A DNA stretch of 40,957 bases from a virus. Its lineage: Duplodnaviria; Caudoviricetes. Shown here one piece after another: positions 1 to 40,957 of the stretch (positions are counted from its first letter, which is position 1; every line of letters begins with the position of its first letter). Under the pieces are notes generated by a model. The model had not been told where the DNA came from, ran no database searches, and worked only from the letters and a program-made list of their open reading frames with translations. Position numbers and translations under genes: made by a program. The DNA lies in the IMG/VR virus record IMGVR_UViG_3300048598_000529, positions 1-40,957 of that record, one strand, 5' to 3'.

Positions 1-170
1 TCATTCGCCTGATCGCGTGAAAGCGGCTGCGCCGCAAAGCCCTCCTCCCGCAACTTCGAACGAGCATCCGCCGGTTTGGAAAGCCACTCTCGCAGTGATT
101 GAACGGGATCCGCATGAACGACGATGGAGGTAACCAGCCAGATCAGTGCTGCAAGCATCCGGGGAAGCAT
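1..170 (-). CDS. 5' part of a host gene for a secreted protein (runs off window)
   Basis: ATG at 170; MLPRMLAALIWLVTSIVVHA-DPVQSLREWLSKPADAR... looks like a signal peptide plus mature domain; frame open to the window edge; different frame from the integrase read-through. Confidence 0.6.
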   Translation of the reverse strand, partial: MLPRMLAALIWLVTSIVVHADPVQSLREWLSKPADARSKLREEGFAAQPLSRDQAN

Positions 171-1569
171 GATCGCACGCTAATCGATCGCGCCGCCAAA
201 TCCAATGCCCACTTCTCGCCTTGAAATTGGACCTCGTTTCGCAGATACTTCCCCGCCCTGCCGGTGATTCACAGGCAGGAACCCGGGCGTGTACCCAAGT
301 GGCCAACGGGGTCAGACTGTAAATCTGATGGCTTATGCCTTCGTAGGTTCGAATCCTACCGCGCCCACTATCCTCTCCCACTCGATTTCCCGCGGAAATT
401 CCAGCGTTTTCGCCCTGGTTTACCGGGTGATTTCTACTTTCCATGCATCCCTCATTTGTGCCACGAAATGCCACAGAATGGCGTGACGGGTGCAAACCGT
501 GTGAGCGCCCGTGTGAGCGCAGAATTCGGGGCCAGTTAGGTCTCTCGCCCAAGAGGATTAGCTCCTCGTCCAGATAGGTCGTTTCCGTGAGCTTGCTTTC
601 TGACACCCGCATCAACTGCTGGATCTCGGCACGGCCAAAACCCATCCGCTGCAGCATGGTGTTGAATGTGACGCGCAAGCTGTGGAACCCTGCAATCCGC
701 CCGAAGGTATCCACCTTGGTGATGCCGAGCCGTCGGAGATCATCCGTTACCGTGTCGGGGCGCGGTAGCGATTCAAATACCTTTATGTCCATCGATACCC
801 GCGCCGGCCGAAGAAGCCGCAGCTCTTCCTGTACGGCGCCAAACATCGGGATGATTGCTGGCTTCTTGTTCTTCGTCTTCGTCGGTGGCATTACAAAGCA
901 CGGCTTAGCGACGTCGATCCTGCATTGGCCCCAGGTCAACCGGCGAAGCTCACCCCATCGGATCCCTGACGATGCGGCGATCAGGTACACCACGGCGCGA
1001 GGCGTGGTCATAAGCTTCTCAAGCTCCTGATCCGTAAACGCGCGCTTCGCGGTGCGTTCCTCCCGGCGAGTGTCGATAGCATCTATCTCACGAACCGGAT
1101 CCGAGGACATGCGAAGCACCACCTTGTGCAGCCAGCGCACCCACCGGCGCAGGTGGCTGAGATACTGATTCTTCGTCTTTCCCTTCAGCTTCGCGCGTTG
1201 CCGCCAGGCGAGGAAGGACTCCGCCGTGATGTCGTCCAGTGTCTTCCATCCGCAGGAGGCGATCAGCTTGTCCAGACGATTCTCGTAATTCTCCAGATGC
1301 TTGGCGTCGAGACCTTCATCACGCAGATGCACGATGAAATCCCGCAGGTGGCGAGTGACCGACTTCTCGGCAGCGGCGATCTGCGCTGCACTCGGCCCCA
1401 TACCGGCGCGGTTCATTTCGCGGGAGAGGCGGATGTCATCCAGCAGCTTCTGAGCAACGCGCTTGTCCGTCGTCTTGAGGCTCTTATCCTCAATGCGCGG
1501 CATGGATCCGACCTGGAGTCTGTATCTCCAGATCCGGCGTCCGTTCGGCTTGTAGATGTAGGCAATCAC
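1..1569 (-). CDS. int: tyrosine recombinase/integrase; ORF reads through att/tRNA into host DNA
   Basis: SAM-like core-binding region; SGIRWGEL (R), TKTKNKK (K), FHSLR (HxxR), TTY332 nucleophile; no stop until positions 1-3. Confidence 0.93.
   Translation of the reverse strand: MIAYIYKPNGRRIWRYRLQVGSMPRIEDKSLKTTDKRVAQKLLDDIRLSREMNRAGMGPSAAQIAAAEKSVTRHLRDFIVHLRDEGLDAKHLENYENRLDKLIASCGWKTLDDITAESFLAWRQRAKLKGKTKNQYLSHLRRWVRWLHKVVLRMSSDPVREIDAIDTRREERTAKRAFTDQELEKLMTTPRAVVYLIAASSGIRWGELRRLTWGQCRIDVAKPCFVMPPTKTKNKKPAIIPMFGAVQEELRLLRPARVSMDIKVFESLPRPDTVTDDLRRLGITKVDTFGRIAGFHSLRVTFNTMLQRMGFGRAEIQQLMRVSESKLTETTYLDEELILLGERPNWPRILRSHGRSHGLHPSRHSVAFRGTNEGCMESRNHPVNQGENAGISAGNRVGEDSGRGRIRTYEGISHQIYSLTPLATWVHARVPACESPAGRGSICETRSNFKARSGHWIWRRDRLACDHASPDACSTDLAGYLHRRSCGSRSITARVAFQTGGCSFEVAGGGLCGAAAFTRSGE
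221..249 (+). promoter_or_regulatory. putative sigma70-type promoter of tRNA-Tyr
   Basis: TTGAAA (221-226), 17 bp, GATACT (244-249), about 35 nt upstream of the tRNA. Confidence 0.4.
285..367 (+). tRNA. tRNA-Tyr (GTA), probable prophage integration site
   Basis: Acceptor stem GGGCGTG/CGCGCCC; anticodon arm TCAGA-CTGTAAA-TCTGA with GTA at 319-321; long variable arm; T-arm GTAGG-TTCGAAT-CCTAC; discriminator A367 followed by CTA (CCA not encoded). Confidence 0.97.
459..520. repeat. att-arm repeats: TGCCAC at 459 and 469; tandem CCGTGTGAGCGC at 497-508 and 509-520
   Basis: Exact repeats between the tRNA 3' end and the integrase catalytic Tyr codon, where Xis and arm-type Int sites are expected. 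Confidence 0.6.
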
Positions 1570-1748
1570 TGATTCACCAACTCCTGAACGACAGACTCTG
1601 AATAGAAACTGATACGGCCATCCTTGTTGAGAGGCGGGTACTTCTTCTCCGCAATGCGACGATAGAAGGTTCGTCTGCTCAACTGGAGGAGCTGCAGTAG
1701 TTCCTCTACTCTCACTCGCCGCTCGATTGGTCTGAACTTCTCTGCCAT
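1566..1748 (-). CDS. xis: excisionase / AlpA-like HTH protein
   Basis: 60 aa, RVEELLQLLQLSRRTFYRRIAEKKYPP HTH pattern; GTGA overlap with int. Confidence 0.8.
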   Translation of the reverse strand: MAEKFRPIERRVRVEELLQLLQLSRRTFYRRIAEKKYPPLNKDGRISFYSESVVQELVNQ

Positions 1749-1762
1749 TGATTCAGCCTTTC

Positions 1763-1796
1763 AAAACCCACGCCCGCCGCTAGGTCGTGGCGTGAG
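1763..1796 (-). terminator. weak intrinsic terminator/attenuator upstream of xis-int
   Basis: Minus strand CTCACGCC...GGCGTGGG stem followed by TTTT. Confidence 0.35.
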
Positions 1797-1808
1797 TGGA
1801 GGGGAGAT

Positions 1809-2852
1809 TCATGCACCAGCCGCGGCCATCGCGGGATCGTCAACATCGGCCGATTTCCGCTTTCTTTTCCCCAGCAACTTCCCGGCCTCGATGATCGCGC
1901 CGTGGATTTCCTTTGCCGTCTCGATAGATGGGATGGGCAGCGCGCCAGCCTCCCACTCATGCAACTTATTCGTTACGGCGTCCAGCGCATCGCGATAGCA
2001 CTTCTCGCGCAACCCAGATTCGTAATGGCCGAACCACGGCTGTTCGAATCCATGATCCTTGTCGAGCCTCAGAAGGAATCCATACGCCAGGTTCTCGTTG
2101 CGGCGAGGGGCGATCTGCAGGATCAGCTTGCCTTTGAGATTGATCAGATCCACCGCATCAGCATCGCGCACCTGGTCGCCTACGGGCTCAGGCGTCGTCT
2201 TCGTGAGCGGCACATCCTTGTCGGCGGGAGTCTTCGGCGGTACAGCAGGCGCCGCCTTGCCGTTCTCGTAGGGGTGCGCGATCCACCATTCGGTGAGCTT
2301 GTCTCCGACCGCCGACTTCGCGGATTCGCCCACACCCTTGATCGGCGCGGCGAAGCGATCGTTGAGCCATTTGAACAACTCCATGCCGTTGCGGATGCCG
2401 GCGGCTTCAAGCTTCTCCAGAACCGCGCCCTTGGCGAATTCTGACACCTTGACGCCCTCCAGCTCCTTCTCACGCTGGGCCTGACTGGGAAGGTTGGGGG
2501 ATGCCTGCGAAGCAACTTCGGTTACAGCCTTTCCGGCGTCGGACTTCGGTGCATCTGTCGAACCAAACGGAAGGCGATCGATGAACTGACCACCATCCAG
2601 CTTGAGAATGTCCTCGATTGCCTCATTCTCGACCTTCTCCCACTTGTTCGCGGAGTCCATCTCCTCCTTGCGTTCCGCGGCAAGCGAGGCGGCGCGGGTC
2701 GTATGGGATTCCTTTTTATCCCTGGCATCTATTACCGTCGCCAGCAGCCGCTTTCTCGTTGACTCCAATTGCATCATCTTCTGCACGTCGGGATCGATGC
2801 CCTTTCCCTTCTTCTTCGCCTTCGACTTCGCTTTGGCTTTTGCCTTCGCCAT
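1809..2852 (-). CDS. hypothetical protein with Lys-rich N-terminus, coiled coil and central HhH-like motif
   Basis: 347 aa, GAGGA RBS; LEKLEAAGIRNGMEL...IKGVGE resembles helix-hairpin-helix/alpha-CTD-like motifs. Confidence 0.75.
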   Translation of the reverse strand: MAKAKAKAKSKAKKKGKGIDPDVQKMMQLESTRKRLLATVIDARDKKESHTTRAASLAAERKEEMDSANKWEKVENEAIEDILKLDGGQFIDRLPFGSTDAPKSDAGKAVTEVASQASPNLPSQAQREKELEGVKVSEFAKGAVLEKLEAAGIRNGMELFKWLNDRFAAPIKGVGESAKSAVGDKLTEWWIAHPYENGKAAPAVPPKTPADKDVPLTKTTPEPVGDQVRDADAVDLINLKGKLILQIAPRRNENLAYGFLLRLDKDHGFEQPWFGHYESGLREKCYRDALDAVTNKLHEWEAGALPIPSIETAKEIHGAIIEAGKLLGKRKRKSADVDDPAMAAAGA

Positions 2853-2879
2853 GATTCCTCTTGCCCTATGGGGGGGGCG

Positions 2880-3086
2880 TTATTGGTTTGCCGCACACGC
2901 GGCTTCTTTATCAATAAGTTTCTGCACTTCCCCGCGATTGATTTCCACGTCGTCTCCGGCGTCGAAGCCGAGCCGCACCTTGCTACCGAAGATGTCCACC
3001 AGCTTCACGCGGATGCGACGTTGTCCCTTGGCTGGCGGGACCGTGATGATTACTTCCTCTTCGATTTCTCTGCCGAAAACTAGCAT
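2880..3086 (-). CDS. csrA: carbon storage regulator CsrA/RsmA family RNA-binding protein
   Basis: MLVFGR..EEVII...I.V......KVRLGFDA..DV.INRGEV matches the CsrA pattern; GGAG RBS before ATG 3086. Confidence 0.88.
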   Translation of the reverse strand: MLVFGREIEEEVIITVPPAKGQRRIRVKLVDIFGSKVRLGFDAGDDVEINRGEVQKLIDKEAACAANQ

Positions 3087-3090
3087 GTTG

Positions 3091-3577
3091 ACTCCGTTCA
3101 AAATGGAAGCTGATCGCTGATGACAACAGACGCGCCAGGCTTGCTTCCATAAACTTTCTGTGCGTACTGCAGAGCCACCTGTGCGTCATCGTGCCAGCAG
3201 ATCCCAGTGATTGCATCTTCGATGGCCCGAATCAGCTTGGTCGCGTCTGGCTTCACCATCTGCCAAGTGGGAGCATCACCTTTTAGATCGCCGTTCTTTC
3301 TATAGTGCGACTTCAGCCGCGGCATGGTGAACGTGACTTGCAGATACAGGGGGATTCCGCGAACTGGATCGCCGCCAGCCATCGCGGAGATCGCGGCGGA
3401 CTGGACGGACTCACGCCAACCCTTGCCACGCTTGGCATCGTCGATGACTACATTGCGTTTCCAGACCCTCGCGCCACCGACAGAAGCGAAGATCGGGATT
3501 GCCCGCTTGCTTCCTGCGGTCGATGGGATGCCTGGAACAAAGAACTCGATCTTCATGTCCACTACTCCGTTCAAAAT
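3091..3577. repeat. 14-bp exact direct repeat ACTCCGTTCAAAAT at 3091-3104 and 3564-3577 flanking rusA
   Basis: Both copies read directly; each holds the RBS of the next gene (ACGGAG on the minus strand). Confidence 0.85.
3098..3556 (-). CDS. rusA: RusA family Holliday junction resolvase
   Basis: FFVPGIP..AGSKR N-terminus; KPDATKLIRAIEDAITGICWHDDAQV catalytic motif. Confidence 0.9.
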   Translation of the reverse strand: MKIEFFVPGIPSTAGSKRAIPIFASVGGARVWKRNVVIDDAKRGKGWRESVQSAAISAMAGGDPVRGIPLYLQVTFTMPRLKSHYRKNGDLKGDAPTWQMVKPDATKLIRAIEDAITGICWHDDAQVALQYAQKVYGSKPGASVVISDQLPF

Positions 3578-3850
3578 CGCCCGGCGCCACCATCGCTTTC
3601 GCTACTCTCGCAGCCGGGCGCGAGTCGCTGGATCGTGCGCGTTTCACATCGACGGATGCCACTCCGGCAAGTCCAGCTTCATCAGAATCCCGCCAGCCTG
3701 CTATTCACAGGCGAGCGAGGGGGTAAGACTCGGACGCGGCGTGGTAGTGGATCTCCTTTCGAGTTGAACCGCGTCCTTGTTCAAGCCGCTGGCCCGGTGC
3801 GTCTGAGGTCGCAGGTAGGGGAGGAACCTGCGATTACTGGCCGGGCAGCG
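3578..3850 (-). ncRNA. candidate structured non-coding RNA / cis-regulatory leader
   Basis: About 280-nt gap with no convincing ORF, four nested stem domains and several GNRA-type loops on the minus strand. Confidence 0.45.
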
Positions 3851-3854
3851 TGTT

Positions 3855-5018
3855 TCATTGCCGGATAGATCCGGCGTCCAAATCGAATGTCCCATCTCGC
3901 ATTGCACAGAACAGGTCACGACGAAACGCTGGCGCAACCTTCTTGAAGCCGCCGCGAGTCTGGCACGCCTTTTTGATCGCCGCCTCGAATTGCGATGGAG
4001 GAATCTCAAGAGATGCGGCCAGCGACTCCAGCTTGGCATACGCCTTCACCGCATCCATCGACTCTTCTGTCGAAAGCTCAACCTCTGCCGCCGCCGACTG
4101 TGAGGGGTCAGCAGCCATGGACTCCGGCGCCTCGGGTGGGGGCGCATCGGAGGACGGCGGTTCGGGTTGAGTGGGGGTTACGGTCTTCAATTTGTCGATT
4201 CGTTCACCAATGTCGCTTGTGCGAGCCTTTGTCGCAGACTGGTCGAAGAAGTCTGCCACGGACGCCATGTTGTCCTGCAGGCTCTTGTAAATCTTCCGCA
4301 GGTTAACCAGTTCGATTTCGGTGCTGGCGTCAACCTTGTGACCCATCCGCTTCTCAAGCATCTCCTGGGTGACGCCCATCTCGGAGAACACAGTCACCAT
4401 CTTGCGGATGCGATCGACAAGCGGTTCCTGATTGCCGCCGGTCAGGGTCTTCTCACACTGGTCTAGTGCCTGGTCGATGACATCGCCTGGGATGATGCCA
4501 AGGATGCAGGCTCGCAATCGACGAGCGCCCTGATTCGCGGCAAGCTCGTAAATGTCCCGCGGATCGGTCAGGGTCTTCGTCCCCTGTCTGGTATGGCGTT
4601 CGTGCTTGATGGTGAAAATCTTGGTCTGTCGCGTGTTGGTCTCAAGATCCCACGCATAAGCCATCACCGATGATTCACCATTCTTCTGTTCAAGCTCGAT
4701 GATTCCAAAGTCGATGTTTCCCCACGACTGCGCCATTGCCTCGGCAAGACGGATCGACGGCCCGGTTACGGTGGTGTTGCCGCGCGGGTACGCGTACAAC
4801 GCCTGCTCTGCCAGCGTCTTTCGCTTGCACGACTGCATGATGCGACCGAATGCGGCCATCTCATCGCGAGGGAATCGCTTGGCGACGACCATTGCCGCCT
4901 GAACTTCCTGCGCCGATCGCGTTGTAGCTATCTGCATGTTTCCGCCGCCGTTGCTGGCGCGCGAATCATCACCGCGAGCAAGTCCGAATTCCTGATGTTG
5001 TGTTGCTGTTGCTGTCAT
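3855..5018 (-). CDS. putative ssDNA-annealing/recombination protein (RecT-position gene)
   Basis: Recurrent phage family pattern AKRFPRD...YAYPRG...GPSIRLAE...WGN...AWDLETN; follows an exonuclease; GGAGG RBS before ATG 5018. Confidence 0.7.
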   Translation of the reverse strand: MTATATQHQEFGLARGDDSRASNGGGNMQIATTRSAQEVQAAMVVAKRFPRDEMAAFGRIMQSCKRKTLAEQALYAYPRGNTTVTGPSIRLAEAMAQSWGNIDFGIIELEQKNGESSVMAYAWDLETNTRQTKIFTIKHERHTRQGTKTLTDPRDIYELAANQGARRLRACILGIIPGDVIDQALDQCEKTLTGGNQEPLVDRIRKMVTVFSEMGVTQEMLEKRMGHKVDASTEIELVNLRKIYKSLQDNMASVADFFDQSATKARTSDIGERIDKLKTVTPTQPEPPSSDAPPPEAPESMAADPSQSAAAEVELSTEESMDAVKAYAKLESLAASLEIPPSQFEAAIKKACQTRGGFKKVAPAFRRDLFCAMRDGTFDLDAGSIRQ

Positions 5019-5020
5019 GG

Positions 5021-5836
5021 TCAATTCCTCCGTTTCGTCCAAGCCGGAAGGCTCAGGACTGTGATTTCTTCCGAGTAGCCCGGCCACTTTCCGGTGCGGA
5101 CGCACTCCGCGTATTTCTCTTTGAGTGGTTTCAACGCTTCGTGTCCGCGAGTGATGGCGCTGCGATCAAGTTCCACGACGCGGGACGCGAATGGCGGCTC
5201 ATTCTCAACGAGGATGAATCCGAACCTGTCAACGCCGCGCCCCTGCGACGAAGCCGCGTCTTCGTACATTGCAGCCTGAAGGTAATACCCATACGTCCAG
5301 ATTGACCGCTGGAACTCCTCGTCACTGGCTGATCGAGTCGTCTTGAGATCGAAGTTGCAGCCGATGTCCCACAAGGGAATGTCTATGCGGCCCTTGCAGT
5401 AGAGACCGTCAATCTCATCGTCGTTCCAGAATACCGATAGTTGGCGATCAGCCGCCGCCTCGATTAACTGGCGGGCCTTGCGGTTTGACATCACGCTCGC
5501 GTGCATCGCCGTCGCCTTCTCTACTTCCGCGACTTTGACGACGCTGCGATTGCCAGCCTCCGCTTCCGCCTTATCCCATTCCTTCGTGCCACGGCGGGTT
5601 GCGGTGGTGACGAGGAACAGTGAATCAAACGCATCCGGCGTGAGGATCATGCAGTCCGTCAAGCTGCCTAGGGTCATCGAATCCGATGTCTCTGGGTTAT
5701 CGATGGCGTACCTGCAATGCGCCGCCGTCTGACGCATTCGAGAGAGACGGGAATTACTGCAGGCGTCCACCGCGTGATAGTCACCCTCTGGCATCCCGCG
5801 AACGATCCCGATTGGCTTTGAAAGCGTCTGTGTCAC
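5021..5836 (-). CDS. PD-(D/E)xK exonuclease, RecE/ExoVIII (DUF3799)-like
   Basis: YHA..ACSNSRL; CKGRID...DLKTT; YGYYLQAAMY; F.FILVENEPPF. Confidence 0.85.
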   Translation of the reverse strand: MTQTLSKPIGIVRGMPEGDYHAVDACSNSRLSRMRQTAAHCRYAIDNPETSDSMTLGSLTDCMILTPDAFDSLFLVTTATRRGTKEWDKAEAEAGNRSVVKVAEVEKATAMHASVMSNRKARQLIEAAADRQLSVFWNDDEIDGLYCKGRIDIPLWDIGCNFDLKTTRSASDEEFQRSIWTYGYYLQAAMYEDAASSQGRGVDRFGFILVENEPPFASRVVELDRSAITRGHEALKPLKEKYAECVRTGKWPGYSEEITVLSLPAWTKRRN

Positions 5837-6051
5837 AGCGCACCCCCATCCCACCGATCCTGCATATTAGCCGCGTCGTATGCGATCTCTTCCGCCTCAA
5901 CGTGTCCGCTGTCGTCGCGTTCGCTTCGTTTGATGTCCTCAACCACGCGATTCAATGCGTAATCCAGATGCTTGCGTTCGTACTGATTCAGCCGCTGGCG
6001 AGCGATTGCGACACGCTCTGACTGGGTGAGTTGTTTGCTGATTGGTGTCAC
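5833..6051 (-). CDS. hypothetical protein
   Basis: 72 aa, GTGA-coupled to both neighbours. Confidence 0.65.
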   Translation of the reverse strand: MTPISKQLTQSERVAIARQRLNQYERKHLDYALNRVVEDIKRSERDDSGHVEAEEIAYDAANMQDRWDGGAL

Positions 6052-6425
6052 GCTGCACCGCCTTCCGCCTTGACGATCACTCTGCGAACTTCGAGTATTG
6101 CTTGCCTCGACTGCTCATGCCGATGCGAAGGAATTTCGCCATAGATTCCTTCTGGAAACGCAAGACAGAGTAAATCCTTCAGCGCTTCAAGCATTTCAGG
6201 AGCAGCCGCGATGAGATTCGCGTTGGCTGCGGCGACTGCTTCGCTTCTGGCCGAGTCGTTGCCGCGAACGGTCTCGATAGATGCAATGCGAAATGGCTCT
6301 GAGGTAGCGTGGATGTTGTGAATGGTTGAATCGGAGTAATGCCCGACAAGCACCTTCCACGGTCCCGGCGTGTATTTTGTCGTTGCAACGTTAATCGTCT
6401 TGACGTTTTCTGGTGTGCTCGGCAT
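6048..6425 (-). CDS. conserved phage hypothetical protein
   Basis: KYTPGPW...ANANLIAAAPEMLEALK pattern common in phage early genes; AAGGAG RBS. Confidence 0.8.
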   Translation of the reverse strand: MPSTPENVKTINVATTKYTPGPWKVLVGHYSDSTIHNIHATSEPFRIASIETVRGNDSARSEAVAAANANLIAAAPEMLEALKDLLCLAFPEGIYGEIPSHRHEQSRQAILEVRRVIVKAEGGAA

Positions 6426-6483
6426 AATGCCGTCTCCTTCTGTTATTGCCCGGTATGGCCTGCCAGCCTCCGGGCGTTTTTAT

Positions 6484-6573
6484 TCACCGTTTCCACTCCG
6501 CGACCTTCCGCCCGACCATCAAGCCGAGAGCGATCGCGATTACCTGCCCGAGAATGAAAAAGCAGATTTCCAT
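6484..6573 (-). CDS. 29-aa single-pass membrane peptide
   Basis: MEICFFILGQVIAIALGLMVGRKVAEWKR; GGGAG RBS; 1 nt after the upstream stop; below the ORF-track cutoff. Confidence 0.55.
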   Translation of the reverse strand: MEICFFILGQVIAIALGLMVGRKVAEWKR

Positions 6574-6574
6574 G

Positions 6575-6742
6575 TCACTCCCACTCACTCGATTCCCACG
6601 CCTCGCCGCCCTGAGCCTCTGATTTCCCGAAGCACATATCCCAGACCATGTACGCCGCAGCCGCCGTCAGCACGAACGGCACGACCACTACGAGCGCCAT
6701 AAGCGTTAGGATCGCGTTGATGTAGTCTCTGGCTGCCGACAT
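6575..6742 (-). CDS. 55-aa single-pass membrane protein
   Basis: MSAARDYINAILTLMALVVVVPFVLTAAAAYMVWDMCFGKSEAQGGEAWESSEWE; AAGGAG RBS. Confidence 0.65.
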   Translation of the reverse strand: MSAARDYINAILTLMALVVVVPFVLTAAAAYMVWDMCFGKSEAQGGEAWESSEWE

Positions 6743-6763
6743 GGTTCTCCTTCCCGATTCAAA

Positions 6764-7009
6764 TCACCGCTGCGAATTGGAATGGCCCTCACCGGTCTGG
6801 GCGGTGACAATCCTTTGACCTTCCGTATCCCGCCCTTCCCGGCTGTCAGAGGCTTGGGAGTTAATGACACGACGAACACGGCGCTGTTCCACTGCTTCAA
6901 GGATCAGGTTCTCTGCTGCCTCCGTGTGGGAACGACCAGCGCCAAGTTCAACCTCGTGAGCAACAACTTCGAGCACCTTCGGATTTCTGATTTGGAGGTT
7001 CTGAATCAT
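6764..7009 (-). CDS. Cro-position regulator, ribbon-helix-helix-like
   Basis: MIQNLQIRNPKVLEVVAHEVELGAGRSHTEAAENLILEAVE: beta strand then two helices; first gene of the leftward operon. Confidence 0.6.
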   Translation of the reverse strand: MIQNLQIRNPKVLEVVAHEVELGAGRSHTEAAENLILEAVEQRRVRRVINSQASDSREGRDTEGQRIVTAQTGEGHSNSQR

Positions 7010-7140
7010 GCTTAATTCTTCCAGCAAAGAAGATTGACGGAAGATATTACGCTTTCGACTGATTGCAAGGGAAATCTTGCCACAATCTTCCTTGAATCTT
7101 TCGCTTGCTACATGCAAGTTTTGTTCTTACCGTGGCTTAG
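7010..7140. promoter_or_regulatory. divergent promoter/operator region
   Basis: AT-rich; rightward TTGCTA(7105)-17bp-TACCGT(7128); leftward TTGCAA-16bp-TATCTT; AATCTT at 7073, 7084, 7095; inverted AAGATW at 7030, 7041. Confidence 0.65.
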
Positions 7141-7521
7141 GTGGATAAAACCGTGAAGAGAAATTTTTCGCTTCCCGTCGAAGTCTCGGATGCCTTCGAC
7201 GTTTTGTGTGAGCGGGTTGGCGGAAAAGACAAATGGATTGTCGTAAGTGCGTCGATTGCGGCTTTTGCGAATCTATCTGGCGATGAGCAGAACGACTTCA
7301 TGGCGCGGGTAGTTGGTGCGGCAAAAACAGGGGTCTTCAATGGGATATTCCCCGCCCCGGACACCCTCGGCAAAATCACCCCCGCCACGCAGCCGCTCTC
7401 GAAGATGGACAGGCTGAAGCTTCAGACCGGAATGAAGACGGGAGACGAGATTCAGAAGCACGAAGCGGAAGCAGCCGACTCCCGAGAAGACGACGCGAAG
7501 AGGCGACGGAAGGGGAAGTAG
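7141..7521 (+). CDS. repressor-position regulator, ribbon-helix-helix-like
   Basis: KTVKRNFSLPVEVSDAFDVLCERVGGKDKWIVVSASIAAF; divergent from the lytic operon; no SD, GTG 7 nt after the -10 (probably leaderless). Confidence 0.6.
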   Translation: MDKTVKRNFSLPVEVSDAFDVLCERVGGKDKWIVVSASIAAFANLSGDEQNDFMARVVGAAKTGVFNGIFPAPDTLGKITPATQPLSKMDRLKLQTGMKTGDEIQKHEAEAADSREDDAKRRRKGK

Positions 7522-7537
7522 CGAAGGGGATGAGCCG

Positions 7538-8074
7538 GTGGCAAAGCGGAAGAAACCTCCGATTGATGTTGCTCGTGCGGTACTGCACGAATCCGGCTAC
7601 AGATGCGCCAACCCAGCTTGCAGGTTCGTGATGGCTCTCGACTCGCACCACATTGTTCCTGTTTCAAAGCGCGGCGGAAACGACGCGGCAAATCTGATTT
7701 CTCTATGCAAGAACTGCCACGACCTTCACCATCGCGGCGTGATTTTGGAATCATCAATCCGCGCGTGGAAGATGCTGCTGCTGGCAATCAACGAGGCGTT
7801 TGACCGGCACACGACCGATTTACTGCTGATGCTGCACAAGTTCAAAGACGAGATGCGTGGATTGCAGCGAGACACCCTTGTTCACTTCGCATCGTTGATT
7901 GCATCGGGGATGGCAGAGACATCGGTGGATTTCAGTTTCACAAGCGGGAAGTTTGAGCCTTCGTACAAAATCAAGCTCACCGGGCGAGGGAAGGCATTTG
8001 TCGAGGCGTGGATCTGCGGCGATCTGGAGCAGGCGTCTGCCGCCTCTTCAGTTCCGCTTTCCCCTTCCGCGTGA
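7538..8074 (+). CDS. HNH endonuclease domain protein with C-terminal winged-helix-like region
   Basis: RCANPAC...HHIVPVSKRGGNDAANLISLCKNCHDLHH; C-terminal LIASGMAE...YKIKLTGRGKAF. Confidence 0.85.
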   Translation: MAKRKKPPIDVARAVLHESGYRCANPACRFVMALDSHHIVPVSKRGGNDAANLISLCKNCHDLHHRGVILESSIRAWKMLLLAINEAFDRHTTDLLLMLHKFKDEMRGLQRDTLVHFASLIASGMAETSVDFSFTSGKFEPSYKIKLTGRGKAFVEAWICGDLEQASAASSVPLSPSA

Positions 8075-8300
8075 GGCGAGGAAAAGCGCCAAACCCGGTT
8101 TCGTCGCTGTATCGAACGATCTTGATGTATCCGAGAGACTTCAGTCTCTCCATCGCGATGGTGTGCAGGATGTTGTAGTCGCCAAGCCAGTCGCGAGATG
8201 CGAGTTCAAGGCACTGCGTGATTACCGATTCGCTGATCGGAGAACGCGAACAGCCGGAACGATGGATGAATGCGAGGCGACTCACGATTACACTGTACAC
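7977..8300 (-). CDS. hypothetical protein, winged-helix-like C-half
   Basis: ERLKSLGYIKI...PRLTRKGKAELK; overlaps the HNH gene 3' end by 98 nt; start uncertain. Confidence 0.4.
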   Translation of the reverse strand: MYSVIVSRLAFIHRSGCSRSPISESVITQCLELASRDWLGDYNILHTIAMERLKSLGYIKIVRYSDETGFGAFPRLTRKGKAELKRRQTPAPDRRRSTPRQMPSLAR

Positions 8301-8330
8301 CCGCGTTGCCGATTCGCGATAGAGAAAACT

Positions 8331-8936
8331 CTAATGAACCGCAAGAGTTTTTTGATCTCTCAGCCACGCCGCCCGCTGCGATCCCCGCAGCACCCTGGGC
8401 GTCGGCAGAAATCGACCCAGTGGCGTGCCGTCTTCCGCCGCGACTTCCCGCCACACGGTCACAGATCCACAGGCATCGCAGTCCATCCAGCGATTGACAA
8501 CGTGCTGCCCGATGAGGGTGACGTATTCCGGGTCCCCGGTGTGGATGCTGCCGATCATCACCTGGGTGCCACAACTGCAATCCATCCGGTCGCTGACTAC
8601 AAACTTCGCGGCGACTTCGACTTGCTCTTGCCGGGGCGGGCGCAGCATACTAAGTGCGTGCTCGCCGCCCTGCCGGCCAAGCTGGTCAGACACGATGTCC
8701 GCGAACGCTGCGACATCCACAGCATCGGACTCGGGATCAATCCCACGCTGGCCCAGCGCGAATATCCACGCATGACGAAGCTCGTGAAAGAGGGTGCGCT
8801 TGCGATCGGTGGCAACAGTCGAAATCAGCACCCGCCTCGCGCCTGGCTCAAAGTACCCGTCGCACAGGATCCCGTCGCGAATCAGGTTATCGATGACAGA
8901 CACAGTGAATTGCTCGCCGCAAAAATCGAATCGCAT
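8331..8936 (-). CDS. HEXXH metallopeptidase-like protein (ImmA/IrrE-like) with C-terminal Cys cluster
   Basis: G.F....RRVLIS...RKRTLFHELRHAW...E; later DCSCG and CDACG; GGAG RBS. Confidence 0.7.
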   Translation of the reverse strand: MRFDFCGEQFTVSVIDNLIRDGILCDGYFEPGARRVLISTVATDRKRTLFHELRHAWIFALGQRGIDPESDAVDVAAFADIVSDQLGRQGGEHALSMLRPPRQEQVEVAAKFVVSDRMDCSCGTQVMIGSIHTGDPEYVTLIGQHVVNRWMDCDACGSVTVWREVAAEDGTPLGRFLPTPRVLRGSQRAAWLRDQKTLAVH

Positions 8937-9062
8937 GTCCGCTCCAAGTGGGAGAAGCGGGTCTCCAATACCCTTTGTAGTCGTCCAATAATGACGGGAG
9001 CAATGTACCTAACGGAAGCATAACAGGCAAGGGTAAAATATTGATGGGAAAGGTGGGATGGT

Positions 9063-9554
9063 ATGAAGTATCGAGCACTAGTAGCGGACTCGAAGACAGG
9101 CAGGGAGTTTGAGACGCTGATTCCCGGAGAGGATGAGGCGGAAGCGAGGAAGCTACTGAAGCAACGAGGGTTGATGGTGTCGAGTATCGAACCGGCAATC
9201 GCTGATGAAAGCGGATTCGTTGGCGTGGCTGGAAGCCATACGGCTGCATTGCCGACGCCGCCAACCCCAAGGAAGATCATCCTCGAAACAGAAGACCGCT
9301 ATCCAGCGATGACGCGGCTCTCGTCGGTGCTGTTGGTAATCGCAGTGCTCGCGTACTTGGGCGGATCGCTGTGCATCCTTGTCGCCTTCATGATTGCTGC
9401 TGACAGGAGTTGGCAGGCGGATCATCCCGCCTTGACTCCATCTTCGTTCGGATTACTCGGCGGACAGACCTTATTCTCTGGACTCATGCTTCACGCCATC
9501 GCGCTTGCACTCATCGCCCTACGAGACATTGCCGAAAACAGCTTCCGCGACTGA
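9063..9554 (+). CDS. moron-like membrane protein with PilC/GspF-N-terminus-like domain and two TM helices
   Basis: MKYRALVADSKTGREFETLIPGEDEAEARKLLKQRGLMVSSIE then two hydrophobic segments; opposite to the tail operon; AT-rich upstream. Confidence 0.75.
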   Translation: MKYRALVADSKTGREFETLIPGEDEAEARKLLKQRGLMVSSIEPAIADESGFVGVAGSHTAALPTPPTPRKIILETEDRYPAMTRLSSVLLVIAVLAYLGGSLCILVAFMIAADRSWQADHPALTPSSFGLLGGQTLFSGLMLHAIALALIALRDIAENSFRD

Positions 9555-10052
9555 CTACGGCGCAGGCTTCTCATTCACCGTCACGGCCACGTAAACGCCA
9601 GTCGGAAGCGTCCCCGACCCCGCAGAAATCGTGATATGCGCGGTGAGCACGTCGCCCGCGACGAACGTCAGCACGGACAGCGATCCCGCCTCCGCGACAT
9701 ATGCAGAGTTGGCGTTGTCGAGTTGGATCGTGCCCGAGAGAATCGTCGTCCCGTTTTTCTTGATGTCGATGGTGACAGTGCTGTCCCCGATCGCCGCCGC
9801 GATGCTTCCAGCCTTCACCGAGATAATGTCGCCGTCGCCGTAAGCGAGATGGAGGACGCGCGTCTCTGCGGTCGCTGCGGTGTTGGGTTGCTGCCACATC
9901 GCGCGGTGCTGGTGGCGCAGCTTGGTCGCTGCAATGTCTGCTGCCGATGCTACCTTTGCATCAGTGACGGAGTTCGCGGAAAGAGTGATGGTGTTGGCCG
10001 CGAGAGTGCCGCCGATGACCACGTCGTTGGGGATGATGGTTTGTGCTGCCAT
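9555..10052 (-). CDS. probable tail/virion protein (beta-rich)
   Basis: AGGAG RBS; Thr/Ala/Gly-rich; SVTDAKV motif; last gene of the structural operon. Confidence 0.7.
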   Translation of the reverse strand: MAAQTIIPNDVVIGGTLAANTITLSANSVTDAKVASAADIAATKLRHQHRAMWQQPNTAATAETRVLHLAYGDGDIISVKAGSIAAAIGDSTVTIDIKKNGTTILSGTIQLDNANSAYVAEAGSLSVLTFVAGDVLTAHITISAGSGTLPTGVYVAVTVNEKPAP

Positions 10053-10057
10053 GTTAG

Positions 10058-10264
10058 TTACTCCTGTTTGGTTGTTGGACCACAGCACCCGCCCTGCTGT
10101 GCTTTGCGTCGTTCCTTTTCCGGTGAAGCGTCGGCGGGAATCTGGCACTCCCGCGTGTAGTGCGGCCCATCGCACCGATTGCATTTCGGCGGCTGTCGCA
10201 AGTTGACTGGCCCCTGCTTACGCGCCTCGCGCATGGCAGCAGTTTGTTCGCGATAGTCTTTCAT
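10058..10264 (-). CDS. small zinc-knuckle-like protein
   Basis: 68 aa; CNRCDGPHYTREC and GGCCG; TGATG coupling to the upstream gene. Confidence 0.6.
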   Translation of the reverse strand: MKDYREQTAAMREARKQGPVNLRQPPKCNRCDGPHYTRECQIPADASPEKERRKAQQGGCCGPTTKQE

Positions 10265-11418
10265 CAGATGACAAGCTGCGCCACGTCGATCGTGGTGGGC
10301 CCAGTGCCCGGCTGCGTGCTTGGCATTGAGGCTCCCGCAAGCTGTGAGCACCCTGGCGATGGCAGCACCTGCGACATTGAAACCCCATAGTCATATCCGT
10401 CAAACGTGTATGTCCCCACCGGGTCGCATGGATCGCTCGGCCCGGCGCCGCCCCAGTAGATTCCACCAACACCATCGCCGAGCAACAGTCGCCACGTTTC
10501 TGTGATCGGCTCCCAGTACAAACGGGGAACGACATTGCAGTTCATTCCGGGCAATCTGATACCCCCGCTGATGTCTTGGCTGCCGCAGTCGCCGCCCGGC
10601 GAGTAATCATCATTCCCCGGTCCCTTGGTCATCACGCCATCCCACACCGGCACGCTGCTTCCAGAACAGTACATCTCTGGACATGAGAAATCGCCGATCG
10701 TCAGTTGCAGACAACAGGGAACCTCGCAGCCTTCAGAGTCGGGGAATGCCCCATACACATGGCAGCAGACATTCGGATCAAGTTCAGCGTACAGGTCGGG
10801 AATCGTTCCGCTGATGATCAGGTCAGAGTTTTCGACAAGCCAGTCGGCGTGATCGCACCATGGCACGGCCACCACGTCATACACTTCCCACCACGCGCCG
10901 CCGTACTGGAAGAATTGCCCGACAACCAGATCAGAATATTCGGTGACCGTCTCAATCCCTTCGGGAATCGGTGTCACCCAGCCAAACAATCCATTGTCGC
11001 TTGAATCGCAGTACCGCCGCGCCGCGAGATAGATCGCGTTGCACCCCGCGGCATCGCAGCCCGGCCCGCCTTCGTATCCCCAGGTCGTCGCGACGATCTG
11101 GTAATCCGATGATGTGAAGATCGTCCATCCATTCCCGGTGACTTCCGCTTCGGTGTACGTCGTTCCACTTCCGTAGGGGTCTGGCGGATCAACTACGAAG
11201 CACCGGGACAGCGAGTTGCTGATGATGACCGCCGCGTCGATGTCTGCGGCAACGACATAATCAGACCAATCATTCTCGCAGCAATCGAGAAGCCGCTTGT
11301 ACGTCGCGGTCTCACTGGTACAGCAACACGGATCTGAGCCGCCGGCGATAACAATCCCGTCGTTCTTGATCCGAACATGCCCGCTGGCCGATCCAACCTG
11401 TATCGCGTTGCCAGCCAT
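10264..11418 (-). CDS. cysteine-rich acidic distal tail / receptor-binding candidate
   Basis: 384 aa, about 21 Cys including CCC and CC; distal tail position. Confidence 0.75.
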   Translation of the reverse strand: MAGNAIQVGSASGHVRIKNDGIVIAGGSDPCCCTSETATYKRLLDCCENDWSDYVVAADIDAAVIISNSLSRCFVVDPPDPYGSGTTYTEAEVTGNGWTIFTSSDYQIVATTWGYEGGPGCDAAGCNAIYLAARRYCDSSDNGLFGWVTPIPEGIETVTEYSDLVVGQFFQYGGAWWEVYDVVAVPWCDHADWLVENSDLIISGTIPDLYAELDPNVCCHVYGAFPDSEGCEVPCCLQLTIGDFSCPEMYCSGSSVPVWDGVMTKGPGNDDYSPGGDCGSQDISGGIRLPGMNCNVVPRLYWEPITETWRLLLGDGVGGIYWGGAGPSDPCDPVGTYTFDGYDYGVSMSQVLPSPGCSQLAGASMPSTQPGTGPTTIDVAQLVI

Positions 11419-12191
11419 TAGCTGCAGTTCGTTTGGGAAATCCGCTCATCCGCCCAAATGAGGGTGACTGTTGATCCACTGATGTACGCCATGCCATAGG
11501 TTCCGGCGGCCATCGTGGCGTTGACTACCCGCTGCCCGTTCCCCGTCATGGCAACCCCTGTCGCGAATGTTGTGGTGTTGGTGATGTCCTTGACGGTGTA
11601 GGTGAATGAGCATTGCGTTGCTGCATCGCCAGCACTGCCGCCGTCTGATGTCAGCCGAACCGGAATCATCCCTTGCGGCGTTACCGGATACTGCACCACC
11701 GCCAGCTTCGTCCCCGTCCCCGATTCCTTGTATAGAATCCTCGCCGGTCCCGCGAAGCTGCTGTCTAGCTGCGTGCTGTCGCTGGATTTCAGTCCCGCGT
11801 GGGTGTGGTTCGCGTTGCCGATGTTGATGCGAGCGGGGAAGATGCCGGAGCAGAAGGCAAATCCCTCGACGCCAGCCTTGATAGGCTCGGCCAGAATAAC
11901 GAACGGGTCCAGTGTTGTGCCAACCGCTGTTCCAACCAGACAGACATATTGCTTAAACTCCGCCGAGTCCGCGGATGGATCAACCGCAGAACCATAAACA
12001 CACATGACGTCAAGTAGGTCCCTGTCGGACCCCGACGAGTTCTTGATCCTCGTAAGGCAAAATGGCAATGCGGGCGCGTCGCCAATAGCAATTTCGCCAA
12101 TTGATCCACGGCGCACCGTGTCTATCAGTGCGTTATAAAAATCAGATGGGAACTCAATTGAGTCCCCACGGCCTACGTGTTTCGGTGTCAC
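11418..12191 (-). CDS. tail-tip protein
   Basis: 257 aa, coupled to neighbours, downstream of the tape measure gene. Confidence 0.7.
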   Translation of the reverse strand: MTPKHVGRGDSIEFPSDFYNALIDTVRRGSIGEIAIGDAPALPFCLTRIKNSSGSDRDLLDVMCVYGSAVDPSADSAEFKQYVCLVGTAVGTTLDPFVILAEPIKAGVEGFAFCSGIFPARINIGNANHTHAGLKSSDSTQLDSSFAGPARILYKESGTGTKLAVVQYPVTPQGMIPVRLTSDGGSAGDAATQCSFTYTVKDITNTTTFATGVAMTGNGQRVVNATMAAGTYGMAYISGSTVTLIWADERISQTNCS

Positions 12192-12997
12192 AGGGGAAGC
12201 TTATTAAGGTCGTCTCGGGTCTTGTAATTGATATGGACTTCTTTGATTCTGGAAATTGTTACGCCGCCAACAGTCTCTGAATCATCGAGCATCCAAACAT
12301 GATCAAACGGGCTCGCCGACCAGACAATTCCGTCTGTGGTTCGCTCGATAAATCGCGACCTCCGAAAATTGAATTGTACTTCTGTGTCCTCGCCAACCTG
12401 AGACCCATCTGCACCGTCAAAGATAACTGTTCCTGCCCCCCAGCCGAGAAACGAACTACGGTTAACGCAGTCATAAAGACCCTCAATGGTGTTCACCAAC
12501 TCATCGGTGAGACCATACTTGAAGAACTTCCGGCGAATCGTGAATCGCATGACCGATGCTCTTAGTGTGTCTCCGACAATCTCGTACCTTCCATTAGACT
12601 GCCGCTTTGCCCTGACAACTCCAGTCGGAATCTTTTGCGTCCAGCCCTCAGCCAGATAAGTAGTGCTTTCTCCTGAATAGATTTGCTCATCTCTCTCTTC
12701 TCCTGCAATCGAAAAAGAGATTTCTCTTCTCGGCTCCTGTCCTCCCCCGCCAGCAGGCAGACCCGTGGACCTTGCTTTGTACTTGACTGTCGCCTTGAAC
12801 CATCCGCCGCCGGGGATTTTCAGATCTGTGATCTCATAGTCCTCCTGAACCTTGTTGTCGTACAGAAGCGGAGCCCCATCCACGAGCGTATTGCGCGCGT
12901 CCAACTCATCCTCGGCCCCGCGAATGAGATACGTCAGCCCAGCCGTCGTCGATGTGATCGGCTCGGAGAATGGGCCTTGATAGATTTCGGCTGGCAT
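12188..12997 (-). CDS. distal tail (Dit-position) protein
   Basis: Immediately after the tape measure gene; VN...FLGW.AGTVIFDGA pattern. Confidence 0.7.
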   Translation of the reverse strand: MPAEIYQGPFSEPITSTTAGLTYLIRGAEDELDARNTLVDGAPLLYDNKVQEDYEITDLKIPGGGWFKATVKYKARSTGLPAGGGGQEPRREISFSIAGEERDEQIYSGESTTYLAEGWTQKIPTGVVRAKRQSNGRYEIVGDTLRASVMRFTIRRKFFKYGLTDELVNTIEGLYDCVNRSSFLGWGAGTVIFDGADGSQVGEDTEVQFNFRRSRFIERTTDGIVWSASPFDHVWMLDDSETVGGVTISRIKEVHINYKTRDDLNKLPL

Positions 12998-13000
12998 GGA

Positions 13001-14347
13001 TTATGTTGCTTTCAATGTTGTGTCGACCGGAAGCTTTCTTGCCACCATCGAATAGAATTCTTTCACGACGGAATGAATGTCATTGAGCGTTCCGTCGCTT
13101 CGTCCGGTGGAGATGCCCGCCAACTGAAACGCGGATCCCGAAAGGCTATTGGATGCGATTTCCTTCGTTGCCTTGATGCGTCCGCTCAGAACCGCCGGGA
13201 TAATCCTTCTCGCCCAGTCCCACGCGGCCTTGCCCGCCGCCCCGGCTCCAGTATCACCGAGCAGATCGGCGCGGTATTTCTTGATTGATCCGTTGTATTG
13301 ATCTTGATTGATTGCGGCGCGCTTCAAGAGAAAGTCGAGTTCTCTCACCCTATCCATAAACTCAGTAATTGGCGTTGTGGTTATCGCCTTGGCGCGGCGA
13401 GAGAGATCGTCGTAAAAGTCCTTCCATGCGTTTGACGATTCTTCCGCTGCCGCATCCGACCGCTGCATTCCCTGCACCCTTGATACGGCGGATATTCTCG
13501 CGGCAGCCTGGTCGTCGATAGCCTTCAGTGATTGTGACAGTGCGTCTCTCTGCCTAGCAATCGTTGCTTCCATATCGTCGACCGCTTTTGCCGCAGCCAT
13601 GAGCCGACTTGGATCCTGCGGCCCCCACTTGGATCCCTCAACAAAGTCCGCCTGCTTCTTTGCAAACTCGTTGTACAGTGCTCCTCGCTTTAGCTTGCTA
13701 TCCGCGATGGCTTTTTCTTGATCCTGAATATCCTTTGTCTTCTTCTGTTCTTTCGCCCACTTCTTGATCTCTTCGATTTGCTTAGAGGTTTCTGCGTCAA
13801 TATCGAAGAGTTTCAGGGGCAGCCCGGACATATTGAGTCGTTCGACCGTTTTTGCCATCCCGGCAGTAAAAGAGGCGGTATCTTCAGCGATCGCCGAGAT
13901 GTGCTCTCGCATTGCCCGCATTTTTTCGAGGATGCTGGCATGTAATGCGTCCTGTTGCTGGACGGTTTCCAGATAGGTTTTGTTTCCGGTAAACCAATCA
14001 TTGATGTTTTCGCCCGCGGTTACGATCGACCCTAATACGGGAATCGATTTTGCCAGCTCGACACCCATTTCTCTGGCGTTGATCTTCCCTTCGTTGAATT
14101 GAGACTGTAGCTCTCTTGCCCGCGTCGTGGCCCGCTCAAGGGTGAATGCGATTGCCCCAATGCCAGCAATCGCACCAGCGCCGCGAATGGCCTTCGCCAC
14201 GTTGCCAAGGGTGGATTCTTCACCCAAGTTTTTTTTCAGCGTCTTGAATACGCTCTCTGACTCTGCAACGTCTTTCTTGAGCTGCGAGTTATCCCCGCGC
14301 ACCTGCACGGCCACGCGCCCGGCGATGATTTCGTTACTTGATGCCAT
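13001..14347 (-). CDS. tail tape measure protein (short, 448 aa)
   Basis: IAGRVAVQVRGDNSQL N-terminus, Ala/Gly hydrophobic stretch, long helical Ala/Lys/Glu region; after the tail chaperones. Confidence 0.8.
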   Translation of the reverse strand: MASSNEIIAGRVAVQVRGDNSQLKKDVAESESVFKTLKKNLGEESTLGNVAKAIRGAGAIAGIGAIAFTLERATTRARELQSQFNEGKINAREMGVELAKSIPVLGSIVTAGENINDWFTGNKTYLETVQQQDALHASILEKMRAMREHISAIAEDTASFTAGMAKTVERLNMSGLPLKLFDIDAETSKQIEEIKKWAKEQKKTKDIQDQEKAIADSKLKRGALYNEFAKKQADFVEGSKWGPQDPSRLMAAAKAVDDMEATIARQRDALSQSLKAIDDQAAARISAVSRVQGMQRSDAAAEESSNAWKDFYDDLSRRAKAITTTPITEFMDRVRELDFLLKRAAINQDQYNGSIKKYRADLLGDTGAGAAGKAAWDWARRIIPAVLSGRIKATKEIASNSLSGSAFQLAGISTGRSDGTLNDIHSVVKEFYSMVARKLPVDTTLKAT

Positions 14348-14349
14348 GG

Positions 14350-15063
14350 TTACACAGAATCTCCAGAGAACCGCCCGCCGCCATCAATGGCCCACGCGGA
14401 TGGATATGTTTCCATCGCCTTCATCAGCGCCGGAGCCATGTAGGGACGCGGTGCGATCTTGGCGTATCGAATGCGCTGCCTGACCTTATCCCTCGGGACG
14501 CGATAGAAATTCAACGCCCGTTTGCCCCTGCGGATCGTCTTGACCGCAACCGATGCTGCCTTCTCTGCTGGAGTTGCCAGCCACACCGGGACGTACCGAT
14601 CCTTGATGTTGTATCCCCACGGGATGCGATCCCATGTTTCCTTGACGACGTTAAACAACTCGCGAACGCCAACCATGCCGCCGCGTTCAAGAATGCTCGG
14701 GACAGCGCCCTTGATGAAGTTGCGGCCCTTGCCCCCGCCCTCGAAGACATAGGATCGCATGTTGTACGGCGTGGGGCCGATGACCACGGTCGTGCTCGCG
14801 GGGTCGTATGCGAAATAGATATTCCGCCTCAACCCGCCTTCGTGTGCGCTGGGCGGTTCTCCGGGACTGGACACCTTCTTCCGCTTCCGCATGGACCGCT
14901 GTGCTATCTTGCGGACCAGCGCGCCGATACGAGTCAGCGCCTTCGCAGTCTTCGCCTCGACCATGTCCAGAATCTTCTGGCGGTCGAAGAAGAATTCGGA
15001 GATTTCCCATCCACCGCCGCGGCGGGATGAGCTTGCTCTGGTTGGAGTGCTAACGAGCGCCAT
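14350..15063 (-). CDS. HK97 gp10-like tail completion/neck protein
   Basis: GALVRKIAQRS...SSPGEPPSAHEGGLRRNI...LERGG...IAPRPYMAPAL. Confidence 0.7.
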   Translation of the reverse strand: MALVSTPTRASSSRRGGGWEISEFFFDRQKILDMVEAKTAKALTRIGALVRKIAQRSMRKRKKVSSPGEPPSAHEGGLRRNIYFAYDPASTTVVIGPTPYNMRSYVFEGGGKGRNFIKGAVPSILERGGMVGVRELFNVVKETWDRIPWGYNIKDRYVPVWLATPAEKAASVAVKTIRRGKRALNFYRVPRDKVRQRIRYAKIAPRPYMAPALMKAMETYPSAWAIDGGGRFSGDSV

Positions 15064-15427
15064 AGCGTATCGCGATTTCCGATCCCTTGATTGTCACCAT
15101 CGTTGCCCGTTCGGACTTCCCGCCGCCTTCAGATTGGTAGGGATTCAGATCCTCGGCGCGAATCGCGGTCCCGCTGCGGAATGGGTTGGAGTTGATGATT
15201 GTCGCCAGCAGCACACTGAATCGGTTCCATTCATCCCGCCCGCGGGCCTCGTCCATCTCGATCAACTCGCCGAGAGTGAAGGGTCCGGGATCGATTCGGA
15301 GCCTTCCGGCGAACTGGTGGATTGCGGTCCAGAGTCCGTCGGGATCGCCAGCGCCGCCGTCGTCATTGCCTTCACCGCTTCGATCTCCGCTTTCACTCCC
15401 GCCCTGATGGCGGGGTCGCGGAAAAAA
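15050..15427 (-). CDS. tail assembly chaperone gpT-like segment, reached by -1 frameshift
   Basis: -1 frame open from slippery T TTT TTC (15421-15427) through LWTAIHQFAGRLRIDPGPFTLGELIEM to the stop at 15050. Confidence 0.75.
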   Translation of the reverse strand, partial: FFPRPRHQGGSESGDRSGEGNDDGGAGDPDGLWTAIHQFAGRLRIDPGPFTLGELIEMDEARGRDEWNRFSVLLATIINSNPFRSGTAIRAEDLNPYQSEGGGKSERATMVTIKGSEIAIRYGAR

Positions 15428-15711
15428 TCGACCAGCCCTCGCTCAACCGCTTCTGATGCGCTGGCGATGGCATCGCCGTGCATCTCGGCAAAGAATCCCT
15501 CTTCGCCGATGGTCCGCTTGTCCGCTTCCGGCTTGATGATCAGATACGCGACTTCGCAGACGAACAGATCATCGAATAGCAGCCGCTTGAGCAACTCGCC
15601 GATCTCTTTCCAGTCGCCAAAGCTGACGCCGAGCCCATCGCGGATTCGGCGCAGCGCATTGCAATCAACCCTGACGAGCCATTCCCGGCCCGCCGCGTCT
15701 TTGAATGTCAT
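15262..15711 (-). CDS. tail assembly chaperone gpG-like
   Basis: MTFKDAAGREW...GLVDFF; lies between major tail and tape measure genes. Confidence 0.8.
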   Translation of the reverse strand: MTFKDAAGREWLVRVDCNALRRIRDGLGVSFGDWKEIGELLKRLLFDDLFVCEVAYLIIKPEADKRTIGEEGFFAEMHGDAIASASEAVERGLVDFFRDPAIRAGVKAEIEAVKAMTTAALAIPTDSGPQSTSSPEGSESIPDPSLSAS

Positions 15712-15738
15712 GGGGGAATCTCTCTGCGAAGGAAGGAT

Positions 15739-16185
15739 TTACGCCGCGGTATGAGCGCGGAAGAAGCTGCCGAAACACGGCTTGACGGTGATGCTCACCT
15801 TCTGCGTGTCCTTGATCGGCTGACTCTTCTCGAACTTCGTCACCTTGCCGTTGAAGATCGTACCCTTCACGCCGGTTGCCCACGTCGCATCCATCAGGCC
15901 CCAGGCCATCGCGGTGCGTGCCCGGTATGCGGTCTCGATGGCTCCGACAACGGTGTCTGCGGCGTCGTAGATGACGGTGAATTCGATGCCGCCCATGATC
16001 GAAGCAGGTTCGATTTCTTCGATTCCATCCGCCCCCTTGGTCTCGACATCCACCTCACGCATGGAGTCATTGATCGTGACATCCTGCGCGGCGGTGACGC
16101 TGGTCCAAGTGGACGGGACGGTGTTCGACGTCAGCAACGTCGCGTGATAGTACAGCTTCCCGGCGAAGCCCATTTTGTTTGCCAT
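15739..16185 (-). CDS. major tail tube protein
   Basis: KMGFAGKLYY...W......DVTI...EVDV; IEFTVIYD; KVTKFEKSQP; AAGGAG RBS. Confidence 0.8.
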   Translation of the reverse strand: MANKMGFAGKLYYHATLLTSNTVPSTWTSVTAAQDVTINDSMREVDVETKGADGIEEIEPASIMGGIEFTVIYDAADTVVGAIETAYRARTAMAWGLMDATWATGVKGTIFNGKVTKFEKSQPIKDTQKVSITVKPCFGSFFRAHTAA

Positions 16186-16197
16186 GACGAAATCTCC

Positions 16198-16668
16198 TTA
16201 CGAGTTGAGTTGCACGGTTACTTGAATCGGTGCGAGATACAGATGGTTGGATACCATCGCAGATGCGTCCATGATTTGACCTTCGCCGCCGATGCCCACT
16301 TCGACGATCGTTCCTACGGCGTTGCCAAGGTCCTGCCGCAACAGCCACTCCATGATTTCCTCAGTGAAGTAGCGAAGCTCATCGATCGCGGTTGTCGCTG
16401 CTTCTGTCGTGGCATCCACCTGCGGGATCGGCTTGGCGATGACCACATGCAGGTTGATCGTGTTCAGGTCGATGGCCTTGGCCGCGATTTGCTTGAGATA
16501 GTCCTTCTGGACCACCACGACGCGCAGCGTTCGCGTCTTCTCGGGGTCGAACAAAGGGAAGTAAATCCGCTCTGCCGTGAATTCCTGCGAGAACGATTCG
16601 GCATCCGATGCGGCCTGCAGTGCCGTCTTCAGTGCCTTGGCGATGGTTGTGTCTAGGGAGTCTGACAT
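16198..16668 (-). CDS. tail terminator-position protein
   Basis: 156 aa immediately upstream of the major tail gene. Confidence 0.65.
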   Translation of the reverse strand: MSDSLDTTIAKALKTALQAASDAESFSQEFTAERIYFPLFDPEKTRTLRVVVVQKDYLKQIAAKAIDLNTINLHVVIAKPIPQVDATTEAATTAIDELRYFTEEIMEWLLRQDLGNAVGTIVEVGIGGEGQIMDASAMVSNHLYLAPIQVTVQLNS

Positions 16669-16669
16669 T

Positions 16670-16882
16670 TCACTTCGCGGCGGCGAGCTTGGCGTATTCG
16701 CTGTTGAGGGCATCCGCCGCGGCGACAGCGCCCGCAACGTCTGTTGACTTCTTCAGGGCGACAGAAGCTTCGGCGACAGACTTGACGAAGCCTTGGAACT
16801 TCTGGCCCTCGCAGTGGGGATTCAGTTCCTTCATCTCGCCCGAGATGATGGCGCGGACGATAAGCTCTTTGACGTCTTTCAT
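16670..16882 (-). CDS. hypothetical protein
   Basis: MKDVKELIVRA...KLAAAK; GAGG RBS. Confidence 0.55.
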   Translation of the reverse strand: MKDVKELIVRAIISGEMKELNPHCEGQKFQGFVKSVAEASVALKKSTDVAGAVAAADALNSEYAKLAAAK

Positions 16883-16893
16883 GGTCGATTGCC

Positions 16894-17283
16894 TCACTCG
16901 GTTAGCGGCGCAGTCCCGATGGACTTCGTGTGAATGTGATAGGTCTTCTGATACGAGTCGGACCATCGCCAGCAGTCCAATCCGGGGACGGCGGCGACTT
17001 CGTACACCTTCCCGTCCGACGCATCGCCGATGATGATGCGATCGCCGCGAGTCGGCTTGGTCGCAACACCATCGATTTCCAGATCCGCTGCGTCGATAAG
17101 CCATGCCTGATCGCAGGTCCGGACTTCAAGCCCGGATGACTCGTCAATCGTCGTGTCGATGCGAGCGAATCGCGCGACAACGCTGATCGAAGATTCGCCA
17201 CGTTGGTATGTGACGGTTCTGCCGTGCGAAGACTTCATCTTCTTCGCAAGCCAGTTTCGGTTTTTCTCGCCAAGGTTGAGCAT
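16894..17283 (-). CDS. head-tail joining (head closure) protein
   Basis: GRTVTYQRG...WLIDAADL...PTRGDRI...YEV...WRWSD...IHTK. Confidence 0.75.
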   Translation of the reverse strand: MLNLGEKNRNWLAKKMKSSHGRTVTYQRGESSISVVARFARIDTTIDESSGLEVRTCDQAWLIDAADLEIDGVATKPTRGDRIIIGDASDGKVYEVAAVPGLDCWRWSDSYQKTYHIHTKSIGTAPLTE

Positions 17284-17285
17284 TG

Positions 17286-17561
17286 CTACCAGAGGGCGAC
17301 GATGTTTGTGACATCGGTTCCGGTGGCCCACACGATCTTGCATCGCAGGGGAAGTAATCCGACCGACACGCCAGCAAGCGTAATCACGTCGCCGCTGACA
17401 AGTGTCACTTTGAGATTCCCCGACCCAGACCCGCCAATCCACAGCGCGCGAGAATAAGTCGAAAGCTCGTTGGTGTTATGGGTTGTCACAGCAGCGCCGC
17501 CCTGAATTGGGCCGGACACTGACTGGTAGTGATCGGAAGATAAATGATTTTCGCTGCCCAT
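17286..17561 (-). CDS. small virion accessory protein
   Basis: SRALWIGG.GNLKV...G.LPLR...VWATGT..TNIVALW recurrent phage pattern; AGGAG RBS. Confidence 0.65.
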   Translation of the reverse strand: MGSENHLSSDHYQSVSGPIQGGAAVTTHNTNELSTYSRALWIGGSGSGNLKVTLVSGDVITLAGVSVGLLPLRCKIVWATGTDVTNIVALW

Positions 17562-17563
17562 GA

Positions 17564-18091
17564 TCAAACTCCTGTTCCCACTGAAATTCCAGCCCGGTAC
17601 TGTGCTCCCCCAACCAAAACAACCTCGACATACGCAGCCCGAATCGTGATGTAAGTTCCAACCGCACACTGCCCAAATAGTTCAAGGCTCGTGGGGGCAA
17701 CACTGGTTGCTGTCACAGACGAAGACACCCATCCGCCGAGCGTCTGCTCCCCACCAGATGCGTAAACCTCTTCATCGTCGATGATTTGTTCTGCGCCAGC
17801 GCCATTCACGAACACATGCAGAGAAGTGCCTCCTACCGCTGCTTCTCCATCGAGATAGGCGAAAACCCTGACACTCTGGATTTGTGCCCCACCCGGAATG
17901 GAGGGAAGCCCAACCACCGCGCCGCCGCTCTTCCCAGACGGCAACTGGATAGCCGGTCCAGAGGCGACGGCGTCTGGATACCGGACAATCTCATTGATAG
18001 CGCCGTAGTACGTTGACGCCCCGCCAGCAAGCGTCCATGAGTCGGCTCCAACGCTGATGTCCGATGACGGCCTGAGTTGATTGAATCCCAT
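17564..18091 (-). CDS. hypothetical virion protein (beta-rich)
   Basis: 175 aa within the head-neck operon. Confidence 0.65.
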   Translation of the reverse strand: MGFNQLRPSSDISVGADSWTLAGGASTYYGAINEIVRYPDAVASGPAIQLPSGKSGGAVVGLPSIPGGAQIQSVRVFAYLDGEAAVGGTSLHVFVNGAGAEQIIDDEEVYASGGEQTLGGWVSSSVTATSVAPTSLELFGQCAVGTYITIRAAYVEVVLVGGAQYRAGISVGTGV

Positions 18092-18148
18092 AATGGTAAG
18101 CCCCGCCCCGCCTTTCGACGGGGTAGGGGTGGCAAAAGGAAGCGCGAA

Positions 18149-18865
18149 TCAGACGGTGCTGAGCGAGTGTCCATCAACCGAGGAGATGCGCCAACGCTTG
18201 TTGGACCCTTCCTCGACCGCAACCATGCGGATTGCATCGCCAGTGTCGGCGAGCGTGATGGTGTTGTTTCCCGCCTCATTCAGCGTCGTTGAGCAGGTGA
18301 TGACACAATCCCCGCCGTCCGTCTTCATGTAGATCAGGAGTTCCTGACCAATGAAGCTCGGGGCCGCAAGCGTCCTGGTCTCGGCGCCAGCGGTGACGAT
18401 GGGAACATAGCCAGACTTCGTCACCGGGATGGCTCCCGACGCGCCTGGATCGGTGATCGCGGTGGTGAGAGATCCGGCAACCGTAACGGTCGACGGGAGG
18501 TTTACGACCAACGTGCGCACCAGCCCATCGGTCGCGCCTGCGGTCTCGATGCAGTAGCCGACAAATGTGTTTCCAGAACTGGTTGATGTCAGGCAACCAG
18601 TTCCAGCGGTTCCGCCGTAAGGATCGCCGTTGTCGTCCCAGTAAACGGCGGTGAACGCCGAAGACAGGTTTGAACTGTCTTTGACGATGTCAAAGACGCC
18701 GTCGATGTACGGAGCGGCAAGGGCAGATGCGTCGACCGCATGAGTGAAGATCAGGACTTTGCCGTTGTCGACAAACACGTCGCCCGCAGACTTTGCAGCC
18801 GCCGGGGTGTAGTCGATGGTGTTGCCACCTTGTTTGTGAATGGCTTGCATATTTTCAGAACTCAC
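18149..18865 (-). CDS. DUF2190-like capsid cement/decoration protein with C-terminal extension
   Basis: Q.GNTIDYTPAAAKSAGDV...GVFDIVK...VYWD; follows the major capsid gene. Confidence 0.75.
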   Translation of the reverse strand: MSSENMQAIHKQGGNTIDYTPAAAKSAGDVFVDNGKVLIFTHAVDASALAAPYIDGVFDIVKDSSNLSSAFTAVYWDDNGDPYGGTAGTGCLTSTSSGNTFVGYCIETAGATDGLVRTLVVNLPSTVTVAGSLTTAITDPGASGAIPVTKSGYVPIVTAGAETRTLAAPSFIGQELLIYMKTDGGDCVITCSTTLNEAGNNTITLADTGDAIRMVAVEEGSNKRWRISSVDGHSLSTV

Positions 18866-18873
18866 TTTCTTTC

Positions 18874-18905
18874 AGAGAAGCCCGGCCAGCCGAAACCAGC
18901 CGGGC
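18874..18905 (-). terminator. stem-loop after the major capsid gene
   Basis: GCCCGGCTGGT-TTCG-GCTGGCCGGGC followed by TTCTCT. Confidence 0.55.
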
Positions 18906-18942
18906 GATGTTTCACTTCGTTCGCGAAGATAGGGGTTGAGGG

Positions 18943-21093
18943 TTACGAACCGGCGCTACGCACCCCACCGCGATAGTCGTGCTGTGCACAACCGAAATCG
19001 AAGTAGGCACGCATCTGAATGCCGAGTGAATCGAAGTTGGCGTCGGCGGTTTCCACGGTGGGAACCTGCACGCCATTCAGGAACACGGTGTGCATCGTGG
19101 CGATGTCCATCGGGTTCGCGAGCAGATACCAAGCCGCGGTGCTGTAACCGGTGTAGCTCGAATTTGAGAGATACCGGCTAACAACGGGCTTGTACCTGCC
19201 CATGAAGGTGTTCTTGTTCGGAACCTTCGATGTGGTGGCCGATCCACCGGTGTTCACGGTCGTCGACTGATACAGCTCGTCGGCGGTGACACGCAATTCC
19301 GGAGGCACCAGCAGGAGTGTTGGCTCCGCGCCAAGGGGCTTTCCGTCCTGATCGGTTTGACGATCGAAGACGGTAACGGCCGCGGTCAACCCCGCAGATC
19401 CGAGAGCCGAGCCCGCGCCCGTGGAGACGTTGCTGTTGCCCGACGCAAAGAAGCTGGAGTTGTTGATAAACGCCGTCCAGAAGACGTCGTTGAACTTCAA
19501 CCCGGCTCGGCGACCCAGAGAACGCGGTACACTTGACAGGGCTCCGAGATCATCGTTGATGATGTCCTTGCGGCTGATGCCAATGATCATGCCGTAGGTG
19601 TCGGCCTGGTTGGTGTAGCTCTGCTCTTCGAGCTTCCCATGCTTCAACTCTCCAGTTGGGGCCACCTTCTCAAAGTCGCCGTTGGTATTCAGGCGATACA
19701 TGGTGATGGTCTTGAAATCGCTGACGGGGGAAACCGCAGAAATCTCGCGCCAGGACTGTTCCACGAAACCGTAAGCCTCAAGCAAAACCTTGTTCGCGAC
19801 ATTTGAGAGAATGCCCGCGATGTTCTGGTTGCTGAAGGCGGCGCGAAGGACGCCCTGCAGTTTACTGGTGTCCCGGAACTCCCACGGATTCACCGTGACG
19901 CCGGACATCGCGGCCGCGGTTGCGAGCAACTGCTGCAGGCCGATACCGCGGCGGAACTGGCGATCGGATGCTTCCAACACCTGTGGAGTGAACGACTTCT
20001 CCACAATCGCAGAGGACAATCCGGCCGAACGGCAAACAGCGGCGGTCAGAACCGATTCATTGTTATCCGTTCCGCGGATAATTCCTGCGGGAGCTTGAGG
20101 AAGATCAGCGAGCTTGCACTCATACTGAGCCTTCAAGACATCCCACTTCTCGGCGATCGCCTTGGCCTTGAGTTCGGGATGCTTGACCCCGAAGACTTCG
20201 CCGATCTTGGCGATGCGGTCCATCTCGGCCACCTGGGCCTGCAGTCGCACAACATCGTCGCTCGCCCCAACTGCGGTTGTCGCCACAGTCGAAACAGGGG
20301 TGGTTGTGCCACCGGCTGCGAGCGTCCCGGCGTCTCCGGGCTTCTTCTCCGCAGTCGTACCATTGCCGGTCCCGGCATCTGTGGCTTTCGCCTGCAGTGC
20401 CATCTCGGCGTCATACTTCGCCTTCAAGCTGGTCTTCTGGGCCTCAGAAAGATCAGCCAGCGCGAAGCCCATTGCCTTGAGCCATTGCTCAAAGTTCATA
20501 AGAACTCCTTGCTGCTGTGATGCAGCGATGCGGGCCGATGTTTGCTCATCCGCGCCCAGTGATAGGAAAGAAATCTCCTTAAGCCGTCCGGCGCGAACCG
20601 CGACGAATGGCCCGGAGAAAGCACGTCCATTGATTGTGGCAGCAGCGCCAGCAGCGACGTATTCACGCCTACCGATTGCCGCGCCCATCGAAATCTGCCA
20701 CGGAAACCCGTTCTTTGCGTTGCCGATGACTTCCGCGGCGTCAGCGCCGGTCCCAGAGATGACACCCGCCGCCATGATCTTCCCATCCACCATCTTCGCA
20801 GTGGCGTGGCCGACAACTCGACCGGGGTCATGGTCTCGCAAGACGGGAATTGGTCCGTCGGGAATCTGCATTCCCGCAAGATCCACCACCACAGTTAGCG
20901 GACCGCCATCAACAGCAGGCGTCATTACGCCGCCGTTGTAGACGTTGGCTTCGAAGGAAGGTGGCTTCTTCGCATCGCCTTCGGCTGCGGCAAGAGTGAC
21001 GGGCTGCGTGAAATAGACGGTGTCGCCCAACCTGCTGGCGTCATTCGCCTGCAGTGTCGCCCGGCGCATCTTGCGGTTCATCTTCGTTTTCAT
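18943..21093 (-). CDS. prohead protease - scaffold - major capsid fusion (Mu gpT-like capsid domain)
   Basis: N-terminal PVLRDHD..VVGH, GFPWQISMGA, LKEISFLSLGAD; C-terminal LSNVANKVLLEAY, VSDFK, TYG...ISRKDIINDDLGAL, AWYLLA, FLNG...P, DFG...DYRG. Confidence 0.9.
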   Translation of the reverse strand: MKTKMNRKMRRATLQANDASRLGDTVYFTQPVTLAAAEGDAKKPPSFEANVYNGGVMTPAVDGGPLTVVVDLAGMQIPDGPIPVLRDHDPGRVVGHATAKMVDGKIMAAGVISGTGADAAEVIGNAKNGFPWQISMGAAIGRREYVAAGAAATINGRAFSGPFVAVRAGRLKEISFLSLGADEQTSARIAASQQQGVLMNFEQWLKAMGFALADLSEAQKTSLKAKYDAEMALQAKATDAGTGNGTTAEKKPGDAGTLAAGGTTTPVSTVATTAVGASDDVVRLQAQVAEMDRIAKIGEVFGVKHPELKAKAIAEKWDVLKAQYECKLADLPQAPAGIIRGTDNNESVLTAAVCRSAGLSSAIVEKSFTPQVLEASDRQFRRGIGLQQLLATAAAMSGVTVNPWEFRDTSKLQGVLRAAFSNQNIAGILSNVANKVLLEAYGFVEQSWREISAVSPVSDFKTITMYRLNTNGDFEKVAPTGELKHGKLEEQSYTNQADTYGMIIGISRKDIINDDLGALSSVPRSLGRRAGLKFNDVFWTAFINNSSFFASGNSNVSTGAGSALGSAGLTAAVTVFDRQTDQDGKPLGAEPTLLLVPPELRVTADELYQSTTVNTGGSATTSKVPNKNTFMGRYKPVVSRYLSNSSYTGYSTAAWYLLANPMDIATMHTVFLNGVQVPTVETADANFDSLGIQMRAYFDFGCAQHDYRGGVRSAGS

Positions 21094-21310
21094 TGGTTGT
21101 TCCTTGAGTGGGTGATGCTTGGGTCCCCGGCTGTGTCAGCGTGATCGGTCTCCGCGTGCCCTTGTCGTTTCTCCACGCCGCCTTGGCATCCGGGGACATC
21201 GGCGGCAGTGCGAGTCGCTTACGAAACTCCTCTTCATCCTCGGCCTGCGGAGTGATGACGCCGGCACGAACGGCAACGCCATATGCATCAGCCGCTGCTT
21301 TCGCGTCCAT
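21041..21310 (-). CDS. small protein between portal and capsid genes
   Basis: MDAKAAADAYGVAVRAGVITPQAEDEEEFRKRLALPPMS; preceded by a G9 run; overlaps both neighbours. Confidence 0.6.
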   Translation of the reverse strand: MDAKAAADAYGVAVRAGVITPQAEDEEEFRKRLALPPMSPDAKAAWRNDKGTRRPITLTQPGTQASPTQGTTNENEDEPQDAPGDTAGE

Positions 21311-22856
21311 CGCCCCCCCCCTGCGACTCTTCATCCATGTCTTCGGGATCCAACTCGGGGTCTGGCCGAACGGGCGCGGCCTGTGCCGCCATGTACTGCT
21401 TCTCAAACTTCTTCTTCCGCAGTTCCTCGACCGGGATACGGTAGAATTTCGCCTCCTGGATCAGGATCGTTTCGGCGTCCCTGCCCTTCTTTGCGTGGAT
21501 TAGGGGGAGTGTTGTAGCGCCGGTCGCCAGTGAGGTCTGTTCTGCTGACGCAACCTTGTCTGGGTCGGCGTGATTGACGAACTCATCCCAGAACCATGTA
21601 TGCCGAGTCGTGGGGAATCGACCCCGATAATCAGCCAACTCGGGGATGTCGGCACGTTCGAGGTAATAGAGCCAGTCGCAGACGGTCCAGTCGCAAAACC
21701 GCTCCAGGACCTTCCGCTCCACCTCAATCGCCTTGATGTAGGGTTGACGCCCGAGATACGCGGCGCTCATGTTCGCCTTGCCCGCGTCCATAGCGATGAT
21801 CTCAAACGGCACATTCATCGCGCGGCCAATCTGGCGGACAAGTCCATCGGCGACTTCGTTGTATTTCTGGTGGGGTTGCTCGGGCTTCGTCTGGGCGAGT
21901 GTGTAGCCATCCGGCAACACAGTTGTCATGCCGCGCTGTAACTCAAAAGTGTCCATCGGCGACGCGCCGGAGCTTGTGCCGCCGTCGCCTTGAGTACCGC
22001 CCGATCCTGCACCGGTGTCGTTTTCGTCAAAACTGGCGGTTGTCTGAATCGCCATCGCATAGTCTGCAGCCGTCCGCATCGCCTGGACAACCGACAGATC
22101 AAGGTTGCGTAGGTGCGCGAACAACGGAAGAGATGCCGTGCATTCTGGAACGCCGCGCCGCTGTCCCGGTCGATCTGCGCGATAGTAGTGCCACACTTTG
22201 TCTGCCGAGATAGTGTCGTAATCCGTTGGCAGCATGAATGGATTCAACACGTCGCCGGGGTGCGCCTTGTAGACGTCGTAGGTGACGGGGTTCCCCGCCT
22301 CGTCGTATCTGACCCCGTCGTAATAGTATGGGTCCGCGGCTGATGCCATGGGACCGCCGATCTGATCGGGCTCATAGACGAAGACGTCCATGGGGACGGG
22401 ATGCCTCACGCCCCGATTGCGGGATTTCACCGCGAACGCCTCACCAGAGATAACGCGCCCAACACGCATAACGCGCAGCTTTGAATCAAAGTCAACCGCG
22501 TTGCACCACTCCACCCACAGCCGCTCGACGATTTCGTTGAATGCGGTGTCATCGCTCAGCATCTGCAACCGCGGCCCGCTCCCGATCGTGTCATTCGCCA
22601 GCGTGTTTGCCGTGCCGTACAGATAGCAGTTGTTGGCATACTCATACCGAGCGCGGTTGCGGATCGTTCGGCGCACCTGGGGATTCGCCGATGCATCGGC
22701 ACTCATCGCGTCGGCGTTGCTCCAGTGGCGACGGTTGTCTTCCGTCGTTTGTGCGGCATCGTAACGCGCTCGCATTCCGGCGGACGGTGGCGCAGAGCGA
22801 GCCGGTGTCGCCTGCATTCGGCGACTGGGCCAGAGAGGTATTCCGAATAGCTTCAT
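21288..22856 (-). CDS. lambda-family portal protein
   Basis: YDAA, RNRAR...NN, IGSG, SGEAF, DGVRYD..G.P..Y, RPGQRRGVP, DPDK motifs. Confidence 0.92.
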   Translation of the reverse strand: MKLFGIPLWPSRRMQATPARSAPPSAGMRARYDAAQTTEDNRRHWSNADAMSADASANPQVRRTIRNRARYEYANNCYLYGTANTLANDTIGSGPRLQMLSDDTAFNEIVERLWVEWCNAVDFDSKLRVMRVGRVISGEAFAVKSRNRGVRHPVPMDVFVYEPDQIGGPMASAADPYYYDGVRYDEAGNPVTYDVYKAHPGDVLNPFMLPTDYDTISADKVWHYYRADRPGQRRGVPECTASLPLFAHLRNLDLSVVQAMRTAADYAMAIQTTASFDENDTGAGSGGTQGDGGTSSGASPMDTFELQRGMTTVLPDGYTLAQTKPEQPHQKYNEVADGLVRQIGRAMNVPFEIIAMDAGKANMSAAYLGRQPYIKAIEVERKVLERFCDWTVCDWLYYLERADIPELADYRGRFPTTRHTWFWDEFVNHADPDKVASAEQTSLATGATTLPLIHAKKGRDAETILIQEAKFYRIPVEELRKKKFEKQYMAAQAAPVRPDPELDPEDMDEESQGGGDGRESSG

Positions 22857-22863
22857 GGTTTTC

Positions 22864-23064
22864 TCAAACCGATCCGGGCATCACGTTCTTGACGTGCTTG
22901 ATCGGGAGTGCCGTGCGGGTTGCTGCGCGCTGCTGTCGGATGTACTTATCCGCCGCGATCTGATCTTGCAGTGGGTGCTGCTCAAAGCTCCCGTTGTCAT
23001 CGCTCGCGCGGCGCGGGCCTGTCGCGTTGCTCTCGATCGCTGACTCAATGGTTTCATCTGCCAT
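22864..23064 (-). CDS. gpW-position head completion protein
   Basis: 66 aa between terminase and portal; GPRRASDD.GS.EQH.L.DQIAADKY. Confidence 0.7.
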   Translation of the reverse strand: MADETIESAIESNATGPRRASDDNGSFEQHPLQDQIAADKYIRQQRAATRTALPIKHVKNVMPGSV

Positions 23065-25162
23065 ACTGCTGCGCTCGTTTCTGCTTCTGGAGATCGCTCA
23101 ACTTGATGCGCTGTCTGACGACTGGCTTGGCCGTGTGCTCCGACAAAGCTGCTCCCTGCATTGATGCTGCGACGTGACATCCAACCATGCAGTCCAGCCA
23201 GTGCTGATCCGGCTTGTTCGCCTTCAACTGCCATTCGACCGCCGTCCGTCCCTGCGTCGAAACCTCATGCGGGGTTTCTGCGGTGAGGTGGTCCGCCAGC
23301 ATCCGATGAGCTTCGGGGTTGTTGCCGAACAGCGTCAGTCGCCCGCGCCCGCCCGAAGGAGTCTGCAGCCGCTTCTGGATAAAGCTCTTCCAGTAGTTTG
23401 AGTCGAAGTAGACGTACCGGACGGACTTGCGACCCTGTACCGCGGGGATGCACCAGTGCAGCCCACGGCGGTCTCCCTTGTTCTGTTTCGCCATGCCCCA
23501 CGGACGTTTCGCCCCATAGAACCGACCATGCGAAGGCATCATCACGGCGGCGTATGCTGATTCTCTCGCCCACTGGTAAATCACGTCGCTAGATTCATCC
23601 CAGTTCGCGTCAATCAGTCCCCGCTCGATCCGCATTGCCGCGCCGTCATCCCGCATCCATTCGCGACTGCATAGGTCGTTCGCCAGGTTGGTCAGGCCAG
23701 CGTGTAGCGCGGCTTCCAGACTCGGAGCCTTCGTCACGCTTTGCAACGTTCTCCGCAAGTCTCGCAGTGTGAAGTATGGCCGGTTCTGATCGGGGTAGAC
23801 GCCATAGTCGATAACGTACCCGGTAAAGCCATCCTCAAACCCTGCGACCATCCACCATAGCGAATTCTTCTGGACGTCGATGAACGCAACTACACGGCTT
23901 ACAGATGTTGGTATTTCTCCGCGGTCGCGATTGTTGATGAGCTGGCAGATGTCTCGGGCAGAGACAACCTCAACAGCGTTCTCCGCTTTCGCTTCCAGCG
24001 GTTCGTTCTGGCATTCGCTCGCAAAGACTTCCGGCCCGCTATCGATCAGGATGTTGTATGCGTGCTGGATAGCGCTGATTTCTGTGTCTCGGTCGTAGCA
24101 CTCCGGCCACGACACGATACAGCCCTTGTCCATCGCATCCCGATTGAGTCGGTAGAACTTCGTCGCGTCCGCGTGAGCCCTCGCCTGGTCACCAACCGAT
24201 TCGCGGTCATAGGTGTTGCGAATCTTCGCGTACTCTCCGAGCCACAACGATTCGTGAGAGTCCGCGAACCGCTTCACCATCTTGATCCGCTCACCCTGCC
24301 ACGCGGGGTATCGTGCCGGATTCAAGAACTGGTCAACCAGATCATCCTTGTGAATCACCGTCGCGTTCATCACGCAGGCAATTCGGCGATCGTGCCCACC
24401 CAGCCGCAGGATATTCTTGTTGATCAGCGACGAACGCTTGTACACCTGGAGCGCCGTCGATGCGGATTCATCGGTCTGCGGATCGTCGATGATTACAAAA
24501 TCGGGTCGCTGCTGAGTCCCGTCCGGTCGTTTATGCTTCAATCCGCGGCTGCCCGCCGTGATGCCTCGCGAGGTGAGGATCGAACCGCCAGCAGCAGATC
24601 CGGGAATCGCGGGAAGAACGATCGTGTCCGCTCGCCACTCAATATGGGTGCGTTCGCCAAGGTACGTTTGCGATGCGCACCGCTGCGGCTTTCCTTCCAG
24701 CGCCCTGATCGCGTGGCACACTTCCGGGAAGTCGTCATAAAGCAGGTCGTTCTCGGCAAGCTCCATCTTGATGGAACTGATCATGCTTTCCGCCGAATCG
24801 GCTGCGGATCCGAACACGGGGACAAACTTGCGATGTCCGTAGATCGTCGCCCACACAGAAGCGTTCTCGGCGATCGTCGTCTTTGCGAACCCGCGATACA
24901 CCACGTTCAGGAACTGCCCACCATTCAAGCAGCATGATTGGATGCGGTCGATCACTCGCCGGTGGTCTTCACTGAATGGCCTGAGCCCCGTCGTCTGCGG
25001 AAAGTAGGTGATGAGGAATCGAAACAGGTCCAGTCTGCACGCCTCGCGCCGCTGCGGGTTGGCGATTGGCGGGATGTCGCCGATGTCTGCGATGGAGTCG
25101 CTGTGCTTCCGCTTCCATCGCCTTGCATACGTTCGCTGCTTTTCCTCGCGGTGCTTGCTCAC
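23054..25162 (-). CDS. terminase large subunit (GpA-like nuclease C-terminus)
   Basis: Walker A-like YRGFAKTT; Walker B VIIDDPQ; ECQNEP; FIDVQ; HLTAE; HWLDC. Confidence 0.9.
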   Translation of the reverse strand: MSKHREEKQRTYARRWKRKHSDSIADIGDIPPIANPQRREACRLDLFRFLITYFPQTTGLRPFSEDHRRVIDRIQSCCLNGGQFLNVVYRGFAKTTIAENASVWATIYGHRKFVPVFGSAADSAESMISSIKMELAENDLLYDDFPEVCHAIRALEGKPQRCASQTYLGERTHIEWRADTIVLPAIPGSAAGGSILTSRGITAGSRGLKHKRPDGTQQRPDFVIIDDPQTDESASTALQVYKRSSLINKNILRLGGHDRRIACVMNATVIHKDDLVDQFLNPARYPAWQGERIKMVKRFADSHESLWLGEYAKIRNTYDRESVGDQARAHADATKFYRLNRDAMDKGCIVSWPECYDRDTEISAIQHAYNILIDSGPEVFASECQNEPLEAKAENAVEVVSARDICQLINNRDRGEIPTSVSRVVAFIDVQKNSLWWMVAGFEDGFTGYVIDYGVYPDQNRPYFTLRDLRRTLQSVTKAPSLEAALHAGLTNLANDLCSREWMRDDGAAMRIERGLIDANWDESSDVIYQWARESAYAAVMMPSHGRFYGAKRPWGMAKQNKGDRRGLHWCIPAVQGRKSVRYVYFDSNYWKSFIQKRLQTPSGGRGRLTLFGNNPEAHRMLADHLTAETPHEVSTQGRTAVEWQLKANKPDQHWLDCMVGCHVAASMQGAALSEHTAKPVVRQRIKLSDLQKQKRAQQYGR

Positions 25163-25477
25163 CTGCTAAACCAATACTCGCAAATCGGTTGTTCCCACGA
25201 AGGGCGGTCGCCGTCAACACCCACGGAGAACCTATGAATTTGCTATAAATCCTTGTATATATTGCACTTGCGGCAATCCAAGTGATTTCGAAACCCGTGC
25301 ATGAGACTTGAATCTGACGCTTTCTCCGTGCCTGGCAGACAGAACGAATCGCGACAGCAATTCGATTCCCCCGTCCGCCAACGATCGCTTTGCCCGCAGG
25401 CAATCGCCTTTCTCTGCCTCCTGCTGTATGCAGCCTGCCGGGGGAATTTGACTTGCGCTGTTGAAGACATGGCAGGC

Positions 25478-26641
25478 TCACACGCTTCGTACCGCTGGCT
25501 CCACCGGGAACTTGCCCTTCACCAGCACTCGCTCAGCCCCCGCGGTCGTCACGTCCCACAGCCAATATCGGTGCTCCCCTGATCCAATCGCCGTGATGTC
25601 ATCCGAGTCCGTCTGCACCGTCACCACATTGCTGCTCCCGCCGCTGATCACCAATCCCGATTGATACTGAAACTCGCCTGTCAGCGTGTCGTCATACTTG
25701 CTGAACTCATCAGTGCCAGAATCCGCCGACGCGACAACGAATCGCACCGTCTTCGCGCTTAGGTCGATGGCATTGCCGCTGCTATCCACCACTGTCCACT
25801 GGAACGATGGACCCGAGCCCAGCGGGATTGCTGGCAGATCCTTGGTCGCGATGAATGGGCTTGTGACGGTTGCCTGCATGGTAGATGTGAGCGTCCTCGT
25901 TGCCGCGGCCCACACCGCCGACGCGCCGAGGTCCGTGGAATCAAACACCACGCCATTGCTGTCGAGCGCCTTCACCCGCAGCGAGGAATCGAGCACGGGT
26001 CTGCGGTCGCGCCAGATCACCCACACGCTGGTGTTGTCTGGTGTGACCTCGAAGGCGGTTTCAAAAGTGAGGATCAGAACGCCTACAGAGACAGACGAAT
26101 TGCTGATGACCCGATCCTGCCCCGCACCGGCTCCACTGATGATGCTGAACAACCGGCCCTTGAGTCCGCCGGTCACGCCGTGGGCACTGGGAACGCTTCC
26201 GCCCGCGGTGAAAGCGTACTGCGTTGATGTCGCGGAGTAGTAGCCGCTGGAGTGCGTGGCGCTGTCGAGAAGCACCGAGTTGGCAAAGCCGCCAGCGAGG
26301 CCAAAGCCCACGTCTGGTATCGCTGTCCCGGAAAAACCTCTGGTGACGCTCGTCGCGTCAAAGGGCACCACCTGATACCGATGCACACTCATCGCATAAC
26401 CGGATTTGTTGCAGGAAATGTCCAGCCCTCCAAGCGTGTCGGTGTTGCCTGTGGTGAGCGCGATTGCGTAACAGCCATTATGCACATGCGTTGCCGTCGC
26501 AGGAGAAGCCATCGCGGTTGTCGTACCGTTCTTGGTGACGCTGAAATCACCAATCACCGCAGTAGTGAACGCAGTCCCGCCAGAGTCGAGCACTGGCCCG
26601 ACGAGTCGCGTTGCGGCGGTTGATTGCCTGAGCAGTTGCAT
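25478..26641 (-). CDS. probable virion protein (Thr/Ser/Gly-rich)
   Basis: 387 aa; TAATG coupling; VW....RTLT motif; C-terminal IDLS..TVRF baseplate-like pattern. Confidence 0.7.
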   Translation of the reverse strand: MQLLRQSTAATRLVGPVLDSGGTAFTTAVIGDFSVTKNGTTTAMASPATATHVHNGCYAIALTTGNTDTLGGLDISCNKSGYAMSVHRYQVVPFDATSVTRGFSGTAIPDVGFGLAGGFANSVLLDSATHSSGYYSATSTQYAFTAGGSVPSAHGVTGGLKGRLFSIISGAGAGQDRVISNSSVSVGVLILTFETAFEVTPDNTSVWVIWRDRRPVLDSSLRVKALDSNGVVFDSTDLGASAVWAAATRTLTSTMQATVTSPFIATKDLPAIPLGSGPSFQWTVVDSSGNAIDLSAKTVRFVVASADSGTDEFSKYDDTLTGEFQYQSGLVISGGSSNVVTVQTDSDDITAIGSGEHRYWLWDVTTAGAERVLVKGKFPVEPAVRSV

Positions 26642-27381
26642 TAGTTCCATCCACTGGCGCAAAACGCAAGACGATTGCGGTTCGCGGAAATCATCCTGTT
26701 TTTTGGTCGCGAAAACATCGCGTAAGGTTGACTCATCAGTTGCCGTATTTCTTGCTGCCGCAACGCTCTTCCAACCCACACGCGAATGAGATCGATCCGC
26801 GCGTCAAGTCGTTCCTGGTTCGCATCGTTCCCGATTGCCCCGAGTGATCCACTGACAGCAGAACTGGCAGTTCCGTCTGGCTTGCCATCGAGATAGAAAG
26901 TCAGCACCCCTGCATCGACCGATACAACCAGGTGATGCCATGCACCAATCGACACAGCGGAGTTCGAAACATGAGTTGCGCCGCTGTAATAGAAATCCAT
27001 CTTCTGGCTGGTCGCTCGCAAAAATAGCCCATACGAACCGCCTGGTTCTACGAGGATTGCTTCGTATGTCGTTGTGAATGTTCTCGGCCAAACCCACGCC
27101 TCAATTGTGAAGGTCGTTCCAGAGGTGATCGCCGTAAGCAGCGACGCCCTGCTTGTGGATGTCGGCAGATACGCTGCCATGCACGGGCCTGTTCGCCCCG
27201 GATAACTGTAGTAGTTGACACCGGAGGGAATCCGCACCGTGTTGCTGCCACGCCCGCAGGAGTCGTGCGCGGTCAATCCGGCCTGCTCATTGAACAACCA
27301 GCAAGCATACAGTCCATTGGTCAGCGGGTGCGACCAGTTGAGCTTTGCACCGGGCGGAGGTTTCTTTTTCCCGTACTTCAT
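26641..27381 (-). CDS. LamG/concanavalin-like domain protein
   Basis: GLYACWLFNEQAG..AHD; FTIEAWV; WHHLVV...FYLDG; ID..RVW..RAL...EI..L. Confidence 0.8.
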   Translation of the reverse strand: MKYGKKKPPPGAKLNWSHPLTNGLYACWLFNEQAGLTAHDSCGRGSNTVRIPSGVNYYSYPGRTGPCMAAYLPTSTSRASLLTAITSGTTFTIEAWVWPRTFTTTYEAILVEPGGSYGLFLRATSQKMDFYYSGATHVSNSAVSIGAWHHLVVSVDAGVLTFYLDGKPDGTASSAVSGSLGAIGNDANQERLDARIDLIRVWVGRALRQQEIRQLMSQPYAMFSRPKNRMISANRNRLAFCASGWN

Positions 27382-27914
27382 GCCGTCTGCTGTTGAAGAC
27401 CTTGATACCAAGCCGCGTTGCCGCTGCTGTGCAATGCGATGCCGCAGTAGTTCCGCACCACGAGGCCCCACTTGGGAGGCAGTATGCCGCCGAAACAGTT
27501 CGCCACTGAAAATGGAGCGGATTGATAAACCGCGTTGGTTCCGGTCGGGGTTACAGGAACAGGAATCACGGCCGCCAGAATCAGCGGCGATCCACCAACT
27601 GTCGGGTCGGTCATCGAATACGCAGCATCCGATGCGCCAATGGTCGCCTGCGTTCCTGCTACGCCACGCTCCGCGCCGTAATACCCATTTGTGCTGTCGG
27701 CGGTTCCGAATACATAGACATAGATCGCCTTGTCATTTGCGGCGGTTCCGCCCGTTGGAACAGTCACCTGCACCTGAGCGATAGCATCAAGGAACAGGTT
27801 CGAGGTGTTATCGACTACCGTCGATTGGCGTCCCGCTGTTGCAGACGACGCGAGAGAATCCAGCGTGATCGTGATCGCCGTGCCTGTCGTGCCGTATTTC
27901 TGCTTGATGTCCAT
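27378..27914 (-). CDS. conserved phage hypothetical protein
   Basis: ITLDSLASS..AGRQST.VDNT; FGGILPPKWGLVVRN. Confidence 0.75.
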   Translation of the reverse strand: MDIKQKYGTTGTAITITLDSLASSATAGRQSTVVDNTSNLFLDAIAQVQVTVPTGGTAANDKAIYVYVFGTADSTNGYYGAERGVAGTQATIGASDAAYSMTDPTVGGSPLILAAVIPVPVTPTGTNAVYQSAPFSVANCFGGILPPKWGLVVRNYCGIALHSSGNAAWYQGLQQQTA

Positions 27915-28324
27915 CAGTTCTCCCTCGCCGCCTGAACGTCCGCGAAGTCAACCGGACGCGCGAAGCCAAGCGATTGCCACACCGGAATTGATTGCTCGCC
28001 GAGTGACTTAATTGCTTCTCCTGCATCGCCGAGATTCATCGAGTCGATAAATGCACGAGTTGCGTCAAGCGACACGTCTACGCCACCGCGTGAGCCGTCG
28101 TTGTCACCGACGGCCATCAGAATGTGGTACAGGTGCTCGTCGCTCTGCTTGAGTCCGTCAAGGATCGTTTTCGCGGCAATGGGATTGAGCGAATAGAGCG
28201 TTCGAGCGTTGATGTAGAACGTCCGACGCACTGCGATTTGCATCGCGTTGATAGCGGTCGCGACTTCATCGTCCGTTCCGGTGATGCTGTTCACAGCAAT
28301 GAAGTTTTTCAGTTCCTCAATCAT
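27914..28324 (-). CDS. hypothetical protein
   Basis: 136 aa, coupled to the downstream gene. Confidence 0.7.
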   Translation of the reverse strand: MIEELKNFIAVNSITGTDDEVATAINAMQIAVRRTFYINARTLYSLNPIAAKTILDGLKQSDEHLYHILMAVGDNDGSRGGVDVSLDATRAFIDSMNLGDAGEAIKSLGEQSIPVWQSLGFARPVDFADVQAAREN

Positions 28325-28379
28325 GCGTCACCTATGCCCCTCCAGCCGCGCGAGGCGGGAATGCTGATCGGCGATGATT

Positions 28380-28547
28380 TCACGCTGCCGAGCGATCAAG
28401 GCGTCTTTCTCTTTGAGAATCTTTTGCAGGTTTCACTTGCTCTGATTCAACTGGTTTTGCAGGCATTTCCCGCGTCCCGATGATGGCTATTCCGAGAATC
28501 GAGCCCATCAGCAGGGACAGGAACAGGATGGACAGGATTCGGTTCAT
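28380..28547 (-). CDS. small membrane-anchored protein
   Basis: MNRILSILFLSLLMGSILGIAIIG; ATGA coupling. Confidence 0.5.
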   Translation of the reverse strand: MNRILSILFLSLLMGSILGIAIIGTREMPAKPVESEQVKPAKDSQRERRLDRSAA

Positions 28548-28771
28548 CGTCTCCGCTGCATCTCGTCGAGCTTCCCATCGATTCGATAGAGCAGTTGCGT
28601 GTTCTGCCTGATCTGATCTTCGATGGTCAAAATGGTTGAGTCGTGCTGGGCGTCCTTCTCCTGCAATGACCGCACATCGGCTTTGAGAGAAAACCACCCG
28701 CCCATTGCGGCGAAGAGGATGAGCCCGATTTGAATCCAGTCGCCGACACCGATTTTCCTGAAGGCATTCAT
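28544..28771 (-). CDS. holin/spanin-like single-TM coiled-coil protein
   Basis: WIQIGLILFAAMGGWF then heptad-rich ...LYRIDGKLDEM. Confidence 0.65.
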   Translation of the reverse strand: MNAFRKIGVGDWIQIGLILFAAMGGWFSLKADVRSLQEKDAQHDSTILTIEDQIRQNTQLLYRIDGKLDEMQRRR

Positions 28772-29190
28772 TTTCCGCCCTTTTTGGTTTTTCCTTGGAG
28801 TTCGAGGATTTTTGCGTCTTTGCGTTTCACGTCGGTACGCCTGCCGAGCATTGGCACGAACATCCCGATTGCAGTACCGATGAGTGGCCCGAGCGGGGTT
28901 GGAATCGCCTGTGCCGCGCTAGAAGCCGCCGTGAGGATGTTGGTGATGACCGTCTCCTGAAGGTCGATGAGCTTGTACGCCGCCTGCGCCCTGGCGTTGA
29001 ATGCGGTCACTTCCGCGTCAAGTTGCAGCCGAGTCACAAACTCTTTCGGGTTCGACGGGCTTGGCGCCTTGGGTTGAATCAGCGTGCCGCATCCGAGAAA
29101 CGCGAGCACGCCGAGCACCAGTGCCCACGACAGGAACTGGTAGCGGTTGTGGGAAATCCACTTCAATGTTGAATGGATGTAGTCGGTCAT
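28768..29190 (-). CDS. putative lipoprotein / membrane protein (lysis cluster)
   Basis: LVLGVLAFLGC lipobox-like sequence; second hydrophobic segment near the C-terminus. Confidence 0.65.
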   Translation of the reverse strand: MTDYIHSTLKWISHNRYQFLSWALVLGVLAFLGCGTLIQPKAPSPSNPKEFVTRLQLDAEVTAFNARAQAAYKLIDLQETVITNILTAASSAAQAIPTPLGPLIGTAIGMFVPMLGRRTDVKRKDAKILELQGKTKKGGK

Positions 29191-30113
29191 ACCTTTTTCC
29201 CGTTGAACGTGCAGTTTCGCACCACCAGCTTCGTCGCCTTCCCGCTCAGGAATCTCGCGGACTTCGGCCCGGTGAAGTGGCAGTTCTCCACCGTGATTTC
29301 GCGAGGTATTTCCCTTGGCCCGTAGGCTTTTTCGAGGGTGATGAGGGTGTTGCTGCCATCCAGCCGCCCACGCATGTTTCGCAGGGTGATATTGCGTGTG
29401 CCTGCCTCGATGATGATGTACCCGGCAAACTCGAAATCATCGACCAGGACATCTTCGCATCGCAAACCAAGCATTCGGTCCCGCTCCGGCCCGATGGGGA
29501 GATTGATCCCGCCGTCCTTGTCTGCCAGCGGCCCGATGGGGAACTGCCCTGATCCTCGCGAGCCTTCCACGCTCACATGCTTAACGTCCCGCAGGTTGAG
29601 GCACGCGCCGTTTTTCTTCTGCCATGGGGCGTGCTGGGGGTTCTGCAGGTCGCATTCGGTGACGAACAACCCATTGACGTTGTGTGCTCGAAGAATGTGC
29701 TCGTGGATGCTGCCGGCACTCCAGCACTTGATGAGCCGGATATTCTCGTGGACAGGATCGATTCCCCGCTTTCCCCCGAAGTAGAACAGCCCAAACGTGG
29801 TGGTGGGAACATCGCAGCCGCAGTCCTGAATCACCAGGTTGCGGACACCGCCGAGACCGCAATCGACAAGCGAGCCGCCCGTGATGAGGCGACAGCCGAT
29901 CAGTTCGTTATCGACGCTGCCCGGCAAGCCCTGAAATAGCACCGAACGCGACGACAGCTTGGCGTCGATGTTGCTCACGGTCACGTCCCGCGTCTTGGAC
30001 GTGATAACCGCCGCCTTTTTGCTGCTGCCGTGCGAAAACGCCACCACCGCCCGGCCCGTGTCGGGGTGGATGGTGACGGGCTTATTCGCGATTGTCGGGA
30101 ATTTCGGGATCAT
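29187..30113 (-). CDS. right-handed parallel beta-helix (pectin-lyase-like) protein
   Basis: Repeated N/D-[VI]-x-[VI]-x-x-C rungs (NLVIQDC, ENIRLIKC, NITLRNM, EITVENCHF, VVRNCTF). Confidence 0.7.
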   Translation of the reverse strand: MIPKFPTIANKPVTIHPDTGRAVVAFSHGSSKKAAVITSKTRDVTVSNIDAKLSSRSVLFQGLPGSVDNELIGCRLITGGSLVDCGLGGVRNLVIQDCGCDVPTTTFGLFYFGGKRGIDPVHENIRLIKCWSAGSIHEHILRAHNVNGLFVTECDLQNPQHAPWQKKNGACLNLRDVKHVSVEGSRGSGQFPIGPLADKDGGINLPIGPERDRMLGLRCEDVLVDDFEFAGYIIIEAGTRNITLRNMRGRLDGSNTLITLEKAYGPREIPREITVENCHFTGPKSARFLSGKATKLVVRNCTFNGKKV

Positions 30114-30279
30114 TTGAATCAGATTCCCACCCAGAAAGCGACCTTTGCAACCAGTCCAAAAAGTCGGCGCGCCGCATTTTCCTTGAAATTTCGGAGTCGC
30201 CGGAGCCTCGCGTGGGGTCGAACAGTTCCAGCGGTGCTGACTCGGCCAGCCGGATGATTTGCTCGCGGGTGAACATCAC
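30082..30279 (-). CDS. hypothetical protein
   Basis: 65 aa, GTGA coupling, GGAGG upstream. Confidence 0.5.
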   Translation of the reverse strand: MMFTREQIIRLAESAPLELFDPTRGSGDSEISRKMRRADFLDWLQRSLSGWESDSNDPEIPDNRE

Positions 30280-30575
30280 GCGATCTTCGCCGCCTCCAGA
30301 ATCTCATCATGGAACAACGATTCGCTGGCGTCGAAATCCGAGATAAACAGGTTCTCACCGCACCAGAGGAACCCAAGAGCGTGCATCCAGGTAATCAATT
30401 CAGCCTGTGTAGGCCAGTGCCCGTCGCGTTGGTGACGCTGTTTCGCCAGTTCGAGCAAATCGACGAGGATGATCCACAACTTGCACCCCCTCGCAGGGCG
30501 GTGGGCGACTCCAGTACCCGAAGGCCCAGCCGCCTCGCAGGGGTAGCGAACCGTTGCGCCAATGCAACAGGTCAT
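30276..30575 (-). CDS. hypothetical protein
   Basis: 99 aa in operon orientation. Confidence 0.5.
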   Translation of the reverse strand: MTCCIGATVRYPCEAAGPSGTGVAHRPARGCKLWIILVDLLELAKQRHQRDGHWPTQAELITWMHALGFLWCGENLFISDFDASESLFHDEILEAAKIA

Positions 30576-30627
30576 TCAAATCCCCGCCGTGCGGTTTAGA
30601 CACGACGGAGATGAAAGGATGGAGCGG

Positions 30628-31422
30628 TCAAGCATTGAGAACTTGGGTGATTTTCGCCCGAGTCCCAATCAACTCCAGTTGAATCGCAGAGAGTCGCTGC
30701 GACCGTTGACCTTGTCGGTGATGGATTGCGGTGATTCTCCGCTCGATTTCCATTCGCTCCGACTCAAGTTTCCCGGCCAGTTCGGTATCGGAGTTTCCTT
30801 CCCTCTCCAATTGGTCTGCCTCTTCCATGAGCCGCTGGTGTTCAAGCACCGAAGAGGCGAACACCTTACTTTGAGAGAACGCGCCGGCGAGTTTTGCCAC
30901 GCCGCCCGCCGTTACCTTGGTTTGGCTGGGTGCTTGCTCAGGTTGCTCAGGTTGCTCAAGTTGTGTGGATTCGAGCCTTTCAAGCTCGGAATCGCGACGG
31001 GCGATAGCCTTGGATTCTGGCAGAGATTCGATTCCGCCAGTCATTCCGTTGCTGGCGCACCGTTGCCGAAAGTGCTTCGCGTCGTCCCCAGACTTGAACC
31101 GAAGCCATTTTTCATCAGCTTCGACCCATTGCGTTCCTGTCCATCCAGTCAAATCCTTGACGTTGATGACCACCCATGGCTCTGAGGTGTTAGTTTCCTG
31201 CACCTGCGGGACAGAAATCCCATGTTGAAGATTTCGCGACTTGTCCAGACGCACATCCTCGACACGGGGGTATCGCTCGCCGCCCTTGTCTCCACCGACC
31301 ACCGTTGCGGTCTTTCCTCGCACATAAGTAATCCGGCCCGCCGAGTCGCGGTATCTGTCATGGCTTTTCACGACCACGAAGGCGCGTACTGACGCGGCTG
31401 CCTCTGCCTCTTCTCTCGTCAT
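30628..31422 (-). CDS. hypothetical protein with C-terminal coiled coil
   Basis: AAAGGA RBS before ATG 31422; EQP repeats. Confidence 0.65.
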   Translation of the reverse strand: MTREEAEAAASVRAFVVVKSHDRYRDSAGRITYVRGKTATVVGGDKGGERYPRVEDVRLDKSRNLQHGISVPQVQETNTSEPWVVINVKDLTGWTGTQWVEADEKWLRFKSGDDAKHFRQRCASNGMTGGIESLPESKAIARRDSELERLESTQLEQPEQPEQAPSQTKVTAGGVAKLAGAFSQSKVFASSVLEHQRLMEEADQLEREGNSDTELAGKLESERMEIERRITAIHHRQGQRSQRLSAIQLELIGTRAKITQVLNA

Positions 31423-31456
31423 CGAACACCATCCTTTCGAGTAGGTGCGAATCGAC

Positions 31457-32122
31457 TTAATTCTGCCGCGATTTCGCGGCAACTTGTTCGAGCGCCCGGC
31501 TATCCATGTACTCAACTTCCGGGCGTTTTCCTGCTGGTTTAGGCGGATCAGGCAGTTGGATGCCCGCCGCCTGCAGTTTTGCGTTAGCCGACAGGAGCAA
31601 CTGCCTGACCCAAGTCTTAGACCGGTTCATCAGCGCGGCGATTCCGCGTTGGGAGATGCCTTCCCACTGATGGCAAAGCGCCGCGATTTCGGTGTCTCGC
31701 AGGTGAGCTTGTCGCAGGATCTGCATCAAAACGGTTCGCCGTGCGTCTCTAACCGAATGGGTTTCGTGGTCACTGACCGCAGGTCGGACGGCGCAATCCT
31801 GACAGACGTGGAAGACGAAGACCCCGACGAGGTACTGTGGTGGGAAGGTATGTCCGCATCGGTCGCAGCGTGCCATGCGGACGCGGTCGCCAACCGGTGG
31901 GAAGATGCCCATCTCCGCGACCTTGGCGAGCAGCCTTGCGGTGGTGGGTCGCATCCCGGCGCGTTCAGCTTCCGCCGATGCGTGCTCTGTCCATGGTTCT
32001 GATGGGGTGACAGTGAACAGCTTGTTTCGCAGCCGATCTCTCTCGGCAAGCGACAATGGGGGGTGGACCTTCTTCAGTGCCTTCCGCAGCTTCCGTGCGG
32101 CACGATGAGAAATTGCGACCAT
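31457..32122 (-). CDS. late transcription regulator candidate (Zn finger + sigma70 region-4-like HTH)
   Basis: CDRC...CQDC; LRDTEIAAL...EGISQRGIAALMNRSKTWVRQLL.SANAKL; AGGAG RBS; upstream of lysis and structural genes. Confidence 0.7.
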   Translation of the reverse strand: MVAISHRAARKLRKALKKVHPPLSLAERDRLRNKLFTVTPSEPWTEHASAEAERAGMRPTTARLLAKVAEMGIFPPVGDRVRMARCDRCGHTFPPQYLVGVFVFHVCQDCAVRPAVSDHETHSVRDARRTVLMQILRQAHLRDTEIAALCHQWEGISQRGIAALMNRSKTWVRQLLLSANAKLQAAGIQLPDPPKPAGKRPEVEYMDSRALEQVAAKSRQN

Positions 32123-32203
32123 GCGTGACTCCTAACTACCATCGGGAGCAATGCGAGGTACAATCGCATTCGGTAGTCGGAGTCCAATCCGATGAATTGT
32201 TCC

Positions 32204-32227
32204 AGCCCGGTTGCCGCCGGGCTTTTT
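32204..32227 (+). terminator. terminator-like hairpin (U-tract on the + strand)
   Basis: AGCCCGG-TTGCCG-CCGGGCT followed by TTTT. Confidence 0.45.
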
Positions 32228-32517
32228 CATTCTTCGGGGATGTTCGCGATCTTCTCCACCCCGCGAGCGATCCGCGTGAGCAGCCCCGCCATGACCGCGT
32301 GACGTTCCCCGAATTTGCCGATGTCCGCCTGCCAAGCCTCCATCGCCTCGGCCTGGGCGCGGATGCGTTTGAGTTCATCCACCTGTACCGCCGCGGCGAT
32401 CACCGCGTTCACCGTCCTCAGGATCAGCGCGCGTTCGGCTTCGGTGTTCGTATCCGTGACGGCCAAATGATCGATGATCGATCGGGGAATCTCCGCGTAT
32501 ATATTGTATTTGAGCAT
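32227..32517 (-). CDS. hypothetical protein
   Basis: MLKYNIYAEIP..., GAGGA RBS. Confidence 0.6.
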   Translation of the reverse strand: MLKYNIYAEIPRSIIDHLAVTDTNTEAERALILRTVNAVIAAAVQVDELKRIRAQAEAMEAWQADIGKFGERHAVMAGLLTRIARGVEKIANIPEE

Positions 32518-32651
32518 GGATTGGTTTCCTCGTCCCATTCTCCTGCAAGCACCTCGAAGGCGATGAAGTATTCAAGCGGTCGCGGGTTCGGCGTGACTTC
32601 GCAGTACCGGCGCCAGCGTTGTTTCTGCCGCTGTTGATTCGATAGTCCCAT
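32424..32651 (-). CDS. hypothetical protein
   Basis: MGLSNQQRQKQRW..., GGAGGAG RBS; overlaps the next gene by 94 nt. Confidence 0.4.
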   Translation of the reverse strand: MGLSNQQRQKQRWRRYCEVTPNPRPLEYFIAFEVLAGEWDEETNPCSNTIYTRRFPDRSSIIWPSRIRTPKPNAR

Positions 32652-32652
32652 C

Positions 32653-32907
32653 TCACTCCTCCCGCCGCATGGCGGCGTCAACACGCGCCAACGCGGTGTA
32701 GTATCCGTAGTCGAAGTCGTCTTCTTCTGATGCTTTATCGGCCTGAGATCGATTTATGGCTACCGCCTCCCTCGCCCGGCGCAGTTCGCATAGAAGGGCG
32801 ACGATAATGCTTGCCTCGGCGACAGAAAGCGTCACGGGTCGCGTTGACTTTTCTGCCAACTGAATGGAGATTTCATCGATTGCTTCGGATAGTTCGTATT
32901 CACTCAT
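32653..32907 (-). CDS. hypothetical protein
   Basis: 84 aa; starts in a junction repeat. Confidence 0.65.
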   Translation of the reverse strand: MSEYELSEAIDEISIQLAEKSTRPVTLSVAEASIIVALLCELRRAREAVAINRSQADKASEEDDFDYGYYTALARVDAAMRREE

Positions 32908-33209
32908 TTCGTCTCCTCTTCAACCTTGTCCGATTTGGAAACAGTTGGCTCGCTCACAATGTAGTCCCACGACAGGACAAAACATCGCCTCAGTTTTTCG
33001 GTTCCATCTTTGTGCGTCTCGTGGAATCCGTCTCCATCCACGATAGGGATGTGCATGATCTGTGCTTCTGCGAGGTCGCAAATCTCAAATGTGCCGTTGC
33101 CGTCCCACAGGGACGATTTATCGACGCAGACCCTAACGCGTCCGTTGCCTCGCGCGACCTCCGCGTCAACGAGTTTCTTTAACCGATTCAGTGTCATTGT
33201 GGTTTTCAT
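32904..33209 (-). CDS. hypothetical protein
   Basis: 101 aa bounded by junction repeats. Confidence 0.7.
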   Translation of the reverse strand: MKTTMTLNRLKKLVDAEVARGNGRVRVCVDKSSLWDGNGTFEICDLAEAQIMHIPIVDGDGFHETHKDGTEKLRRCFVLSWDYIVSEPTVSKSDKVEEETK

Positions 33210-33427
33210 TTCGTCTCCTCGCCCGCGAGGGCTTCCTTAATCCACCATCTACCCACTCGCTTCGATATTACGATACGAAACCGAGGATCGTGTTCGACCA
33301 AAGACCGGATGTATCGATAGCCCCGGTTGATCCTAAGAGCGAGGCTAGAGATGCTTATCCCAGAGGGATATTCACGCACAATCTCAAGAAGCCAGCGCGC
33401 ATCTTTCTCTCTGCATGGAAGGTTCAT
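33206..33427 (-). CDS. small winged-helix-like protein
   Basis: LLEIVREYPSGISISSLALRINRGYRYIRSLV; ATGA coupling. Confidence 0.55.
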   Translation of the reverse strand: MNLPCREKDARWLLEIVREYPSGISISSLALRINRGYRYIRSLVEHDPRFRIVISKRVGRWWIKEALAGEETK

Positions 33428-33651
33428 TCTGTATTCTCGCTTAGGTGTTTTCGACGATAGTAACGTCCGCACTCCGGACACCTGATCATGCCGCGATCAA
33501 CCGGCAAGCCGTGCAGCGAGTACCCACATTGGCAAACCTGTCTCTCGCAGTGACGGCACGTCACCGGTCTCGTTCGCAGCTCGCCCCAAATCCACGCAGA
33601 ACAGAAGACGATCACGACGCCAAGCCAAAATATAGCTTCGTTGGTGGTCAT
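33424..33651 (-). CDS. membrane-anchored zinc-ribbon protein
   Basis: TM helix then CRHC..CQCGYSLHGL...RCPECG. Confidence 0.65.
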   Translation of the reverse strand: MTTNEAIFWLGVVIVFCSAWIWGELRTRPVTCRHCERQVCQCGYSLHGLPVDRGMIRCPECGRYYRRKHLSENTE

Positions 33652-33833
33652 AGGCTTCCCCTTATGAACTGCACCGCACAAACAATGGCCGAAGCCAATA
33701 ATAGTGCAGCGGCAAGAAACGCCGCCCAGTGCCACGTCCAAGCCGCTACTCCGCCAGCGATTCCCGTCATCGCCGAAAACGTGAACATCCAATATTCGTT
33801 CGCACAAAGTTCTTCGTATTCTTTTTGGTTCAT
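33648..33833 (-). CDS. small two-TM membrane protein
   Basis: 61 aa; starts in a junction repeat. Confidence 0.6.
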   Translation of the reverse strand: MNQKEYEELCANEYWMFTFSAMTGIAGGVAAWTWHWAAFLAAALLLASAIVCAVQFIRGSL

Positions 33834-34567
33834 TTCGTCTCCTCGCCCGCGATGGCGGCACGTCCGCTGTGAATGTCCTGCGTCCACACGGCAGACAGAA
33901 TTAGCCCGCCCGCTTTGATGAGATGGTCACGGCAATCCATAGTCTTGTCGCCGCCGAGCTTCGCACGCTCAAGGTGAGCAACTATGAAACCAAGCCAGTC
34001 AATCAAGGCGTGCGACAAGTCACCACGACGGGGATCGTCGTATCCAATGCCGTCGTCGTCGCGAACTCCCCAATACTTCTGCTGTCCGTGCAGTCTCGCT
34101 TCAGCGAACGCTTGCAGGATCGGAATGATTTGTTCAGCATCTTTTCCAGCCGCCGCCTCGATCTTCCGCAGGCTGGCGATTCGCTCCGCTGCGACACGCT
34201 CGGCATCGCGCCAGTCCTTCACAATATCATCCAGATCGCCGGTGAAGTTGCAGAGGTTCGCAACTCGCTCCTTCCAGCTCATGCCAGAAGCCAGCATCAG
34301 GGTGGTAGCTACTCCGGTCACGGTGTTCATCTCCTTGGATCGCCTCGCCTGGTCTAGTCGCAGGCATTCGTTCTCTTCACGCAGGCGGGCGTTGTCGGCA
34401 CGCAGTCGCTTTACTTCAGCATGGATGTTTGGGAACGCTGTCCAGATACAGTCTCTCCAATCCTGCAATGCTTCCAATGAGTGTGTTTTTGCCACTTCGT
34501 TCCATAACGCTTCCAGTCGCACCATCACATCCGGAGCCTTCCCCAACACGTCGTTTTCGTCGGTCAT
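33830..34567 (-). CDS. coiled-coil protein with possible MazG-like C-terminal domain
   Basis: EARLHGQQKYWG...HALIDW..FI...RDHLIKAGGLILSA. Confidence 0.6.
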   Translation of the reverse strand: MTDENDVLGKAPDVMVRLEALWNEVAKTHSLEALQDWRDCIWTAFPNIHAEVKRLRADNARLREENECLRLDQARRSKEMNTVTGVATTLMLASGMSWKERVANLCNFTGDLDDIVKDWRDAERVAAERIASLRKIEAAAGKDAEQIIPILQAFAEARLHGQQKYWGVRDDDGIGYDDPRRGDLSHALIDWLGFIVAHLERAKLGGDKTMDCRDHLIKAGGLILSAVWTQDIHSGRAAIAGEETK

Positions 34568-34719
34568 TTGTCGCCTCGTTTCAGTTTGTCGATCATCTCT
34601 ACAAGGTTGTCATACGCAGGGTCACTTTTCAGAAACTCTCTCAACTCCACCACCTCCAGCGCCGCCAGCAGGCGACGCTCGTAGTGAGCCTGGGCGAGTT
34701 GTTTCATTCGGTACGTCAT
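34564..34719 (-). CDS. 51-aa hypothetical protein
   Basis: MTYRMKQLAQAHYERRLLAALEVV...KRGDK; ATGA overlaps at both ends. Confidence 0.6.
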   Translation of the reverse strand: MTYRMKQLAQAHYERRLLAALEVVELREFLKSDPAYDNLVEMIDKLKRGDK

Positions 34720-36758
34720 GCGGCACGCTCCACTTTCAGTATGCGTTCAAGAATCCACCGGACGACGGGAACCGCCATGCTGTTTCCCAACGCCCGATAC
34801 TTCGGCCCGTCCGCAGCGGGTTTTCCGCGGAATTGGATGTCAAGATAGTCGCCGGGGAAGCCCTGCAACCTGGAACACTCGACGGGAGTAAGTCGGCGAA
34901 CGGCCATGGGTAAAGCTACGCATGGCCGCATATCGCTAGTCGCGCCAGCGGTCGCGCCAGCGGTCGCGCCCTGCAAAGTCGGGCATACGCTTTCCGGTGC
35001 GCCGCGACCGTTACGCGCGAAACGGGTTTGGAAGGCGACGACCGTGGTACTGCTGTTCTCGATCGACCCCGGCGGTTTTGTGCGGATGCTACCGGCGGTG
35101 TCCGTCTCGAACGCTGTCCGCTTTGTTTTGTTCGTCCCGGTAATGGTGTACCCAATCGGCACTATCGGTGTCCCCCTCCCCGTCCCGTCCTCGCTGGCGT
35201 CAAATCCGTCGGCTCGAAGGGAATGCGCCGTCTCAAAGAAACCCCCGATCAGGTGTCCATCCTTCGTATCGCCGTCCGTTCCCTTGCTGTCCCGCTCCTG
35301 CAACGCCCACGCTGTCTGTGGTAGCGATGATGCGTCCGGTATAAACGTCCTGCCCATTAAGCCCCCCCCGTTATGCGCGCCGTTGCTCAAGCAACCGACG
35401 ATGTTGGAGTCGTCTTCCCGTCGCCGTCCCGCGTATCCGCCTTTGCCACTGCTGTCAGCGCCTCGTGTAAGGCTCGCGGCAACTCTTTCCCCCGCTTCGC
35501 GGCTCGGCGCAGGATGCCCCGACAGGCTGTCGGAGATAGGAAATACTTTTCCGAAGTTTTCGACTCTAATACTTCCGAGAGTGACGATTGTTTGTTCGGC
35601 TTCTCTGATGAAATCAAACCACGGCTGAACCCACTCCATGTCTGCAAAAATGCTGCTACTTGTGTGTCTCGCATAATCGGTAAATCCCTTTACTGCGGTC
35701 AAACCAGATGATGCCGCGCTCCAAAAGCTCGGGGATGAGTTTGGTAAGCGAATGATGCGCCGCGCTATGAATAGAGTCAGAATCGCACAGGAATAGATTC
35801 TCGATTGCGTTGTCTCTCTTGTTGCAGTTGATGTGATGCACTCGCTCATGGATAGCAAGCACTCTTCCAAGATGCTCTTCCATGACGTGTCTGTGTTCAG
35901 GAACCCGTCGCGCCGATCCGCTGCTGGTACAGATTCTTGATATTTTGTACCCCCTGAATTCTTTGATCCCGCCGCAGAACTCTTTCCACGAACTGATTCC
36001 GAGTCGCCTCGCCCGCATTCGGACAACTGCTGGATCTCGTCCAAGTAATTTGCCAATTTCGACGCTGCTCCTGCCTCGTGCATTCTGAATAACTTCATCC
36101 TCCGTTTTAGTGAATGCACGGGTCTTGTTGCGTCGAAGGTTAAGTCGCCTGAGACGATGTGCGATTGATCCGATAGTTCTTCCAAGACAAGCAGCAAGTT
36201 CTCCATCAGACATTGATAAATAGTCAACGCGGATTCTGTCGTCTTCTTGGACAGTAAATGGTCGATGTGTTCGCCGCATACAAAAACCCTCCTTCTTCGT
36301 TGTGGAACTCCATGAAACTGTGCATCAAGAATGTCCACGTCAAGGACGTATCCCATCCCTTCAAGATCATCCAAGAAATTCTTAAACCCTTCGGCGCATT
36401 CTGTCTGGATGATTCCAGGTACATTCTCAAACGAAATCAACGGCCATCGATTCTTTCTCACCAGTTCCAAAAACACAAAAGTTAATGATCCGCGATCGCC
36501 AGCAAAACCAGCCCGCTTTCCTGCCACAGAGAAGTCTTGGCACGGTGTTCCCGCGAAAACAATGTCAACTGAGGGGATTTCTGTGTCATGGAGTTTCGTC
36601 ATGTCGCCAAGGTTAATTGACTCGGGATGCCGCACGCGCAGAACTTCGCAGGGGAATGGTTCGATTTCACTGGAGAAGACCGACGTGATAGGAAGTCCCA
36701 TCGCCGCGACTTCCGGCGCCCCGATCCCGCTACAGAATGTGCCCATGCGGAGGCTCAT
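34716..36758 (-). CDS. DNA (cytosine-5) methyltransferase with a ~240-aa in-frame insertion
   Basis: Motif I FCSGIG, IV GTPCQDFS, VI ENVPG, VIII QRRRRVF, IX RRLTPVECSRLQGFP, X YRALGNS. Confidence 0.92.
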   Translation of the reverse strand: MSLRMGTFCSGIGAPEVAAMGLPITSVFSSEIEPFPCEVLRVRHPESINLGDMTKLHDTEIPSVDIVFAGTPCQDFSVAGKRAGFAGDRGSLTFVFLELVRKNRWPLISFENVPGIIQTECAEGFKNFLDDLEGMGYVLDVDILDAQFHGVPQRRRRVFVCGEHIDHLLSKKTTESALTIYQCLMENLLLVLEELSDQSHIVSGDLTFDATRPVHSLKRRMKLFRMHEAGAASKLANYLDEIQQLSECGRGDSESVRGKSSAAGSKNSGGTKYQESVPAADRRDGFLNTDTSWKSILEECLLSMSECITSTATRETTQSRIYSCAILTLFIARRIIRLPNSSPSFWSAASSGLTAVKGFTDYARHTSSSIFADMEWVQPWFDFIREAEQTIVTLGSIRVENFGKVFPISDSLSGHPAPSREAGERVAASLTRGADSSGKGGYAGRRREDDSNIVGCLSNGAHNGGGLMGRTFIPDASSLPQTAWALQERDSKGTDGDTKDGHLIGGFFETAHSLRADGFDASEDGTGRGTPIVPIGYTITGTNKTKRTAFETDTAGSIRTKPPGSIENSSTTVVAFQTRFARNGRGAPESVCPTLQGATAGATAGATSDMRPCVALPMAVRRLTPVECSRLQGFPGDYLDIQFRGKPAADGPKYRALGNSMAVPVVRWILERILKVERAA
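35387..35674 (-). CDS. alternative-frame ORF nested in the methyltransferase (EcoHK31I-beta-like)
   Basis: SLSEVLE...KYFLSPTACRGILRRAAKRGKELP..L..AL, a pattern I recognise from ORFs overlapping phage C5-MTases; ATG lies inside the HNH 3' end. Confidence 0.55.
   Translation of the reverse strand: MRDTQVAAFLQTWSGFSRGLISSEKPNKQSSLSEVLESKTSEKYFLSPTACRGILRRAAKRGKELPRALHEALTAVAKADTRDGDGKTTPTSSVA
35656..36279 (-). CDS. HNH homing endonuclease with N-terminal HTH/Myb-like repeats, nested out of frame in the methyltransferase
   Basis: FT..ED..I repeats; EHRHVMEEHLGR.L...E.VHHINCNKRDNAIENL; AAGGAGG 8 nt before the ATG. Confidence 0.88.
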   Translation of the reverse strand: MRRTHRPFTVQEDDRIRVDYLSMSDGELAACLGRTIGSIAHRLRRLNLRRNKTRAFTKTEDEVIQNARGRSSVEIGKLLGRDPAVVRMRARRLGISSWKEFCGGIKEFRGYKISRICTSSGSARRVPEHRHVMEEHLGRVLAIHERVHHINCNKRDNAIENLFLCDSDSIHSAAHHSLTKLIPELLERGIIWFDRSKGIYRLCETHK

Positions 36759-37627
36759 CGCTCGCCTCCGGGGGAGAGGGGAAATTCACGGACGCGAAGA
36801 TCGGAGGGGAAGTCCTCAAGCTCGCCGACCACGCGGCCCGGCAATCCGCACTCCATTTGCTTCATGAAGAATGGCACACCCGCAGACTTGCACTGATCGC
36901 GGATTGAGCGTGCCCAGTCGGATTGCATCGGTCGCCGTTGTGCGCCTGATTCGCAGCCACAGATAACCCAGTGGACTGGTCCTTTGCCGAATGGTTGTTC
37001 GCCACCATATGCGACATTCCATATCTCGCCGGTCAGTGCATTCAGTGCAATGGTCGGCGGTTCAATCGCAACGTAACGGAGATCGACATCGCCAAGCAGC
37101 GGCTCGCAGGACAGGAACCGCACCGCCGCAGGGATACTCAGCAGTCGCGGGATACGCTCATCAGCCGCCGCCTGATTCTCCACCGACGTGCCAACCCAAC
37201 TTCGCTCAAGCACCTGGGCGTCGAAATACTTCGTCATGTTCTCGGGTCGCTTCGTCAGCAGCAGGAATTGCAGGTGCTCGCACTCCATGATGAGGACAGA
37301 CAATCGCGTCCGTGCCGCCTGCACGTCGATCCACGAACCGTCGGGCATCGTCTCCGGCCCCTCGCCAACATCGGCAAGCGAGGCACAGAAAACGCGGTGA
37401 CGTTCGCCAGCTTCTTTCGCCTTGCGGTTCCAGGAATAGACTTCCCGCCAAGCGGATTCAGCGGCAATCACACGCGTACCATTCGGCCCCCATATTCCGA
37501 GCGTCTTCGGGTTTCGCTTCGAGAGTTTGTCCGCGTAGCAGAATTTGCAGCCTCCGCTGACTTTGGTGCAGCCGCGCCATGGATTAAATGTGTGGTGCGT
37601 CCATTGAATTTTCGAGTTTTCAGCCAT
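36755..37627 (-). CDS. DUF5131 (phage Gp37/Gp68) family protein
   Basis: SKIQWTHHTFNPWRGCTKVSGGCKFCYA; LLTKRP; RFLSCEPLL; WVICGCESG; VPFFMKQ. Confidence 0.92.
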   Translation of the reverse strand: MAENSKIQWTHHTFNPWRGCTKVSGGCKFCYADKLSKRNPKTLGIWGPNGTRVIAAESAWREVYSWNRKAKEAGERHRVFCASLADVGEGPETMPDGSWIDVQAARTRLSVLIMECEHLQFLLLTKRPENMTKYFDAQVLERSWVGTSVENQAAADERIPRLLSIPAAVRFLSCEPLLGDVDLRYVAIEPPTIALNALTGEIWNVAYGGEQPFGKGPVHWVICGCESGAQRRPMQSDWARSIRDQCKSAGVPFFMKQMECGLPGRVVGELEDFPSDLRVREFPLSPGGER

Positions 37628-37799
37628 GGGATTCCTTTCGCGTGTCCTCGATCATCAGTCGCGCGAGATGCGATGATTGCTCCACTTGGCTCAGCAGGTT
37701 GCGGACGTTCAACGATGGGTCCAGAAGCTCGCGGCGAATCTTCTCGCCAAGTCTCCGCAACACTTCCTTGCCGTGAGATTCTGCGTCTGTTGCATTCAT
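37620..37799 (-). CDS. 59-aa hypothetical protein
   Basis: MNATDAESHGKEVLRRLGEKIRRELL...; ATGA coupling with the helicase; GGAG RBS. Confidence 0.55.
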   Translation of the reverse strand: MNATDAESHGKEVLRRLGEKIRRELLDPSLNVRNLLSQVEQSSHLARLMIEDTRKESHG

Positions 37800-39199
37800 G
37801 GGATCTCCGGTGCGCGATTAGTGAATCGCTGGACATGGACAAAGCAGTTGAGTTGAACGCGATAGTTTCGCTCTCCATCGCGCCACTTCTCGACTATCAA
37901 ATCAGCCGCGTTGTCAGGCGCGTATTGGCTGTCGTTCTTGTGCCAATAGTCCTCACGGTGCAGGAAGATGATTCCATCCGCGTCCTGCTCGATCTGGCCC
38001 GATGATCGCAAGTCAGACATCGACGGAATCTTTGATTCTCGTCCTTCGACAGCGCGATTGATTTGAGCCACGACGATTCCCGCCAACTCATGCACTTTGA
38101 TCGCGTCTGCGACTTCGCGACTGCAGCGGCTCACTCGCTCGAAGTCATTGGAATCGTTCGTGCTGATGCGTTGCAGGTAATCGATGATGAGTGCTTCGAT
38201 CCCGTGCTGCGTCTTCCATCGGTCAATCTGCGAAAGCACCGTGTGCAGGTCGCGGGATTTGTCGGCGATTCGCAGAGGCAGTTTTGATAGGTGATACGCC
38301 GCCTCATTCAGTCGCTTGAATTCATCCGGAGACATTCCCTTGACGCCCTTTCGCATCTTTTCGTTTTCTATTCCTGCAAAATTCGCCGCGAGATTTCGCA
38401 TCACCTTCTCCGGGGTTTCCTCGATCGAGATGTAGCCGATGCCAACGCCAGCAGCGGCCATGTTCAGCGCGATCTGCCGAGCCAGCATCGACTTTCCCAT
38501 CGACGGACGTGCTGCGATGACAACCATCTCGCCGGCGCCAATCCCGTTCGTCTTCGCGTCAAGGTCGCAGAATCCGGTTGGGTAATACCGAGAAACATCC
38601 GACGTTGCCTGCTCAAGCATTCGCTTTGTAGCCTCTTCCGCCGTGATGTCATCGGCGAGTCCTGCAGCGTGCAGCTTCGCTTGCTCTGCCTTGTTGATAA
38701 CCCAATCGGCGATGCGAATCGGAGCATCTTCGGGAATCACAGTCTCTTCGGATTTATTCATCACAACTTCCGCGGCCTGGTGCAGCCGCCTGAGTGAGTG
38801 CTTGCGTTTCAGCCGCTCTGTGTACATCGGCACTCCAAGGCAAGTGAAGTGCCCGCGAAACAACTGAGCCAGGTAGAACGAACCACCGGCGCCATCAAGC
38901 AACCCGCGATCACGGAGCCTGCACGCCAGCAGGTACAAATCCCCATACGCCGCTCCGTCGTGCAGCATCGCCTGCATTTCCCGCCAGATAATCCCGTGCT
39001 CGGGAAGGAAGAAATCAGGCGCGTACAACTCACGCAATGCCTGCTCTTTCAGCCGTTCGTACTTGGATCGCTCTACGTCATCGCTCCGCAGTTCATGGAA
39101 CATCGAAGCGATGATCGCCCGTTCGGTTTCCAGTTCCGCGTAGAACGGAGAACTCTCATCGATCTGCACTTCCTGAACTTGCGGCGTCCGTGATTTCAT
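37796..39199 (-). CDS. dnaB: replicative DNA helicase, DnaB family
   Basis: PTGF.DLD; IAARPSMGKS; IIDYLQ; AQINR; SDLRSSGQIEQDAD. Confidence 0.93.
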   Translation of the reverse strand: MKSRTPQVQEVQIDESSPFYAELETERAIIASMFHELRSDDVERSKYERLKEQALRELYAPDFFLPEHGIIWREMQAMLHDGAAYGDLYLLACRLRDRGLLDGAGGSFYLAQLFRGHFTCLGVPMYTERLKRKHSLRRLHQAAEVVMNKSEETVIPEDAPIRIADWVINKAEQAKLHAAGLADDITAEEATKRMLEQATSDVSRYYPTGFCDLDAKTNGIGAGEMVVIAARPSMGKSMLARQIALNMAAAGVGIGYISIEETPEKVMRNLAANFAGIENEKMRKGVKGMSPDEFKRLNEAAYHLSKLPLRIADKSRDLHTVLSQIDRWKTQHGIEALIIDYLQRISTNDSNDFERVSRCSREVADAIKVHELAGIVVAQINRAVEGRESKIPSMSDLRSSGQIEQDADGIIFLHREDYWHKNDSQYAPDNAADLIVEKWRDGERNYRVQLNCFVHVQRFTNRAPEIP

Positions 39200-40110
39200 T
39201 TGCTCGTCACCAGCCTTATCTTTTCGAGTTCGCGTTGGGTTGTGTTTCTCGGATTGCTCGCGGCCAGATACTTCGGAAACTGCGACTTCAAAACCCCCAA
39301 CGAGTGACAGGATTTCACCGCCAACTCTCGTTGATCCTGCTCTCGAAAATACGCGTCCATCACCTCGCGGAGTTGTTCGGGGTCGTTCTTGACCCTGTTC
39401 AGCATCCAAGTGATGTGCTCGCCATCCTTGCCACCGTTGAACGGATAGGTTTTTCCGTGCTTCCTGTTCCACAATTCGCAGAAGTATTTCACTGCCGGGC
39501 TGTGGTTCGGGTTGACGACCTTCCGTGTTTTCTTCGGGACAGGCGGTGGCGAAGCCGCCGACGATGATGTATTTAATTCGGGAGCGGGAGCGGGAGCGGG
39601 AGCGGGAGCGGGAGCGGGAGCGGGAGTGCCGTGAAGTCGCGTGAAGTCGCCGTTAAGTTGCCGTGAATGGCCGTTAATTGGCGTGAAGTCCCTAGACTTT
39701 TGCCACGCGATTTGACGGCAACTTTCACAGCAAAACTTTGCGTTGCTTGCGGAAGAGTTGAACTCGGCTCCGCAGTTGTGGCAGATTTTCACCTTCCGGC
39801 GTTCGATCTCGCGCTTGAAACGACCGCGAACGTATTCAGGCGCGTGATCGTGAAGGTCGTGGATATGCCATTTTCCGTCGATCTCGTCGATCCACCGGCA
39901 ATCCCTTAACGCATCGAACAAAACTCCTTTTTCTCCGGTCCATTCAGCCGCGAGTTCAACGTCCATCTTGTCGCCAATGAGTGAGTTGCCAGCTTCGTAG
40001 CCGACTCCCCACATGGATTCGAGATGAGCCTGAACGTAGACCGGTGGAATGCCCAACAGATGAGCAAGTCGCCTGAACTTAGGATGATTTCTCAATCCTG
40101 GTCGAGCCAT
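39196..40110 (-). CDS. phage replication initiator protein
   Basis: HPKFRRLA...LESMW N-terminus; IHDLHDH; Zn finger CHNC...CCESC; PA linker; upstream of dnaB; GGAG RBS before ATG 40110. Confidence 0.75.
   Translation of the reverse strand: MARPGLRNHPKFRRLAHLLGIPPVYVQAHLESMWGVGYEAGNSLIGDKMDVELAAEWTGEKGVLFDALRDCRWIDEIDGKWHIHDLHDHAPEYVRGRFKREIERRKVKICHNCGAEFNSSASNAKFCCESCRQIAWQKSRDFTPINGHSRQLNGDFTRLHGTPAPAPAPAPAPAPAPELNTSSSAASPPPVPKKTRKVVNPNHSPAVKYFCELWNRKHGKTYPFNGGKDGEHITWMLNRVKNDPEQLREVMDAYFREQDQRELAVKSCHSLGVLKSQFPKYLAASNPRNTTQRELEKIRLVTSK
39579..39690. repeat. (CGGGAG)8 microsatellite plus six phased CGT(G/T)AA repeats; putative iteron origin
   Basis: CGGGAG x8 at 39579-39626; CGTKAA at 39630, 39640, 39651, 39662, 39672, 39682. 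Confidence 0.7.
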
Positions 40111-40178
40111 ACTCCACACATCCCTGCGGGGCTCCATGCCCCATCTAGTTCCTTGACCCGTGGGCACTACCTATCCAC
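40111..40178 (-). promoter_or_regulatory. cluster of CsrA-type GGA sites in the initiator 5' leader
   Basis: GUGGAU, CAAGGAAC, hairpin GGGGC-AUGGA-GCCCC, CAGGGAUG, and SD GGAG. Confidence 0.5.
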
Positions 40179-40287
40179 CGGGAAACCAGCGAAACGCGGT
40201 TAGGCGAGTCGCTGATGAATTGGCGCAACGAGGTCACTAAACTTGAGCAAAGCACAAACCTCGCCGCGTTGCCGGAACACCCGGCGT

Positions 40288-40638
40288 TTATCGAATCGCC
40301 TCCCGCCCCGCGTCCGTGATAGCACACAGCTTCGCCAGCGATCCGCTGCGAGTCTTCCCCTTCCCGACAACCTCGACCATCCCCGCCGTAACGAGTTCAC
40401 CCATGCGGCCCGACGACGACTGCAGAAGCAATCCCGCTGCGACGATGGAGTCATGCACAGACGGCCCATGCTCGGCCAGGAATCGCAGGATGGTCAGGTA
40501 ATCGCCGCGCAGCCGTTCCTGTTTTCCGTCCCACGCGGTGCGGCTTGTCTCCGCTACAGCCGTGCGGCGAACCGGAGTTTCGATTTCGCGTTGCTCGAAT
40601 AGCGGGGCGGTGCTGCCCATTCTGGCGATGTCAGGCAT
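40288..40638 (-). CDS. winged-helix DNA-binding protein
   Basis: ILRFLAEHGP...SSSGRMGELVTAGMVE..G..KTRSG......ITDAG. Confidence 0.75.
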   Translation of the reverse strand: MPDIARMGSTAPLFEQREIETPVRRTAVAETSRTAWDGKQERLRGDYLTILRFLAEHGPSVHDSIVAAGLLLQSSSGRMGELVTAGMVEVVGKGKTRSGSLAKLCAITDAGREAIR

Positions 40639-40957
40639 GAGTCACCGCCTTTCCCAATCCTGCAGGGTGCTCCGGTAGAAGCCGCCAGTGCGTAGGCGGA
40701 GATGGCAGGTCGATACCATCAACACAATGCCAGACGCCTTCTGAGATGTAGCCGAGCCAGACAGGCTCCCCGCCGTCGTCGATGGCGATCAAGACAACTG
40801 TGTCATCGTCGGGGATGCCATCAGAGACTGGCGTCCACTCGGATACGGGCTTGGCGCCGCGACAGAGTCCATCCAGCTTCGCCTTGTCGTGGCGGTGCTT
40901 TGCAATCTCCTGCGCCGTGAGCGGTGCTGGACCGTAGGCGATGGAGAGATAAAGCAT
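40631..40957 (-). CDS. DUF551-like phage protein (5' end may lie outside the window)
   Basis: WTPVSDGIPDDDTVVL...W...PTHWRLLPEHP. Confidence 0.75.
   Translation of the reverse strand: MLYLSIAYGPAPLTAQEIAKHRHDKAKLDGLCRGAKPVSEWTPVSDGIPDDDTVVLIAIDDGGEPVWLGYISEGVWHCVDGIDLPSPPTHWRLLPEHPAGLGKAVTHA

Follow-up and report, generated by a model that had tools for sequence, protein, structure and literature searches.

HNH homing endonucleases of the I-HmuI type, whether free-standing or encoded within introns or inteins, combine an HNH_3 core with extra DNA-binding modules. A further arrangement is the ShiLan domain, or Pacc40 gp60 insert (Gosselin 2023, PMC9957025; Arsenault 2025, PMC11855218). The latter paper describes it as an in-frame, stop-free insert of ~200 codons in a phage N4/N6 methylase that hides an HNH gene, and leaves open how the hidden nuclease is translated and how the host enzyme handles the passenger peptide (PMC11855218). 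For M.EcoHK31I, published reports describe a small chain (beta) encoded in another frame within the large-chain (alpha) gene (PMC2836561, PMC3404938); this chain is needed for methylation and tolerates the loss of its first ~42 residues (PMC2836561).

Here we describe a locus in a stretch of viral DNA of 40,957 nucleotides (the window), in which an HNH endonuclease gene and a beta-like frame lie inside the gene of a C5 cytosine methyltransferase. This locus and ShiLan share an insert that is absent from homologs and stop-free in the host frame, an HNH gene in the +2 frame, no detected sign of an intron or intein, and a patchy, disjunct distribution. The HNH cores are 53% alike over residues 124-166, and the ShiLan HNH likewise lies at +2, in gp65. 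However, the hosts differ (PF00145 here, PF01555 in ShiLan), as do the insertion sites, and the present HNH protein carries Myb-like repeats where that of ShiLan has zinc fingers. ShiLan has a GTG start with no ribosome-binding site (RBS) and no third frame, and is described from ten phages; the nuclease described here has an ATG and an RBS in motif VIII, its family comprises more than 100 proteins, and the locus adds a beta frame. Neither the host-frame insert nor beta matched the ShiLan region; identity with the ShiLan domain was rejected on the different host and the missing host-frame homology.

As in M.EcoHK31I, a second chain resembling beta is encoded in an alternate frame inside the alpha gene. 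The EcoHK31I beta peptide ..EHPSVEEECTLSQVLETC.. matches 'EWP...CSLSDILET' of insert-free relatives (LSEVLE here), a likeness assessed by eye on ~35 residues deduced from deletion primers (PMC2836561 supplement). The beta chain found here keeps 31 residues before the shared motif, to be compared with the ~42-residue loss reported as tolerated in EcoHK31I. Unlike our locus, EcoHK31I has no HNH gene, and its alpha chain is reported without motif IX, which looks canonical here. The likeness to I-HmuI-type homing endonucleases lies in the HNH_3 core, the added DNA-binding modules and the insertion at a conserved catalytic motif, but no splicing element was found and the host gene would be rescued by its open reading frame.

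A literature search for this C5 element, thin on subscription journals, found only the ShiLan paper. The strategy as such was already published (ShiLan, 2025); what this family adds is its size, an RBS built into the gene, a restart for beta and, likely, the domestication of an overprinted frame. To the questions left open for ShiLan it offers testable answers, namely an RBS within a catalytic motif, a second-subunit restart and selection on the host-frame peptide. Should the models hold, it would also be a traceable case of a folded domain born from the alternate frame of a mobile gene.

Locus and genomic setting

The window is a provirus record, ~53% complete, with genes for an integrase, terminase, portal, capsid, replication initiator and DnaB; the domain scan covered 19 of its larger ORFs. 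The three-frame locus belongs to the replication arm and follows a DUF5131 gene (Table 1). Because positions 34825-37124 are matched by a 2300-nt contig of run X1, possibly the sample from which the record itself derives, with 4 differences and 0 gaps, the sequence is not an assembly artefact. An earlier note, made from the sequence alone, had reported a 680-codon open methyltransferase frame, a complete 207-aa HNH endonuclease in a second frame and a third-frame ORF with SLSEVLE..KYFLS..ACRGILRRA. Each of these was found again, the methyltransferase at the same coordinates and with its motifs intact, the HNH protein with a PF13392 match; to the third ORF we add an identity, since it resembles M.EcoHK31I beta and appears to be restarted by the element. 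A search for internal promoters, with terminators also sought, gave one weak promoter-like site at the locus, 1.1 being expected. The replication initiator of the window contains a PAPAPAPAP tandem repeat (~39600-39650).

Table 1. Features of the three-frame locus, in window coordinates.
Feature	Position	Strand	Remarks
C5 cytosine methyltransferase, large (alpha-type) chain, 680 aa, frame 0	34716..36758	-	PF00145, E 1.6e-50
Host-frame insert, ~232 codons, residues ~161-393, ends approximate	35580..36278	-	stop-free, conserved, predicted all-helical
HNH endonuclease, 207 aa, +2 frame	35656..36279	-	PF13392, E 1.5e-8
Shine-Dalgarno-like AAGGAGG	36288..36294	-	8 nt before HNH ATG, written in motif VIII Arg codons
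Beta-subunit-like ORF, 95 aa, +1 frame	35387..35674	-	ATG 16 nt before HNH stop
Purine-rich stretch before beta ATG	35675..35690	-	seen by eye, unscored
Decayed remnant of ancestral upstream beta frame, 68-aa ORF cut by stops, +1 frame	36224..36430	-	open in insert-free alleles

The methyltransferase frame and its insert

The alpha chain is laid out as motifs I-VIII, insert, variable region and motifs IX-X, with PCQ at residue 72, ENV at 111, QRRRR at 153-157, RRLTP at 621 and YRALGN at 654; RRLTPVECSRLQGFP at residue 621 is what we take to be motif IX. The model of full-length alpha matches the M.HhaI-type fold, and its Foldseek listing against the PDB contains methyltransferases only. In the variable region, window positions 34940-34970 hold a short tandem repeat, GATAGATAGAT.

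The element is widespread: of the 120 top-ranking homologs of the alpha chain, 113 align with the insert in the host frame and 7 are insert-free. The distance from QRRRR to SLxGH is 258 residues in the window, 250-270 in relatives and 26-27 in the 7 insert-free homologs. Alignment with these HNH-free homologs, a check that the earlier note had proposed, defines a net insert of ~232 codons; the stretch of about 240 codons that it had singled out as unlike a methyltransferase is thus present, with its extent refined from 36270-35550 to 36278-35580. For family-wide analysis, scans with an HNH alignment recovered 82 near-full-length HNH loci, 69 of them nested at the same site, and de-replication at 90% identity, with shorter matches excluded, left 52 loci (41 nested and 11 free-standing). 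Motifs IV and X occur in one ORF in only 23 of the 41 nested loci, the other 18 being cut by locus ends, missed by the search patterns or interrupted by a stop in the variable region.

The open methyltransferase frame through the HNH gene of the window is not due to chance: synonymous resampling of the HNH gene predicts 10.9 host-frame stops, with 0 of 300 resamples stop-free, and codon permutation predicts 5.0. Across the non-redundant nested loci (41/41) there are 0 host-frame stops in 8171 codons, where 153 (codon permutation) or 405 (resampling) would be expected and where the third frame holds 671. The 11 free-standing relatives have 108 stops in the host phase (2022 codons, 107 expected). 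Since the nested loci were retrieved via their HNH frame, they were not selected for an open host frame. Before de-replication a single host-frame stop was seen, in 1 of 70 nested loci (L063); this locus is 99.8% identical to an open one, so that the stop reflects either an error or a null allele of recent origin. Frequent stops in homologous inserts, which would have spoken against the earlier proposal, were thus not encountered. The host phase is the easier of the two, as free-standing genes have 193 stops in the other phase against 108 here, and it is also the phase used by ShiLan and by HNH genes nested at other sites (L002, L096, L117, L127). From these counts, the host frame is evidently kept open by selection, and the locus family is under strong selection.

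Sites that are silent in HNH and change the host residue differ at 0.33, compared with 0.75 for doubly silent sites (12 pairs; 66 doubly silent sites only). Identity at four-fold sites of HNH is 0.54-0.88, compared with 0.25-0.63 in the 5' half of the methyltransferase, which lies outside the overlap (8 diverged scorable pairs). With a held-out profile, from which relatives more than 35% identical were excluded, the real host frame outscores its codon-permuted versions in 40/40 loci (z>2 in 37; median 5.8), whereas free-standing relatives give z of -0.8 to 1.7. HNH wobble positions 22, 24, 26, 32 and 79 are fixed at 0.91-0.97 for one base. The helix-periodicity signal is modest (z>0 in 37/41 loci, z>2 in 9; window z 0.9). 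Together these comparisons argue that the host-frame insert is conserved at the amino-acid level, beyond stop avoidance.

In the AlphaFold model the insert consists of eight helices and one loose loop, with pLDDT mostly 80-96 outside that loop within the full protein and a pTM of 0.72 for the insert alone, although alignments of overlapping genes may bring HNH-frame covariation into fold and complex predictions alike. No specific known fold was recovered for the insert and candidates were rejected as generic helical bundles: the best match is a three-helix bundle (model residues 156-245, 88 aligned, rmsd 1.8) at Z 12.7, a value inside the range that the fold-comparison tool deems uninformative for helical bundles. 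A viral library gave one match at E<=0.001 (507 aa, 29% identity), probably a family member. The insert is thus predicted to form a folded helical domain within the enzyme. The earlier suggestion that the methyltransferase "tolerates" its insert agrees with the stop-free host frame; the wording seems too weak for a peptide that is conserved and predicted to fold.

The HNH gene and a likely ribosome-binding site in motif VIII

The HNH protein comprises two Myb/HTH-like repeats, an HNH_3 core (EH-R...ERVHHIN..K.DN...NL, with H171 and H175 invariant) and a short C-terminal tail. Its Shine-Dalgarno-like AAGGAGG is built from the Arg codons AGA AGG AGG, and its ATG overlaps the GTA TGC (V-C) codons of the methyltransferase. 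The idea of an RBS made from methyltransferase Arg codons, already raised from the window, gains support from the family. AGA or AGG make up 83/130 motif VIII Arg codons in nested loci, compared with 3/67 in insert-free alleles and 86/218 at other Arg codons of the same nested genes (p 1.4e-5 against motif VIII), and median anti-SD pairing is -6.3 kcal/mol in 39 nested loci as opposed to -0.75 in 18 insert-free loci; the loci are related, so the p values for codons and RBS are optimistic, and the insert-free sample is narrow (one query plus cluster J). An in-frame HNH start codon lies 17-29 nt past the Gln of the motif in most nested loci; in three GC-rich loci (L014, L092, L097) the rule applied finds no HNH start within 75 nt. 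In insert-free alleles the motif VIII Arg codons are at the same time part of the beta coding sequence, and given this double use the codon shift was likely possible only after beta had been restarted downstream.

The third frame and the beta-like subunit

The 95-aa ORF consists of a new 31-aa leader followed by the core LSEVLE...KYFLS..AC.GILRRA. In insert-free alleles, the open +1 frame starts 84 or more codons upstream of motif VIII. This upstream frame contains stops in 36/39 nested loci versus 0/18 insert-free loci, while a beta-like ORF lies downstream in all 41 nested loci, its ATG between -19 and +2 nt from the HNH stop in 39 of them and its restarted leader 31-33 residues long in 30 of 36 scored. 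The purine-rich stretch ahead of the beta ATG reads AAGGGA in the window and GGAG in many relatives; it falls within HNH G-I/V-Y codons, in DNA that is read in three frames. Target-site duplication as the origin of the new leader was rejected (hhalign probability 0.3% for 36 nested leaders against 22 insert-free segments), the new leader showing no recognisable homology to the ancestral one, and the beta profile had no match at E<=1 among solved chains.

The predicted alpha-beta complex scores 0.89, the best of 3 controls scoring 0.00; the mark is reached by 116/157 solved and 2/215 mismatched pairs, counts that are approximate with self-built alignments. At least 48% of the contacts recur between runs, and partner pLDDT is at least 71. 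The predicted contacts include beta residues 1-32 and, on the alpha side, 114-163, insert residues 175-223 and 343-347, and 616-676 in motifs IX-X. The model thereby places the new leader with the catalytic domain on one side and the helices of the insert on the other. On these sequence comparisons, the third frame likely encodes the small subunit of the methyltransferase.

Beta-like frames also match 529 plasmid records, the plasmid and phage matches including P1 dmt. On plasmids they mostly lie under E. coli Dam-family/cytosine methyltransferase genes, apparently without an annotation of their own. In two proteins, P0147 and P0155, beta seems to be fused to motifs IX-X.

Mobility and integrity of carriers

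The 5' halves of insert-bearing methyltransferases do not form one clade (32 versus 21 rows, p-AU 2.7e-6). A nine-member group on the 5'-half tree, named after the tree had been viewed, is rejected by the HNH data. The HNH tree contains 7 changes between nested and free-standing states, for which escape and repeated entry are the candidate directions; a host-frame profile test found no trace of a nested state in free-standing HNH relatives.

Nine phage records carry the insert, all of them cluster J mycobacteriophages. Cluster J phages hold both states at ~94% flank identity, with a net insert of 696 nt; their nucleotide alignment was used for the flanks only, as the gap is misplaced owing to the differing 5' halves. 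Carriers also have a divergent 5' half from ~nt 116 to motif VIII, as expected from co-conversion or from recombination with a different donor. Scattered presence could also stem from repeated loss or plain recombination. The cluster J alpha ORF ends in the variable region in insert-bearing and insert-free alleles alike, and in Thibault the 5' end is frameshifted while the insert is still open, so some carriers may be inactive. In L005 and L243-L247 (cluster J), a G run of 8 or 9 bases ~200 nt past the beta stop region shifts the alpha frame and motifs IX-X lie in a separate ORF, which could be phase variation or decay.

Cultured mycobacteriophages exist with the element (Constella, Bombitas) and without it (Dove, Beem), so that homing and splicing are testable in M. 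smegmatis. Outside the phage records, hosts of genome records include one Verrucomicrobia MAG and two Firmicutes MAGs.

Proposed mechanism and alternative explanations

We consider it probable that the locus is an overprinted, never-spliced element encoding a likely homing endonuclease, with the helical insert and the beta restart keeping the enzyme active. The nuclease gene occupies the +2 frame where motif VIII ends, and the methyltransferase frame passes through it stop-free. One mRNA would yield three proteins, namely alpha with its insert, HNH from the Arg-codon RBS and beta by coupling to the end of HNH. The helical domain of the insert and the catalytic domain are predicted to hold the new beta leader, by which the enzyme would stay active. 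HNH would cut or nick insert-free alleles near motifs VII-VIII, and repair would copy its gene into the cut allele, carrying flanking sequence along. At somewhat short of an even chance, overprinting may further have created a new folded domain of 230 residues that now works as part of the methyltransferase, clamps the leader supplied by the element and locks the invader in by a ratchet without splicing. Tentatively, and with about the same weight, the lock-in itself would follow from the stops that fill the ancestral beta frame upstream: were the element lost precisely, no beta start would be left and the enzyme would be dead.

An unspliced overprinted element might also carry its insert as a tolerated passenger loop, its apparent conservation and fold being side effects of HNH coding and of the need to avoid stops. 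Insert-free alleles are common, the insert fold matches only generic three-helix bundles, helix periodicity is weak, and the ShiLan insert was modelled with poor confidence as a distanced hairpin (PMC11855218). We nevertheless judge a mere passenger unlikely, given that several HNH wobble positions are fixed beyond what stop avoidance needs, that the held-out profile test is positive throughout and that the insert helices are predicted to contact the beta leader. A partnership of HNH and methyltransferase, in which the nuclease acts like a restriction enzyme against competing phage or host DNA and is no longer selfish, would fit its presumably constant co-expression with the methyltransferase, its invariant residues and the 14 of 111 distinct loci not classed as nested that have a methyltransferase match, several of them truncated or nested at another site. 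Against it, the two Myb-like repeats and tail would point to a long recognition site such as homing enzymes have, presence is patchy among near-identical phages, and relatives are also inserted antisense, breaking the methyltransferase (L071, L098); we give this reading very little credence.

Removal of the insert as RNA or protein (cryptic intron, intein or ribosomal bypass), with the open frame incidental, is scarcely more probable. The GenBank annotation of phage Schatzie raises the suspicion of an intron ('unable to determine intron boundaries'), PMC3706429 reports atypical spliced introns in cluster J phages, and many members have a Cys at the 5' junction. However, positions 34500-37000 contain no Rfam intron match at E<=1, the only match being an unrelated one of 20 bits, and as HNH and beta ORFs cover the insert end to end, there is no room for an RNA core; a group I or II intron was rejected on the Rfam result and the wholly coding insert. 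An intein was likewise rejected, since the insert model is all-helical and has no HINT fold, and the His-Asn end with a C/S/T nucleophile is not conserved in the 40-row alignment. The earlier statement that intein termini and an intron core are missing agrees with all of this. Joints seen in contigs fall outside the insert and have short sides; run X7 is probably DNA. Splicing would, moreover, leave the zero stops and amino-acid-level selection unexplained and would take away the only beta start. In dozens of phages the shared DNA remains readable and conserved in the host frame, so splicing likely never removes it. The splicing-free strategy proposed at the outset is therefore supported by the open host frame and the absent intron and intein features; it had already been published in 2025 as the ShiLan domain.

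Annotation and related nested genes

More than 100 database 'methyltransferases' conceal two uncalled genes; in GenBank, nested methyltransferase and HNH genes are annotated in some cluster J phages. In L008 the methyltransferase gene harbours, past motif IX, a second and different HNH of the Zn-finger type, again in its +2 frame (L008:3111-3992); the host frame is open for 892 codons. Other HNH genes use this phase too, each within a long open ORF (L002:2177-2725, L127:1970-2524, L096:2171-2707 and L117:616-1290), those of L002 and L127 between motifs IX and X of C5 methyltransferases. Close HNH relatives also lie antisense in or beside C5 methyltransferase genes (L098:1072-1695, L071:378-1067, L094:2156-2782); in L098 the gene is split by an insertion that lies a few codons ahead of motif VIII. 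One family member, P0112, carries a further in-frame HNH domain in its variable region.
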